From: Promethearchaeota archaeon
GTDB lineage: Archaea; Asgardarchaeota; Lokiarchaeia; Sigyniarchaeales; SOKP01
DNA: 64,000 nucleotides
Reading direction: 5' to 3'
Assembly: GCA_048940925.1 (NCBI GenBank)
Contig: JBHLOC010000006.1
Coordinates: 32,001-96,000 of the forward strand
The stretch's first letter is position 1; each line of letters starts with the position of its first letter. The position numbers were made by a program, and so were the translations under genes. The notes under the pieces are model-generated. The model was not told the origin of the DNA, ran no database searches, and saw nothing but the letters and a program-made list of their open reading frames with translations. Positions 1 to 64,000 of this stretch are shown piece after piece.

Positions 1-241
1 CTTCAGATAAAGGCGTATAGATTCCAATACTAACAGTTGGATTCGCTTCAATATTTTTTACCTTCCTTCCTAGAGCTGGACCTACATAAATATTAAAACT
101 ATCTTTTTCTACATAAAAATCCATGGGTGTTGCGCGAGGAACATTATTACTACATGTACAGAGAACTAATACTTTTCTTTCACCTAAAAATTTACGAATT
201 TCACTTTTAAGTTCTTCTTTAGGCATTACTTGATTATCCAT
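1..241 (-). CDS. Pyridoxamine 5'-phosphate oxidase-like (split-barrel flavin/F420-binding) protein, runs off the window edge
   Basis: Manual translation from ATG 241: MDNQVMPKEELKSEIRKFLGERKVLVLCTCSNNVPRATPMDFYVE...GRKVKNIEANPTVSIGIY; LxT...P and KxxNIxxNPxVS pattern. Confidence 0.8.
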   Translation of the reverse strand, partial: MDNQVMPKEELKSEIRKFLGERKVLVLCTCSNNVPRATPMDFYVEKDSFNIYVGPALGRKVKNIEANPTVSIGIYTPLSE

Positions 242-478
242 TTTTATAATCTCAAAATAAATCTAATTTAGATTAGTATTTTGAATGAAAATATATAGTT
301 AAATCTTTAAGAAATATTGAAATAAGATTTGATATTTGTTGACATTAAACTTTTACCAGAATTATCAGAAATGTGACACTTGCCCAACAAATAATCCATT
401 TATAGTTTTGTGATAAAATTAACAAAATTTCTGAATCTTAACGATACTTTTTAAAACAAAAATAATTTTTTATATTGA

Positions 479-1774
479 ATGAATTTAGCCGCAATTTTGT
501 TGAACTTGATTTTATTTGCCATATTAATGGCTTTTTTTTCTCAAGATAAGATCGATTTTTTCCCTATTGCTTTAATCATTGGAACTATTTCTGTAATTTC
601 AATGCTTACAGTTTTTAACGTTGAAGAGGGAGAAATTCTTGGATTTATCGATTTCAGCACATTAATCTTTATATTTGCAATACAGATAATTATATTTTTT
701 ACGACTCAGAACCGTGTTTTAGAGTACACCGCACTCAAGTTGATTCATATTACGAAAGGGAATAACCGATTATTCTTTTATATGATTTGCCTTTTTACAG
801 GCATTATAGTAGCCTTTATCGAGGATTTAACCCTCTCTTTAATTTTAATTCCACTGATTTATAGGACATGTCGTGTTTTAGACATACCTGCTGGCACCTA
901 TATGATGGGAATGACCATTACTATAAACATAGGCGCAATACTCACACCTATCTCAAGTTTAAAAAATTTGATAATTGGTAAGGAATTTGGGTGGAATTTT
1001 GCTGATTATCTTGCCAATATGAGTATTTTATTTATAATTACGTTAATATCCACTATTTTTTTAATAGATTGGTTTATATTGAAAAAAGAACAGAAACCAA
1101 CTGAAGAGAACAAGAAAATCCTATTATCAATACTCGAACCAAGAATAGTGATTCAAAATAAGAAGTTCTTCTATATGACAATCATTATAGTTTTAGCAAC
1201 GTTCTTATTCATGATTCTAGGATTCAAACCTGCTCTAGTCGCAATCATTTCTGCAGCTATACTTCTTTTAGTTCATTATAAGAATACTCATTTCTCAGAT
1301 CTTAAGAGTGAGATCTCATGGAGAATCATCATTACATTTGCAATTTTGTTTATTCTTTCGAATTCTTTATCATATTTTGGTTTTTCAGACCTAATTTCAA
1401 CAGCTTTGCTAAAATTGATAAATAATAATATCTTTCTCGCTGTATTGATGACATTGAGTATCTCTTCTCTCTTGTCAGCATTTCTAGCAGGTACACCAGT
1501 TACTATTATCCTTCTCCCGATCTTTTCATCAATTATTGGACATGGATTCTTTCCTAATCCCATAATCATTGCATTTATAAGCGGCGTTAACTTAGCAGGA
1601 AATTTTTTACCACAAGGTTCTGCATGTGATCTTTTCACCCTATCTCTAGCAAAAAAATATAATGTTGTGAATTTGGATTATAATCGCTTGTTAAAAAATG
1701 GTGCACTCTTCGCATCATTTCATTTTTTAATTGTATTGGGGTATACAATGATTTATACTTTAATTTTAAGTTAA
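479..1774 (+). CDS. ArsB/NhaD/SLC13-like ion transporter (IT superfamily)
   Basis: 431 aa polytopic; NIGAILTPISSLKN and NLAGNFLPQGSAC repeated hairpin motifs. Confidence 0.8.
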   Translation: MNLAAILLNLILFAILMAFFSQDKIDFFPIALIIGTISVISMLTVFNVEEGEILGFIDFSTLIFIFAIQIIIFFTTQNRVLEYTALKLIHITKGNNRLFFYMICLFTGIIVAFIEDLTLSLILIPLIYRTCRVLDIPAGTYMMGMTITINIGAILTPISSLKNLIIGKEFGWNFADYLANMSILFIITLISTIFLIDWFILKKEQKPTEENKKILLSILEPRIVIQNKKFFYMTIIIVLATFLFMILGFKPALVAIISAAILLLVHYKNTHFSDLKSEISWRIIITFAILFILSNSLSYFGFSDLISTALLKLINNNIFLAVLMTLSISSLLSAFLAGTPVTIILLPIFSSIIGHGFFPNPIIIAFISGVNLAGNFLPQGSACDLFTLSLAKKYNVVNLDYNRLLKNGALFASFHFLIVLGYTMIYTLILS

Positions 1775-1831
1775 AAGATTTAATCTTCCTCTTTCATCCC
1801 TATATAAGTATAAGGTATTGTAAATTCAGTT

Positions 1832-2980
1832 CTAAAATCCAACAATATTAGATTGGGAAATATTATTATCTGAATCTACAGCAGCTCGTACATATGGAGA
1901 TATAGGCCCATTAGCTAAGACCATTATTTTTACCTTGGACCCCATATCTGGTTTATTTTGAACACCAAACTTTAATTGAGCTTCTTCTGGAATTCCATCT
2001 GTAATGGTAGAGATTATTTTATCTACTTTAGACAAAGGTAACGTATGATCACCTGTAACTGACACTATACAACGCTGAACTTGACTAGTGTCTGGTTTTA
2101 AGAGAGGATTATTCAATGCTAATTTTGATTTTTCTACTAAGTCTAAATCATTTCCTACTGATTCTGCAATGCCTACTAAACCTGTTGGATAATTTTCTCG
2201 TTTTACGAATATTCTTTTTACATCAGCAAAGTCAATGTTAACTAAACCACAATTATTAATTAAATTTACTACTTCTCCGATATTTCTAATTAAAACTTCG
2301 TCCATTATTTTAAATCCTGTTATCATTGGAATTTTACCAACAATTTCCAAAAGATTATCATTAGGAATGGGTATGAGAAAATCAGAATAATTTGCAAGAT
2401 GTCTAAGACCTTCACTTGCTCTGGCAGCTCGTTGAGTTCCTTCCGATTTAAAAGGAAGAGAACAAAAAGTAACAACAATAGCATTATTATTTTTTGCTTC
2501 TTCAGCGATGATTGGCGCCGCTCCAGTTCCAGTGCCTCCGCCTAGACCACATGTTAAAAAGATTATATCGGCACTTAAAATTTCTGCTAATCTTTCTTTA
2601 TCTTCTAAAGCGGCTTCTGCACCCACACTAGGGTCATTTCCAGAACCTAATCCATTACATCTCTTTTTCCCAATTAAGATTTTATGTTTTGCATTCGAAT
2701 AGTATAAATCATGGGCATCGGTATTTATATTTACAGTTTCAGCATCATTTATGCCCATATCTTCTAATCTTGATATAGTGTTATTACCAGCCCCTCCAAC
2801 TCCTACCACCAAAGATCTTATTTTTAATGCTTTTAATAAATCTGCGAGATAGTCATCATCATCGCATTTTGGATTTGAATTGGGGTTTCGGTTGGCCTTT
2901 GCTATTTCATTGAATCTTTCTCTTACAGAAGATCGATTTTTAGCTAATTCTGCTAAATCAAAAATTTCGTCAACACTCAT
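1832..2980 (-). CDS. ftsZ: Cell division GTPase FtsZ
   Basis: GVGGAGNN, NTD, GLGGGTGTGAAP signature, VNIDFAD T7 loop. Confidence 0.95.
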   Translation of the reverse strand: MSVDEIFDLAELAKNRSSVRERFNEIAKANRNPNSNPKCDDDDYLADLLKALKIRSLVVGVGGAGNNTISRLEDMGINDAETVNINTDAHDLYYSNAKHKILIGKKRCNGLGSGNDPSVGAEAALEDKERLAEILSADIIFLTCGLGGGTGTGAAPIIAEEAKNNNAIVVTFCSLPFKSEGTQRAARASEGLRHLANYSDFLIPIPNDNLLEIVGKIPMITGFKIMDEVLIRNIGEVVNLINNCGLVNIDFADVKRIFVKRENYPTGLVGIAESVGNDLDLVEKSKLALNNPLLKPDTSQVQRCIVSVTGDHTLPLSKVDKIISTITDGIPEEAQLKFGVQNKPDMGSKVKIMVLANGPISPYVRAAVDSDNNISQSNIVGF

Positions 2981-3297
2981 GAGAGACTTCTAATAAAATA
3001 AAGTTTTTATAATACGAGAACGATATCAGAATAATATATGGAAGTAATATGGGTGTAATATCTTCATAATTAAATAAGCACTTCTTAAAAATATAATCAA
3101 ATACTCCTGAATTTCTATATATCCTTATTTAAAATAAAAAGTTAAATAAAATTCGATTGATTAAATACGGTAATGTGATTCTTATATCATATTTTATTAC
3201 TATATCAATTTTTTCGTCTGAAATAAAGGATAAATCAATTGAAAAAAAAGTTTATATACATAAATTTCCATGATCATCATGCTTGGGGTTATTATTT

Positions 3298-3537
3298 ATG
3301 GAAATCGATAATACTCAAAAGAACAGCAAAAAATCGGTAAGCATGTCAGAAAGTAGCGACATGATTAAAGTCAGAGCCATCATCAGCTGTTCAAATTGCA
3401 ATTACAAGAAGAAGTTCAGAAATCAATTTCATAGAAAAGATCTCGAGCTGCTTACGGTAGCTGTAAAAGTTTTTGATTGGTTAACTTGTAACAAATGTGG
3501 TGATCTCTTAAAGTTAGATTTAGAGTTTAATGTTTAA
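3298..3537 (+). CDS. Small zinc-ribbon protein, divergent from ftsZ
   Basis: CSNC...CNKC; ATG 3298 preferred over TTG 3283. Confidence 0.65.
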   Translation: MEIDNTQKNSKKSVSMSESSDMIKVRAIISCSNCNYKKKFRNQFHRKDLELLTVAVKVFDWLTCNKCGDLLKLDLEFNV

Positions 3538-3609
3538 ATTAAATTTTATATATTAGAGATATTAAAAACATTTTAATTTTTAATTGAAATTTTAATTTAT
3601 CTATTCAAG

Positions 3610-4038
3610 TTAATATAATTCATATTTATATCTTATTACTCGATTAAATTCTTTAAATCCACACTTTTTATAAACCTGTCTTGCAGGTGCATTGAAATCG
3701 TCAGTACTCACATAAATGCATGAAAAACCTTTGTTTTTTGCATCATTAATAGCAAATTCTGTAATTAAAGTACCTACTCCTCGATTTTGAAATTCGGGTT
3801 TTATATGGAGTTCACGAATTTCTGCCCAATTCATGAGATCATCATCAAAGTATGCTGATTCTTGTCCCTTCATTATAGCAATATATCCAACTATTTCTTT
3901 ATACACTGCTACATAAATCCAGCAATATTTTTTACAATCTTCCTGAACTAAATTGAAATCTTTATCAAATTTCTCAATCTGTTCAAAATCTTTTTCATGA
4001 AACTCTCTAATTATAGGTTTAAAATTTAGATTAACCAT
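3610..4038 (-). CDS. GNAT acetyltransferase
   Basis: LHIKPEFQNRGVGT motif A; NAPARQVYKKCGF. Confidence 0.9.
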   Translation of the reverse strand: MVNLNFKPIIREFHEKDFEQIEKFDKDFNLVQEDCKKYCWIYVAVYKEIVGYIAIMKGQESAYFDDDLMNWAEIRELHIKPEFQNRGVGTLITEFAINDAKNKGFSCIYVSTDDFNAPARQVYKKCGFKEFNRVIRYKYELY

Positions 4039-4119
4039 TGTTAAATTATAAAAAATAATTAATATTTCGATGTATAATTAAAGTACTATTATTTCTTAAG
4101 AGAAAAAAGTATTGGCCCT

Positions 4120-5430
4120 TTATATATCAAGAATTATTTGACCATAATTTCCTCCTCCTCCAGGAGTATACTTTATTTCATTATTCCTGACTGCTTTTAT
4201 GACTGATGCTATATCTGGATTAAAATTTTGAATTTTATTAAAAGGAATATCAATAAGTATTTCAAATTCATTTCCAAGTTCTCTAATTATCTTTTCATAT
4301 TCATTTTGGACAGACTTACTTGTTTTACTTTTTATTCTTTTCACTGAACGTATTATATCTATTAGAGGGACTGCATTAGTATAAGGTGGTCTATGATTTG
4401 GATGCTTAGGATTCTCATATTGCGAAATCATTTCAATTCTTTCGCTTACACCCAATTTAATTTTAAAATTTTTATTTTTTTCTTCTTTACAGGCGGGACA
4501 ATTAATCTTATTTTGAGAAACTTGTTGTAAATATTTCAATCTTGAAGATTCGAGATTATTAGTATAAAAAACAATAAAATTTTCTGTAATTTTATATTGG
4601 TTAAAGATTGTGTTTATTTCTTTTTTTGCTTTCCTAAAAAGTATCCTTCTTCTGCATTTATTACAAAACATATTATAATACTTCCCAAGCTTAGGATGAA
4701 GACCAGTATTAAGGAGTATCTTTCTCCCATCTTTTCTAGATAATGCTAATAGAATTTCTTTAAAAGAGGGATTATCAATATCGAACCGATTAAATTCCCG
4801 ACCTAAAGATCGAGGATCTTGAGAGTGAGCATCACTATTACTCAAAAATGATACATCTTTTAGGCATTCAAGCCTATCTGCTAGATCAGTATTGGCAGAT
4901 AACCCTAATTCTAAAAAATACACATTTTTTGTTGCGTCTTGATAACACTGTTTTAAAGTTTCGAATTTTCCTTGACGAAATATTGCTTTAAAAGGAGTAA
5001 ATGCATGAGCAGGACCAATAATACCCCCAGAATTTGATACAATATCGACTACTTCAGGCGGTGATAAATTTACTCTCGGTCTCCCGCCCCATTGATCTAA
5101 AATATTTTTTGAATGTGATTTTAAACTTTTTTGTATTTCTTTTACTGAATCAAAATCTGGAAATAATATTACATGATGGATACTTTCAATATCTTCTATT
5201 TCTGTCTGGAGGATAAAAAAAACATCTTTATACGAAAATGATCCATCTGTCTCCTTTGTCAGATTATTTTCCATGTATTTGAGCCATTCTGGCTGTAATA
5301 TATCACCAGTACCAAGAATGTTTAATCCTTTCTTCTTACAAGTTTCTAACATAGTATCTAAATTTAATGATTTCGATACTGCTATTGAATGGGGACTATG
5401 TATATGGAGATCGGCGTTAAATATATCCAT
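4120..5430 (-). CDS. PHP-domain endonuclease Q-like protein
   Basis: ADLHIHS, GTGD, PAHAFTP, ELGLSA, SNSDAHS, LGREFN, LGKY, two CxxC, PGGGGNYG. Confidence 0.85.
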   Translation of the reverse strand: MDIFNADLHIHSPHSIAVSKSLNLDTMLETCKKKGLNILGTGDILQPEWLKYMENNLTKETDGSFSYKDVFFILQTEIEDIESIHHVILFPDFDSVKEIQKSLKSHSKNILDQWGGRPRVNLSPPEVVDIVSNSGGIIGPAHAFTPFKAIFRQGKFETLKQCYQDATKNVYFLELGLSANTDLADRLECLKDVSFLSNSDAHSQDPRSLGREFNRFDIDNPSFKEILLALSRKDGRKILLNTGLHPKLGKYYNMFCNKCRRRILFRKAKKEINTIFNQYKITENFIVFYTNNLESSRLKYLQQVSQNKINCPACKEEKNKNFKIKLGVSERIEMISQYENPKHPNHRPPYTNAVPLIDIIRSVKRIKSKTSKSVQNEYEKIIRELGNEFEILIDIPFNKIQNFNPDIASVIKAVRNNEIKYTPGGGGNYGQIILDI

Positions 5431-5489
5431 CAGTTATTAAAACCTTTACTACAATAAAAAAATTTTAATAATGTATTAATTATTTGAGT

Positions 5490-6539
5490 TTATTTCATAA
5501 TAATCATTTTATCTTTAATTTGATCAGTTAATAAGATTCTAAAATATTCTAATTCCTTCTTGAAAACAACTTTTTCTAATTTTCCCTCAACTATAACTGT
5601 TTCTCCTTCTTTAGCATGTTCACAAAAACGTGCTCGAAAAGAATTTATTTCTAAAATATCTTCCAGATTTACTCTCTTTAAGTTTGACTCTTTTTCTAGG
5701 ATTTTTATAGCTTTAATATTATATGAGCAAGGTGTAAATATTGAATACTTAGAGTCGGTAATTAATACTTTAGTTTTAATTCTACCATAGTTTTTATATT
5801 GATAATCATTAAATTCTCCTTTCCAATCATTAGGGCTTTTAATATATCTTATAAAGAAATCTTTTCCATAGAATTTACCTTGGTGTAGTTTCTGCTGTTC
5901 ACTCTTCATAAATTCCTTAAATGATATGTTTGATCCGCCAACTCTCCAAGTATAATGTTTTTTATACTCCTCTTGATTGTACATTCTAATTTGATTGGAT
6001 TCAGCCAATAAATCTATTAATTTTTCTTGAAATTTAAGTGAAGTCTCTGTACCATAGATGATTATGTCAATATCTGAATCTTCTTTATTCATACCAACCA
6101 TAACAGAACCTGTAATTCCTATTGAATCTCTAGAAATATTTCCTTTACTTATAAATAATTCACACAAATCTTTAGAATATTTTTCTGTTTTAGAGAGATT
6201 CTCTTTTTCATTTAAAGCTCGTAAACAGTCCTGGGGAGTGTAAATTTTTTTAATATCGTTATTAAAGACACCTTGTATCTCCGTATCAAGCTCTTTAGAA
6301 TAAAATATATATTCAGGATATGAATTTCTTAAAAGTGAATAGCGTTCTTCTAAATTGTATACTTTTTTATATTTTGTACCTTTTTTTATTCGGTCTCCCT
6401 CTGGATGTGGATAGAACCTTAAAAAACAAATTTTTCTTTGATTGGGGTGAAGTAAGCCCTTAACATCAAAAAATAAGTTGGATTTTTTGGTTTCAATATA
6501 ATCTCCTTCAATTCCCTCAGGAATCTTCATAACTCTCAT
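5490..6539 (-). CDS. Archaeal predicted nucleotidyltransferase (pol-beta superfamily)
   Basis: GITGS...SDIDIIIYG; N-terminal VKGxxHP...FLRFYP. Confidence 0.8.
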   Translation of the reverse strand: MRVMKIPEGIEGDYIETKKSNLFFDVKGLLHPNQRKICFLRFYPHPEGDRIKKGTKYKKVYNLEERYSLLRNSYPEYIFYSKELDTEIQGVFNNDIKKIYTPQDCLRALNEKENLSKTEKYSKDLCELFISKGNISRDSIGITGSVMVGMNKEDSDIDIIIYGTETSLKFQEKLIDLLAESNQIRMYNQEEYKKHYTWRVGGSNISFKEFMKSEQQKLHQGKFYGKDFFIRYIKSPNDWKGEFNDYQYKNYGRIKTKVLITDSKYSIFTPCSYNIKAIKILEKESNLKRVNLEDILEINSFRARFCEHAKEGETVIVEGKLEKVVFKKELEYFRILLTDQIKDKMIIMK

Positions 6540-6550
6540 AGTTTTGAAAG

Positions 6551-7687
6551 TTAATATTTGGAAGGAGTTTTAGTTTTAATTTGTGAAGGATATTTTGTTT
6601 TAATCTTTCTCAAATCTCTCTCAATTTTTCTTTTTTCATTTAGAAATCTTTGTTTATCCTTTTCTAATTTTTCTCTTTCACGTTTAATGAGATTCTTTTC
6701 ATTATCTAATTTATCCTTTTCTTTTCCTAGTTTTCTATAGTCATTATTTAATCTATTAAATTTTTCCTCTAAATTTGGAATTTTGTGATTTAAGGAGTTA
6801 TATTTACTTTCTAATGAAGGAATCTTCTTTTCTAATTCTTTTAATCTCGATTCATGTTGTCTTCTTCTTTTTTCTGAATCTTTTACTTCTTTATCAACCT
6901 TATCTCTAGTTTTTTTAAGATCTATTTTTTTTTTTTCAATCTCACGTGCTTTTAGATCAAGATCTTGCTTCTTATACCGCGTTTTTTCTCTTTCTTCTTT
7001 TAGTTTTCTTTTTTCATCAGAAATTCGGTTTTTCTCATCAGTGATTTCCCTTTTTAGGTCATTAATCTCTCTATTTAAATTATCTCTTTCTTTAGTTAAA
7101 TCTTTAGTTTCATTTCTTAAATCCATTAACTTATTTTCCAAATCATCAATAGTTCTGTTTAGGGCTTCTTCTCTTCTTTCCATTCCCGGAAGTTTTGTTT
7201 TAATTTGTTTGATGCGATCTTCTGTTCTTATCTTTTCCTTATTGAGCAATTGTTTCTCATTCCCAATCTCCTCTCTGATTTCTTCTAATTTCTCTTGAAA
7301 TTTTACTAATTCAGCATTTTTTTGATTTAATTCATCATTCTTCTTTCTGATCTTATCTCTGAATTGTCGTTCTTTAGTAGCAAGTTGATTTTTTTGTTGT
7401 TCAATTTGATTTTCAACTATTTTTAATTCATCATGTAAGATATCCCTTTTTTCAAGAAGATTTTTAACTTCAAGTTCTTTATCTTTCCTTTTTTTTTCAA
7501 GATCTTCGATATTATCTTTGTAATCTTGAATTTGTTTAATAATTCTTTCCCATTCACTCTTTTCTCTATCTAATTTAATTCTTTCTTTTTTTATTTTTTT
7601 TAATAACTTTTTATTAGAAAGGGGTTCAATTACCTCGCCAGGTGTTTTCTCTTGTATTTGATACTTGGGAATAGGTTCATCATTCAT
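6551..7687 (-). CDS. Long coiled-coil protein
   Basis: 378 aa, K/E/R-rich heptads almost throughout, no globular domain evident. Confidence 0.75.
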   Translation of the reverse strand: MNDEPIPKYQIQEKTPGEVIEPLSNKKLLKKIKKERIKLDREKSEWERIIKQIQDYKDNIEDLEKKRKDKELEVKNLLEKRDILHDELKIVENQIEQQKNQLATKERQFRDKIRKKNDELNQKNAELVKFQEKLEEIREEIGNEKQLLNKEKIRTEDRIKQIKTKLPGMERREEALNRTIDDLENKLMDLRNETKDLTKERDNLNREINDLKREITDEKNRISDEKRKLKEEREKTRYKKQDLDLKAREIEKKKIDLKKTRDKVDKEVKDSEKRRRQHESRLKELEKKIPSLESKYNSLNHKIPNLEEKFNRLNNDYRKLGKEKDKLDNEKNLIKREREKLEKDKQRFLNEKRKIERDLRKIKTKYPSQIKTKTPSKY

Positions 7688-7904
7688 GATATTTCTACAA
7701 TTTAAATTATCTTTTAATAAAATTATATAATTATTAGCTCTAAAGTGTTTGCTATTTGAAATTATCTTATTTAAATTTTTCTATGTGTTTATTCGATTTA
7801 TATATTAATTATAATTTCTATAATTTTTATAAAGAAAATATAAATAAACTATATATATAATTTCTATAATTATTTATTTCAATAGGAATGTAGGTGTTGA
7901 ATGT

Positions 7905-8294
7905 ATGGGTTTTGATGATAAGTTTGATGAGGAATTTGATGAAGAATTTGATGAAGAATTAGACGAAGATTTAGAGGAACCTTCTTCAAAGACTCCAGAA
8001 GAAATAGTTGAATCTAAAACTCCAACCACTAGAGTAGTGACTGAGGGGAAAAAGATTTCATTATACTTTATGTCAACCATTGGACCAGGTGAAAAAAAAC
8101 AAAAATTAAATGTAAATACAGGTAATAACGTGGGAGACATTAAAGAAACGGTAGCAAATTTATTTGGATTAGATCCTGCTGATTTTCATTTGTCATCAGG
8201 TGGAGTTACAATGGATGAGAGCTCAGTTTTAAAAGATTATGATATAAGTGATGGTGACGATATACTTTTAATTCCAGCAAGTACAGCGGGTTAA
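7905..8294 (+). CDS. Ubiquitin-like modifier A (acidic N-terminal tail, C-terminus IPASTAG)
   Basis: Beta-grasp pattern VGDIKETV...FHLSSGGVTMDESSVLKDYDISDGDDILLI (compare ubiquitin GKQLEDGRTLSDYNI); ends in Gly; close paralog of 10167-10499. Confidence 0.85.
   Translation: MGFDDKFDEEFDEEFDEELDEDLEEPSSKTPEEIVESKTPTTRVVTEGKKISLYFMSTIGPGEKKQKLNVNTGNNVGDIKETVANLFGLDPADFHLSSGGVTMDESSVLKDYDISDGDDILLIPASTAG
7911..7982 (+). repeat. Six degenerate 12-bp coding tandem repeats (FDDK FDEE FDEE FDEE LDED LEEP)
   Basis: tttgatgataag tttgatgaggaa tttgatgaagaa tttgatgaagaa ttagacgaagat ttagaggaacct. Confidence 0.85.
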
Positions 8295-8343
8295 ATTCTT
8301 TTTTCGGACAAAAGAAACTATAATAATACTACTTTAGCTTTAT

Positions 8344-9138
8344 TTAGTTTTTTTCTTTCCTTGAGGGAATTAAGGCAATTTCATCATCATCATCAATATT
8401 AAAGTCTTTAATCTGAGAATGTTCATTTAATAATATCCCTCCAGAAGAAAGTAGAAAAGTCTCTAGATTATAATCAAATAATCTTCCTATTCTCTCTTTG
8501 ATATGACCTATTAGTTCACTAGTATCAATTATTATTATTTTTGTTATATCACCAGACTCAACTAATGATCTGATATAAACACGGATTTGATCTTTAATTT
8601 CAATAGCGTTTACAGGAGGTGTATAAGTAATTTCATCATTAGATTTATCTCTATTTCTTAACATATTTTTGATTAACACTTTTCTCTCATTTGAATCAAA
8701 GTAAAGCATTTCCCGGATAAATAAAATCTTATCCATCTTTGATAAATCTAGTAGGTGTATTTTATTTATTTCATCTTGACTAAAAACAGAAAATATATAT
8801 TTATCAATTATAGGCATATCTTTATAGGACTCATCAGATTCAACATAATCTTCAATTAAGGGTATAGCGTCAATATATTCTTCAATTATATCAGGTGGTT
8901 TCATATTAATTGATTTTAACTCAGGTAAGTATTTCTTTTTCTTTATTTTCTCATCCCAACTGCTTTTAGAACGTATAACTGTATATACTGTACTTGTGGA
9001 TAATATCGCAACACTACCTATGGTTAGAATGAGAAATAAGGAATAATTTTCTATTCGAAATAGGAAAAAAAAGGCATAAAGCACTATACAAACAGTATAA
9101 AGAATAATAACGCTTAAAATTCTATTTTTTTTCCTCAT
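8344..9138 (-). CDS. Two-TM membrane protein with C-terminal ubiquitin-like domain lacking a terminal Gly
   Basis: Two N-terminal hydrophobic helices; C-terminal FLLSSGGILLNEHSQIKDFNIDDDDEIALIPSRKEKN aligns with the neighbouring Ubls. Confidence 0.8.
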   Translation of the reverse strand: MRKKNRILSVIILYTVCIVLYAFFFLFRIENYSLFLILTIGSVAILSTSTVYTVIRSKSSWDEKIKKKKYLPELKSINMKPPDIIEEYIDAIPLIEDYVESDESYKDMPIIDKYIFSVFSQDEINKIHLLDLSKMDKILFIREMLYFDSNERKVLIKNMLRNRDKSNDEITYTPPVNAIEIKDQIRVYIRSLVESGDITKIIIIDTSELIGHIKERIGRLFDYNLETFLLSSGGILLNEHSQIKDFNIDDDDEIALIPSRKEKN

Positions 9139-9223
9139 GATTTTTTAATTAGATTATGTTCTGAATTTAAAATATATAATTTAAAATTTAAATGAGATTG
9201 GAATAAAATTGAAGTTTTTATTT

Positions 9224-9895
9224 TTATACACCTTGAATTAATTGGCTAATCTTTCTATAATTCTTTATGTTAAATTTGAATAACTTTCTTTTATTATCTT
9301 TCTCAATATTCACTAATTTCAGATCTTTTAAGATATTTAAATACTTTTTAATTGTATTATGATTTTTTTTTAATCCAGATGCTATTTCTGTAATCATTAG
9401 TGCTCTGTTTTCTTGATGCATAAAACTAATTATTTTTTGAAGAATTTCTTTCTTTAAATAATAATATAATTTATCATATTTAGGATTTGAATCAAATTTA
9501 AAAAAAATTCTATGATTGTTAATTTGTTTTGATCTCACAAATTGAAATTTTTCTAAACAAGATAAGTGCCATAAAGCTTGATTACTTCCAATATGTAGAG
9601 CTTTCATTATTTCATTAATATTTGATGGGCTTTTTTTAATATAATTAAAGATCTCATTTCTTTTTGGATGTTCAATAATATTATTTTTCATTAATCTTGT
9701 GCCTGGTAAAATAACTCTTTGTTTGATTAAATTCTTTAAAATTAACTCTATTCTATTCTCATTTATATTAGGATTGTACCTAACCCTATTATTAATGAAG
9801 GATACAATTTCTCTTAAAGAAAAAAAGGTTTTTTTTGCTAAATACTCTTCTACTAATTCAAGAACAACTGATTTTGCATTATTCAGAGAACTCAT
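9224..9895 (-). CDS. Tandem winged-HTH transcriptional regulator
   Basis: RNEIFNYIKKSPSNINEIMKALHIGSNQALWHLSCL and ITEIASGLKKNHNTIKKYLNILKDLKLV. Confidence 0.8.
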   Translation of the reverse strand: MSSLNNAKSVVLELVEEYLAKKTFFSLREIVSFINNRVRYNPNINENRIELILKNLIKQRVILPGTRLMKNNIIEHPKRNEIFNYIKKSPSNINEIMKALHIGSNQALWHLSCLEKFQFVRSKQINNHRIFFKFDSNPKYDKLYYYLKKEILQKIISFMHQENRALMITEIASGLKKNHNTIKKYLNILKDLKLVNIEKDNKRKLFKFNIKNYRKISQLIQGV

Positions 9896-10166
9896 AAGCC
9901 TATACTTTTATTCCATTGAAAATGTTAGTCTTGTAAGTTTGTATTCTCTCTAAAACAACATTTTATTAAATATATATAATAATAGGCATTCATACAATTT
10001 ATAATATAATTTCTTATAAGCCCTAATTTGTTGTTTCTCATTTTTAGTATAACAACAAAAAACTTCAAAATCATTCCAATGGGTTTTATAATATCTTTTT
10101 AATGCGATCTTATTAAGTTTAAAAAAAATTACAAAATATAAAATGATAAAAAAGGAAGTGTTTTGA

Positions 10167-10499
10167 ATGAGTTTTGATGAATTTGATGAGGATTTAGGTG
10201 AGGAGGAACCTTTAAAATCTAAAACTCCCGCCACTAAGACCCCTTCCGCAGGAAAAAAACTTACATTATATTTCATGTCAACGATTGGTCCTGGTGAAAA
10301 AAAGGAAAAGTTAACTGTAAATGACAGTAATCAAGTAAGAGATATTAAACGAACTTTAGGTAATTTATATGGACTTGATCCTAATGACTTTCATTTATCT
10401 TCTGGTGGAGTTACAATGGATGAAAATAGTTCTTTAAGAGACTATAATGTAAATGATGGCGATGATATTCTTTTGATCCCTGCGAGTACTGCTGGGTAA
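10167..10499 (+). CDS. Ubiquitin-like modifier B, first gene of the conjugation operon
   Basis: Beta-grasp pattern; C-terminus DGDDILLIPASTAG identical to paralog A; directly upstream of E1. Confidence 0.88.
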   Translation: MSFDEFDEDLGEEEPLKSKTPATKTPSAGKKLTLYFMSTIGPGEKKEKLTVNDSNQVRDIKRTLGNLYGLDPNDFHLSSGGVTMDENSSLRDYNVNDGDDILLIPASTAG

Positions 10500-10532
10500 A
10501 CTTATATAAGTTTCTTCATAAAATATAATATT

Positions 10533-10570
10533 AGGGCTTTAAGCCCTTCAATTTTTTTATTTTTTTTTTA
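10533..10570 (+). terminator. Short hairpin plus long T-tract between Ubl B and E1
   Basis: agggct-tta-agccct (10533-10547) followed by T-rich 10552-10570. Confidence 0.45.
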
Positions 10571-10589
10571 TTTATTATTGGTGATAATA

Positions 10590-11813
10590 TTGAAAAAGAG
10601 TTCAGATTTTTTTAGTAAAGACCTAACATCGGAAGAAAGAAATTTATATGACCGACAATTTAGACTCGAAGGGTGGTCACAGAAATTAGTAAAAAACTCT
10701 CGAGTGTTAATGGCTGGTGTAGGGGGATTAGGTTGTGAAATTGCAAAAAACCTGGCAATGTTGGGTGTAGGTCATATAGACCTAGTAGATTTAGATATCA
10801 TAGAGCATTCCAATTTAAATCGTCAAATTTTGTTTGCAGGTGCTAAATTAGGAGAACCTAAAGCTGTTGTAGCAGCAAAAAAATTAACTGAAATTAATCC
10901 TAACATAATTATCAATGGATATCATACTTCGTTAGAAAGATTGGATCCAGCATTATATCAAGCTGCTGATGTCGTTGTGGGGGGTCTAGACTCCATGAAT
11001 GCTCGGTTGAATTTAAATGCTCAATGTATAAGATTTAGAAAACCTTTAGTGGATGGAGGTGTTTCAGGTTATCATGGTCATGTTTATACTGTTTTTCCAT
11101 ACAAAAATGCATGTTATGAATGTAATCCACTCCCCGTAGGAGAAAGTGATGAGATGGCGGCATGTACAGTAGTAGGAGTGCCAAGAAAAAGAATCCATTG
11201 TGTTTTCAAAGGAGATATGGCCTTTAAGGAAGAATTTGACAGGGATCCTAATCCAAAGAACATAGATGACATAAAATATATTCAAAAAATTGCTAATGAA
11301 CTAGTAAATAAACATAACTTCCCCCCAGAGTATACTGAAGATGATATAGTCAAAATTATTGATAGGCATGATCCAGGAATTATCACCATCAATGCTGTTA
11401 TTTCAGCATTACAGTCGCATGAAGTCGTAAAAATTCTTCATTGGAATAAAGGTCATAAGGGTATCGGTAAACCTATTAAATCTTATGTTATTTTCAATGC
11501 TATGACAATGATGTTTTACCATATTGAAAAGAAAAGAAATCCAGAATGTTCTCAATGTGGAAAAAATGTTCGAAGATTCGTAGTGAAATTAAAAGAAAAC
11601 TCTCCATGTATTAATATAATCAAAACATTAGAAAAACATGGTTTTAAGTTAGATCCTGATCTCGAACCTGTTATAACATTACTAGATTTTAATGACGTCA
11701 AAATAATAGATTTAGAACAAAATCCAATTAAAAATGGTTTAAGAAATTATGAATTTATGACAGTTGCCGGGTTTATTGATGGAGAAATTTTTGTAACCTT
11801 AAAATTAAAATAA
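10590..11813 (+). CDS. E1 ubiquitin-like activating enzyme (ThiF/UBA family, UBA3/UBA2-like)
   Basis: LYDRQ, GVGGLGCE, DLDIIEHSNLNRQILF, GLDS..AR, CYEC, catalytic ACT..VPRKRIHC, CSQC; GGTGA at 10580-10584 favours TTG 10590. Confidence 0.92.
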   Translation: MKKSSDFFSKDLTSEERNLYDRQFRLEGWSQKLVKNSRVLMAGVGGLGCEIAKNLAMLGVGHIDLVDLDIIEHSNLNRQILFAGAKLGEPKAVVAAKKLTEINPNIIINGYHTSLERLDPALYQAADVVVGGLDSMNARLNLNAQCIRFRKPLVDGGVSGYHGHVYTVFPYKNACYECNPLPVGESDEMAACTVVGVPRKRIHCVFKGDMAFKEEFDRDPNPKNIDDIKYIQKIANELVNKHNFPPEYTEDDIVKIIDRHDPGIITINAVISALQSHEVVKILHWNKGHKGIGKPIKSYVIFNAMTMMFYHIEKKRNPECSQCGKNVRRFVVKLKENSPCINIIKTLEKHGFKLDPDLEPVITLLDFNDVKIIDLEQNPIKNGLRNYEFMTVAGFIDGEIFVTLKLK

Positions 11814-11923
11814 TAATTTAGTCAAAAAATATTTTTTAAAAAAATTTTATAGAATACTTAAAAATTTAACTATTAATTTTGTTATTAAAAATATAGAATA
11901 ATAAATAGTAAAGGATTGAGAAT

Positions 11924-12451
11924 ATGAGTATAAGAAGTAGTCGAATCTCACAAGATTTTGCAGGATTAAAAAAATTATATAAACAAGGAACAATTGTTCA
12001 GTTAAAACCATTTAATCCCAATAGAAAGAGTATTGATCATTTAGCAATAACTATTAAAGGTCCTAAAGGTACTGCTTATGCGGGTGGTCTTTTTAAATTA
12101 GAAATGAAATTTCCTGCTCAGTATCCTAGGCAACCACCTTTTGTTAGATTACATACTCCAATTTGGCATCCAAATTTTTGGGCAAAACCGAGTGAGTATA
12201 CAGGTCAGAGGAATATTTGCTTAGCACTTGTAGATCCATCTTTAGTTGGAAAAAAAGGGGGGTGGAGCCCATCAAAAACAGCTGTTACCGTAGTTCAGGC
12301 TATAACTGCGATGTTAAATACACGAGGTAAGTATGTAAATCCAACTGATGTTTTTAACAAGAAAGCTGCAATAGAAATGATGAAAAATCAGAAGTTTTTT
12401 GAGAAAAAAGTCAAAAACCTTGTTAAAAAGTATGCTAATAAGAAATGGTGA
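11924..12451 (+). CDS. E2 ubiquitin-conjugating enzyme
   Basis: IKGPKGTAYAGGLF, FPAQYPRQPP, WHPN, NICL catalytic Cys, WSP. Confidence 0.93.
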   Translation: MSIRSSRISQDFAGLKKLYKQGTIVQLKPFNPNRKSIDHLAITIKGPKGTAYAGGLFKLEMKFPAQYPRQPPFVRLHTPIWHPNFWAKPSEYTGQRNICLALVDPSLVGKKGGWSPSKTAVTVVQAITAMLNTRGKYVNPTDVFNKKAAIEMMKNQKFFEKKVKNLVKKYANKKW

Positions 12452-13278
12452 AATTTAAAATGGGAGAAAGAGATTCACATATAGATTCCATTAAAAAAAC
12501 AATAAAATTGAAGATAAAAGATATAATTAAGAAGGAATTGCTGGAAGAAATCTTTGAAGAATTAAAATTGGAAGAGAAAGAATTAGTTAATGAAATTAGT
12601 TCGATGATTTCTAAAAAACCTCCTGAAAAGCAAATAATAAAACATTCAACTACTACACCTATCAAATCAAAAACAATAAAAGAAGAGAAAAAATATACAG
12701 ATGAAGATAAAATAGAAAAAGAAGTGTATATTTCGGTTAAAGCAATTCTAAAAGTAGCAAGTCATGCCCTAAAGTATGCGAATTCTAAAATTCCTAGACA
12801 AAATTGGGTAGAAGTAATAGGATTACTCGCAGGTAAAGTAGAAAATAACCGTAACATCTTACATATTGAAGATTACTATCCTATGGGTCATGGAACAGCT
12901 GTTTATGCTGAAATAAAAAATTATAAAAACTATGCTAGAGCTTTTCGAGATATTAAAAAGCAAAAGTTATTTATCTGTGGTTGGGCACATAGTCATCCTT
13001 CTTACGGATGTTTTATGTCTAATGAAGATATTGGTACTCAAACAAGATACCAAAAACTTTGGAATAAAGCTGTTGCCCTTGTAATCGATCCTTATCTTAT
13101 TGATGGAACTTCAGCTGGTTTTGAAATATATCGTGCAGATTTAACCACAAAAACTTGGTATCCTTTGGTTTATGGTATTAAAGGGTCATTAGATATTCGC
13201 ATGCTACCAGAAATACTAAATTTTATGAATCCGATAATTGAAGGGAAAGCAGTTTATCTCGAATATGATGAAAATTGA
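12445..13278 (+). CDS. JAMM/MPN+ isopeptidase (CSN5/Rpn11-like)
   Basis: EVIGLLAG, GWAHSHPSYGCFMSNED (HxH-x7-S-x2-D), ALVIDP. Confidence 0.92.
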   Translation: MVKFKMGERDSHIDSIKKTIKLKIKDIIKKELLEEIFEELKLEEKELVNEISSMISKKPPEKQIIKHSTTTPIKSKTIKEEKKYTDEDKIEKEVYISVKAILKVASHALKYANSKIPRQNWVEVIGLLAGKVENNRNILHIEDYYPMGHGTAVYAEIKNYKNYARAFRDIKKQKLFICGWAHSHPSYGCFMSNEDIGTQTRYQKLWNKAVALVIDPYLIDGTSAGFEIYRADLTTKTWYPLVYGIKGSLDIRMLPEILNFMNPIIEGKAVYLEYDEN

Positions 13279-14453
13279 AACAGATAAATTTTGGTGATTT
13301 TAGAACTGTGGCTAAAATTAAATCTGTGGCAATTGTTCTGGGGATATTTCTATTAATAGCTATAATACATGGTATTATATCAGATTCATTCAATGTATTT
13401 GTAAGTTGGATACTAATCGGAATATGGCTAATTTATTCTTTTAAAGTCTTAAAAAATATAAAACAATATCGAGAATTTAATTCTCCTCATAATACTGCTT
13501 TTTTTACCATTGGACCTGTATTTATTGGGATCTTTTATTCAACTTGGGGAAATTTTACTGGCATATTAGGCGAGAATCTCCTCGAGGGAACGGGATTATA
13601 TTTAAGTTGGTGGGGTATATTATTCGGCTTTCCTTATTTAGTATACGGATCTTATTCTTTATATCGGTGTTTCAAAAAATATAATGTAATATATTTTGGT
13701 ACGAAAGCGATAAATGCTCGTACAATTGGTTATTTACTATCTTTAATAGTTATTTTTTACATTATTTTTTATTGGATAATATTTTATGCTGTTATTGATT
13801 TTTATGATTCTATCTTAATCCCTGTTAATTTTTATGCAGATCTTAATCTTATACTCATACTTATTAGTACAATTTTAATTTTTATTATTTCTGGTATTTT
13901 TGGCACACAAAGAAGATTGCCCCCATTAACGAGAGATTATATTGCAAGACGTAGAAATAGATTAAATCATTTGACTTCTCCTCAGAGAAATTCAAATTCT
14001 AGAAAAAATAGTATAATCACAAATGGAACAACCAGATCATCTAGAATTACACCCACTACTCAAAGAAGATCAACTCAAACGAGTATAAAAACAACCTCTC
14101 GAACTGTAAGTAGAAAGAAAACATCAAAGCCTAGTATAATTCCCCACAGGACCATAAGCTCAAGGGACTTTAATAAGTACAAACCAAGAGCGGGGCTTCT
14201 TTCGGTAGAGGATTTTAAATGCATTTTTTGTTTTCATTTACCAAAATTGCCAGAAGATAAGGGTAGAGGAATAGTTTTATGTCCAAAATGTAGATATCCT
14301 GCTCATGCAGATGAATTTAAAGATTGGATGCAAAATTCAAATCTATGCTCAAGATGTAATGCGATAATTCCATCAAACTATAGAAGAAATCCTAAGATAA
14401 TCAGTATAAAAAACTATATTATTATCTATAAAAGTTTATTAAAAAAAAAATAA
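13275..14453 (+). CDS. Polytopic membrane protein with C-terminal RING-like finger (putative E3 ligase)
   Basis: About 6 hydrophobic helices, S/T/R-rich linker, CIFC...CPKCRYPAHADEFKDW...CSRC; TTGA overlap with JAMM stop. Confidence 0.8.
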   Translation: MKQINFGDFRTVAKIKSVAIVLGIFLLIAIIHGIISDSFNVFVSWILIGIWLIYSFKVLKNIKQYREFNSPHNTAFFTIGPVFIGIFYSTWGNFTGILGENLLEGTGLYLSWWGILFGFPYLVYGSYSLYRCFKKYNVIYFGTKAINARTIGYLLSLIVIFYIIFYWIIFYAVIDFYDSILIPVNFYADLNLILILISTILIFIISGIFGTQRRLPPLTRDYIARRRNRLNHLTSPQRNSNSRKNSIITNGTTRSSRITPTTQRRSTQTSIKTTSRTVSRKKTSKPSIIPHRTISSRDFNKYKPRAGLLSVEDFKCIFCFHLPKLPEDKGRGIVLCPKCRYPAHADEFKDWMQNSNLCSRCNAIIPSNYRRNPKIISIKNYIIIYKSLLKKK

Positions 14454-14472
14454 AGAAATTTTGTTAAAAAAA

Positions 14473-15426
14473 TTAAGCACCAATTCTTTTTTTCAATTCT
14501 CCAATCGTAGTTTTTAATTCAGAATATACATTATGAGGATGTATTGATTCAAAACTCTCAATTTTAAAAACAACCTTGAATTTATCTTCTAAATTAGGAA
14601 ATCTCCTTTTTATAAAATTCCTTGCCATTTCCCTTATGACATCTTCTGCAAATAAAGGTTTTAAGTGAGCACTTCTGACAAGCTTAGCTTCATCAGGTCT
14701 CTTTAAAACAGATTGCATTTTTCCACTCATACTATCTTCAATTATTTCAATTATATCTAAAACATCAATTTTATGATTATTTAGATCTTTAATTTGAACC
14801 ATTATTGTGCCTATTGAACGTTGATTATGAGAGCTAAAGGGTAATATATTAAGAAGTGTCTTAACCGAATCATCAGAGATCTTAAGATCTTGTCTATTTT
14901 TAATCACACTTGCTGCATATTCTTGACTCATTTCTTTAGCACAGGGACAAACAGTCATACCTACTGCACTTGCTCCGATATAATAATTAAAATCTATTTC
15001 TCCAGATTTGCTCTTTTTTACTTTTACTAAAGAACTGATATCATATGCTTTCTGAATAGATCTTTGTTGATCATCCTTAGCTTGGACAATAATTTTGCCT
15101 TCAAGTTTCACATTTACTTTTTCTGTGTATGGATGTCTTTCTAACAATTTTCTTGCTATTCTGTCCCCAACCACTTCTACTGAGGGTGTAGGTTTGAATA
15201 TTACCTCGTTAATTATTTCTTCTATAGTTTCACTTGTTCGAGACATATGTATTCCTCTTTTATGTCCAGGTAATGAAATTAAAGCTGAAATCTTTGGATA
15301 AAAAGAATACTTTTTGTCTTCTTGGATTATTTCAACTTTTTTTTCCACTCCAACTATTCCAACTTTATCTATAGGCAGCGCATATCCTGGAGAGTCATCC
15401 TGTAAATCTTTTTTAAATTGTGGAAT
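14473..15426 (-). CDS. mptA: GTP cyclohydrolase MptA (FolE2 family); probable ATT start
   Basis: RGIHMSR, GMTVCPCA, SHNQRS, VLKRPDE, PLFAED, ESIHPHN; frame extends upstream of GTG 15348 through DLQDDSP...IDKVGIVGV to ATT 15426. Confidence 0.88.
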   Translation of the reverse strand: MPQFKKDLQDDSPGYALPIDKVGIVGVEKKVEIIQEDKKYSFYPKISALISLPGHKRGIHMSRTSETIEEIINEVIFKPTPSVEVVGDRIARKLLERHPYTEKVNVKLEGKIIVQAKDDQQRSIQKAYDISSLVKVKKSKSGEIDFNYYIGASAVGMTVCPCAKEMSQEYAASVIKNRQDLKISDDSVKTLLNILPFSSHNQRSIGTIMVQIKDLNNHKIDVLDIIEIIEDSMSGKMQSVLKRPDEAKLVRSAHLKPLFAEDVIREMARNFIKRRFPNLEDKFKVVFKIESFESIHPHNVYSELKTTIGELKKRIGA

Positions 15427-15536
15427 TCAAAATCACCGATTTTTAACATCTTTATTTAAAAGATGTTCCAAATTTAATAATATATATTCAATTATATTAT
15501 TTTTTGATATTTTACTAAAATACTCTTTAGAAAATT

Positions 15537-16706
15537 ATGTCAAATAAACAATTTTTCAGTGATTTTGGACTTATTGGAGATAATTTAGAGTTGAAGAAAA
15601 ATATCAATATTGAAATAAATAATGAGGGAAGAATTGTTGAAATTTCTTATGATGATTTAGGGGATAATGATATTCTTTCTATTGAAGAGAAAAAATCTTT
15701 AATGATGCCAGGATTCATAAATTCTCATGTTCATATTGGAGATAGTTTTGCGAAAGAAGCGGGTATAAATATGAATCTGGATGATGTTGTTGCACCTCCA
15801 AACGGTCTGAAACACAGGCTTCTTGGGTTGATACCAGAGGCGATTAAGATAAAGGGTATGATAAACGCTGTTTTAGAAATGTTATCAAATGGTATAACTT
15901 TCTTCATAGATTTTCGAGAAAATGGATTACATGGAATAAATCTTTTAAAAAAAGCTTTAAAAGATTTTACTATAAATTATCAGGTCTTAGGAAGATTTAA
16001 GACTTTCAATGAAGTTAAACCTGTATATAAGATTGCAGATGGTATCGGGTTACCGAGTTATTCACATATATCCCCTAATGTTAAAGAGCTTTTGAGAAAA
16101 TTAATCAGTAAAAAAAAAAAGATAATAGCATGTCATGATTCTGAATTAGTAAGAAATGATACTATACTTGATGATATAATTCAAGATGATCTTGTTAAAA
16201 TTATTATCCATGGCACTCAATATTTGAATGAAGATTTAAAAATAATTAAAGAAAAAAAGCTTTCATTAGTATTATGTCCAAGAAGTAATGGTTATTTTGG
16301 AGTTGGATTTCCACCTATAGACAATATAGTAAAATTAGATATCCCAATAAGTTTAGGAACAGATAATGTAATGGTAAATAGTCTTGATTTGTTTGAGGAA
16401 ATGCGATATTTATATTTTATTTTCCGAGTTTTAAGTAAAGATAATTTAGAATCAAGGCTTTCTTCAAAAGAATTACTTAAGATGGTAACTGTAAATGCAG
16501 CAAAAAATTTTGAGTTAGAAAGCAAGTACGGTTCAATATCAAAAGATAAATTTGCTGATTTTTTTATAATTGATTTAAATGCACCTAATTTTTACTTTCA
16601 TAAATTAGAAAATAAGAATATTTTTCAAATTATAGTTCAAAGAACTAAATCAGAAAATATTAAGAGGACTTATATCAGAGGAGAACTTGTTTTTGAAAGG
16701 AAATAA
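15537..16706 (+). CDS. Metal-dependent amidohydrolase (nucleoside/pterin deaminase-like)
   Basis: PGFINSHVHIGDS, CPRSN, LGTDN, TVNAAK. Confidence 0.85.
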   Translation: MSNKQFFSDFGLIGDNLELKKNINIEINNEGRIVEISYDDLGDNDILSIEEKKSLMMPGFINSHVHIGDSFAKEAGINMNLDDVVAPPNGLKHRLLGLIPEAIKIKGMINAVLEMLSNGITFFIDFRENGLHGINLLKKALKDFTINYQVLGRFKTFNEVKPVYKIADGIGLPSYSHISPNVKELLRKLISKKKKIIACHDSELVRNDTILDDIIQDDLVKIIIHGTQYLNEDLKIIKEKKLSLVLCPRSNGYFGVGFPPIDNIVKLDIPISLGTDNVMVNSLDLFEEMRYLYFIFRVLSKDNLESRLSSKELLKMVTVNAAKNFELESKYGSISKDKFADFFIIDLNAPNFYFHKLENKNIFQIIVQRTKSENIKRTYIRGELVFERK

Positions 16707-17358
16707 AAGACCTTATGTAATATTAAGCGCAGCGATGACAATCGATGGAAAAATTGCATCTAAATCAGGAGATCCTGATATATCTGATGAAGAGGATTGG
16801 AGAGAGGTACATAAACTTAGAACTCAAGTAGATGCAATAATGGTAGGGAAAGGTACAATTTTAAAAGACAACCCAAAACTTCATATTAAATATTATAAAC
16901 ATAAAGGATATAAAAGAATAGTTGTGGATAGTAATCTTTCAATTCCTCTTGATTCCAAAATAATTACTTTTCAACCAAAATTATATCCTACAATAATATG
17001 TACTACTAAAAATTTACCTTTGAAAAAAATTAAAGATTTTGAATCAAAAGGAGTAAGAATTTTGCAATCTAAAGGTGAAAAGAAAGTAGATATTTTAAAA
17101 TTACTGCCTATACTTTATGATTTAGGTGTGCGAAAACTCTTATTAGAAGGAGGAAGTACCTTAAACTGGAGTTTTTTAAAAGAAGATTTAATAGATGAGA
17201 TAAGATTAACCATTGGTCCTTGGATGGTGGGTGGTAAAGACGCGATTAGTTTAGTTGGAGGAGAAGGGTTTGATAAAATGTTAGAAGCACCAAGATTCAG
17301 CTTACAACAAGTTATTAAAAGAGAAAATTATGCGGTTTTAAGATATATTAGGGGCTAA
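16687..17358 (+). CDS. arfC: 2,5-diamino-6-(ribosylamino)-4(3H)-pyrimidinone 5'-phosphate reductase (RibD C-terminal-like)
   Basis: RPYVILSAAMTIDGKIA, DAIMVGKGTILKDNP, LLLEGGSTLNWSF. Confidence 0.9.
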   Translation: MFLKGNKRPYVILSAAMTIDGKIASKSGDPDISDEEDWREVHKLRTQVDAIMVGKGTILKDNPKLHIKYYKHKGYKRIVVDSNLSIPLDSKIITFQPKLYPTIICTTKNLPLKKIKDFESKGVRILQSKGEKKVDILKLLPILYDLGVRKLLLEGGSTLNWSFLKEDLIDEIRLTIGPWMVGGKDAISLVGGEGFDKMLEAPRFSLQQVIKRENYAVLRYIRG

Positions 17359-17360
17359 GA

Positions 17361-18476
17361 ATGAATAAGTCAAATGACCATGATAAGTTTAAAAAATTTT
17401 CTCTAAAGCAATTAATAACTAAAGTTAAAGATATTAAAGCTCAATTACCTATAGAAGAAAGGTACACAATTACTTATTCAAGAAATTTCACATTATCACT
17501 TTCAAATTATTGTATTAATCAGTGTGGTTATTGTTTCTATAATTATAAAATACCAAAAATAAATAGTGATGGAAATGTTATTTTGCTTAGTCGTGAGAAG
17601 ATTTTAACCTTAATTCAAAAAGGTTTAGACTTTAATTGTAAAGAAGTACTGTTAATGTCCGGAGAAAGTCCTGATACATTCGTAGAAGTAAAAGCAGAAT
17701 TAGAAAGTAGAAATTATTGTGATTTTTTTGATTATGTTAAACAAATTTGTATAGATTTATTAGATTTCAATTTATTGCCACATACTAATATTGGTCTACT
17801 CACTTATGATGAAATAAAGGAGCTAAAAAGGTATAATGCCAGTATGGGATTAATGTTGGAAAGCACTAATATGAAACTTTTTGAAAAAGGGAGTGTACAT
17901 GAGCACTCACCAAGTAAATTACCCCGAAAAAGAATAAAACACATCATTAATGCAGGAAAATTAAAAATACCTTTTACTACTGGGTTGTTGTTAGGTATAG
18001 GAGAAACTTTTGAAGATAGGATCAATGATTTATATTTAATCAAAGAAATTCATAAAAAATATGGTCATATCCAAGAGGTTATACTTCAGAATTTCATAAA
18101 TAAGAAAGGAGTACCATATCAACCCAAAAATCCGATTTCAATAGAAAAAATTCTTAGGATTGTAGGAATTGCGAAAATAATATTAGAGAACGATATTGCA
18201 CTACAAGTTCCACCAAACTTAATAAACGGTTTTGAAAAGGAATTTATAGATATGGGAATTGATGATTTTGGTGGAATATCGCCATTTACATTAGATTATA
18301 TAAATCCTGAAAGGGAATGGCCCCAAATTGATAAATTAACCCAAATATGTGAAAACAAGGGATATAAACTTAAAGAAAGACTTCCAATTTATGAAAAATT
18401 TATAAATAAAAGTGAATTTTGTGATGAAAATATTAAAAAAACAATAGACAATATTAATTTAAATGGAGACAACTGA
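17361..18476 (+). CDS. cofG: FO synthase subunit CofG
   Basis: ITYSRN, CINQCGYC, LLPHTNIG, SMGLMLE, IPFTTGLLLGIGE, HIQEVILQNF, QVPPNL. Confidence 0.92.
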   Translation: MNKSNDHDKFKKFSLKQLITKVKDIKAQLPIEERYTITYSRNFTLSLSNYCINQCGYCFYNYKIPKINSDGNVILLSREKILTLIQKGLDFNCKEVLLMSGESPDTFVEVKAELESRNYCDFFDYVKQICIDLLDFNLLPHTNIGLLTYDEIKELKRYNASMGLMLESTNMKLFEKGSVHEHSPSKLPRKRIKHIINAGKLKIPFTTGLLLGIGETFEDRINDLYLIKEIHKKYGHIQEVILQNFINKKGVPYQPKNPISIEKILRIVGIAKIILENDIALQVPPNLINGFEKEFIDMGIDDFGGISPFTLDYINPEREWPQIDKLTQICENKGYKLKERLPIYEKFINKSEFCDENIKKTIDNINLNGDN

Positions 18477-19593
18477 AGTTTTTAATCATATAAAGAATGA
18501 TATAAAAGTTATATTAAAAAAAGCATTAATTTCTGAAGAAATCAGTGCTGAAGAAGCATTGAAATTACTTAAAGTAACTGGTAAGGAATTTTTCGCTCTT
18601 CAGAATGTAGCAGATAAATTGTGCTTTATAAAAAAAGATAATGTTGTAACATTTATTATAAATAGGAATATAAATTTTACAAACATTTGCTTTCAAAAAT
18701 GTAAATTCTGCTCCTTTAGTGTTCCACAAGATCATAAAGACGCGTTTTTATTGTCTATTGAAGACATAAGAGAGAAGGTTGTAGAAGCAAAAAGGATCGG
18801 CTGCACTGAAGTGTGTATTCAAGGAGGAATAAATCCAAAATTGAAATTCGAATTCTATTTAAAAATTCTCAAAACTGTTAAAGAAATTGAACCTAAAATA
18901 CATATACATGCCTTCTCTCCTCAGGAAATATTTTTTATGTCAAAATTATACGATAATTCCATTGAAAATACTTTAAAAGAATTAAGGAAAGCAGGTCTTG
19001 ATTCAATTCCTGGAACAGCTGCAGAAATATTAGTTGATAATATTAGAAAGATTATTTGTCCTAATAAAGTTTCAACTTCTCAATGGATAGATATTATTAC
19101 TAAAGCCCATAGTTTAGGTATTCCAACAACTTCTACGATTATGTATGGACATATTGAAAGATTGACTGATATAATTAGACATTTAGAGGTTTTAAGAAAT
19201 ATACAAAAAGAAACTAATGGTTTTACAGAGTTTGTCTCCCTACCTTTTGTAAAAGAAAAACCAATTCTATCAAAATTAAAAAATTATCCATTAAGAGCTA
19301 GTTATGGAATGGATGATTTAAAGTTATTTTGTGTGGCACGAATATTCTTTAATAATTTTATCGATAATATCCAATGCAGTTGGGTAAAATTAGGACCGAA
19401 ATTTGCTCAAATTTCTTTAAATTTTGGTGTTAATGACTTTTCTGGAACTTTAATGGAAGAAAATATTTCAAGAAGTGCTGGTGCTGAGTTTGGTCAATAT
19501 TTACCACCAGAAGAAATAGTACAGATCATTAAGGCAGCCGGAAAGAAACCAGCTCAGAGAGATACCCTTTATAATATATTGAAATATTACTAA
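18463..19593 (+). CDS. cofH: FO synthase subunit CofH
   Basis: NRNINFTNICFQKCKFC, HAFSPQE, PGTAAEIL, TIMYGHIE, SWVKLG, GTLMEENISRSAG. Confidence 0.92.
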   Translation: METTEVFNHIKNDIKVILKKALISEEISAEEALKLLKVTGKEFFALQNVADKLCFIKKDNVVTFIINRNINFTNICFQKCKFCSFSVPQDHKDAFLLSIEDIREKVVEAKRIGCTEVCIQGGINPKLKFEFYLKILKTVKEIEPKIHIHAFSPQEIFFMSKLYDNSIENTLKELRKAGLDSIPGTAAEILVDNIRKIICPNKVSTSQWIDIITKAHSLGIPTTSTIMYGHIERLTDIIRHLEVLRNIQKETNGFTEFVSLPFVKEKPILSKLKNYPLRASYGMDDLKLFCVARIFFNNFIDNIQCSWVKLGPKFAQISLNFGVNDFSGTLMEENISRSAGAEFGQYLPPEEIVQIIKAAGKKPAQRDTLYNILKYY

Positions 19594-19596
19594 GTG

Positions 19597-21453
19597 TTAT
19601 TCCATCTGTAAATATTCTAGAAAATATCGCTGAGCTAAAAGATCTGAATTAACCATACCTAGAACTTTTCCTTGATCCACTACCGGCATTGCAGAAATCT
19701 GATATTGTTCAAGCTCACGAACAATATCTAATAGAGAAAAATCTGGGAATGCTGTAATAACATTTTGAGTCATTATTTTCTCAATATGGACATCACAACT
19801 ATTAGAAGCTACCGCTGCTGTTATATCCCAATCTGTCACAACTCCTACTAGTTTATTCTTAGAAAGTACTGCTATAATTCCACTTTCTTTCTCAATCATT
19901 AAGGCAGCAGCTTCTTGTATACTTTTGTTAACATTAATAGTCGGAATTGAAATCATAATATCTTTTGCTGTACGTTCACTTTCTTTTGCAGTTAAACGCT
20001 GGAGGCTGATGAGTTCAGCGGCAGTACTAGGAAGCATATCAGGATTTCCGGCTAACAAATCGATTAATTCAATCATGTTATGAGGAATAACTTTTTCTCT
20101 ATATTCTATTCCCGCTTTAAGTCGTGCTTTTGAGAGATCAGCAAATTCATTTGAATGTTCTTTTAACCATTTTTCTACTGATTCACGATTACCTAACATC
20201 TCTTCTGGAATTTGTAAATGATCTGGAGTTTTTATAATATGCTCTTGAGCTGCAAATATCACACCTCCTGAATTAACTAAATAATCATTTGCAATCATAA
20301 CTCCCTTTTCTCTATATACAATTTGTTCCATCCGTATTCGAGCTGCTTTTCTATTAGGATCTGGACTATAAGTATTTGCACCTTCTATTATTAATGACCA
20401 TTTACCCATTCGATCAACGAGCATCGAAGGATTTTCAGAGCTTCTAACACCTAAATAATTAAAAATTGGAGCTGCAGGAATCATACAAAAAGCATTTTCA
20501 AGAAGCAAATTATTTGCGTTTGTAGAAAATTTAGTTGGATGTTTATACCCTTCTGAAATTATTTGATTTTTAAAATATAGGTTAGAAACTAATTTTTTTT
20601 CTCTCCAGAGTTTAAATAATTCTCCAATAGGTAATCCAGTTTCATTATATAAATATCCTTCCAAATCACTAACACCTACTACTTTTGCTTCAGGTAATCG
20701 TTCTTGTAATGCACGAGCAGCATGAGCTCCTACTGCTCCAAAACCTTGAATTAATATTTTGAGATCATTTGCATAAGGAATTTCCAAATTAGCGAATTGA
20801 GTAAGGACTCTTAACCTGGGCATTATTTCCAATAAAGTTTGTAACGCAATTATCACTCCTTCACCAGCAGCTCCAAGTTCATCAATACGATTCCCTCCCA
20901 TATCAACAGGCTTAGAGAGAGCATTATCTATCCCATTTTCAATTGCAATAGTCTTCATATCAATATCATTAGTCCCAACATCAGGTCCTGGTAGGTATAT
21001 GTCTACATATCTACGGATTAATTGAGCAAAACCACGAACTATATTCATATGTTCTTCATCGGTGAGTCCCGTTTCTGCTACAATTCCTGCTTTTCCACCC
21101 CCATAGGGAAGATTAGCTGCAGCATTTTTTAAAGTCATACCTCTCGCTAAATTATGAATATCGGCAGGTGTTATATTGGGTAACATTCTTATGCCTCCCA
21201 TACTCGGTTTTCCCATACTTAGATTATCAATAACAAGATAACCACCTATTTCTAATTGAGATTCTTCATCCCAAACACATGCTACTAGATGAGGACCTAA
21301 CTTATCAGAGACAATGCCAAGTTGAGATAACAAATGCTCATCTAAATTACTAAATTCTAAATAGCACCTTCCTTTATCTTTTTTAAGTCGAGTTTTGAGA
21401 GTTGCACTTGGTAATTTTTCTTTAAGAAAGACCTCCATTTTCTTTGGAATCAT
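19597..21453 (-). CDS. Glu/Leu/Phe/Val dehydrogenase with C-terminal CBS pair
   Basis: GGIRM, LARGMTLK, GGGKAG, GPDVGT, QGFGAVG, EGAN, NSGGV; C-terminal LVGVVTDWDI / MPVVDQGKVLGMV. Confidence 0.9.
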   Translation of the reverse strand: MIPKKMEVFLKEKLPSATLKTRLKKDKGRCYLEFSNLDEHLLSQLGIVSDKLGPHLVACVWDEESQLEIGGYLVIDNLSMGKPSMGGIRMLPNITPADIHNLARGMTLKNAAANLPYGGGKAGIVAETGLTDEEHMNIVRGFAQLIRRYVDIYLPGPDVGTNDIDMKTIAIENGIDNALSKPVDMGGNRIDELGAAGEGVIIALQTLLEIMPRLRVLTQFANLEIPYANDLKILIQGFGAVGAHAARALQERLPEAKVVGVSDLEGYLYNETGLPIGELFKLWREKKLVSNLYFKNQIISEGYKHPTKFSTNANNLLLENAFCMIPAAPIFNYLGVRSSENPSMLVDRMGKWSLIIEGANTYSPDPNRKAARIRMEQIVYREKGVMIANDYLVNSGGVIFAAQEHIIKTPDHLQIPEEMLGNRESVEKWLKEHSNEFADLSKARLKAGIEYREKVIPHNMIELIDLLAGNPDMLPSTAAELISLQRLTAKESERTAKDIMISIPTINVNKSIQEAAALMIEKESGIIAVLSKNKLVGVVTDWDITAAVASNSCDVHIEKIMTQNVITAFPDFSLLDIVRELEQYQISAMPVVDQGKVLGMVNSDLLAQRYFLEYLQME

Positions 21454-21609
21454 AACTAATGCCCTTTTAAAATTCGGATTATTTTTATTTAAGTATGTTT
21501 ACTATAATGAGTCTTTCTAATTTAAAATGTCTGGTTTAATACTTTTTAATCACTTGGATTACTTCTATCTAAAAATAATTAATTAAAACTATAATGAATA
21601 AAACTATAT

Positions 21610-21828
21610 ATGGAAATTCGTACTAAGAAGCTTCTATTAATTGGAATAGAACAAGCAATACCTTATCTCATTAATAAGTTTTATCAAGAGGATTTAATCC
21701 CAAATATAGGGCATTTAATTGAGAATGGGGTCATAGTTGAAGCATATCCATTAGCTCATTTGTTGCAAATTCCAAAGTCTAAAAACTCACATGGTAAAAT
21801 TCTACAAGAGTTTTTTTATAATAATTAA
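21610..21828 (+). pseudogene. Remnant N-terminus of an alkaline-phosphatase/nucleotide phosphodiesterase family gene
   Basis: KKLLLIGIEQAIPYLINKFYQEDLIPNIGHLIENG resembles the family N-terminus (IGxD, with D to E), then similarity is lost. Confidence 0.5.
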
Positions 21829-21949
21829 GTCTCATTATGAGAAAATTTATTTTTTCATACTCGATCTAATTTTTTTTAAAGTTTTAATCATTTTTATTAT
21901 AAATTGATTTAAACCTAATTTTTATTCTTTTAAAGAAAAATAAAAATTC

Positions 21950-22249
21950 TTGGTGATTATTATTACAATAAGTATTATCGCAACTGTCCATGTTAGAGAA
22001 GGCAAAATGGAAGAAGCAAAAGAAGTTCTAAAGAAAATAGTTCCTAAAATAAAAGAATCTGAGCCAGGAACTTTAGAATATATTCCTCATTCAGTAAAAC
22101 AAGATCCAAATGCAATTATTTTTTATGAAAAATATGCTGATGACGATGCTATGAAAACACATACGAAAAATTTAGGGAAAAATATGGCAGAATTAGGACC
22201 ATTATTGGAACCGGGAACGGATATCAAAAATCTTAAGGAAATTCTATAA
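21950..22249 (+). CDS. Antibiotic biosynthesis monooxygenase (ABM) family protein
   Basis: IIATVHVREGK, EPGTLEY, FYEKYADDDAMKTH; true start may be ATT 21962. Confidence 0.85.
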   Translation: MVIIITISIIATVHVREGKMEEAKEVLKKIVPKIKESEPGTLEYIPHSVKQDPNAIIFYEKYADDDAMKTHTKNLGKNMAELGPLLEPGTDIKNLKEIL

Positions 22250-22420
22250 ATCAAATCTCTTTTTTTTATTTTATCATCTTGAACATATAGGTTGCCAATT
22301 TGAAAAAATATATCTACATATTTTAATTCTCAACCAACATAATTTTAGTGTTAAATATCTTTTTATTTTACCTTATGAACTTTAAGATAAATTCTATTAA
22401 AAAGAAATTAATTTTTTTAT

Positions 22421-23992
22421 TCATACATCTTGTATATAAGGTTTACCTGAGTGTATTGAGAATTCTGCCTTATTTAATTCTCGACCTAAATAGTTTAAGT
22501 GATAAACATCTTTTGTTAAATTTAGTTGAATAATTTTCTTACTCAATGCTTCAGCATTATCTCCTATTAATGTATTTTGAAGTTCATCGTCATTTGAAAA
22601 AAATAAGACATATATTTTTTTAGAATAGTGGTTAATATATATTCTAAAATACCCGTTCTTATCAGGAATATAAGTAGGATTTTGAGTATTTACTAGGATT
22701 GCATTTTTTTCATCAATTTCAGGTACACCTTGACTTGTTTTTCCTTTTGCTTTAAAAACTGATATTCCTTGATTAATAGGGGGCGTTCTATTGTATTTTG
22801 ATATATAATTTAATTTAACACATTCATTTAACTCTGCAATACCACCTATTAGTTTTGTACTATGCTCAACTGTGAATAAAATACCTATATCTAATTCAAT
22901 TGCTATGCTAGCTAGTAATCCATTGATTCCAACAGAATCTATGTCCATTAACTCAACCACATTTGAAATTCCAAAGAATAAAGGTAACTCTAAATGCATG
23001 TTTTCAGGTTTGGACACAATTTTTCTATATAAGAAATAAGTTTGTAAAGAATTGCAAATTCCAGGGGATATAGGTGTTTCTAATAGAGGATCAGCGATTA
23101 ATTTTGTAAATCCATAGTTTTGCATTTCTTTAGTTAAAGAAAGGAGATTTTTGACCCTAGAATTAGGATCTTTTGGGAAAACTCCTTTATTTATTATTGA
23201 CGGTAACAATACAATTGGAATATCTTTTGGGATATTTAAAAATTTACGATAATTTCCAAGGTCAAAACTCAAAACCAAATCAATATCTTTTTTAATGGCA
23301 GTGAAAATTTCATCTTTATGCATTGAATCAATACTAACTAATATATTAAAATTATTTCGAATTAAGTTAATTACTTCCTTAACTCTTTTCGGGTCTGGTT
23401 TATTGGCTATACAGCCAATATCTATTATATCTGCTCCCGATTGAATATAGTGAGAAACTTTTTTAATGATATCTTTATCAGATTTTTTAGTACAATTAAC
23501 AATTTCTGCTATAATAGGTGGTGCAATTCCGTGTCCAATTATTATATCTGAGGATTTTTCATTAAGATAAAAAGTGTGCTGGCAGATATTTTTCTTTGCT
23601 ATTTTAATGTTTTTTAATAATACTTCCTTAAATAACTCATCTCCAGATGTTTCCATTAATTTATTAGCTGGAATTGAATTAGATAATTTAATTTTATGTA
23701 AATTTTCTAAAATGATAGGGATATCTGATGCAAATTCGGGACCTTTTTTAATGTTAGCAGAAAACTGTCTTTCTAAATCTTTTGTATCCCATTGAACGAA
23801 ACCAGGGATTAAAATTAAATCATATTTTGATAATGTTATTAATTTTAAGATTTTTTTTGTTATATTTTGAGTGAGAAAAGCTGAAATCGAGATTGGTGCT
23901 TTATAAACTTCTATATTATGTTTTATAATTGGTTGAACAATTTTTGTAATTGATGGATAACTCTGTTGACCAGTAATGATGAGAATTTTAAT
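22421..23992 (-). CDS. Dihydropteroate synthase-like protein with C-terminal DUF4346-like domain; probable ATT start
   Basis: IIAEIV, GADIIDIG, SIDS, IADP, SNVVELMDIDSVGIN, DKNGYF, HLNYLGREL; frame stays open 112 codons upstream of ATG 23656 (KILIITG, YDLILIPG, KGPEFASDIP). Confidence 0.85.
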   Translation of the reverse strand: MKILIITGQQSYPSITKIVQPIIKHNIEVYKAPISISAFLTQNITKKILKLITLSKYDLILIPGFVQWDTKDLERQFSANIKKGPEFASDIPIILENLHKIKLSNSIPANKLMETSGDELFKEVLLKNIKIAKKNICQHTFYLNEKSSDIIIGHGIAPPIIAEIVNCTKKSDKDIIKKVSHYIQSGADIIDIGCIANKPDPKRVKEVINLIRNNFNILVSIDSMHKDEIFTAIKKDIDLVLSFDLGNYRKFLNIPKDIPIVLLPSIINKGVFPKDPNSRVKNLLSLTKEMQNYGFTKLIADPLLETPISPGICNSLQTYFLYRKIVSKPENMHLELPLFFGISNVVELMDIDSVGINGLLASIAIELDIGILFTVEHSTKLIGGIAELNECVKLNYISKYNRTPPINQGISVFKAKGKTSQGVPEIDEKNAILVNTQNPTYIPDKNGYFRIYINHYSKKIYVLFFSNDDELQNTLIGDNAEALSKKIIQLNLTKDVYHLNYLGRELNKAEFSIHSGKPYIQDV

Positions 23993-25079
23993 TTAAATCA
24001 CTTATCAACTTATCTTTTTCAAATGGAATAAAAATATCATCCAAAATAGAGCCGCTGGCATCCTTAATTTTTAAATTGTTAATGATGGGCTCAAATTCAC
24101 CCCCAAGAATTCCATTCGCTATGAAAGCAGCACCTTGAGCAGCGCGTTTTGCTATTTGACTATATGATTTCATTATTCTTACGGGAGCAACATCAGATAA
24201 CCCATTAGTAATTTTGTTTTTAAAATAATTGAGATTAGCACCCCTTCCAGCCAATAATATTTCACTAATTTTATTTTTACGAGAAAAGGAGGATGAAATT
24301 CCAAAAACTGCCTTTTTTACGCTTGACAAATAAGCTTTTAGAGCCATTTTTGTCTGTTCATCTTTTTCAGCCAAAATAGTTATTTCTTTTAGACTTAAAT
24401 CAGAATACCCTGAGATAAAGGCAACACCGCCTTTATATATATTCTTTTTATGGATATTTTTAATAAGGTAAGCAAGTTCGCCATCAAGAGAACCACTCGC
24501 TCTGAATCCAAGAATGTTTGAACCACCTATCCCATCTACAACTTGACCATTTTCAATTGCTAACACAGCAGTAAATCCATAACCTATTTCAACCATTATA
24601 AAGTTAGTGTATTTAGGAGATACACCAAATCTTTCACTCTGATCTCTAATTCCTGTTACTGTAGTACATATTTTATCAGCAGTACCCATATCAATTTTGT
24701 TGATTTTTCGATATCTGGGGACCGTGGGTAAATGCTTAACACCAGGAACTATTATTCCAGGTATATTTTGAGCTTTAATTAACCTTAATATTTTACCAAG
24801 TCCTACAAGTTTATTTTTCTCATGTTCTTCAAATTTTAATAATGTGAAGAATATATCCTTTTCTGTTAAATCTTTCACTTTTTTTAATGGAAGTCCAAAT
24901 CCACTTGGAGCAACCATTAAATCAATGTTATCAACAGATTTTATTATTGTTATTACTTTTTGAGGATTCTGGATTAACTCTTTTGTAGGAATTGATGTGT
25001 CTAATATTATTTTATTATTATCTAACCCGAAGAAATCCCATGATTTACTACCAGGGTCGATTCCAATTACTCTTACCAC
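23988..25079 (-). CDS. DUF1464 family ASKHA-fold protein (butyrate-kinase-like)
   Basis: VIGIDPGSKSWD, APSGFGLP, PGVKHLPTVP, NKIDMGTADK, VDGIGG. Confidence 0.85.
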   Translation of the reverse strand: MVRVIGIDPGSKSWDFFGLDNNKIILDTSIPTKELIQNPQKVITIIKSVDNIDLMVAPSGFGLPLKKVKDLTEKDIFFTLLKFEEHEKNKLVGLGKILRLIKAQNIPGIIVPGVKHLPTVPRYRKINKIDMGTADKICTTVTGIRDQSERFGVSPKYTNFIMVEIGYGFTAVLAIENGQVVDGIGGSNILGFRASGSLDGELAYLIKNIHKKNIYKGGVAFISGYSDLSLKEITILAEKDEQTKMALKAYLSSVKKAVFGISSSFSRKNKISEILLAGRGANLNYFKNKITNGLSDVAPVRIMKSYSQIAKRAAQGAAFIANGILGGEFEPIINNLKIKDASGSILDDIFIPFEKDKLISDLN

Positions 25080-25272
25080 AAAAACTCAATATTAAATTGA
25101 AATTTTTATTAATTAGTCAAATTTTTTATTTGTTTTAATAGTTAGCTTCAATAAAAAAAGAATCTGTTTATACTTTTTAGGAAGTCTTTTTAAATTAAAC
25201 CAAAGATTTTAGATAAAAAACATAAATTATAATTAAATTTCAAAAGTTTAATAAAAATAAGAGTAAATTTAG

Positions 25273-25815
25273 GTGAATAATATTCCTCTAGTAAAAGTAT
25301 TTGTTTGTAAGATTTGTGGAGAAGCATATATAGGAGAGAAAGAACCTTCACGTTGTCCATTTTGCGGAGCGTATGAAAAATTTTTTGTTGAATCAACAAA
25401 GTATGATGATTCAGGAGCTTGGGATGTTGATTTAAATGAAAAGGATAAAACTAATGCTGAAAAAGCTTTAGAAGTAGAAATATCGAATAATATTTTTTAT
25501 AAATGTGCAAGTGAGAAAACACCTGAATTAGATGGAAAAAAGATTTTTAAAATTCTAGCAAAAGTAGAAGCAGAACACGCTTCAGTTTGGAAGAAAATTC
25601 TCAAATTGGACAAGGTAGAATTTCCTAAATATGATAAGTGTGCCGCAGAATACAAACCAAACCTTGAAGAATCCCATGCAAGGGAAGATAGAGCAATAAA
25701 ATTCTATAGTCAAGCTGCGGCTGATGCCGAAAATCCACGTGTAAAGGAAATTTTTGAAGCGTTTGTGGATGTGGAAAGAGATCATCTTCACTTGTCAGAA
25801 AAAAGATTGAAATAA
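25273..25815 (+). CDS. Rubredoxin-domain plus ferritin-like (rubrerythrin-type) protein
   Basis: CKICG...CPFCGA; EAEH and ERDH di-iron motifs; true start may be ATT 25282. Confidence 0.88.
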   Translation: MNNIPLVKVFVCKICGEAYIGEKEPSRCPFCGAYEKFFVESTKYDDSGAWDVDLNEKDKTNAEKALEVEISNNIFYKCASEKTPELDGKKIFKILAKVEAEHASVWKKILKLDKVEFPKYDKCAAEYKPNLEESHAREDRAIKFYSQAAADAENPRVKEIFEAFVDVERDHLHLSEKRLK

Positions 25816-25970
25816 AATATTTAATTAATTATTTTTTATTTTTTCTTTAAAAGAGATTTTTTTATAACTGATAAGAGAAGAAATGCAAGATGATATAGTA
25901 TTTTTAGAGTCTTGCAGAATGTAAATTTTATTTTCTTTTTTGTATTTTTTTTAATTGGTGAATATTTTTA

Positions 25971-26942
25971 TTGATTGATTCAGTTGAAGGATTCATTTTT
26001 GAAATACAAAAGATGTCAACTGAAGATGGCCCAGGTATTAGAACAACGGTATTTTTTAAACAATGTCCTTTAAGATGCAAATGGTGTCATAACCCAGAAT
26101 CACTTTTTAAACACCCACAGTTAGAATGGTTTAAACATAAATGTATTGGATGTAAAACATGTATAGAAATTTGCGAAGAGCAGGCATTATTTTTTAATGA
26201 GGAAGGATTACTAATTGATAGACAAAAATGCGTAAATTGCGGAAGATGTGCAGAAGAATGTCCGAGTACAGCATTGCATATGATTGGCGAATACTGGGAT
26301 TTAGATAATTTATTTCGAGAGATAGAAAAAGATAAAGTATATTATACAGAATCTAATGGGGGAATTACAATATCAGGTGGAGAGCCAACGGTTCAATCTG
26401 AGTTCACTCTCCACTTTTTAAAAAAATGTAAAGATAATGGCATATCAACAGCGTTAGATACTTGTGGATATGCATCAAAGAAAATTTTCGAGAAGTTATT
26501 ACCACATGTTGATTTAGTTCTTTTAGATATTAAAGAAATTGATAAAAAAAAACATAAAGCATATACAGGAGTTACAAATGATTTAATACTGGAAAATGCC
26601 ATTTGGATTTCTAAATATGTTCAAAAAAATAATAAAGAAATTTGGATAAGAACACCAATTATACCAAAATACACTGGAACTGATGAAAATATTAAGGGTA
26701 TTGGAGAATTTATAGTCAACCAACTAAATAACATTCCTGAACGCTGGGATTTATTGGCTTTTAATAACTTGTGTAGTGCAAAATATGAAAGATTAGATAT
26801 GGATTGGGCCTTAAAAGGTTTTTCAGTGATATCGAGGAATGAAATTGAGCATTTCTGTAAGATTGCAAAATCAACTGGTGTAAAAAATGTGCGATGGTCA
26901 GGTTTAGTAAAAAGAGAGGAAAATAGTTATAAAAATGAATAA
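25971..26942 (+). CDS. Glycyl-radical enzyme activating protein (radical SAM with ferredoxin insert)
   Basis: DGPGIRTTVFFKQCPLRCKWCHNPE, two CxxCxxCxxxC, SGGEP, DTCG. Confidence 0.92.
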   Translation: MIDSVEGFIFEIQKMSTEDGPGIRTTVFFKQCPLRCKWCHNPESLFKHPQLEWFKHKCIGCKTCIEICEEQALFFNEEGLLIDRQKCVNCGRCAEECPSTALHMIGEYWDLDNLFREIEKDKVYYTESNGGITISGGEPTVQSEFTLHFLKKCKDNGISTALDTCGYASKKIFEKLLPHVDLVLLDIKEIDKKKHKAYTGVTNDLILENAIWISKYVQKNNKEIWIRTPIIPKYTGTDENIKGIGEFIVNQLNNIPERWDLLAFNNLCSAKYERLDMDWALKGFSVISRNEIEHFCKIAKSTGVKNVRWSGLVKREENSYKNE

Positions 26943-26964
26943 TTAGATTGATAAAAATATAATC

Positions 26965-27678
26965 TTGATGCTTCTTATGAGTTTTAAACCAGAATATTTT
27001 GGGCTTAAAAGAGATTGTTTATATGAAATAATAGCGACAACTTATTCTATTACTGATAATGAAAAGGCTATTCACCCTAATGCTTCTTGTATGGGGATAA
27101 GATTGATTGATAATAACAATTTACAGATCATTCCTTTTTATACTACATCTACCTACAAAAATCTAAAAGCCAATAATATAATTGCTATTAATTTTATTGA
27201 CGATATATACTTATATGCTCTTGCTGCATTAAAAGATCCACATTCTTCTATAGGTTTAATTGAATTCCCCTCAAAATATTATTCATACAAATATTTTGAT
27301 TTTCTCGTGAGTGATATACCATACATAAAGAAAGCATGGGGTTTATTATTGGGTAGAGTCCTACAAGAATTCCAAAAAACTAAAAAAGATGAATTAGGAG
27401 ATATTAACGTGCCAGTGTTTAAGTTAGATGTTATTTTTAACAAAAAATTTCATGAGTCTTATAAATTATTCAATAGAGCAGAAAACTTAACCTTGGAAAC
27501 AATAATTTTAGCAACTCGCTTAAAAATTGCTAAGAAACAAAAAAATCAATATCTGTTTTCTAAACTCTATGAAAAAATGAGAGATCATATAGAGAATATT
27601 GAAAGGTTTGGAAAAAATAAAAAAGTATTAAAAACTATTGAATTGGTAAGTAGTTATATGAAAAAATTGATGGAGTAA
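26965..27678 (+). CDS. DUF447 family protein
   Basis: YEIIATT, PNASCMG, TYKNL, FNRA...EtIIlATR; lies in the methanopterin cluster. Confidence 0.75.
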   Translation: MMLLMSFKPEYFGLKRDCLYEIIATTYSITDNEKAIHPNASCMGIRLIDNNNLQIIPFYTTSTYKNLKANNIIAINFIDDIYLYALAALKDPHSSIGLIEFPSKYYSYKYFDFLVSDIPYIKKAWGLLLGRVLQEFQKTKKDELGDINVPVFKLDVIFNKKFHESYKLFNRAENLTLETIILATRLKIAKKQKNQYLFSKLYEKMRDHIENIERFGKNKKVLKTIELVSSYMKKLME

Positions 27679-28071
27679 TTATTTTTCTTTAATTTTTTCG
27701 ATAAACATTAATGGATATTCTAATTCATCAATCCATTCGACTTTTGCTACCAAAAAAATAGATTCATACTCAACAATTAATTCTGCTTTGATCATATTCC
27801 TTGTAATCTCATCATAATCAAATTCAGTCCTCTTTGTTCCTGATATTTTTTCCCGATTTAATTGAATTTCTACGGATTTTACATAGGGCTGACATGAAAT
27901 AGCCGATTCTATGCCTCTTTCTATGGCACTTATAATTTTTTCGTCATTCTTAATAGGAATTCCGCTAAGAATGTGATATAATGCACCTAGTTTAATACCT
28001 GTTTCAAAACAAGCTCTTTCTCTCTTACTGAGATCAGGTGAAAAATAAATTCTCGTATTATTTATAGGCAT
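27679..28071 (-). CDS. mptD: Archaeal dihydroneopterin aldolase
   Basis: RERACFETGIKLGALYH, QPYV, ELEYPLM. Confidence 0.88.
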   Translation of the reverse strand: MPINNTRIYFSPDLSKRERACFETGIKLGALYHILSGIPIKNDEKIISAIERGIESAISCQPYVKSVEIQLNREKISGTKRTEFDYDEITRNMIKAELIVEYESIFLVAKVEWIDELEYPLMFIEKIKEK

Positions 28072-28077
28072 TTAAAT

Positions 28078-29088
28078 TCAATCTAAATAATCTATTTTAG
28101 CTCCTATATTATTAGGTTTACAAATATAAATATGACCTCCTCCATTTTTTTGATTCTTTTGAACACTCTTTAATAAATCTACTGCTTCTGATTCAGATTC
28201 AACAATTCCAAAAACACTAGGACCAAAAGATGACATTCCATATGCCTTTAGTCCGTATTCTTCAAAGAATAATAATAAGTCTTTTACTATCTGGTGTTGT
28301 AAACTAATCTCAATGCTTTTAAAGCCAATAGATTGAATTCGTTTTAAACCTTCCCCAAAACCATTTAAATCATTTTTAATTAATGAAGGAATAATTTTCA
28401 TAATAATTTGATGAGATACTTCATTTACTTCATTTTTTGGAATTGGGGAATAATTTTGAAACACCCTAACTTCTTCATCACCATAGGCTCCTTTCTTTAT
28501 ACTAGGAATTACTAGTACAAATCTCCAATTCTCAGGGATATCATGTCTGAAAATCGTCAATGCTGGATCGGCTAATTTTGATGCTGATGAAGGTAAATAT
28601 GTTTCTTTTTCTTTACCTTTTCCAAAATCATGTCCACCATCTAAAATGAAACCTCCAGTTTCAAAACCCCTCCAACCTATTCCAGAGGTACCACCCCTTT
28701 CTACTAGTTTAGTTAATTGGTTAGTAGATAAATTAGTAATATTCTTCAATTTCGTTATAGCAGTGGCAATAGCTAAAGATAATTGAGTTTTTGAACCTAA
28801 ACCGACATGTGAAGGAAAATATCTTTTAAGATTGAAATGAAAGTTTTTATTACTAATATTAAAAGTTTTAAATACCTTGGAAGCTATTTCATTTATAACT
28901 TCAATTGATTCTCGATAATATTTATGAGCCTCGATCTTAAATTCTTTAGCATTATTAGAGGCTTCAAATATAACATTAGGACGGTCTAACATAAGACCAA
29001 TACCGCCATCAACTCTTCCAGTATATCCATTCTCGTCTATTAGTGAAAGGTGAATCCTACAAGGAGTTGTTATTCTTAAAGAAGTCAT
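28078..29088 (-). CDS. mptG: Beta-ribofuranosylaminobenzene 5'-phosphate synthase (GHMP family)
   Basis: TPCRIHLSLID, GRVDGGIG, HVGLGSKTQ, RGGTSGIG, GGFILDGGH, GMSSFGP. Confidence 0.9.
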   Translation of the reverse strand: MTSLRITTPCRIHLSLIDENGYTGRVDGGIGLMLDRPNVIFEASNNAKEFKIEAHKYYRESIEVINEIASKVFKTFNISNKNFHFNLKRYFPSHVGLGSKTQLSLAIATAITKLKNITNLSTNQLTKLVERGGTSGIGWRGFETGGFILDGGHDFGKGKEKETYLPSSASKLADPALTIFRHDIPENWRFVLVIPSIKKGAYGDEEVRVFQNYSPIPKNEVNEVSHQIIMKIIPSLIKNDLNGFGEGLKRIQSIGFKSIEISLQHQIVKDLLLFFEEYGLKAYGMSSFGPSVFGIVESESEAVDLLKSVQKNQKNGGGHIYICKPNNIGAKIDYLD

Positions 29089-29193
29089 ATTTTTTTTTTT
29101 TAAAAAAGAACTTTCAGCTATAAATAGAAATTTTCAAAATAATTTAAATGTATTATATACTTTTATTGATAGATTTTAGTGATTTAGAAGGAT

Positions 29194-29553
29194 TTGAGCG
29201 ATATGAGTTATTTAGAAGGATTAACAAGAAATTTAATAAAGAAGGGTTATTCTAAAAAGCAAATTCTTGAAAGATTAGTACAAGAATATAAAGATTTTAA
29301 AACTATAAATCAAACCTCTGCATTTAAGTTGGCTAAAGGGATATTAAAGGAATGTCAAAGAATTGATATAAATGTGATACATGATCTTTTCATTAAGATT
29401 TTATTAGATGTAAATAAAGCTAATGTATCAGTTGGGAAATAATGTGTAGGGTGTAGAGGTGAAGGAGATTTCTTTGTACATAAATTATTAGCTGAATTAT
29501 CAGAGACTAAAACTAATAATTTTCTCCAACTATCACTTTTCAATTATTTTTGA
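29194..29553 (+). pseudogene. Truncated paralog of the AIR-synthase-like gene at 33623
   Basis: LEGLTR...LLDVNKANVSVGK*CVGCRGEGDFFVHKL vs LLDINKANVTIGKQGVGCRGSGDFFVHKL; CAA to TAA at 29440-29442; similarity ends near 29526. Confidence 0.85.
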
Positions 29554-29608
29554 CTTTTTGACTGCCCTGGCACTCATGACGCTTTATCTTGCAGTTAACT
29601 GATTTAGC

Positions 29609-29878
29609 TTGATAATAAACGATTTAGTTATTCTAAATTATAAGAATTCTTATAAAGATTTCTCAAATAAACTGCAGGAAAGTGAGGTTAAATTGCTCAT
29701 ATTTGAGAACTATAAGACTAAAGATATTATTCCAAAACACCATGGCAGAGATATGAACAATAAAGATGGTAATTTAGATTGTTGGAATAATATTTTAAGT
29801 AGTGAAGAAATGGAAACTTTTGATGAGGAATTATTACTTCACGGTCCCTATTGTCAAGCAGAATTAGAATTAAAGTAA
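29609..29878 (+). CDS. Hypothetical protein or gene fragment
   Basis: 89-aa ORF with TTG start and no recognisable motif. Confidence 0.3.
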   Translation: MIINDLVILNYKNSYKDFSNKLQESEVKLLIFENYKTKDIIPKHHGRDMNNKDGNLDCWNNILSSEEMETFDEELLLHGPYCQAELELK

Positions 29879-30009
29879 AAATATCTCAAAATAACATTAC
29901 ATTTATGGTGAATTATGATTATATTGAAAAAAAGGTGAATAATTTTAAATTTAAATATGTTCAATATTAAATGAGAAAAAAATAAATTTACTTTCAAAGA
30001 TGAATTGAA

Positions 30010-30462
30010 ATGGGTATTATTAAAGAAAGATCTTGGTTTATCCTATTAGGATCTGGAATTCTAACTATCGTAGCAATGTTCATACCTTCAATCCAACTTC
30101 TAACAAATTATGAATTTTATTCGTGGGTATGCGGATTATATTATAGTACAGAGACAGGACTCGGTTTCGGTGGCATAGGATTTATAACCATTTTAGTTCC
30201 ATTAAGTGCAGTATTATTATTACTCGCAGGATTAAAAAATAAAAAGACAAATACTCACAATTTAGATATCTTGGGATTGATTGGAGGAGTAACTCTTATA
30301 TTTGTAGCGATCTGGCGTTTTATTGCCGTTATCAGTTATAGGATAACAGTTATCGATATCCCGATATATGTTATTCTTATTGCGGGAGTACTAGGAATGT
30401 TAGTAGGATTAATAGGTTTTAAGGAAAAATCCTTTAAGGTGGAAGTGCTACAATCGGATTAA
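30010..30462 (+). CDS. Four-TM hypothetical membrane protein
   Basis: Four hydrophobic segments, ATG start, T-tract after stop. Confidence 0.7.
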   Translation: MGIIKERSWFILLGSGILTIVAMFIPSIQLLTNYEFYSWVCGLYYSTETGLGFGGIGFITILVPLSAVLLLLAGLKNKKTNTHNLDILGLIGGVTLIFVAIWRFIAVISYRITVIDIPIYVILIAGVLGMLVGLIGFKEKSFKVEVLQSD

Positions 30463-30867
30463 TTTTTTTCTTGTAGGGTATTAAGACCATCATAGTAATC
30501 TATCTAATATCTTTTTTTCTTTTTCTTATCATACTCAAACTAAGACTAGTTTGAATTGGAAAATAAGGCTATAAACACCCACCATCTCCCAGAAAGCCTT
30601 TTCTCCCTTATAAAATTAAAAAAAATCACTATGATTGAATCATTTCCTGAAAAATAGCTTGGATATCATCTTATGTTTATTCAACTTAAGTTCATTGTCA
30701 AGATTATCAGATCCATAAAAAAAGGGGTCACTAATCTTAATTATGAATGAGTGTGACCTGCATAGCATTGGAACTTCAAAATATTTTAAGTAGTGTAAAT
30801 TTAGAAACGCGCAATGAAGAACTACTTTATTATTGCCCAAAATAATTTTTTCGATGATTATTAGATG

Positions 30868-31704
30868 TTATTCTTCTCTAAAGTTTGGAATATCCTTTTG
30901 ATAGAATATTTGAGCAATCCAATCCCTATAATGGATAAATTTTCCAGTTCCTTTGAAGTTTACTAATGGTTGATGCATTCTGTCAAATTTAACATAATTA
31001 GAAAAGACAGGGGTAAGGTTATTACAGTCTTCACAAAAGGGTATAATTACTGATTCTACTCCTTTTATTATAGTTTCCGACTGTCCTGGTGCTGTAGCAC
31101 CGTCTGATTCTGTAAACCTATGGCTAAATTTGGTTGCTAATAAATTTTTTCTTGAACCGCATCTTAAACACTTTAATAATTTCATTTTTTCAATTGAGTC
31201 ATAATCAATACGTAAAAAGAAATCTGATGCTTTTCTAATTGCTCTAATTAATCGTTCATATTCACTCCTTAATTCATTATTCTGAGAATCAAGATTAATC
31301 GCCTCTCCATAATATTTTAACGCTTTTTCCATTTCTCCTCTTTTTATACATAAAATTCCTACTTCCTGAAGTGCATCTGGTGCATTAGGATTATATCTTA
31401 ACCCTTTTTCAATATTTTTAATTGCTTTATTGACTTTTCCTTGTTCAGCATTATTCATCCCTATGATATAATATTTTTCAAATTTTTCCATGTTAACTTT
31501 TTTCCGTATTTTCTTTGAATAAATTTTAAAATAATAATATACCAATGAAGGCACAAGGATAATTGAAATAATAACTATCCAAGCTATTGCGGGACCTAAA
31601 TTGTTCCATATAACCCAAATTATCCCCAATATAACAGTAAAAATCACAATTCCCCCACAGGTAATTAAGCTTTGCTCTAAAGGTGTACGGTATTTCTTTG
31701 GCAT
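30868..31704 (-). CDS. Membrane-anchored TPR protein with C-terminal Zn-binding domain
   Basis: Two N-terminal TM; TPR-like AIKNIEKGLRYNPNAPDALQEVG...ALKYYGEAINLDS; CLRC...CEDC; GAGGT SD. Confidence 0.75.
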   Translation of the reverse strand: MPKKYRTPLEQSLITCGGIVIFTVILGIIWVIWNNLGPAIAWIVIISIILVPSLVYYYFKIYSKKIRKKVNMEKFEKYYIIGMNNAEQGKVNKAIKNIEKGLRYNPNAPDALQEVGILCIKRGEMEKALKYYGEAINLDSQNNELRSEYERLIRAIRKASDFFLRIDYDSIEKMKLLKCLRCGSRKNLLATKFSHRFTESDGATAPGQSETIIKGVESVIIPFCEDCNNLTPVFSNYVKFDRMHQPLVNFKGTGKFIHYRDWIAQIFYQKDIPNFREE

Positions 31705-31871
31705 TTCTTAATTTATTACCTCTAAAATTATTGTCTACTATATTAAATTCTGTTTTTAAATATTAAAATATTATTAAAATAATGAGCCTTTTATATTTCC
31801 CTTAACATTAAGAGAAATTAAGTTATAGTAAATTAAATAGATCTTATATTAGTAGCTTTGATTTTTGAGTT

Positions 31872-32768
31872 TTAAAGTTTATTTATTAATTTTTTACCAC
31901 ATTTTTCACATATATATAAGTTCTTATCTTGAATATGATTACATTTATTACAAACAGTTTCAGGATTTTGTGAAAATAAATCTCTTATCTTTAAAAAAAG
32001 TTGTTCTCTTTTTCTTGTAAAATCATTAAAAGTTTCATTTTTATCTTGCTTTGGTAAAAGGGAGAATTTAATTTTGCATATTTTATGTAAGGTAATTGTA
32101 CCCTCTTTTTCAATATAATCATAATTCATCATAAATGTAAGGTTATTATTCTGTATTATATTATATGGAACCGTTAAGGGTATAAAATGAAGATAGGAGC
32201 AATATGCATCCTTAAATCCAGATTTGTCGTAAAATTGTTTAATCGCAGAATGGAAGGCATCTTTTCTTTTAAAAATTCCATGTGCTAAACCATAGGCCAC
32301 TCCACTCATTAAAGCTCCTGCTACAGTACCATATGGAGACATTTCACTTAAGCCATGCGCTCCACGATAACTTTCTTTTCGCTTCCAAGTTACGATAAGT
32401 ATTCTAATATTAGTAATAAAAATATGACCATCAATGTGCATCTTAAGTTTTGGTAGGTTAAGAGTCCCAGGAAAATCAAGAATTATTTCCTCTTCTTTCT
32501 CTTTATGTATGAAGATTCTATTAACAACATTTTTTTCTATTTTCAAAATTTCTTTTCCTGGAAATTTCTTTAAAAGATTTGATATTAAGATAGGATAAAG
32601 TCCATACCAAAAATAATCTGGAGATTGACTTGAAGTAACTATATATAAAAGTTCACATTTTTTTATTGAATTAGAAGCATAGAAACGAGTGAATTCATCA
32701 ATAAATTCTTTTACCCATTTTTTTTTGATCCTTTTCCCAATCACATCATAGCTCATGATAAATTTCAC
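31872..32768 (-). CDS. Hypothetical protein with C-terminal zinc ribbon
   Basis: CNKC...CEKCGKKL; GHIFITNIRI suggests a PH/GRAM-like strand. Confidence 0.65.
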   Translation of the reverse strand: MKFIMSYDVIGKRIKKKWVKEFIDEFTRFYASNSIKKCELLYIVTSSQSPDYFWYGLYPILISNLLKKFPGKEILKIEKNVVNRIFIHKEKEEEIILDFPGTLNLPKLKMHIDGHIFITNIRILIVTWKRKESYRGAHGLSEMSPYGTVAGALMSGVAYGLAHGIFKRKDAFHSAIKQFYDKSGFKDAYCSYLHFIPLTVPYNIIQNNNLTFMMNYDYIEKEGTITLHKICKIKFSLLPKQDKNETFNDFTRKREQLFLKIRDLFSQNPETVCNKCNHIQDKNLYICEKCGKKLINKL

Positions 32769-32882
32769 ATTTGCTTTATTTTAAAATTAAGATAAGTAAA
32801 TTTTTATTAATTTCAATGATTTCTGCACTATTTGAATTAAATGATATTAATATTCTAATTTTAGATTTTTTCTTTATAGTAA

Positions 32883-33414
32883 TCAATTTTTAAATTTCTG
32901 AACACCTTTATTTAATATTATGGTTGATCCTATTAATAATCCCTCAAATTGTGGTACCGGATAATATTTTAATAATAAAAATTTATCATTATATTCACCT
33001 TCAACATAAAAGTTTTCAGAAGGTGCCACTGCTATACCTAAACCAGTATCATATTGTTAACTACCATAAGTTTCTAACCATTTAAGAATTCCTTGATTAT
33101 TATAAACCAATGTTAAAATATCAATAGATCCTGTATTAGCTGAATAATCTATTCCTGTAATATATATATTTCCCGAGAATCCAAATCAATTCCTCGTCCC
33201 CATTCAGAATCCCCATCTCCATATTGTTTTTCCCATCGAGTCCTGTTATTAGTAGGCATTTATGAATTAAACTTATTCCTGTTCTTGCATTACCTAAAAG
33301 AAAAAGTTTTCTTTTACTAAATTTTCTTTTATACTTTTCAAGTGTAAATTTACCTTGTTCTGTCATTAAATCTCCCTCTCTATAGAATTCTTTCTGTTGT
33401 AATCTATTAATCAT
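32883..33414 (-). pseudogene. Decayed beta-propeller (SBBP-like repeat) gene
   Basis: Across frameshifts and a stop: RGIDLDS / GNIYITGIDYSANTGSIDILTLVYNNQGILKWLETYGS*QYDTGLGIAVAPSENFYVEG...FLLLKY. Confidence 0.65.
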
Positions 33415-33622
33415 TTGTTATAAGTATAATGACTTCAGCTATCTAGATAATTATAAAAAATTTAATTTAGAATTGTTTATCCTTTTTAATATTAAGAAGT
33501 TCTTGAAATAAGATAGACTTCTTTTTGATAAAAAAATTATATTTCATTAAGCAAGATAACTTATAATCTCTTGATTCATTATTAATTAAAAAAAACAGAA
33601 TTTACAATTAAGGGTTTTACTT

Positions 33623-35032
33623 TTGAGCGATTTAGAAGGATTAACTAGGAGGTTAATGGAAAAAGGTTCTACAAAGGATGAAATTATTGTACGGCTTGTT
33701 AATGAATATATGGATTTTAAAGACATTGATAAGGAGTCTGCAATCTCACTTTCTGAAGCAATTTATGAAGAATGTCGGAATAGCGACATAAAATTAGTGA
33801 GTGATCCCTTTATGAGATATTTATTAGATATTAATAAGGCAAATGTGACCATTGGAAAACAAGGAGTGGGTTGTAGGGGATCTGGTGATTTTTTCGTTCA
33901 TAAGCTCATTGCAAAATTATCTGAAACCGAGAAAAGGGCATATTTATCGCCAAGCTCCTTAGATGATGCTGGTGCTGTGAGAATAAGTGATATTGAAGGA
34001 TTTAAAGCTGAAGATGAATTAATCATTGTATCCAAAATGGAAGGAATTCATAGTCGCCTAAGTGACTTTCCATTCTTGTGTGGTTTTCACGTAAATTCGC
34101 GTAATAAGTTTGCGTGAAGCGTATCGAGAGCCGCACTAAGAGATCTCTATGTTAAAGGTGCAAAGCCTATTTCAATTATGATTGATACGCATCTAGGAGA
34201 TGATGCAGATGTAGGGAAACTTTTTGATTTTATGGCAGGTGTTTCTGCAATTTCAGAACTAGCGAAAGTTCCAATTACAGCAGGTTCAACACTTCGAATT
34301 GGAGGAGATATGGTTATTGGAAACCGCTTAGTTGGAGGAATTAGTGCTGTTGGAATATGTTCTCGAGTTTTAGCAAGGAAGAATATTAAAGTTGGCGATA
34401 AAATTTTAATGACAGAGGGATCGGGTGGAGGGACAATAACGACAACAGCAATATATTCAGGTAATCATCATATAGTAAAGGAGACTATGAATATCAAATT
34501 TCTTGAAGCTTGTGAAATTATCTTAAATTCTGAATATCTTAATGAGATTCGTGCTATGTGCGATGTTACAAATGGTGGTCTTAGAGGAGATTTATATGAA
34601 ATTAATTATGAAGCTAATTGTGGTGTTAATATTTTTGAAGAAAAAGTAAGAGCACTTGTAAATCCAAATGTTCTAAATATGCTAGAAAAGGTTGGAGTTG
34701 ATTATCTAGGAGTTTCTTTGGATGCATTATTAATATATTGTTCTGACTCTATATCTCAAGAAATTATAAATGATTTAAGAAGAAATAATATTAAGTGTGA
34801 TGAAATAGGTTCTGTAGATGATTCAAATCAAGTTTATATTAGTTATCAAGGTAAGGAAAAAAAACAAATCCTTCCAAAATTCAGAGAATCTGCATATACT
34901 AAGATAAAACAAGAGATTGGAGAGAAAACCCCCAAGTCTCTTGAAGTAATGGAAAAAAGTGTTGAGAAAGCAGCTATGGAAGCGTTAGAGAAGCGTAATA
35001 AGATAATAGAATATATTTTGAAGCAAGAATAA
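33623..35032 (+). CDS. AIR-synthase-related protein (PurM/HypE/SelD/ThiL superfamily), two exons: 33623-34094 + 34125-35032, 459 aa spliced
   Basis: ORFs 33623-34117 and 34178-35032 share a frame; GVGCRGSGDF, DDAG, EGIHSRLSDFPFLCGFHV^TRAALRD, GSTLRIGGDMV, GSGGGTI, DVTNGG. Confidence 0.85.
34095..34124 (+). other. Putative bulge-helix-bulge (archaeal-type) intron in mRNA, 30 nt, containing the in-frame TGA
   Basis: 11-bp outer helix 34078-34088/34126-34136, 4-bp central helix ACGU/GCGU, 3-nt bulges AAA and AUC, 9-bp inner helix 34096-34104/34110-34118. Confidence 0.85.
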
Positions 35033-35129
35033 AATCCAGATTTATTAAAACTTACTTATTAGTCTTTACAGACAAATTATGAATTAAGATTATAAGTTTA
35101 AAAATTGTAATTTCCTACCTATATTCTAT

Positions 35130-35930
35130 ATGAATGAAACCAAATATTTTCTTTATAATCTTAATAATGTGGGAATTCAATGGTATTTAAGCAGTAATAA
35201 GAATATAGATGACAAAGCTTATTCTCCTCACTTACAACTTAGATGCTCAAATTATGTAGATCCTTGGGAGGATAAATCTTCTCATTACCACTCAAAATCA
35301 CAAGAAATCTTCATTTTGTTAGATGGAGAATTATGGATGATGCTTGATGGTGAACCATATACTATACTTAGAAATAATCTTTTACTTGTTCAACCGGGAG
35401 TTCCTCATATGATTATTGGGGGAAGAACAAAAATTCGACATTTTGTACTTAAAGTTCCACATCAAGAAGATAAATGGATTCAGCACAATGAAAATATTAA
35501 TTATGATACTATAAAAGTTAAAATGGCAGAGAATCATTATAAAAGCGATATTGATGGATTAAAAGGTTTTTTTGCAGATTTAAATGATAAAAAATTTCAG
35601 AATAATTGGTTACTTGGATATGGAGAAGCAATTTATAAAACTAAACACCTCTGTTTAGCTTATATGGATTTGAAGTGTGAACAAGTTTATAACGAAATGA
35701 ATCATATTGAAACCTATCATTTTCATGAAGAGTCTACAGAATGGTATTTTACGATAAAAGGACAACAGAAATTTTTAATAGATAATAAAGAGATATCTGT
35801 TGATCCAGGGTATCTATTAAGAATGCCTGAAAAAACACCTCATTTATTATTATCCTATTCATACCCATTTGAAGGGATTACCTTAAGAACACCAGCAATA
35901 CCTAACGATAAGATAATATTAAATAAATAA
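35130..35930 (+). CDS. Bicupin protein
   Basis: HYHSKSQEIF...PGVPH and HFHEESTEWY...EKTPH. Confidence 0.85.
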   Translation: MNETKYFLYNLNNVGIQWYLSSNKNIDDKAYSPHLQLRCSNYVDPWEDKSSHYHSKSQEIFILLDGELWMMLDGEPYTILRNNLLLVQPGVPHMIIGGRTKIRHFVLKVPHQEDKWIQHNENINYDTIKVKMAENHYKSDIDGLKGFFADLNDKKFQNNWLLGYGEAIYKTKHLCLAYMDLKCEQVYNEMNHIETYHFHEESTEWYFTIKGQQKFLIDNKEISVDPGYLLRMPEKTPHLLLSYSYPFEGITLRTPAIPNDKIILNK

Positions 35931-35984
35931 GGCAAGTATTTGATTTAAGAGTCTGAAATTAAATCTAATTTTACGGTTTTATTT

Positions 35985-36818
35985 TTATTTTTTATTGTTT
36001 AAATCCAAAACTTCATTCATAGAACCTGATCTGAATCCCTCAACATCGATTGTTATATATGTAAATCCAATTTCTTTCAGTTGGTTTTTTATTAATTTTA
36101 AATTTTCTACATTTAGAATTTTAGGTAAATCTTCAGGCATAAATTCGATACGAGCAAGAGTTTCTTCATGTAATCTTACTCTTAACTGATCCAAATCAAA
36201 TTTACTTTTAAGAAATTTTTCAGATTCCCTAATCATATATAATTTCTTTTCATTAATAATTTGACCATAGGGAATCCGAGATGAAAAGCAAGCCATTGAC
36301 GGTTTTGATTGAACATCTAAATCAAAATATTTGCTAATTTCTCTTATTTCTTTCTTATTAAGATTGCAATCGATAAAAGGAGTAGAGATATTTAATTCTT
36401 TTAAAGCTTGCATACCAGGTCTGTAATCCGAAAGATCATCAATATTAGAGCCATCTAAAATTGTATCAAAATTTTTTAACTTCTTAATTTGAAGAATCTC
36501 ATCATATAAACCAGTTTTACAAATATAACATCGATTTTGAGGGTTACACCTAAAATCCTCATTTCTTAAAGGATCCCTATCAATTATCATATGAGGGATG
36601 TTATAAATTTCAGCGAATTGATGTGCTTCTTCAATTTCTTCTTCAGGATAAAGGTTTGAACGCTCAGTCACTAGTAACGTCTCTTTAGCATACTTTTTTG
36701 AAAGGAAAGCTAATAGAGAGCTGTCTACACCTCCTGAGAAGGCAACTATTACTTTTTTGCTGTCTAAAAAAGAAATTAAACTTGCTAACTTTTTTTCAAG
36801 AATATCAGATAAATCCAT
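35985..36818 (-). CDS. larE: LarE-like ATP-dependent sulfur transferase (PP-loop)
   Basis: AFSGGVDSS, RCYICK, DGSN.DD..DYRPG, KPSMACFSSRIPYG, GFRSGSMN. Confidence 0.88.
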   Translation of the reverse strand: MDLSDILEKKLASLISFLDSKKVIVAFSGGVDSSLLAFLSKKYAKETLLVTERSNLYPEEEIEEAHQFAEIYNIPHMIIDRDPLRNEDFRCNPQNRCYICKTGLYDEILQIKKLKNFDTILDGSNIDDLSDYRPGMQALKELNISTPFIDCNLNKKEIREISKYFDLDVQSKPSMACFSSRIPYGQIINEKKLYMIRESEKFLKSKFDLDQLRVRLHEETLARIEFMPEDLPKILNVENLKLIKNQLKEIGFTYITIDVEGFRSGSMNEVLDLNNKK

Positions 36819-37126
36819 AACTATTTCACTAATAATTAAGAATAATATCTAATATAATGAAAACTAAGTTTATAATTTAATATTTTTAAAAGATAAGGAA
36901 ATTTTCAAAAAAAGATAAATAATTAGGTCACATTAAGAATTATCAATTATTACTTCCCCTTATTTTAATAAATCATTATATATACAAAAAACAAATAGGC
37001 TTTCAAGTTCGGATTATATTAGTTCTGATTATAAACTAAAATTATTATGGCTTTATACTTAAGAAAAAAGTATTTCTCGACATTTTTGTAATAAATCTTT
37101 TATATTAAAAAATAATAAGAAATCAC

Positions 37127-37270
37127 ATGGAAAAAAAGAAAATAATTATACTCAGTGTTGGTGCAATAATAATATTTGTTGTTCTTTTGCTTTTTGTTAT
37201 TTTGCCCTTTGCGGGTGTTCCTGTTATACCTGGTACTGACTATGGTGGATGGCGCCCCCAGGGTAATTAG
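37127..37270 (+). CDS. 47-aa single-TM microprotein (not in the ORF track)
   Basis: MEKKKIIILSVGAIIIFVVLLLFVILPFAGVPVIPGTDYGGWRPQGN; a second copy follows. Confidence 0.6.
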   Translation: MEKKKIIILSVGAIIIFVVLLLFVILPFAGVPVIPGTDYGGWRPQGN

Positions 37271-37418
37271 GGGATAATGATGTTAGATGATAAAAGAACT
37301 TTTATATATTCAAGGAAATTAACCATCTAAAAATATTGAGCTTGAAATCAAGAAAAGATATTAATCTACATTTCAGTATTATCATTTTATAAGTATAAAA
37401 GAATTGGGACTATTATAA

Positions 37419-37574
37419 AAAAAAAAGAAAATAATAACAATTAGTGTTGCTGTAATAATCTTATTTGTTATTCTTTTACTCTTTGTTATTTTGCCCTTTG
37501 CGGGTGTTCCCGTTATACCTGGGACTGATTATGGTGAACCCACGAGAATTTCTAGATATCGTTGTGTTCCGTAA
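37419..37574 (+). pseudogene. Second copy of the microprotein, with no in-frame start codon
   Basis: KKKKIITISVAVIILFVILLLFVILPFAGVPVIPGTDYGEPTRISRYRCVP*; in-frame TAA at 37416-37418 at the start of an A10 run. Confidence 0.55.
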
Positions 37575-37691
37575 TGTAAGCTAATAGATTGTAAAATTTA
37601 AGCACCTTAATACATAGCAAACTTATCCAAAGTTGCAATGCTTAGTTCAGATTATCATTTAAGATAGTAATAAATAAAAAAAATTATTTTG

Positions 37692-38471
37692 CTACCATTT
37701 AAAGTTTGGATTAAAAAAGAGAAGTGTGTTTAACTTTTGCAACGTAATAAATACTAAAACATAATACCAGCCAAGAGAAGAAAACATCATTATCCATTCA
37801 AGAAATTGTCTTGTTAAAGGTGCTGGAGCGATTAAAAACATTATAGTTGCTGTCGATGGACCTATTATCATAAAGTATCCAATAGTTTTAGGGAAAATTC
37901 TTCTTCTCAGTACTATTGCTAGTCCAGTGAAAAAAGCACCAAATGCGAACCCACCAAATGCTGAGGTAGAAAAATAATAATGGATATCGAAAGGGGAACG
38001 ATCTAAACTAAAAACTCCTACAAAAAACATTCCTATAACTCCAAAAAAAAGACAAACCACTCCAATATATCCAAATATTCTCCTAAACAAAACTGTGTAA
38101 TGTTCTTTCTTTGAATTATCTAATCTAAGATTTTGATGTGAGCTATATAATCGGCTTAAATTCAAAATTAAAGGGATTATGAAAATTGCTGACAAAATAC
38201 ATGTCACATCCAAGATAAAGGGAGCTGGTGTATATCTAGTTGATCCTAAATCACTTATCCAATTATACCATAAGCTATACTCCATAGGTCCATAAATTTT
38301 AGCTATTATGAGTCCAAAGATTAATCCTGGCAAAAACGTCAGCAAGGTTATATAAATACTAATTTTAACTACTTTTGGCTCAGTAAGTTTATTATAAATA
38401 TATTTACTATTTTTTTTCATTTTTAAAAAAATTGGATTGAAAAATTCCAAATATAAATTTCTTTCCTTCAT
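37692..38471 (-). CDS. DUF998-like membrane protein
   Basis: YSLWYNWISDLGS, GVFSLD, H, LEW. Confidence 0.75.
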   Translation of the reverse strand: MKERNLYLEFFNPIFLKMKKNSKYIYNKLTEPKVVKISIYITLLTFLPGLIFGLIIAKIYGPMEYSLWYNWISDLGSTRYTPAPFILDVTCILSAIFIIPLILNLSRLYSSHQNLRLDNSKKEHYTVLFRRIFGYIGVVCLFFGVIGMFFVGVFSLDRSPFDIHYYFSTSAFGGFAFGAFFTGLAIVLRRRIFPKTIGYFMIIGPSTATIMFLIAPAPLTRQFLEWIMMFSSLGWYYVLVFITLQKLNTLLFFNPNFKW

Positions 38472-38722
38472 TTTTTTTTTACCCTTATTATTATTTAATT
38501 ATAAATTCACTCATATTAAATTTTCTCATATCTGAAATTTAATCCAGATAACACTTAACCCAACTTCTTTAAGAATTTTATAAATTATATCTATTTATTT
38601 ATTTTGATTTCAAAAAATTAAATTCTAAATAAATAAAAATAATAATTTCCTTCTATAATTCTTGAGGATAATTTATTGGAATCCGAATTATTTAATTTTT
38701 TTGATTAGATAAAAAAAGAAAA

Positions 38723-39361
38723 ATGACTAGAAGGGTAAAAGAAATTTTAACAAAGTGGCCTTTATCGTGTATAATTGGATTTTTACTTGTTATCTTATCT
38801 TGGGCTTCAATGTCGATTGCAATCATATTAGCTCCGCGTACTTTCAATCCCTTTAAAAATTATATGAGTAGTTTAGGTAACTCTTCATTTAATCCTGATG
38901 GAGCTTTTTTTTATAATGTCTCAGTAATAGTTTCTGGATTTTTGTTTACACTTTTTTTTCTAGGATTATCTATGTGGTATACTGATATAATAATAGATAA
39001 AAATATACTAAGAATGACTCAAATGTTTGGTTGCTTATTAGCTTTTACAATAATATTAACAGGAATTTTTTCTGAAGATTTTAAGCCACAGCATATATTC
39101 TGGTCAATTATAGCGGGGATTTTAGGTTTTGTTGTTAATGTTCTTTTAGCAATATTTTTAATTAGACAAAAAGAAGCTATAAGAAAAATATCTTATTCTA
39201 TATTGATATTAATAGGATTTTATGTGATATTTTTATTTATATTAAGTCCTACTCACGTTTTAACTGAATGGATTGTAAGAACTTTGGGAGATATAAATTT
39301 GATCTTAATTACATACAATCTTAAGAAAATATATTCAATTAGAATATACTTATTTTCTTAA
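38723..39361 (+). CDS. DUF998-like membrane protein
   Basis: FNPFKNYMSSLG, GIFSED...H, TEW. Confidence 0.75.
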   Translation: MTRRVKEILTKWPLSCIIGFLLVILSWASMSIAIILAPRTFNPFKNYMSSLGNSSFNPDGAFFYNVSVIVSGFLFTLFFLGLSMWYTDIIIDKNILRMTQMFGCLLAFTIILTGIFSEDFKPQHIFWSIIAGILGFVVNVLLAIFLIRQKEAIRKISYSILILIGFYVIFLFILSPTHVLTEWIVRTLGDINLILITYNLKKIYSIRIYLFS

Positions 39362-39391
39362 AATCCCTTTTTTCAAAATTAGACGTTTTTA

Positions 39392-40057
39392 TTAAATGAT
39401 TGATTCTAATTTTAAATGTCTATCCTTTCCTGATAGACGGTATAATTTAGTAGACATTATAAATATCCAAGAAAGAGGAACAAAAAGCCCTAATCGTTGT
39501 ATAAGGCCATTGACTAAAGAAATTTCAACCAAAAGTGCAATTGGAGTATATATAATTAAAAAGATCCCAATTTGCAAAAAGAAGAGCCACCAATAGTTTT
39601 GCCAATTATAGTCTTTCCATAATGGATATAAAGAAAGAAGAATTGCTGAAGGCATGGCAATCGAAGGAAATTTAATTAGTGAATTATGACTTATACCTGT
39701 AAATGTTATGTTTCTACAACCTGCATCACATGGAAACATTGAAAGTGCAAAAATACATATACCAGATAGTATAAAGAGAACCATACTTATTGTTATTAAT
39801 GGATGCTTTTTAACACCTAGATAAAGACCAAATCCAAAAAAAATTAAATAAAGACCGAATACATTAAAACCAAAAATGTCCATAATCAAATTGTACGGTG
39901 CTTCTGAAGTGGCTAGCTCACTGATAAATTGACTCATAGGATTATACCCAGGATAAAGAGATCCTAAGACTGTAAATACTATTAAATTAATTACAGGACC
40001 GACGATTCCAAAAATAGCTGATGTTCTCTGAAGTCGATTCATATGAATTATATCCAT
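39392..40057 (-). CDS. DUF998 family membrane protein
   Basis: YPGYNPMSQFISELA, FPCD, H, GLIQR. Confidence 0.8.
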   Translation of the reverse strand: MDIIHMNRLQRTSAIFGIVGPVINLIVFTVLGSLYPGYNPMSQFISELATSEAPYNLIMDIFGFNVFGLYLIFFGFGLYLGVKKHPLITISMVLFILSGICIFALSMFPCDAGCRNITFTGISHNSLIKFPSIAMPSAILLSLYPLWKDYNWQNYWWLFFLQIGIFLIIYTPIALLVEISLVNGLIQRLGLFVPLSWIFIMSTKLYRLSGKDRHLKLESII

Positions 40058-40261
40058 ATCCCCTAACCTATTAACTTAAGATAGCATTTTAAAGAATAAA
40101 TATTTTCCTAATTCATTAAGTTATAAGAAAAAGTGATATTTTAATTGATTTTGGAAAAGGAAAACTTTATATACATAAAAAATTGTTTTAGTTCGCAACT
40201 TTTTTCTGCTTTCTGTTTCTTTTTTTGAAAAAGATACTGCATAACAAATACAAAGATTTAA

Positions 40262-40282
40262 ATACTATATGTGATATAGTAT
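40262..40282. promoter_or_regulatory. Perfect inverted repeat, candidate PadR operator
   Basis: ATACTATAT-gtg-ATATAGTAT, about 70 nt upstream of the PadR gene. Confidence 0.55.
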
Positions 40283-40353
40283 CCATAGAACAATATATAT
40301 TAAATACAACATAATTATAAAATTTAAAAAAAAGTGGAAAAAGTTGAAAAAAT

Positions 40354-40896
40354 ATGATAAGACGAGTCAAAGAATTAGATTCAAATGCTTTGATAGCATC
40401 GAAAGATTTCAGAGACTATGTCGAAAAACAAGAAACCGAAATCAATCGAGGTATTTCTTCCCTATGTATACTTTCTATACTTATACAAGCAGGTGAGGAG
40501 GGTTTGTATGGCTATAAAATTTTGAAAGATTTAACGGAACAAACTAATGAAATGTTAGTTATTGAAGAAGGTACACTTTATCCAATATTAAGAAAATTAG
40601 AAGATGATGCTATAATAACAGCTAGAAAAGAGGATTCAGGAAGACGGAGAAAATTTTACAGTGTTACAGAATACGGAAAAAAAATTTTTAATCATCTAGC
40701 AGGATTCTATAGCAAATTAACAGAAGCTATTGCACCACTGTTTGATGTTAAAGTAAATTTAAAGTCAGAAAAATATTTGTTTTGTCCTATGTGTGCTAAC
40801 AAAATTGAGCTTACTAATTTAGAGCTCCGTTTTTGTGACGTTTGTGGACATAATATTGAAAAAGAATTAAAAGAAAGAGGTTTAAGACATGAGTGA
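40354..40896 (+). CDS. PadR family regulator with C-terminal zinc ribbon
   Basis: YGYKI, EGTLYPILRKLE, RRKFYSVTEYG; CPMC...CDVCG. Confidence 0.9.
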   Translation: MIRRVKELDSNALIASKDFRDYVEKQETEINRGISSLCILSILIQAGEEGLYGYKILKDLTEQTNEMLVIEEGTLYPILRKLEDDAIITARKEDSGRRRKFYSVTEYGKKIFNHLAGFYSKLTEAIAPLFDVKVNLKSEKYLFCPMCANKIELTNLELRFCDVCGHNIEKELKERGLRHE

Positions 40897-41944
40897 AAAA
40901 GAAATGAGGAATATAGTAAAAGAATATTTAAAGGAAGTTAAAAACAAACTCCCTGATTGGTTAAAAGAGAAAAAAGAGCATAAAGATTTATTAGCTGAAC
41001 TAGAAGAACACATTTGGAATAAGGCAGAAGAGTTATCAGAAACAGATCAACCAACAGTCGAATCAGTTCATATAGCAGTTACTCATATGGGAACTCCAGA
41101 GAGCATTGCTAAAGAATATAAACGCCGAGGAACACCAAAAGTTTATATCACTGAAGAGATGTGGCCAATATATTTGAGGGTTTTAGGAATTGTATTTGCT
41201 GTGATCATCGGGATTACCATATTAACACAGGTGATAGACTTCATTTTTGGAAACCTTAATGTTGGTGAATTGATTATAAATATCATTCAAGGAATACAGA
41301 TTGGAGGTCTTGGAGCCTTTGTTATAATCACTATAATATTTGTAGTACTTTCTATGGAAGGTTACTTTCCTGAAGATTTTAAATCTAAAAAAACTCGTGA
41401 GAAGGAAAAACAACAACTTGAAATAGCACGAAAAAAAGGTCTTCCAATTTCAGTAATAAAGGAAAAACCACTAAAGCCATTTATTAAACCTGCAGGTGAG
41501 ATTATAGGAGGAGCATTCGGGATTACATTTGGAATATTATTTCTTATCCAACCAATTCCTGCCATCACAAGCTTGATTGCCCCAGAATTTCTATTATATC
41601 TTCAATTTGCGGGAGTATTCATTTTAATTGAAGGAATATTAGATTTATCACGAGGATTAATCGGAAATAGACAAATGATTACTCATCAAATAATTCATGT
41701 GATAACCATTGCTATAAAACTTGCATCTATATCCGTAGTGATCTTGGTGATGAATCGACCAGAGATATTCCCAATAATAATTGTTGAAGAACCAGGGGCC
41801 GGGTTAGTAAATATAGGAATCGCACCAGAATATTACAATATTTTTAGAGGAATAGCGGGTTTGGTTATTGCATTAGTAGCACTTAGTACAATTGAAGATT
41901 TTTATAAGATTTATAAGGCTGAAGGATACAAATCTAAATATTAA
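40889..41944 (+). CDS. HAAS-domain membrane protein (PadR partner)
   Basis: EYLKEVKNKLP...ELEEHI...MGTPESIAKEY followed by several TM helices; 8-nt overlap with PadR. Confidence 0.75.
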   Translation: MSEKEMRNIVKEYLKEVKNKLPDWLKEKKEHKDLLAELEEHIWNKAEELSETDQPTVESVHIAVTHMGTPESIAKEYKRRGTPKVYITEEMWPIYLRVLGIVFAVIIGITILTQVIDFIFGNLNVGELIINIIQGIQIGGLGAFVIITIIFVVLSMEGYFPEDFKSKKTREKEKQQLEIARKKGLPISVIKEKPLKPFIKPAGEIIGGAFGITFGILFLIQPIPAITSLIAPEFLLYLQFAGVFILIEGILDLSRGLIGNRQMITHQIIHVITIAIKLASISVVILVMNRPEIFPIIIVEEPGAGLVNIGIAPEYYNIFRGIAGLVIALVALSTIEDFYKIYKAEGYKSKY

Positions 41945-42141
41945 AATCTTTTTATTTTTCTTTTTTTTTTTTTTAACTATCTAATCAAGTAATTTACTGA
42001 ATCCTATATAAATTAAAAATAGTTAAACCTACTATATTTTTGGTATGATAATAGCAATAATGAGTCAGTATAATTAATAAAATTAAAAAAAAAATAAGGA
42101 TTTATCCTATTTCTTGAAAAAATGGACTATAATTAAGTGTA

Positions 42142-44361
42142 TTATATTGGTCGTGGAAGTATAATATAGGAAGGATAATCAGGCCCTATTAAAATTGTAT
42201 TATTTGCGAAAGATTTCTTTAAATATTGGTAAGAGTAAATAGTTTGTGGAACTCCTGTATTTGGGTTAGCTGCAAAGCGAGGATAGTTAGAACTGGATAT
42301 AGCTATTCTAATTTTATGTCCTACATTAAATTGATACGCAGTTGACCATAAATCTATATCTACTTCTGCATATTCAACACTATTCATAGCAGGAGCGGTT
42401 GCATTAAATCCATTTCTTCGCATAGCATTTATTATTCCATCACTAATTAAAATTGATCTTCCATCAGGATACACATCTGTAATTTTCACTGTAAAATCTG
42501 TATTTGAACAATTAGATTTTACATAAAGATGAGCCCACATATGCCCAACAACTTCATAAGGTTGGGTTAGGACAGAACTTTCAAAAATTAAGATATCTGA
42601 TCTGTTTTCTATTGAAGATTGATCGTAAGGTCCAGCAGGTAAGGCTAAATTAGTACCTCCTATTGTAGGTACAGGATTTCGAGGATCATATAAATATGAA
42701 TAATTAGCATTTACAGTAATTAATTTATTATTTCCTAATATTCCATCAGCATTTAAATACCAAGTATCGTTCTCATAAGGAATAGGCCAATCCTTTGCAA
42801 AACGATAATCATTTGCATTGACAGAAGCATCATCAACATCTCCCATCATATAATAAGCAACCCTATTCCCAGTCCAGTCGAATGCCGAACCTAATAATGC
42901 ATAGTCAAAAAGTTTTCGTTCCCAATTAAGATATAAATCAAAAGCGCTCACAGATTTTGTTGGGAAATATAATTCTCCTTGTTTTCCTTCCCCAGGGAAT
43001 CCATGAGTAAAAGGCCCCATAATTAAAAGCTGTTTTCCTTGAGCTTCTGGGAGACTAAAATCGTCATATCCTATATATCCATCTAAAGTCCCTTGTTGCA
43101 TTACATCATACCATCCTCCAATATGTAGAGCAGCACATCCTACTTTTTGAAAGCTTGGACCAAGATCCATGAATAGTGAGGTTGAATTGTAAACATAATC
43201 TTTTTTAGGATGATTAATAATCATTTCAATTTGATGTTCATAGTTATCTGGTGCAGCATGCTCGATCCAATAATTAACCATGTATTCTTTAAATGCTCCT
43301 CCCGGGTAAATTGCTGTTTTATATAGATCAGGAGTCGCGACCATTATCGATTGAGCCAATAAACCATCAGGATTCATACCAGCATAAAAATATTGATTAA
43401 TACCTAAGGCAGATGCTCCTGCAGATGCGATTTTTCCATTACACCAATTTCGATCGAGTATCCATTTTAAAGTATCTACTCCATCTTTATAAGCATCGGC
43501 AAATAGTAAAAAGTTACCTTCGATCGAAGATTCATGAGTTCCTCTTATATCTTGAACTACAATATGATAATCCTGTGTAGAATACAACATCCTATACAAT
43601 CCCATACCACTTTTACCATAAGGTGTTCTTATTAAAATAACTGGTCTTGGGGCACCAAATGAACCTGGTGAGAAATATACGTCAGTAGCTAATTCTACAC
43701 CATCTCTCATTGTAACCATATATGTTTTTTTTTCAGGGGGAGCATAAGCTGCTGATATTGAAAGAATTGTAGTGGGTGTAGCAATCATTAAAATTAATAT
43801 AGTAATTTGTGCGAATTTTGGAATTGTATTAAATCGTCGTTTATTATATTTTTCAATTAAATTTCCTAGTGAGAGAGACGAATTTTTTAGACCATAATGG
43901 AAATATGTTATTAAGCTTATTCCTATTGCTGCAATTGCATAGTAATTTGACTCGATAAATAGAAACCAGATGATCCCGATTAAGGGCAAAAGAATATCAA
44001 TTAATTTTGCAATATATTTTGTGAATTTGAGTCTAGCTTGCTCTCCAAATTGCTTAAAATAATTGTTAGCCACTAATAAAGAGTAGAATGAGATAAATAC
44101 AGCAATAGGAAAATAAAGCATCCCAAATATAATAATAGAAGTCTGTTTTGCACTGAAATAAATTATTTCGTTTCTAGTGAATAACTTTTTTCCTTCTTCT
44201 AATTGTTTATTATAGTCCTTACAGTAATGAAAATAGTAGGAAGTGATATATATTCCACGACAAACTATCAAAAGTATTAAATTAACACAGAAAATTTGTT
44301 CAAGGTCAAGATACCCTAAAGTATATAGCTGATAAAAAATCATTATAACCCAATTAATCAT
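42142..44361 (-). CDS. CocE/NonD family serine hydrolase with N-terminal membrane domain
   Basis: MRDGVELATDVY, RTPY, QDIRG, GASALG, GWYD, GPFTH, ISSSNYPRF. Confidence 0.88.
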   Translation of the reverse strand: MINWVIMIFYQLYTLGYLDLEQIFCVNLILLIVCRGIYITSYYFHYCKDYNKQLEEGKKLFTRNEIIYFSAKQTSIIIFGMLYFPIAVFISFYSLLVANNYFKQFGEQARLKFTKYIAKLIDILLPLIGIIWFLFIESNYYAIAAIGISLITYFHYGLKNSSLSLGNLIEKYNKRRFNTIPKFAQITILILMIATPTTILSISAAYAPPEKKTYMVTMRDGVELATDVYFSPGSFGAPRPVILIRTPYGKSGMGLYRMLYSTQDYHIVVQDIRGTHESSIEGNFLLFADAYKDGVDTLKWILDRNWCNGKIASAGASALGINQYFYAGMNPDGLLAQSIMVATPDLYKTAIYPGGAFKEYMVNYWIEHAAPDNYEHQIEMIINHPKKDYVYNSTSLFMDLGPSFQKVGCAALHIGGWYDVMQQGTLDGYIGYDDFSLPEAQGKQLLIMGPFTHGFPGEGKQGELYFPTKSVSAFDLYLNWERKLFDYALLGSAFDWTGNRVAYYMMGDVDDASVNANDYRFAKDWPIPYENDTWYLNADGILGNNKLITVNANYSYLYDPRNPVPTIGGTNLALPAGPYDQSSIENRSDILIFESSVLTQPYEVVGHMWAHLYVKSNCSNTDFTVKITDVYPDGRSILISDGIINAMRRNGFNATAPAMNSVEYAEVDIDLWSTAYQFNVGHKIRIAISSSNYPRFAANPNTGVPQTIYSYQYLKKSFANNTILIGPDYPSYIILPRPI

Positions 44362-44432
44362 AAAATTATATTGAGAATAACTTATTTATAAAAGTATCTG
44401 TTCTTTTTAAAGAACTAATTTGTATATTTTCA

Positions 44433-45860
44433 ATGAGAAATAATTCGAAAAAAATTAGAGAAAATAATTATCGGAGATCGTATGGTATTCATTTAACTTC
44501 AAAAGATATTTTCTTAAAATTTATTTTTACAGATATTGAAGATAAATTATGGGATTTTAAATGGGTTGATTTATATGCTGGTGAAGGAAATTTAATTTTC
44601 CCTATTTTAAATTCTATTTCACCAGAAAAACGAATTCAATTTTTTGAAGATCATATTTATCTATCTGATATTCAACCAGAGATGATAGGGAAGAGTATTG
44701 AGAATGCTGAAAAATATGGTATTCCCTCTAAAATAGCTAGAATGAACATTCAATTGAGAAACAACTTAGAGAAATTTCCAGAGTTTTTGAAATGCACTCA
44801 ATTCCCCTTGTTCCATATAACAAATCCACCGTATCTCTATTTAGGATATATTAGAAAGCATAGAGAAACTCAGAAATATTTAGAGTTTTTTAAAGGTAAA
44901 AATAAAGGGTATCAAGATTTATATCAAATTGCCATGATAAATGATTTAAGAAATGGAGTAGAAAATTTAATTTATATTGTTCCATCAAACTTCTTATATG
45001 GTGCTTCTGTTTCAAATAAATTCCGTAAAGATTTTCTCGAATATTATAATATTACTAAAATGATTATATTTGAAACAAAGTTATTTGAATTCACGGGAAC
45101 AAACATTTGTATAGGTTTTTTTAAAAGAAAGAATGTGTCTAAAGCTGAAAATATAAAATTTGAAGGAATCAAAATAAAAAAAGATAATAAAAAACTTGAA
45201 AAAAGTTATATCCTTAAACCAGATTATAATTATCGCGCTGGTTATGAATTTAATGAATTCATTAAAAAATATCTTGTTCAGAATCACTTGAAAATAAATT
45301 TTTACTTATTAAAAAAAGTAGTTTTAAATAATCAAGGGAGATTTAAGATTAGAGTTATTGATGCAAATATTTACCAAAATAATGAATATCAGAAACTAAG
45401 CCTTTACATTAATAAACAAATTAAGGAAAAAATTGAATCTAATATTTTATATGTTCGAACTGTTGATACAGGTACTTATAATGGTAGGGTTGGTTTAGGA
45501 ATTATTTCTGAGGATTTTGGTGTGGAAGGCATATATGTATCAGCGAATACATATCGAACTCATCCAATTCAATTATTTATTGAACCAACTATTAGTAAAG
45601 ATGATCAAAGATTATTGAAATACTATTTTAATTCTGTTTTAGAAATATTTAGAAAAAAATTAGATAGTGAATTTCTCACAACTTATAAATATTCTGATGC
45701 TGAATATACAAGAAAATATTTGGGATTAACGCAAGTAAGATCTTTAATAGAAACATTTCCTATTCTCGAAATGAATTCAGGTGATAGAGTTACCTTAAAT
45801 AATTTAATAAATTATAAGGATTTTGAGGGTATAGTCTTATTTCTAAAACAATTCAAATAA
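44433..45860 (+). CDS. N6-adenine DNA methyltransferase (gamma-type order), orphan
   Basis: YGIHLT (motif X), DLYAGEGN (I), TNPPY (IV), DLYQ, IVPSNFL. Confidence 0.8.
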   Translation: MRNNSKKIRENNYRRSYGIHLTSKDIFLKFIFTDIEDKLWDFKWVDLYAGEGNLIFPILNSISPEKRIQFFEDHIYLSDIQPEMIGKSIENAEKYGIPSKIARMNIQLRNNLEKFPEFLKCTQFPLFHITNPPYLYLGYIRKHRETQKYLEFFKGKNKGYQDLYQIAMINDLRNGVENLIYIVPSNFLYGASVSNKFRKDFLEYYNITKMIIFETKLFEFTGTNICIGFFKRKNVSKAENIKFEGIKIKKDNKKLEKSYILKPDYNYRAGYEFNEFIKKYLVQNHLKINFYLLKKVVLNNQGRFKIRVIDANIYQNNEYQKLSLYINKQIKEKIESNILYVRTVDTGTYNGRVGLGIISEDFGVEGIYVSANTYRTHPIQLFIEPTISKDDQRLLKYYFNSVLEIFRKKLDSEFLTTYKYSDAEYTRKYLGLTQVRSLIETFPILEMNSGDRVTLNNLINYKDFEGIVLFLKQFK

Positions 45861-45884
45861 ATTTAAATTACATTATTTTTAAAT

Positions 45885-46757
45885 TTAGATACTTGCTAAA
45901 ATAATAGCAATAAGCCCTAAAAACATTCCGATTTTTAATAATAAACTTATTCTTGAGAAATCTTTTTTATCCATATTCTTTTTAGGCATTAATATAGCTG
46001 CATAAAACACCACTGCTATACCAAAAATCATTGCAATTGAAAAGGCTAAGCGATTTATTAAGTCCGTGAATGCAGCAAGTATGAAGAATAATATAGATAG
46101 AAATGCGCTAATCATAGAAAAATAAGGTGCTTTTTTTATCCCTATTTTAATAGCTAAAGTATTTACTCCTGATTCTTTATCACCCTCGATATCTTCACAT
46201 CCCTTTATAATCTCACGAGATAATAAACCAAAAATACTATTTAAAAAAAAGAAATAAATATAAATTGGAATAATTAAGCTATTCAAAATTGCTCCATATA
46301 TAAAACCTATAGAAAAAGATACACTAACTATAATATTCCCTAAAAAGCCACTTCTTTTACCCCATTTTGCATATATCCAACCCATAAAACCAAAAAATGT
46401 AGCTATAATTACATTTAAAAACAGCAAGTTGCTAATAATGCTATGAATAATAGAAAGTAATATCCCTATAGTAATACTTCCAGCATACAGATATTTTGCT
46501 TCTGAGAGAGTTATGGCTCCTCTGGGAATGGGTCTTTCTGGCCTATTAATTTTATCAATCTCAACATCATAAATATCATTTATTACCATTCCTGAACCAG
46601 CAATAAAAAAATAAGTCATTACACCAAGAATTATGTTAATGATGATTGTTCCAAAACTAATATTTGATCTCGTAACTAAAATTCCAATTATAACAGTGAG
46701 ACTGCCCATTAAATCATTGATTGGTCGAAGAATTTCGACAGCTTCTTTAAATTTCAT
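45885..46757 (-). CDS. Digeranylgeranylglyceryl phosphate synthase (UbiA family)
   Basis: LRPIN, NDIYDVEIDKINRPERPIPRG, REIIKGCEDIEGD. Confidence 0.9.
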   Translation of the reverse strand: MKFKEAVEILRPINDLMGSLTVIIGILVTRSNISFGTIIINIILGVMTYFFIAGSGMVINDIYDVEIDKINRPERPIPRGAITLSEAKYLYAGSITIGILLSIIHSIISNLLFLNVIIATFFGFMGWIYAKWGKRSGFLGNIIVSVSFSIGFIYGAILNSLIIPIYIYFFFLNSIFGLLSREIIKGCEDIEGDKESGVNTLAIKIGIKKAPYFSMISAFLSILFFILAAFTDLINRLAFSIAMIFGIAVVFYAAILMPKKNMDKKDFSRISLLLKIGMFLGLIAIILASI

Positions 46758-46780
46758 GCGAATTAAAAATAATAATAGTT

Positions 46781-47611
46781 TTATTTTTTTTTAACATAAT
46801 TTTTTTTTTGCATTTTCCCTGTATTTTTGATTTCATCAATAATAAGTTTTAAGGAGTTTCCATTATCTCTTAAAACATTATTTTCAAGATAGGTTCCCAT
46901 AACGATTATATCTGCTCCTGCTTCTACAAACAAACTAGCATCATCTTTGTTTTCTACACCACCTCCAACAATTATAGGAATATTTAGAATTTGTGAACTT
47001 GTTTTTATATGCTCTATCGGAATTTTTTCACTTCCAGAACCTGCTTCTAAATAAACGATTTTAAATCCAATCATATCTGCTGCAAGAGCATATGCTGCTG
47101 TTAGTTTAGGTTTATTTCTCGGTAGCAATCTTGCATCTCCAATCCATCCTGCAGTAGCACCTGGTTCTATTATTAAATAACCCATTGATATATATTCCAG
47201 ATTAGCAGCTTTTACTGTATATGACGCAAGGGCTTGTTGACCAATAATAAAATAAGGATCAGATGAGTTTAATAAAGACATGAAAAAAATAGCATCAGCA
47301 TGCTTAGAAATATTACTAATACCACCAGGAAATATAATGATCGGAACTTCTACCTTTTCCTTTATCGCTAAGATTGTTTTATCAACAAATCCTTGATCAA
47401 AGACTGTACTCCCACCAATTAATATCGCATCAGTACCAGCTTCTTCTGCGTATTTTGCTATTTTCGCTGCTTTAATTGGTCCCTGTCTTAAGGGATCTGG
47501 ATCTATTAAAGAAAAATGCAAAGCTCCTTCATTATTAATCTTGTTAATTATATATTCATATGTACGCTGCTCAATATACTCATCAATTATTATATCGACC
47601 ATACATACCAC
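46781..47611 (-). CDS. Geranylgeranylglyceryl phosphate synthase
   Basis: LIDPD, IGGST, FPG, FMSLLNS, YLEAGSG, IVGGG. Confidence 0.92.
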   Translation of the reverse strand: MVCMVDIIIDEYIEQRTYEYIINKINNEGALHFSLIDPDPLRQGPIKAAKIAKYAEEAGTDAILIGGSTVFDQGFVDKTILAIKEKVEVPIIIFPGGISNISKHADAIFFMSLLNSSDPYFIIGQQALASYTVKAANLEYISMGYLIIEPGATAGWIGDARLLPRNKPKLTAAYALAADMIGFKIVYLEAGSGSEKIPIEHIKTSSQILNIPIIVGGGVENKDDASLFVEAGADIIVMGTYLENNVLRDNGNSLKLIIDEIKNTGKMQKKNYVKKK

Positions 47612-47625
47612 ACCTATATAAAATT

Positions 47626-49017
47626 TTATTTCTTTTTAGTATTCAAAATCAACTTTTTAATTTTCTCATAAATTGAAATTACCTTATTTTTCCATTCTGG
47701 AAAATCATCGACTTTAATAGGAAATTTCTTATAGAGAGTAGAAATTTCTTTCATTCTAAGTCTAAGATAATTTAAATCTAATAATAAATTGGGGCGAGAA
47801 ATACCCTTAAATGCTTTAACTGCCATATTTATGAAAGAGAGGTTCAACCCTCCAGTTGATGAAATTTGTAAAATTTCATCTCCAGTCAACAAATCACGTT
47901 CTAAACCAAAGTTTAAATCATCATTTGAAAGAGTCTGAAGTACAATTCTTAACAAATCTAAAGCAGCAAATTCAGAACCAAAACTTGTCATTATGTTATA
48001 ATTATAATTCCATAATTCGCGAATTGAATAATCATTACTCTCTATAGCGTTTATCGCAGAATTTGCTGCGTGAAATCCAGCTCTCATAGAAGGATCAATC
48101 CCCCCACCATGAAGCGGATTAACTTGGCAACCAGCATCCCCTATAAATAAGATCCTATTATCTACACATGACCATAAAGGTCTTCTTACAGGAACTACCC
48201 CTCCTCCTGAAGATATAATTTTATAATCTGAAGATTTTATAAATTCATGAAATACATTATTTTGATATAATTTTTTTATTTTATCCCCATAATCCATGAA
48301 AGTTCCTATTCCAATATTTACAGAAGATTCATTCTTAGGAAAATACCAGATATAACCACCTGGCGCTTTTTCTTGATCCAGAATAATTGAGATAAATTCA
48401 GGATCTTGGACTTCTTGTTGACTTGTAGTAAATTTTACTATTTCTCTATAACAGATTATACTATCTTCTTTTAATATTTCTTTTTCAACTAAACTACTTC
48501 TTATTTTCCTCCTTAATGGAGTATAAAAACCACTCCCATCAATTAAAATATTAGCTTTAAGCTCAGTTCGTTCTCCGTTTGGTAATTTTACCTTTAAACC
48601 ATTTATTTCTCCATTTTTATATAATAGGTCTAATGCCATAGTATTATCTAAAAATTGCTCCACACCAGCATCCAGAGTTTCATTCAATAATCTCTGACCA
48701 AATTCTAATCTGTTTATAATATATCCTGCTTGTTTTGGATCCTTCAAGGTAATACATTTTTTAAGATTTGGTGAATAAAGCTTTGCTCCTTTTATATGGC
48801 ATGATAGTTCTTCATCTTTTGGATGGTTAATATTTAAAAAATCAAAAATTTCATTTCCCACAGCATCACCGCATATTTTATCCCCAATGTGATCTCTCTG
48901 CTTCCTATCAATCAAACATACCTTTAAGCCATTTTTGGAAGCAAATCTAGCCGCAGTTGTACCTGCAGTACCAGCACCAACAACAATTACATCAAAAGAA
49001 TTTTGGATCTTTTCCAT
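47626..49017 (-). CDS. Geranylgeranyl reductase
   Basis: GAGTAG, KICGDA, PGGYIWYFPK, GDAGCQVNPLHGGGI. Confidence 0.9.
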   Translation of the reverse strand: MEKIQNSFDVIVVGAGTAGTTAARFASKNGLKVCLIDRKQRDHIGDKICGDAVGNEIFDFLNINHPKDEELSCHIKGAKLYSPNLKKCITLKDPKQAGYIINRLEFGQRLLNETLDAGVEQFLDNTMALDLLYKNGEINGLKVKLPNGERTELKANILIDGSGFYTPLRRKIRSSLVEKEILKEDSIICYREIVKFTTSQQEVQDPEFISIILDQEKAPGGYIWYFPKNESSVNIGIGTFMDYGDKIKKLYQNNVFHEFIKSSDYKIISSGGGVVPVRRPLWSCVDNRILFIGDAGCQVNPLHGGGIDPSMRAGFHAANSAINAIESNDYSIRELWNYNYNIMTSFGSEFAALDLLRIVLQTLSNDDLNFGLERDLLTGDEILQISSTGGLNLSFINMAVKAFKGISRPNLLLDLNYLRLRMKEISTLYKKFPIKVDDFPEWKNKVISIYEKIKKLILNTKKK

Positions 49018-49082
49018 GACAGAGAGTATAAATTACTTATATTTTATATTTATTGTTTATATCAAATAAAAAAATGATAAAC

Positions 49083-49832
49083 CTATAGTAAAGTTAACAG
49101 ATATATAATTAATGTACTACCTATGGGAACTGTTAAATCATCGTAAGTACTAGGAGAAATTAATTCAATTATAGTTGCAATTACGCTTGTTATCAAAGAA
49201 TAAATTAGAATAGTAGAAAAAGAGAGTGGGTCTTGAAAAGTTGGAATTAGGAAACCAAATAAGAAAAACGAAAGAAAGCATAATAAACATGCACTTACGA
49301 AAAATGTTGACGATCCCTCAAGTGTTCTTTTTGAATTTGTCCAAGGTAGACTTAAACCTATTTTTCCCCAACGTTTTCCAATCACTGATGCTAAAGTATC
49401 AGCAACTATCATTATCAGTATACCAGCTATTGGAAAATAAAATTGATCGTGAGCAAATATTGCAAAAATAGATACTAATAATGTAATGGAAAGACAGTAG
49501 AAAAAGGGACCTTGAAGAAAAGCCCTCTTTAATCCCTCTTCCTGTTCTTCAGAGATAACATCATACAAATCTTTCAATTGTTTTATTTTAGATTCTTTTG
49601 AACTGAAGTATACCAACAATGTTAGAGAAGCTGCTATAATTGTGGGCCAAAATGGCCAGTAATAAAATGGTGAGCTAAGTATTGCTAATCCTGCAGACAT
49701 ATGTACAGTTTTTCTCGCAGCAAACTTAGAAATCTTTTGTTTTTTATATAATCTAAAAGGGATAAAAATGGTGAAAATAATGTATAAGTAAGTAATACCT
49801 ACAATTCCAAGGTCAAAAAGAAATCCATTCAT
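49083..49832 (-). CDS. Phytol/dolichol kinase-like CTP-dependent polyprenol kinase
   Basis: RKTVH, ADTLASVIGKRWG, KRTLEGS, DDLTVP; ATG 49832 preferred over TTG 49970. Confidence 0.85.
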   Translation of the reverse strand: MNGFLFDLGIVGITYLYIIFTIFIPFRLYKKQKISKFAARKTVHMSAGLAILSSPFYYWPFWPTIIAASLTLLVYFSSKESKIKQLKDLYDVISEEQEEGLKRAFLQGPFFYCLSITLLVSIFAIFAHDQFYFPIAGILIMIVADTLASVIGKRWGKIGLSLPWTNSKRTLEGSSTFFVSACLLCFLSFFLFGFLIPTFQDPLSFSTILIYSLITSVIATIIELISPSTYDDLTVPIGSTLIIYLLTLL

Positions 49833-49978
49833 TTTTGCATTAGTTCTATTAATAATTAAGCCAATAAAGTATTCTTGCTTTAAAGACTTTATTAACAAAC
49901 AAGACTTTCCGAATCTTCCGAATATTTTTAGTAAGAAAACGAAAAATTTGTGAAGAATACTAGATAGCAATACTATTT

Positions 49979-51172
49979 TTAAAGCTTGTCTGGTGGCAAT
50001 GGAGGTACAATATTATATTCCCAATCATCAACTAAGGGAGAAGTCCACCAATGTTCTGGAATATGATCGTAAACACCATACTTTTTTAAACCATTAATGA
50101 AAGCATTAATATTCGACTCAGGTACTCGAATGTGATCTACTTGTGGATAGAAATATGCACCAAAACCCCCTTCTCGAGTTCCTAAATTACGAATCATATG
50201 CCAAACTTCTCTTTCACATTCTTGTGGTGTATCCTGGGTATAAATCGATTGAATATTTAAGCAAGCCCATATCATAATTTTTCCTCTGAATTGATTTAAT
50301 GCAGGGTAACCTGTCATTCGGGGACTATCCAGTTCAAGAGCATCTAAATCCCATTCAAGTAACAAGGGAATTATTGAATCAATTTTTCCACAACAATGTA
50401 AATGAAATTCACACCCAAGTTCATGCGCGGTTTCAATTATAGGTCTATATACCGGTTCATAGAATTCTTTAAATAACTTTGGACTTAAAAAAGGTCCTTT
50501 TTGTTCACCTAAGTCATCATAAATCACAAATCCATGGGGCTTGGCTCCATATTTTACCCACATTTTTTCATAATTTACATAAATATTTGTAAGATGTTTT
50601 AAAAGTTTCCTGAGTTCATTTTTATTTTTATAATGATCTAATAAAAACCTATTAAAACCGCGCATTTGACTAGCAATTTGAAATGGTCCAAGATTAAGCG
50701 TACACATACGATATTTTTCTCTTGCTTTTGTTTTACTTCTGTCTATACTAAAAGAATAACGGCTTTTTTCATCAAAATTTGGAGTATATTTTTCAAAATA
50801 TTCATCAAATGTATTATAATCTGTAAGTGATGGTCTCCCTGGGTGTCCCATTGTATTAATACCCTTCCTAATCCAGATAGTTCCAAATTCATCAATTTCT
50901 TCTCTTGGTAAGTTTTGCCAATTTTTATATTTAGGATCATTAGCCCATTCGGGTTTATCCCATTTCCATAACCCATATCTTATAAAATATTCAGTTCCAT
51001 AAGGAAATAAGCCAATCTCATTCTCATCATGCCCAGGTCTCCAATTTTTAGATGGTGATGAGGTAAGAACATAGATATCACTTCCACTACCAAATCTCCA
51101 TATTGGAACCTTATCTGGACCTCTGAAATTTATGGCAGATCTAACTCGTTCAATTGAATTTACAGCATTCAC
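49979..51172 (-). CDS. Uroporphyrinogen decarboxylase/cobalamin methyltransferase (MtaA/CmuA-like) family protein
   Basis: DEFGTIW, MRG, DDLGEQ..FLSP, HLHCCG, GGF. Confidence 0.8.
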   Translation of the reverse strand: MNAVNSIERVRSAINFRGPDKVPIWRFGSGSDIYVLTSSPSKNWRPGHDENEIGLFPYGTEYFIRYGLWKWDKPEWANDPKYKNWQNLPREEIDEFGTIWIRKGINTMGHPGRPSLTDYNTFDEYFEKYTPNFDEKSRYSFSIDRSKTKAREKYRMCTLNLGPFQIASQMRGFNRFLLDHYKNKNELRKLLKHLTNIYVNYEKMWVKYGAKPHGFVIYDDLGEQKGPFLSPKLFKEFYEPVYRPIIETAHELGCEFHLHCCGKIDSIIPLLLEWDLDALELDSPRMTGYPALNQFRGKIMIWACLNIQSIYTQDTPQECEREVWHMIRNLGTREGGFGAYFYPQVDHIRVPESNINAFINGLKKYGVYDHIPEHWWTSPLVDDWEYNIVPPLPPDKL

Positions 51173-51309
51173 CCTTTTTTTAGAATAAAATATATTTATT
51201 GAACATACAAATATGACTATTAAAACTAAAAAATGATTGTTATTTTATAAACAAAATACTGATCCTAAATTTAATATTAAAAAAAAAGAAAATTAATAAA
51301 AGAAATAAC

Positions 51310-51735
51310 CTATTCGAAGAATTCTTCACCTAATTCCATAGCAAGCCCTAGTGTTTCTCCATATGCTATTGCATCCTGAAGATTTCCTTCTATTACGAGA
51401 TCTCCTGACATATATGCACTAGTAGAGTCAATCTCACCTGCACTCAATCCAGTCCAAGTTGCTTGAGCTGCTTTCATAGTAACGGTTGCCTCATCATTCG
51501 TACCTTCCCCATAATCAACAGTTCCTTCACCGAAACTTACCCAGTATTTAAAATCAACATCAGTAACTTCCATCTGGGCAATAATTTTATCCATATCTTC
51601 TAATTCTTCTTTTAATTCTTCATTTTCCTCTGCTAGTTGTTTAACAAATTCAAACATTTTAAGTGCATCAGAAGGTTGGCTTGGACCTTTGCTTCTCATT
51701 TCTTTTAGTTTATTTACTAAATTTTCGTCAACCAT
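51310..51735 (-). CDS. SCP2 sterol/lipid carrier domain protein
   Basis: GEIDSTSAYMSGDLVIEGNL; ATG 51735 preferred. Confidence 0.85.
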   Translation of the reverse strand: MVDENLVNKLKEMRSKGPSQPSDALKMFEFVKQLAEENEELKEELEDMDKIIAQMEVTDVDFKYWVSFGEGTVDYGEGTNDEATVTMKAAQATWTGLSAGEIDSTSAYMSGDLVIEGNLQDAIAYGETLGLAMELGEEFFE

Positions 51736-51962
51736 TTTTATATTCAACTCAATATCTTTTTTTAAAAATAATATTAAGGTTATGGTTTGAAATGACATTT
51801 TATTTTAAAATTTTATTTTTTGATGATTATAGAGAAATGGAATAATGAGAATGGTAACTCGAGATTTTTGTCGGAATTTTGTAGAATATAGTAAATTTAC
51901 AAGATTGATCAATTTGAATAGAAATAAAAAGAATATAATTTTATTTCTGTATAAAGCTATGA

Positions 51963-53168
51963 TTATAAACAACAATTTTTATACTTTTTTCCGCTTCCAC
52001 AAGGACATGGTAAATTTCTGCCGATTTTTTTTGTTTTTATTTGAATTGATTCATCAACTTTTTTACTATCTCTTAGCTGTTCCGCTAGTACCTTAAAGTA
52101 GGGTAACGAATAAGTATAAAACTTTTTCCATCCTTTACACAAAACACTTAATTTATTAAAAGAATTAGTATTACCAATACGGAATTTTTGACAATCTCCA
52201 TTGCAGAGATATATGTAGGAACATGTATAGCAGTTTTTATTGTATAAAGACTTTTGCATTCCAAATTTATGATATATGGGAGATTTTAAAAAATCCTCCC
52301 ATTCACTGGTCATAATATTTCCTAATAATAGATCTTTCTGGACAAAAAAATCACAGGGATAAATATTACCATCATATTCAACTACAAAATATTGACGACA
52401 ATCATTTCCCATATAGCATACAGAATATTGTCTATTTAGTAAGAAATTTAGTATTGAATCAAATAATCGGATTGACACCCGATTAATATCTCCTTTTATC
52501 CACTCGTCAAATAAATCGCACAAGAAATTACCCCATTCTTTTCCTGTTATTGAGAAAGGTTTTGGATTATAATTTTCATCAAATTCTATACACGGAATAT
52601 ATTGGTGATAATCAAAATTGTTGTTTTTTAAATATTGATAAATTTCTCTGCCTTTTTTTACAGTTTCATTATTTATTAACGTTAAAATATTAAATTCAAC
52701 GTTGTAGTTTTTTAATCGTTCAATACCACGCATAACAAGCGAGTGGGAAGACTTTTGATTTATTGTTTTTCGATAATAATTATGAAGGTGTGCAGGTCCA
52801 TCAAGGCTTACTCCAATAAGAAAGTTATAATCGGCAAAAAACTCCGCCATCTCATCGGTAATAAGAGTCCCATTTGTTTGAAGTCCATTACTTATTGTTG
52901 CACCAGAAGGGGCATATCGCTTTTGCAATTTTATAACATTTTTAAAAAATTCTAAACCCATTAAAGTAGGTTCTCCACCTTGCCATCCGAAAATATAATT
53001 ATTATTCTGATTTGTCTTCATATATTTAGCAATTATTTTTTCCAAGACGTCATCAGACATTCGAGGTTTATTTTCTGCACTATTTAGGTGATCTATATAA
53101 AAACAGTATTCACACCTTAGATTACAATCAGCTGAAACAGGTTTTATCAGTAAGGAAAATGGTTCCAT
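51963..53168 (-). CDS. Anaerobic sulfatase maturase (radical SAM/SPASM) with SEC-C motif
   Basis: KPVSADCNLRCEYCFY, WQGGEPTL, QTNG, YPCDFFV, GRNLPCPCGSGKKYKNCC. Confidence 0.92.
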   Translation of the reverse strand: MEPFSLLIKPVSADCNLRCEYCFYIDHLNSAENKPRMSDDVLEKIIAKYMKTNQNNNYIFGWQGGEPTLMGLEFFKNVIKLQKRYAPSGATISNGLQTNGTLITDEMAEFFADYNFLIGVSLDGPAHLHNYYRKTINQKSSHSLVMRGIERLKNYNVEFNILTLINNETVKKGREIYQYLKNNNFDYHQYIPCIEFDENYNPKPFSITGKEWGNFLCDLFDEWIKGDINRVSIRLFDSILNFLLNRQYSVCYMGNDCRQYFVVEYDGNIYPCDFFVQKDLLLGNIMTSEWEDFLKSPIYHKFGMQKSLYNKNCYTCSYIYLCNGDCQKFRIGNTNSFNKLSVLCKGWKKFYTYSLPYFKVLAEQLRDSKKVDESIQIKTKKIGRNLPCPCGSGKKYKNCCL

Positions 53169-53383
53169 ATTAAATTTTACTTTAACTCACAAGTCTTTTA
53201 TCTATTTATATTTAAGAACCAACTTCTTAAATAATGCTCTTGATAAAAAGTTTATCCTTAAGTTATTATACTTTCATTTAAAATACTTATTTATTGTGCA
53301 TTTATTTACATCCTAATTACACTTATATAAAGATTTATAATCTTGAGCAAATTTAATACATTTAATATCTATTATTCGGTAAT

Positions 53384-54658
53384 TTGACAAGCATGTTACG
53401 AGTTGGATTAATTGGTTGTGGTGATATTGCATACTTAAATCTATTAGGATACCTTCATTCGCAGGATACAGAACTAGTTGCTGTTTCTGATATAGATATT
53501 AAAAAAGCTAGTAACAAATTAGAACAATGGGCTTTGAGAACTTTAAAAGTTTATCCAGATTATCGGAAAATGATTGATAGGGAAGATTTAGATATAGTTG
53601 AAATTTTAACTCCACATCATCTTCATGGACCAATGACGGTATATTGTGCTAAAGCTGGAGTCTCAGGAATTTCAGTTCAAAAACCAATGGCTCATACCAT
53701 AACAGATTGTGAAAAAATGATTAAAGTTTGTGAAGATGAAAATGTTAAACTAAAACTATTTGAGAATTTTCGCTTTTATCCAATATACCTTAAAGCAAAA
53801 GAATTATTGGATAAAGGGATTATTGGAGAATTATTAAATTTTAGAATTAATACGATACATGCTGGAGGGCCTAGTATGTTAAGAGATCCTAAATCAACGG
53901 GATGGCGTCAAAATTTTGATATATGTGGAGGAGGTCCATGGGTTTATGATGATGGTATTCATAAATTTTCAATGGCTCTCTGGCTAATGGGTCAAAAACG
54001 AGTTGAAAAAGTATATAGTTGGATTGATTATTTCTCAGTTGCTTTTGATGGACCAAGTTATATATTGTGGAAATATTCCCGCAAATATCCTGATGATCCT
54101 CCAAAATATGGTATTATGGAAATTACATTAGCTCCAAATCTCTATTACCCAAGCAACTACTATAAATGCGATGAATTTATTGAAATATCTGGCAAAAAAG
54201 GATCAATGTGGATAAATCAATGTACCTGTGGTGGTAATTTTGTATCAAAAAGTTCTCAGTTTCCTCCAATTGTAGTATATTCTGAAGGAGAAGTACACAT
54301 TTATGGTAAAAATCTACCAAGAGATTGGAGATATTCTTTTATAAAGTCAACAGAACATTTCATAGAAGTTATGAAAAAAGGAGGAGAACCAGTTTATACA
54401 GGAGAACAAGGAAAAAATCTATCTATATTTGCTAAAATGGCACATATCTCAGATCAGCAAAAGAGAACTGTTTTTTGGGAAGAAATCACTCCTGAAAGTG
54501 AAAAAAATCGATCTTGTTTCGTTGAAGCTCCTAAAGATGTCAATACTGCGGGATTACATAGATTTTTGTCAAGAAAAAGAGGGGATTTAAGAAAAGGTAT
54601 CAAACAAGGTTTGATTCACAAAGAATTGAAATACGATAAAGATTTATTATTAGATTAG
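53384..54658 (+). CDS. Gfo/Idh/MocA oxidoreductase
   Basis: GLIGCGDIA, TPHHLH, QKPMA, DDGIH. Confidence 0.88.
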   Translation: MTSMLRVGLIGCGDIAYLNLLGYLHSQDTELVAVSDIDIKKASNKLEQWALRTLKVYPDYRKMIDREDLDIVEILTPHHLHGPMTVYCAKAGVSGISVQKPMAHTITDCEKMIKVCEDENVKLKLFENFRFYPIYLKAKELLDKGIIGELLNFRINTIHAGGPSMLRDPKSTGWRQNFDICGGGPWVYDDGIHKFSMALWLMGQKRVEKVYSWIDYFSVAFDGPSYILWKYSRKYPDDPPKYGIMEITLAPNLYYPSNYYKCDEFIEISGKKGSMWINQCTCGGNFVSKSSQFPPIVVYSEGEVHIYGKNLPRDWRYSFIKSTEHFIEVMKKGGEPVYTGEQGKNLSIFAKMAHISDQQKRTVFWEEITPESEKNRSCFVEAPKDVNTAGLHRFLSRKRGDLRKGIKQGLIHKELKYDKDLLLD

Positions 54659-55764
54659 TTTATTTCGTCAAGAAATATATCTCTTTTTTCTTCAACAGAT
54701 TTGATAGCAGCTAAATCAAATTTTAGTATATATCTTGCCTGATCCCCTGAAAGTAAAGGTTCATTATTATGTTTTATCGCATCTACAAAATGATTTGTTG
54801 CGTTAATAAAGCTATATTTCCAGTCTTTTTCAAAATCTGTATATGTTTCTACTTTACCATCTCTTATAATAACTATAGGTGAGAAAATTTCTGAAGCGGA
54901 TACTTTATTTCCTATAGATGTCGCTTGGTTTATCTTAATTATACCCCGACTAGCTATAATCTCTATAAATTCGTCTACAGGATAATATTTTGAATCTGAA
55001 AAATTCATTTCTGGCATTAATGCAAATTCCATATTTCCATATTGAGGAACCACATGTTCCCTATTCTGTTTATATTTAAACATTACATAAGCTGGAGCGT
55101 CTAATCCTTGATAATTATCTGTCCATGCGAATACTTTTTCAATTTCTTCTTTAAAAAACCACCAAGCCAAAGAAAAAGCATGCCACCCATTATCTAATAG
55201 TACAGGGGATCCTTTTTTTGCACCTCCTATTTTTTTTGGATCTTTTCTCCATTCTTTAGCACTTTGTGGAATTTCCCAACCACCTTTAGCCCCCATAGCA
55301 GTTTTAATTCGAATTGAAGATGGATCCCCGATATAATCTTTATCAAGTAACTCTTTAGCTTTCATTATGTGAGGGGCAAAAATAAAATTCTCATAAATTG
55401 AAAGAATTGAACCTGAATTTTTACAAGTATGTATCATATCATCTGCTTCTTTTAATGTTAACGCCATTGGTTTTTGAACTGAAATTCCCTTTATTCCTTT
55501 TCGGGCAGCATAAATAGTCGCATCAGCATGAAGATGATGAGGAAGAAGTATTTCCACAATATCCAATTCTTCCTTATCTATCATTTCCTTATAGTCGGAA
55601 TAAATGGGGATCTTTTTGTTTAAGTTAAAAGTTTTAACTTTTTGTTTTGCTTTTTCAATAGTTCTATTGCATAAGCACGTGATTTCTACATCATTTCGTC
55701 TTAAATATCCTAATATATTAAGATCAAAGATTACTCCAGTACCAATGATCCCTACTTTTAACAT
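54655..55764 (-). CDS. Gfo/Idh/MocA oxidoreductase (convergent paralog)
   Basis: GIIGTG, LPHHLH, QKPMA, DNGWH. Confidence 0.88.
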   Translation of the reverse strand: MLKVGIIGTGVIFDLNILGYLRRNDVEITCLCNRTIEKAKQKVKTFNLNKKIPIYSDYKEMIDKEELDIVEILLPHHLHADATIYAARKGIKGISVQKPMALTLKEADDMIHTCKNSGSILSIYENFIFAPHIMKAKELLDKDYIGDPSSIRIKTAMGAKGGWEIPQSAKEWRKDPKKIGGAKKGSPVLLDNGWHAFSLAWWFFKEEIEKVFAWTDNYQGLDAPAYVMFKYKQNREHVVPQYGNMEFALMPEMNFSDSKYYPVDEFIEIIASRGIIKINQATSIGNKVSASEIFSPIVIIRDGKVETYTDFEKDWKYSFINATNHFVDAIKHNNEPLLSGDQARYILKFDLAAIKSVEEKRDIFLDEIN

Positions 55765-55853
55765 AAACTATTCAAACATGAAATCATTATTAATCTTATC
55801 TAATATCCTTTGGTAAAAATAGTTATCTAAAAAGGGATAAAAGGTAATAACCA

Positions 55854-56759
55854 TTGATTGATGAATTATATAAACAAATTACATCTTTTTTTGAAACCAG
55901 CAAACTTAATCGTCTTCACGAAAATTATGGTGGAGGAAAAATCTTTTCCAATCCTAAAATTGGGATTGCTAGTGGTGACGATCCAATTTTTCAAAAGTTA
56001 AAAAAAGTTGTTGGTCCAGAACATCTAACGCCTTTAGAATTATGGTTAACAGAAGGTCAGGATAAATTAAAAGCTTCAGATTTACGTGTTATTTCAATTG
56101 TGTTCCCTTATGTTGATAAAATTCGAAAAGAGAGTGAGAATGTTAAAAAACGATTACGGATAACATTACCAGCAGAAATATATTCTGTGGGAAGGAATTA
56201 TGCTAATGCTTTTAAGAAGGATACATGTAGAGAAATTATTGATTTTTTTAAGAAAAGAAATTGTAAGGCTGTAGCTGGAATGTTAAGCGATTCATTTAAT
56301 TTAATTGTAAAGGGAGGATTTCGCTCAAATTGGTCAGAGCGTCATATAGCATTTGCAGCTGGCTTAGGAACATTTAGTTTACATGAGGGTTTAATAACAG
56401 AGGTTGGGTGTAATATTAGATTAGCATCTGTTGTAACTAATGCACCTCTCAAAGTTACTCCAAGAAATAGTGATAACCCATATGATAATTGTTTATATTA
56501 TTCAAAGGGTACATGTAGAAAATGTGAAGAAAAATGTCCAGGGAATGCCATTGATAAAGATGGTCATAATAAAGTTAAATGTTATGAATATGGTCGAAAA
56601 GTAGCAAGAAAAGTAGTTGCTAGAATAGGTAAAATTTTAAAACCTCATATTCGTCAGATTGATGGTAAATTAAGACCATCTACTTTTCCTGTTGGTTGCG
56701 CATTTTGTCAATTTGGAGTACCTTGCATGGAGAGAAACCCAATGGCAAATTATGAGTAA
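55854..56759 (+). CDS. QueG/reductive-dehalogenase-like Fe-S (cobalamin?) protein
   Basis: WSERHIAFAAGLG, RLASVVT, C...CRKCEEKCP, CAFCQFGVPC. Confidence 0.8.
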   Translation: MIDELYKQITSFFETSKLNRLHENYGGGKIFSNPKIGIASGDDPIFQKLKKVVGPEHLTPLELWLTEGQDKLKASDLRVISIVFPYVDKIRKESENVKKRLRITLPAEIYSVGRNYANAFKKDTCREIIDFFKKRNCKAVAGMLSDSFNLIVKGGFRSNWSERHIAFAAGLGTFSLHEGLITEVGCNIRLASVVTNAPLKVTPRNSDNPYDNCLYYSKGTCRKCEEKCPGNAIDKDGHNKVKCYEYGRKVARKVVARIGKILKPHIRQIDGKLRPSTFPVGCAFCQFGVPCMERNPMANYE

Positions 56760-56785
56760 CCTTTTCAAACAAGAACTAAATTTGA

Positions 56786-57553
56786 TTGATCATGTTGAAC
56801 TATGCTATTGTGAGAAAACCTGCTAAAAATTTTCAAGATGGCATAACTTCTTCTAATCTAGGGAAACCAGATTACGAAAAAACTAAGTTTCAACACTCAC
56901 TCTATATTGAAGCATTGAAAAAATGTAACCTAAAAATTATTAAATTAAAGGCTGATGAAAGGTTTCCAGACTCCACATTTATAGAAGATACAGCAGTGGT
57001 AAATAAAGATATAGCGATAATTACTAATTTAGGTGTAACTAGTCGAAAAGGTGAGGAAGTAGAAATTAGCACTGTTTTAAAGAGTTTTTATGATAACATA
57101 GAAACAATCAAAAGTCCTGGAACTCTAGAAGGAGGAGACATCCTAAGAGTAGAGAACCAGTATTTTATTGGACTTTCTAAGCGAACAAATAAGGAAGGAG
57201 CAAGACAAATAATAAAAATCTTAAAGAAATATGATTATTCATGCAAAATTATACCATTAGTTAACGTCCTTCATCTTAAAACAGGAATATCTTACATTGG
57301 TAATGATAATATGGTAGTATCCGGCGAATTTATTGTTAATCCTATCTTCAAAAGGTATAATTTAATTCAAGTCCCTAAAGATGAGAGTTATGCTGCCAAT
57401 TGTATTAAAATAAATAATTTTGTGCTAATACCTAAGGGATTTAAAAAGCTTAATATGTCAGTAATAAATTTGGGTTATAAAACTATTGAAATTGAAATGT
57501 CAGAATTTAGAAAAATGGATGGAGGTCTTTCTTGTTTATCTATAAGATTCTAA
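56786..57553 (+). CDS. Dimethylarginine dimethylaminohydrolase/amidinotransferase family
   Basis: FPDSTFIED, LEGGD, RTN, LHLKTG, DGGLSCLS. Confidence 0.9.
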   Translation: MIMLNYAIVRKPAKNFQDGITSSNLGKPDYEKTKFQHSLYIEALKKCNLKIIKLKADERFPDSTFIEDTAVVNKDIAIITNLGVTSRKGEEVEISTVLKSFYDNIETIKSPGTLEGGDILRVENQYFIGLSKRTNKEGARQIIKILKKYDYSCKIIPLVNVLHLKTGISYIGNDNMVVSGEFIVNPIFKRYNLIQVPKDESYAANCIKINNFVLIPKGFKKLNMSVINLGYKTIEIEMSEFRKMDGGLSCLSIRF

Positions 57554-57635
57554 TATTTCAGAATTTATGATAGATCTCTAAATTGCCTATTAAGTAATTA
57601 ATTTTATATTATCTCTATTGGTAGAATAATTAACT

Positions 57636-59303
57636 ATGTCATATCAGAATGAAGAATTGGATCCAAGTAAAGCATATGAAAGAGCTTTATATCGGGCTTG
57701 TGGATTTTCAAATGAAGATTTACGAAAACCTAAAATTGCTATAGTAAATTCGTGGAATGAAATCAATCCTGGGCATATTCATTTACAAAAATTAGCTAAT
57801 ATCGTTAAAGCAGAAATTAGAAAGATAGGAGGAACTCCTATGGAATTTAACAGCATTGCAATTTGCGATGGAATTGCTAATTCGGGAGATTTCTCCAATT
57901 ATGTGTTACCTTCTCGAGAAATTATTGCTGCTTCTGTTGAATGCATGATAAAACCATATGCTTTTAATGGAATGGTGATGTTATGTTCATGTGATAAAAT
58001 TATACCCGGAATGCTTTTAGCTGCTGCTAGATGTAATATCCCTACAATTTTCTTAACTGGAGGTATTATGCTCCCCAAAATTTTTCAAAGTGGACCACTT
58101 AAAGGAAAAACATTTGTAACTTCAGATATTAAGGAAGCAATTGGGAAGTATAATGCAGGTATAATATCAAAAGAAGAATTTTTTCTTATCGAATCTGAAA
58201 CATGTTGTTCTCCAGGTGCTTGTAATATGATGGGTACAGCAAATACTATGGCATGTATTGTTGAAGCAATGGGACTTTCTTTACCAGATTGTGCAACAAT
58301 GAGTGCTGTAAGTAAAGAGAGAGAAAAACTATGTATAAAAACTGCAAAAACTATAATGAATTTAATCAAAAAGAATATTAGGGCTTTAGATATTATTACC
58401 CATGATTCGATCGAAAATGCTATCAAAGTTGCATTATCATTTGGTGGTTCCAGTAATATGATTCTACATCTATGTGCATTATCACATGAGATTGGAGGTA
58501 ATTTGAGTCATTTTGATTTCGATAAATTTAGCAAGTTAACTCCTTTATTAGCAAAGTTCAAACCAGCTTCAGAATATAATCTTTCTGAGTTTCATGAGGC
58601 TGGTGGTATTAAAGTTTTAATGAAAAAATTATCAAAATTATTAAATTTATCCACAAAAACAGTTCTAGGGTTAAGTCTTAAAGAATTTCTTGAAAATATT
58701 ACTTTTAAAGATTATCAAATTATAAGAAATTTAGAAGATCCGATCTATCGTGAAGGAGGGATTGCAGTTTTAAAGGGAACTTTAGCACCTGATGGAGCAA
58801 TTGTCAAGCAAAGTGCTATTGAACCAAAAATGAGACAATTTAGGGGGTATGCAAAAGTTTTTGATTGTGAGGAAGACTTAAGGGAAGCCTTATTTTCAAA
58901 AAAAATAAAGGAAGGAGATGTATTAATTATTCGTTATGAAGGCCCAAAAGGTTCTCCAGGGATGAAAGAATTATCAATTGCAGCAGCTATTTTAGTGGGA
59001 ATGGGATTAGATAATTCAGTCGTAATGATAACAGATGGAAGATATTCTGGAGCTACAAAAGGCCTATGCATTGGACATGTATGTCCTGAGGCTTATGAAG
59101 GTGGTCCTATTGCTATTGTTGAAGATGGAGATGAAATAGGAATTGATATTGAAAATCGCGTATTGAATCTACTAGTTACCCGAGAAGAAATAGAAAAAAG
59201 ACTGAGTAATTGGAAAAAACCACAACCAAAAATTAAGACAGGATATTTAAATCTTTACAAGAAAATTGTAAGCTCTGCAAAAGTAGGTGCTTATTTAAAT
59301 TAA
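57636..59303 (+). CDS. ilvD: Dihydroxy-acid dehydratase (IlvD/Edd family)
   Basis: [56 protein letters not shown]. Confidence 0.9.
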
Positions 59304-59323
59304 TTTATGTAAAATTATGTAAT

Positions 59324-60511
59324 ATGATAAATGAAAACCATATTTTAGAAAATCTTAAGGAATTTTCTTTTCCTAGATTATCAGGCACATCTTCAGAGAG
59401 AAAAAGCTTTGTTCTTGCCAAGAAAAAGATAGAAAGTCTAAATCTTATCCCAACTGTTCAGGAATTCTCTTTCAGTATATTCTATTCAAGATTTTATCCT
59501 AAAATATCCTTAGGTCTATTATTTTGGCTTCATTTTATTTTATTTTTAAATATCCAAATTATTTTTACCTATACAAATATTCTGTTAGTTGTATTCTTAC
59601 TTACCATTCTAATCATTATTACAAGGAAACCAGAAGAGATTAAAATTGGAAAGAAATTACACTCTCAAAATATTTTTGTAAAGATTCCTCCAAACACTGA
59701 ACAGAAAACGATAAAGAATGAAGAAAAAAATAGTAGATTATATTGGAATAAAGACATCCTTCTTTTTTCGCATTTAGATTCAAAAGGTCAATCATTTTCT
59801 GTAAAATTACGTATATTGCTATATTATTTATGGATTTTTAGTTTCATTATTGGATTATTAATTAATATCACGAATTCATATTATATACATCATTCAATTA
59901 TTTTTCTTCAGATCTTTGGTATTTTGGTTTTAATAATTAACGGACTGAGCACAATATTTATCAATATAAATAGAACGAATAATAATTCAAAAGGAGCGAT
60001 AGATAATGCATCTGGAATCTCAATTGTTATGGAATTGCTAAATTTTTATTCAAGTTCAAAAAACCGATTAAAAAATATTAATTTATGGTTTGTATTTACA
60101 GGAGCAGAAGAATCTGGAACCATGGGAATTAGGAATTTCTATAAAAAAATTAAGCATTTTGATAGAAACAGAACCTTTATCATCAATTTTGATTCAATTG
60201 CGAGAAAGGTTATTTTATATAATCATGGTCTCATTAATAATAAAAATTTTAAATCTAACAATTTTATTTTAGAGAATAAGGATATAATGAACTTAGAAAA
60301 AGCAAAGAGAATTTATATTGGTACATATAGTGATGGATTATTCCTTTTGAGTAAGAAATTTAAAGGACTTGGCAATGGAGATAAAACATCATATAATTCT
60401 ATCCATTCCATTTATGATGATATTGATAAAATTGATCCATTAGTTATAAAGAAGCTTTGTCAATTTTATACCATTTTATTAGATGAAATTGATTCCTCAA
60501 TAAAATATTAA
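59324..60511 (+). CDS. Membrane-embedded M28 family peptidase
   Basis: SHLDSK, GAIDNASG, GAEESG, NFD, IHS; four internal TM. Confidence 0.85.
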   Translation: MINENHILENLKEFSFPRLSGTSSERKSFVLAKKKIESLNLIPTVQEFSFSIFYSRFYPKISLGLLFWLHFILFLNIQIIFTYTNILLVVFLLTILIIITRKPEEIKIGKKLHSQNIFVKIPPNTEQKTIKNEEKNSRLYWNKDILLFSHLDSKGQSFSVKLRILLYYLWIFSFIIGLLINITNSYYIHHSIIFLQIFGILVLIINGLSTIFININRTNNNSKGAIDNASGISIVMELLNFYSSSKNRLKNINLWFVFTGAEESGTMGIRNFYKKIKHFDRNRTFIINFDSIARKVILYNHGLINNKNFKSNNFILENKDIMNLEKAKRIYIGTYSDGLFLLSKKFKGLGNGDKTSYNSIHSIYDDIDKIDPLVIKKLCQFYTILLDEIDSSIKY

Positions 60512-60532
60512 ATTTAAAAGTGTTGATTAGCA

Positions 60533-62071
60533 ATCGAATTCGATAGTAGAGATCTGGGAGTAGTCATAACTCCACCTAAAACAGTTGAATATATCATTTC
60601 TCGACTAGGACTAATTAAAAAAGAGCAAAAAATTTTGGATCCCTGTGTAGGATCAGGTATATTCGTAAAGAAGTTATTAGAACATGGAATAGGTAAGAAT
60701 CAAATAACTACTTATGATATAAATCCTAGTTTTAAACATGAAATAGAAAGGTTAGGGGTTTCATTTAAATTACACGATACGCTTCTGTCGTTATATCCAG
60801 ATTCCTATAACAAATTTGATTTTATTGTAGGAAATCCTCCCTATTTAAATAAAGCTAGTTTCTATATAAAAAAAAATAGAATAAATTTAAGACCTATTTA
60901 TGGTAAAATTAATGCCCATGAAACTTATGCTATGTTTATTGTTAACAGTATATGGCGATTAAAAGAAGGAGGAAAATTAGGGTTTATCACTAGCGATTCA
61001 TTTTTATCCCTAAGTACGCACAAAAAGTTAAGAAAATTCATTCTTAGAAACTGTTTAATTAATGAAATTCTTCTAGCACCAAAAAATTTGTTTTCTAATC
61101 AAAATGTAAGTACAAGTCCAGTTATTTTTTTTTTAACAAAATGTTCAGGTCAAAAAAATAAGAAAATTAGAGAAAATAATGTAATAAAGGTAATACCTAG
61201 GATTAATAGTGAGGAAGATTATGAAACTCCTCAAAATGTTAATGAAATTAAACAGATTAAGTATAATTCTTTACCTTTTAGTATATTTTTCGTTGATGTT
61301 GAAGACCAAGTGATTAAATTATTTGAAAATTCATCGAGATTAGAAGAGTATCTACAAGGATTTATTGGAATGCACACCCACGATAACAGAAAACATATAG
61401 CTGCTATTAAGGGTACTAAATTGGCTGAATTATTTTCCAAAAGAAATATGAAAATATCAGATTTAGATAAAAAATATAAGATTATAACTAGAGATGAATT
61501 AGAATCAAAAGATTGGAAACCATATTTAAAACAGGGGGGAGCAGATCAATATTACAGACCAATAATGGAAGCATTAGATTGGAATGTACATTCAAGACAA
61601 AATTACGATATTCCTAAAAATGTTCCATTTGAAGAAGAGGGTATAGTAATTAGCGGTATTAGTTCAAATTTAGCCGCACGATATATGCCAAAAGGGTGTT
61701 ATTGGGATTCGAATAAAGCAATTGGTTTTATAATTAAAGATAGAGCAATTTCAATTCTCTATATGTTAGGTTTACTCAATAGCTCTTTATATAATTATCT
61801 TGCTAAAGGAATTATCAATAATACAAATAGTATTCAAATAACAGGAATTCATGCCTTACCATTTATTTTACCAAACATTAAAACAAAAAGTAAAATTGAA
61901 GGAATAGTTAAACAAATCATTATAGGAAAAGAAAAAAACCAAAATTATGATTATAGAGATGCTCAAAAAGAAATAGATGATTTGGTTTATTCTTTATATT
62001 CAAATAAATTTAATTTTCCATCGAATCTAAAAAAAGAGTTAGATGAAACATACTCTATTTATAAAAATTAA
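60533..62071 (+). CDS. N6-adenine DNA methyltransferase (Eco57I/TaqI-like), orphan; start uncertain
   Basis: DLGVVITP (motif X, upstream of TTG 60635), LDPCVGSG, GNPPY, LKEGGKLGFIT, LGLLNS. Confidence 0.8.
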   Translation: MEFDSRDLGVVITPPKTVEYIISRLGLIKKEQKILDPCVGSGIFVKKLLEHGIGKNQITTYDINPSFKHEIERLGVSFKLHDTLLSLYPDSYNKFDFIVGNPPYLNKASFYIKKNRINLRPIYGKINAHETYAMFIVNSIWRLKEGGKLGFITSDSFLSLSTHKKLRKFILRNCLINEILLAPKNLFSNQNVSTSPVIFFLTKCSGQKNKKIRENNVIKVIPRINSEEDYETPQNVNEIKQIKYNSLPFSIFFVDVEDQVIKLFENSSRLEEYLQGFIGMHTHDNRKHIAAIKGTKLAELFSKRNMKISDLDKKYKIITRDELESKDWKPYLKQGGADQYYRPIMEALDWNVHSRQNYDIPKNVPFEEEGIVISGISSNLAARYMPKGCYWDSNKAIGFIIKDRAISILYMLGLLNSSLYNYLAKGIINNTNSIQITGIHALPFILPNIKTKSKIEGIVKQIIIGKEKNQNYDYRDAQKEIDDLVYSLYSNKFNFPSNLKKELDETYSIYKN

Positions 62072-62112
62072 GCAATAAAATAATTAATTAATAAATTTAA
62101 ATATGAGTTAAA

Positions 62113-62952
62113 ATGAAAAATTTGGAGAGACTAAAAGAGATTAGACAAAAGGGTGTTGAGACTGCTAATATAGAAGATATTCCTATTGTGTTTCAAGTAA
62201 TCTGTGAATTTATCAATACCAATTCAGAAGCTCAGAAGCTTCTTGAAGATTATCGGTTATCTATGCAGGTAAAAATAAAAGATACCAAACCGTATTACAT
62301 AGTTATAGAAAATAAAAATGCTAATTTTAATGAGGGGACTTTAAAAAATCCTGATTTCGTGATAATATCAGATTTAAATACAATTTCAAAATTATTGCTT
62401 GGTCATTTAGATCCATTAGAAGCCTATTTCTCGGAAATTCTTTCTATCAATGGGGATTTATTTAAGGTGGTTTTGTTTATGGAAGTTTTAGAATTAGCTT
62501 TTAAAATATTAGAAATCGGAGAGGATACAGAAGATACAAATTTAGTCAATACAAGTTCAATGAAACGTCTTATAGAAGTGTATTTACATGGATCACCAGT
62601 TGAAGCCTCCCAAGTACCACTTTTCTTGGAAATCTTAACTATTTTTGTTAATTCTAATCCTGAAGCTAGAGATATTATTTCAGGAGAAGATTTAACCATT
62701 CAAATTAAAATTACTGACTTAGAAAATTATTTAATCCGAATTAATGAAAATAGAATGCAATGGTCCAAAGAAACAGTTCCCAATCCTAATCTAATATTAG
62801 AAATGAGTCTTGAAACCTCTGTTGAAGTACTACTTAATGGTGATCCTGTGTCTGCCTACATGGCTGGAAAAATAATCATAGAGGGATATATCGTTAAAGC
62901 GTTAGTCCTTCAAAGTCTAATTGACCTATTTTTGGAATTTATTAACTTATAA
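62113..62952 (+). CDS. Tandem SCP2-domain protein
   Basis: Two repeats: EFINTNSEAQ...DPLEAYFSEILSINGD and IFVNSNPEAR...DPVSAYMAGKIIIEG. Confidence 0.8.
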   Translation: MKNLERLKEIRQKGVETANIEDIPIVFQVICEFINTNSEAQKLLEDYRLSMQVKIKDTKPYYIVIENKNANFNEGTLKNPDFVIISDLNTISKLLLGHLDPLEAYFSEILSINGDLFKVVLFMEVLELAFKILEIGEDTEDTNLVNTSSMKRLIEVYLHGSPVEASQVPLFLEILTIFVNSNPEARDIISGEDLTIQIKITDLENYLIRINENRMQWSKETVPNPNLILEMSLETSVEVLLNGDPVSAYMAGKIIIEGYIVKALVLQSLIDLFLEFINL

Positions 62953-62983
62953 ACATAATAAATAACAGATACTCAATTAATAA

Positions 62984-63886
62984 ATGAGTAATAAAAAAAT
63001 TCCAGTTATTCTAGATACTGATATAGGTTTCGATATTGATGATACATGGGCTCTCGGGTTATTATTAAAATGCCCAGAATTAGATGTAAAACTAATAACA
63101 ACAGTATCTCATGATACTCATATTAAGGCTAGAATAGTTGCTAAATTTCTTGAATGTGCAAATCGGACAGACATTCCAATAGGAATTGGACCTCAAAAGA
63201 ATAGTAATAAAGGATCATTATATAACTGGGTAAAAAACTATGATTTATCAAACTATCCTGGAATTATCTACAAAGATGGGATTGAAGCAATCAGTTCTAC
63301 AATAGAAGACTCTAATGGTTTTATAAGCCTCATTGCTATTGGTCCCTTAGGAAATATTGCTGAAGCACTTAAATTAAACAGTAAAATTATTGAAAATCCT
63401 TGTTTTATAGGAATGCACGGCAGTATATTTATTGGATATAAAGGAAGGCCTATACCTACGGTGGAATACAATGTTTTTAGCGATTTTACTGCATGTAGAA
63501 AGGTTTTTCAAGCTCCATGGAAAAAAACAATAACACCTTTAGATACATGTGGAAAGATTGTGTTATCTGGCGATAATTATACGCATATAATGGATTGTGA
63601 TAATCTTGTAGTAAATGTAATAAAAGAATGCTTTGAAATATGGGCTGAAAAAACAGGGCTTAGAAGGTTAATAAATAAGGATCATAAAACTTCAGTTCTA
63701 TTTGATACTGTTGCTATATATCTTGCTCTTTCTGAAGATTTAGTTAACATTGAAGATTTAAAATTAGAAGTTTCTGAAACTGGTTTTACTATAATAAGCA
63801 ATGATGGAAATATGATAAGAGGTGCAACTTCTTGGAAAGATCTCCCAGCTTTTAAAAAATTTATCGTTAATCGTTTAATTAATTAA
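62984..63886 (+). CDS. Inosine/uridine-preferring nucleoside hydrolase
   Basis: ILDTDIGFDIDD, IGPLGNIA, EYN, LFD. Confidence 0.9.
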   Translation: MSNKKIPVILDTDIGFDIDDTWALGLLLKCPELDVKLITTVSHDTHIKARIVAKFLECANRTDIPIGIGPQKNSNKGSLYNWVKNYDLSNYPGIIYKDGIEAISSTIEDSNGFISLIAIGPLGNIAEALKLNSKIIENPCFIGMHGSIFIGYKGRPIPTVEYNVFSDFTACRKVFQAPWKKTITPLDTCGKIVLSGDNYTHIMDCDNLVVNVIKECFEIWAEKTGLRRLINKDHKTSVLFDTVAIYLALSEDLVNIEDLKLEVSETGFTIISNDGNMIRGATSWKDLPAFKKFIVNRLIN

Positions 63887-64000
63887 AAATTTATCTGTAA
63901 ATTAAATATATGAAAATTGAATTCAAATTGTATAGAGAAAACCAAAAATTGGAATTGTAAGAATGTTAAAAATATTCGAAATTTTTAAAATTATAATTTG

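What the first reader, a model, noticed from the sequence alone, without database searches (positions are those of the whole stretch)
34078..34136. Canonical bulge-helix-bulge intron inside a protein-coding gene: candidate mRNA splicing in an Asgard-like archaeon
Seen: the two halves of the AIR-synthase-like gene are in frame and separated by one TGA (34115-34117). The region reads GUGUGGUUUUC-ACGU-AAA-UUCGCGUAA-UAAGU-UUGCGUGAA-GCGU-AUC-GAGAGCCGCAC. That folds as an 11-bp outer helix, a 4-bp central helix, two 3-nt bulges on opposite strands and a 9-bp inner hairpin, using only Watson-Crick and G-U pairs. Established: this is the substrate geometry of the archaeal tRNA splicing endonuclease EndA, which cuts after the second nucleotide of each bulge; RtcB then ligates. 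Applying that rule removes exactly 34095-34124 (30 nt) with the stop codon and creates a new junction codon, CAC GUA A^CG AGA GCC = H-V-T-R-A. The result, GFHVTRAALRD, matches my recollection of the family motif. The Thr codon does not exist in the DNA and arises only from canonical cleavage. The classic archaeal mRNA intron of this type is in crenarchaeal cbf5; I know of none in this gene family. Inference: producing the 459-aa enzyme depends on tRNA-type splicing, and pipelines would call the gene split or pseudo.
Basis: partly seen in the sequence, partly recalled or inferred. Interest (0 to 1): 0.95.

Follow-up and report, generated by a model that had tools for sequence, protein, structure and literature searches.

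The report
Mobile tRNA-type intron in Asgard gene
A 30-base insert breaks an enzyme gene of a Lokiarchaeia (Asgard) archaeon, has exactly the RNA shape that the tRNA-splicing enzymes cut, and appears to move between species together with the front half of the gene; the mRNA is therefore very probably spliced, which the papers I could search show inside a coding sequence only for the cbf5 gene.

Summary
Observation confirmed and interpretation supported; splicing itself is not seen, because no RNA run is listed. Window 34095-34124 folds as a strict bulge-helix-bulge (z -6.6). Cutting by the EndA rule restores the family motif FHVTRA and a 459-aa PurM-fold enzyme, the genome's only full-length copy. 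Of 80 orthologous loci, 64 lack the insert and 16 carry it at the same base. Among 55 distinct alleles, all 43 of 30 nt keep a TGA and 12 of 28-29 nt shift the frame, so readthrough or selenocysteine cannot explain them. Stem pairs covary, and both exons are under purifying selection (dN/dS about 0.1). The genome encodes an alpha/beta EndA pair, RtcB and archease. Seven more 30-31 nt inserts of this kind break conserved motifs elsewhere in the genome. The intron follows the exon-1 tree, not the exon-2 tree, and a displaced 5' remnant lies at 29203-29535, so it spread laterally with the gene's front half. The scan noted this same intron before in other genomes (e1-5505154, e1-5505163). Verdict: new variant of the cbf5-type archaeal mRNA intron.

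The parts
33623..34094 (+). Exon 1 of the PurM/AIR-synthase-superfamily gene (TTG start; codons 1-157 plus the first base of the Thr codon)
   Evidence: homologs start at the same place
34095..34124 (+). 30-nt BHB intron with in-frame TGA at 34115-34117
34125..35032 (+). Exon 2 (AIRS and AIRS_C domains; invariant Asp six residues after the junction)
34078..34088 (+). 5' strand of the exon-exon outer helix (11 bp)
34089..34095 (+). Central helix 5' strand and first 3-nt bulge; predicted cut between 34094 and 34095
   Evidence: cut position from the established EndA rule
34096..34118 (+). Intron inner hairpin: 9-bp stem, 5-nt loop
34119..34125 (+). Central helix 3' strand and second 3-nt bulge; predicted cut between 34124 and 34125
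34126..34136 (+). 3' strand of the outer helix
29203..29535 (+). Decayed 5' remnant (aa 1-111, internal TAA) of the resident allele, at the ancestral place divergent from mptG
   Evidence: 84.7% DNA identity to intronless L018, which is also the best intronless match to exon 2
29536..33622 (.). About 4-kb segment between remnant and intact gene (TPR protein, unknown ORFs, no integrase found); only its last ~120-200 nt (promoter region) are shared, mostly with other intron-bearing loci

Best explanation
It is a tRNA-type (bulge-helix-bulge) intron in a protein-coding mRNA. The transcript folds into a strict BHB (shown computationally). The heteromeric EndA cuts after the second base of each bulge and RtcB with archease joins the exons (inferred from the established archaeal pathway). 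The mRNA then encodes a 459-aa PurM-fold ATP-dependent enzyme with an intact helix leading to the conserved Asp. Unspliced mRNA stops at the TGA and yields a 164-aa fragment. The intron is confined to one Lokiarchaeia family among the genomes searched. It has spread by recombination: incoming DNA carrying promoter, exon 1 and intron replaces the resident 5' half, usually crossing over 10-40 codons past the intron and sometimes leaving the old 5' half behind (chimerism shown; homologous recombination as the route is inferred).
For: Fold z -6.59. 16 of 80 orthologs have the insert at the same base and 64 lack it. 55 distinct alleles: 43 of 30 nt, all with TGA, 11 of 29 nt and 1 of 28 nt; all give ACG on canonical cutting. 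97.1% of pair cells are paired, 21 cells show double changes against 8.2 in shuffles (0/500), and slid controls reach 59% at most. One allele has a compensatory C-G to U-A change in the central helix across exon and intron (L124). The outer helix has 9-10 of 10 pairs in all 23 intron alleles and 2-9 in 65 intronless ones; His is CAC in 22/23 versus 13/65, Gly is GGA in 0/23 versus 37/65. No other stop in any of the 23 genes; median dN/dS 0.13 and 0.10 for the two exons. The junction lies in the middle of helix 154-171 of a homolog's model, which has a HypE/ThiL/SelD fold. EndA alpha with a Tyr/His/Lys triad, a second subunit without it, RtcB and archease are present. Exon-1 tree: 8 changes, 0/500 shuffles; exon-2 tree: 19 changes, 323/500. 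5' remnants occur in four loci.
Against: No spliced RNA, excised circle, cleavage assay or peptide has been seen. Four alleles have an A-G mismatch at the first central pair, so the motif is not always strict. Intron alleles share ancestry, so covariation and locked codons partly reflect descent, and about 30 metagenome alleles were retrieved with a pattern that fixes the exon flanks. The exon trees are quick trees on few columns with many open forks.
Confidence: 0.9

Rival explanations
1. Programmed ribosomal bypass: the ribosome hops from the Val codon GTA before the insert to the matching GTA near its end, giving H-V-S-R-A without splicing.
For: A matched GTA pair flanks the hairpin in the window, and one intronless gene (L035) has TCG at the site.
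Against: The landing triplet is GGA in four alleles and ATA in one, and the take-off is GTT in L002. No stop follows the take-off codon. Thr dominates at this position (59 of 65 intronless genes). Bypass does not explain the exon-exon helix or two exact 3-nt bulges.
Confidence: 0.03
2. The gene is expressed as two separate polypeptides (164 aa, and 284 aa from ATG 34178), and the hairpin is regulatory or neutral.
For: Gene callers report these two ORFs, and both halves are under purifying selection.
Against: Residues 158-175, including the invariant R, L, R, D, L, would belong to neither product, yet their codons stay conserved in all intron alleles.
Confidence: 0.03
3. A dead gene: a hairpin insertion inactivated it and it has not yet decayed.
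For: Stop or frameshift in every allele; the enzyme's function and essentiality are unknown.
Against: Only full-length copy in the genome. No second lesion in 23 genes whose synonymous sites are near saturation (median dS 1.4-1.6), dN/dS about 0.1, the same as intronless genes. The true pseudogene fragment nearby has decayed.
Confidence: 0.02
4. UGA is recoded (selenocysteine or readthrough) and the protein carries ten extra residues.
For: The 30-nt insert is in frame with a single TGA in a hairpin, and the genome has a tRNA-Sec.
Against: Twelve alleles of 28-29 nt shift the frame. Two 30-nt alleles have an extra in-frame TGA or TAA. The insert's residues are not conserved, and they would split an active-site helix.
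Confidence: 0.01

Closest known systems
BHB intron of the cbf5 pre-mRNA in Desulfurococcales and Sulfolobales (Watanabe 2002; Yoshinari 2006; Yokobori 2009, PMC2738675)
   Same: Short BHB intron inside a coding sequence, at a conserved catalytic region; cut between the second and third bulge bases; heteromeric EndA; patchy distribution among relatives.
   Different: Asgard lineage; a metabolic PurM-fold gene rather than an RNA-modification gene; strict rather than mostly unconventional BHB; one of at least eight such inserts in the genome; evidence of lateral spread with the 5' half of the gene; splicing not yet shown here, whereas cbf5 has cDNA proof.
BHB intron in the 5' UTR of Haloferax HVO_1309 (Schwarz 2020, PMC7714728)
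   Same: EndA substrate in an mRNA.
   Different: That one is outside the coding sequence, so the protein does not depend on splicing.
Archaeal tRNA introns, abundant in Asgard archaea (bioRxiv 10.64898/2026.10.13.758758)
   Same: Same motif and enzymes; that paper reports EndA in 58 of 60 genomes, mostly as two paralogs, and repeated intron gains.
   Different: The host is an mRNA; the word mRNA does not occur in that paper's main text. The insert has no sequence match longer than 15 nt elsewhere in this genome.

Membership tests
EndA-spliced BHB intron (tRNA/rRNA/cbf5 type) | 4-bp central helix with two 3-nt bulges on opposite strands, flanked by helices | tested here: met
EndA-spliced BHB intron (tRNA/rRNA/cbf5 type) | Cutting after the second base of each bulge restores the functional product | tested here: met
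   459-aa frame and FHVTRA as in intronless homologs; ACG junction in 55 of 55 alleles
EndA-spliced BHB intron (tRNA/rRNA/cbf5 type) | Structure conserved while sequence varies | tested here: met
   (relatedness caveat)
EndA-spliced BHB intron (tRNA/rRNA/cbf5 type) | Host encodes EndA and an RNA ligase | tested here: met
   two EndA paralogs, RtcB, archease
EndA-spliced BHB intron (tRNA/rRNA/cbf5 type) | Spliced RNA or excised circle observed | not testable with these tools
   no RNA holder listed
EndA-spliced BHB intron (tRNA/rRNA/cbf5 type) | Cleavage by the cognate EndA in vitro | not testable with these tools
   bench experiment
Group I or group II self-splicing intron | Large conserved ribozyme core | tested here: not met
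   30 nt; no Rfam match at the site
Selenocysteine or readthrough recoding | In-frame UGA at a conserved residue, frame kept in all alleles | tested here: not met
   12 frameshifting alleles, extra stops
Programmed translational bypass (T4 gene 60 type) | Matched take-off and landing codons with a stop right after take-off | tested here: not met
   pair broken in six alleles; stop eight codons downstream
HypE, ThiL, SelD or PurM proper (host protein) | Score above the family's curated cut-off | tested here: not met
   all NCBIfam hits far below cut-off; superfamily fold is met

The most novel reading that the evidence does not exclude
This Lokiarchaeia family routinely splices many mRNAs with the tRNA machinery, including single-copy genes such as RNase HII and AMP phosphorylase, using a uniform class of 28-31 nt BHB introns that sit in conserved motifs and leave the unspliced message with a stop or frameshift. 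At least this intron also spreads between species without any encoded mobility protein, by riding on 5'-half gene replacements.
Probability: 0.7. Interest if true: 0.92.

Novelty: new variant of a known kind. Interest (0 to 1): 0.82.

Why it matters
Introns inside coding sequences are treated as nearly absent from archaea, with cbf5 the lone shown case in the papers I could search. A conserved, selected example in the archaeal lineage closest to eukaryotes, with several more in the same genome, makes mRNA splicing by EndA and RtcB directly testable with one RT-PCR or one cleavage assay. It bears on how RtcB-dependent mRNA splicing (XBP1 in eukaryotes; my own knowledge) and intron tolerance arose. 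It also means that Asgard genes annotated as split or pseudo may be intact, which affects metabolic reconstructions. The 5'-half replacements show one way a tiny non-autonomous intron can spread.

Tried and rejected
RNA evidence: no RNA holder listed; no contig with the joined junction among JGI metagenome contigs; no database protein from a spliced transcript. These blanks are no evidence either way. P0001, P0042 and P0158 looked like sense-codon inserts but are TGA=W gene calls. P0162 is a genomic intronless allele. Structure-only genome scans gave no overall excess over a mirror-geometry control (39 vs 46, 11 vs 8, 185 vs 166), so I give no genome-wide count; only the subset with A-first bulges and 30-31 nt stood out (10 vs 1, a filter chosen after seeing the data). 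My pattern did not find the purA insert noted earlier. My first reading of the patchy whole-protein tree (11 changes) was repeated precise loss through cDNA; I dropped it as the main cause once the exon trees disagreed, though some losses remain possible. A fixed site-specific att site was considered: breakpoints vary from the intron's edge (L015) to beyond 120 codons (L070) and no integrase or shared cargo was found. No source of the intron sequence was found elsewhere in the genome. Six literature searches found no report of Asgard mRNA BHB introns; most subscription papers are not in the library.

Full report
Setting. The window is G000:C30:32001-96000, from a 4.8-Mb, 29.6% GC assembly. Its closest relatives are labelled Promethearchaeota (Lokiarchaeia, Asgard archaea). 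The gene at 33623-35032 (+) is called as two in-frame ORFs separated by TGA 34115-34117. It belongs to the AIRS/AIRS_C (PurM) superfamily but falls below the cut-offs of HypE, ThiL, SelD and PurL. A model of an intronless homolog matches HypE best (E 6.6e-19), then ThiL, SelD and PurM. It is the only full-length copy in the genome.

Observation. The structure is as described. It is the minimum-free-energy fold (z -6.59), with all 24 pairs at probability 0.90 or more in larger contexts. Removing 34095-34124 by the EndA rule gives 459 aa with junction codon ACG. Among frame-restoring candidates genome-wide it is the most stable BHB by 16 kcal/mol.

Orthologs. Of 80 loci found by protein search, 64 are intronless and 16 have an insert at the same base: 11 of 30 nt and 5 of 29 nt. 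In a sample of relatives, 9 of 45 same-genus matches and one other genus of the family carry it. None of 26 matches outside the family showed a stop or frameshift, and three checked directly are intronless. The motif FHV-T/A-R is conserved out to methanogens, Archaeoglobi and Bathyarchaeia. With metagenome hits there are 55 distinct alleles: 43 of 30 nt, all with the TGA, 11 of 29 nt and one of 28 nt; all give ACG on canonical cutting. A stop-free insert allele should have ranked at the top; the only candidates were TGA=W gene calls.

Selection on the RNA shape. In the 43 alleles of 30 nt, 97.1% of pair cells are paired, five pairs have double changes and the covariation measures exceed all 500 shuffles, while slid controls reach 59% at most. 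L124 changes the central C-G pair to U-A with one base in the exon and one in the intron. In the set not retrieved by DNA pattern, the exon-exon helix has 9-10 of 10 pairs in all 23 intron alleles against 2-9 in 65 intronless ones, and synonymous positions are locked. These numbers are inflated by shared descent, but median dS among intron alleles is 1.4-1.6, and dN/dS is 0.13 and 0.10 with no second lesion in any gene. The genes are therefore making a protein. The junction is mid-helix, six residues before an invariant Asp that aligns with the conserved Asp of HypE and SelD; that this Asp binds metal and ATP is my own knowledge of the fold. The T of the TGA never varies although its partner does in 11 of 43 alleles, which hints at selection for a fail-safe stop; this is suggestive only.

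Machinery. The genome has two EndA paralogs. The one on C58 carries Tyr, His and Lys at the catalytic positions as I know them from Methanocaldococcus EndA, and the one on C18 lacks Tyr and His, which fits an alpha2-beta2 enzyme. RtcB and archease lie side by side on C40.

Not alone. Seven other 30-31 nt BHB-like inserts restore recognisable motifs when removed: an EF-2 family gene (C32), a GH38 mannosidase (C43), a B12 mutase (C71), a Rab-like GTPase (C78), AMP phosphorylase (C64), RNase HII (C40) and an E1-like enzyme (C87). Family searches confirm stops inside RNase HII, AMP phosphorylase (both single copy) and the mannosidase. The other four rest on motifs I recognise from memory. Loose structure scans were not enriched over controls, so this is a lower bound and not a census.

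History. On the whole-protein tree the intron needs 11 changes. With 30 nt left out on each side of the junction, the intron clusters on the exon-1 tree (8 changes, 0/500 shuffles; one clade of 14 rows holds 13 intron alleles) and is random on the exon-2 tree (19 changes, 323/500). About nine alleles are clear chimeras: exon 1 is mostly 85-100% identical to other intron alleles, and exon 2 is 85-96% identical to an intronless lineage. The switch is mostly 10-40 codons past the intron. In most loci where it could be seen the gene starts about 115 nt from mptG, and larE follows it in 77 of 80 loci. In the window, a decayed 5' remnant (29203-29535) holds the place beside mptG. It is 84.7% identical to intronless L018, which is also the best intronless match to exon 2, while the intact exon 1 matches intron alleles. 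Remnants also occur in L213 (ending seven codons past the site), L127 (ending at the site) and L198 (two), each with unrelated cargo in between. The simplest reading is homologous single-crossover integration of DNA carrying promoter, exon 1 and intron; this step is inferred.

Comparison. Yokobori 2009 (PMC2738675) shows cbf5 splicing by cDNA and says introns in other protein genes were only predicted. Schwarz 2020 (PMC7714728) adds a 5' UTR intron and names cbf5 as the only other mRNA case. A 2026 preprint on Asgard tRNA introns does not treat mRNA. The element works like the cbf5 intron and meets every defining feature that could be tested here; spliced RNA and cleavage remain untested. The scan has noted this intron and similar ones on other DNA; those notes are leads, not support.

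Verdict. A real feature, about 90% likely an EndA/RtcB-spliced mRNA intron. New variant of a known kind; interest 0.82.

Noticed in passing
window 29203-29535 (+): Decayed 5' copy of the same gene (aa 1-111, 55% identity, internal TAA), probably the displaced resident allele.
   Followed up: yes
window 26965-29088 and 35985-36818: The host gene is usually divergent from mptG-mptD (methanopterin genes, with DUF447) and convergent with a larE-like gene (larE in 77 of 80 loci, mptG in 39). It may be an unassigned cofactor-biosynthesis ATPase.
   Followed up: partly
G000 C40:190863-190892 (-); C64:13177-13206 (-); C43:76068-76097 (-): 30-nt BHB-like inserts with stops in RNase HII, AMP phosphorylase and a GH38 mannosidase; stops confirmed by family search.
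   Followed up: partly
G000 C32:27895-27924 (-); C71:54629-54659 (+); C78:59767-59796 (-); C87 (-) strand near offset 55812: 30-31 nt inserts whose removal restores motifs of an EF-2 family gene, a B12 mutase, a Rab-like GTPase and an E1-like enzyme.
   Followed up: partly
L127:860-2614 (-); L198:743-4408; L214; L216: The space upstream of intron-bearing alleles holds unrelated cargo: a 584-aa protein with repeated Cys-rich segments, a 970-aa protein, and other long ORFs. It looks like a hot spot for gene turnover.
   Followed up: partly
L035: An intronless allele with TCG (Ser) and intron-type flanks; it could result from DNA deletion between the CGTA repeats at the intron ends.
   Followed up: no
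window 34078-34094 joined to 34125-34136: After splicing the junction folds as an 11-bp stem with a 7-nt loop, like an anticodon arm.
   Followed up: no
G000 C3:50049-50141: tRNA-Sec is present; many of the 34 tRNA calls carry predicted introns.
   Followed up: no
window 35130-35930 (+): A double-cupin gene between the host gene and larE, found in only 2 of 80 related loci.
   Followed up: no
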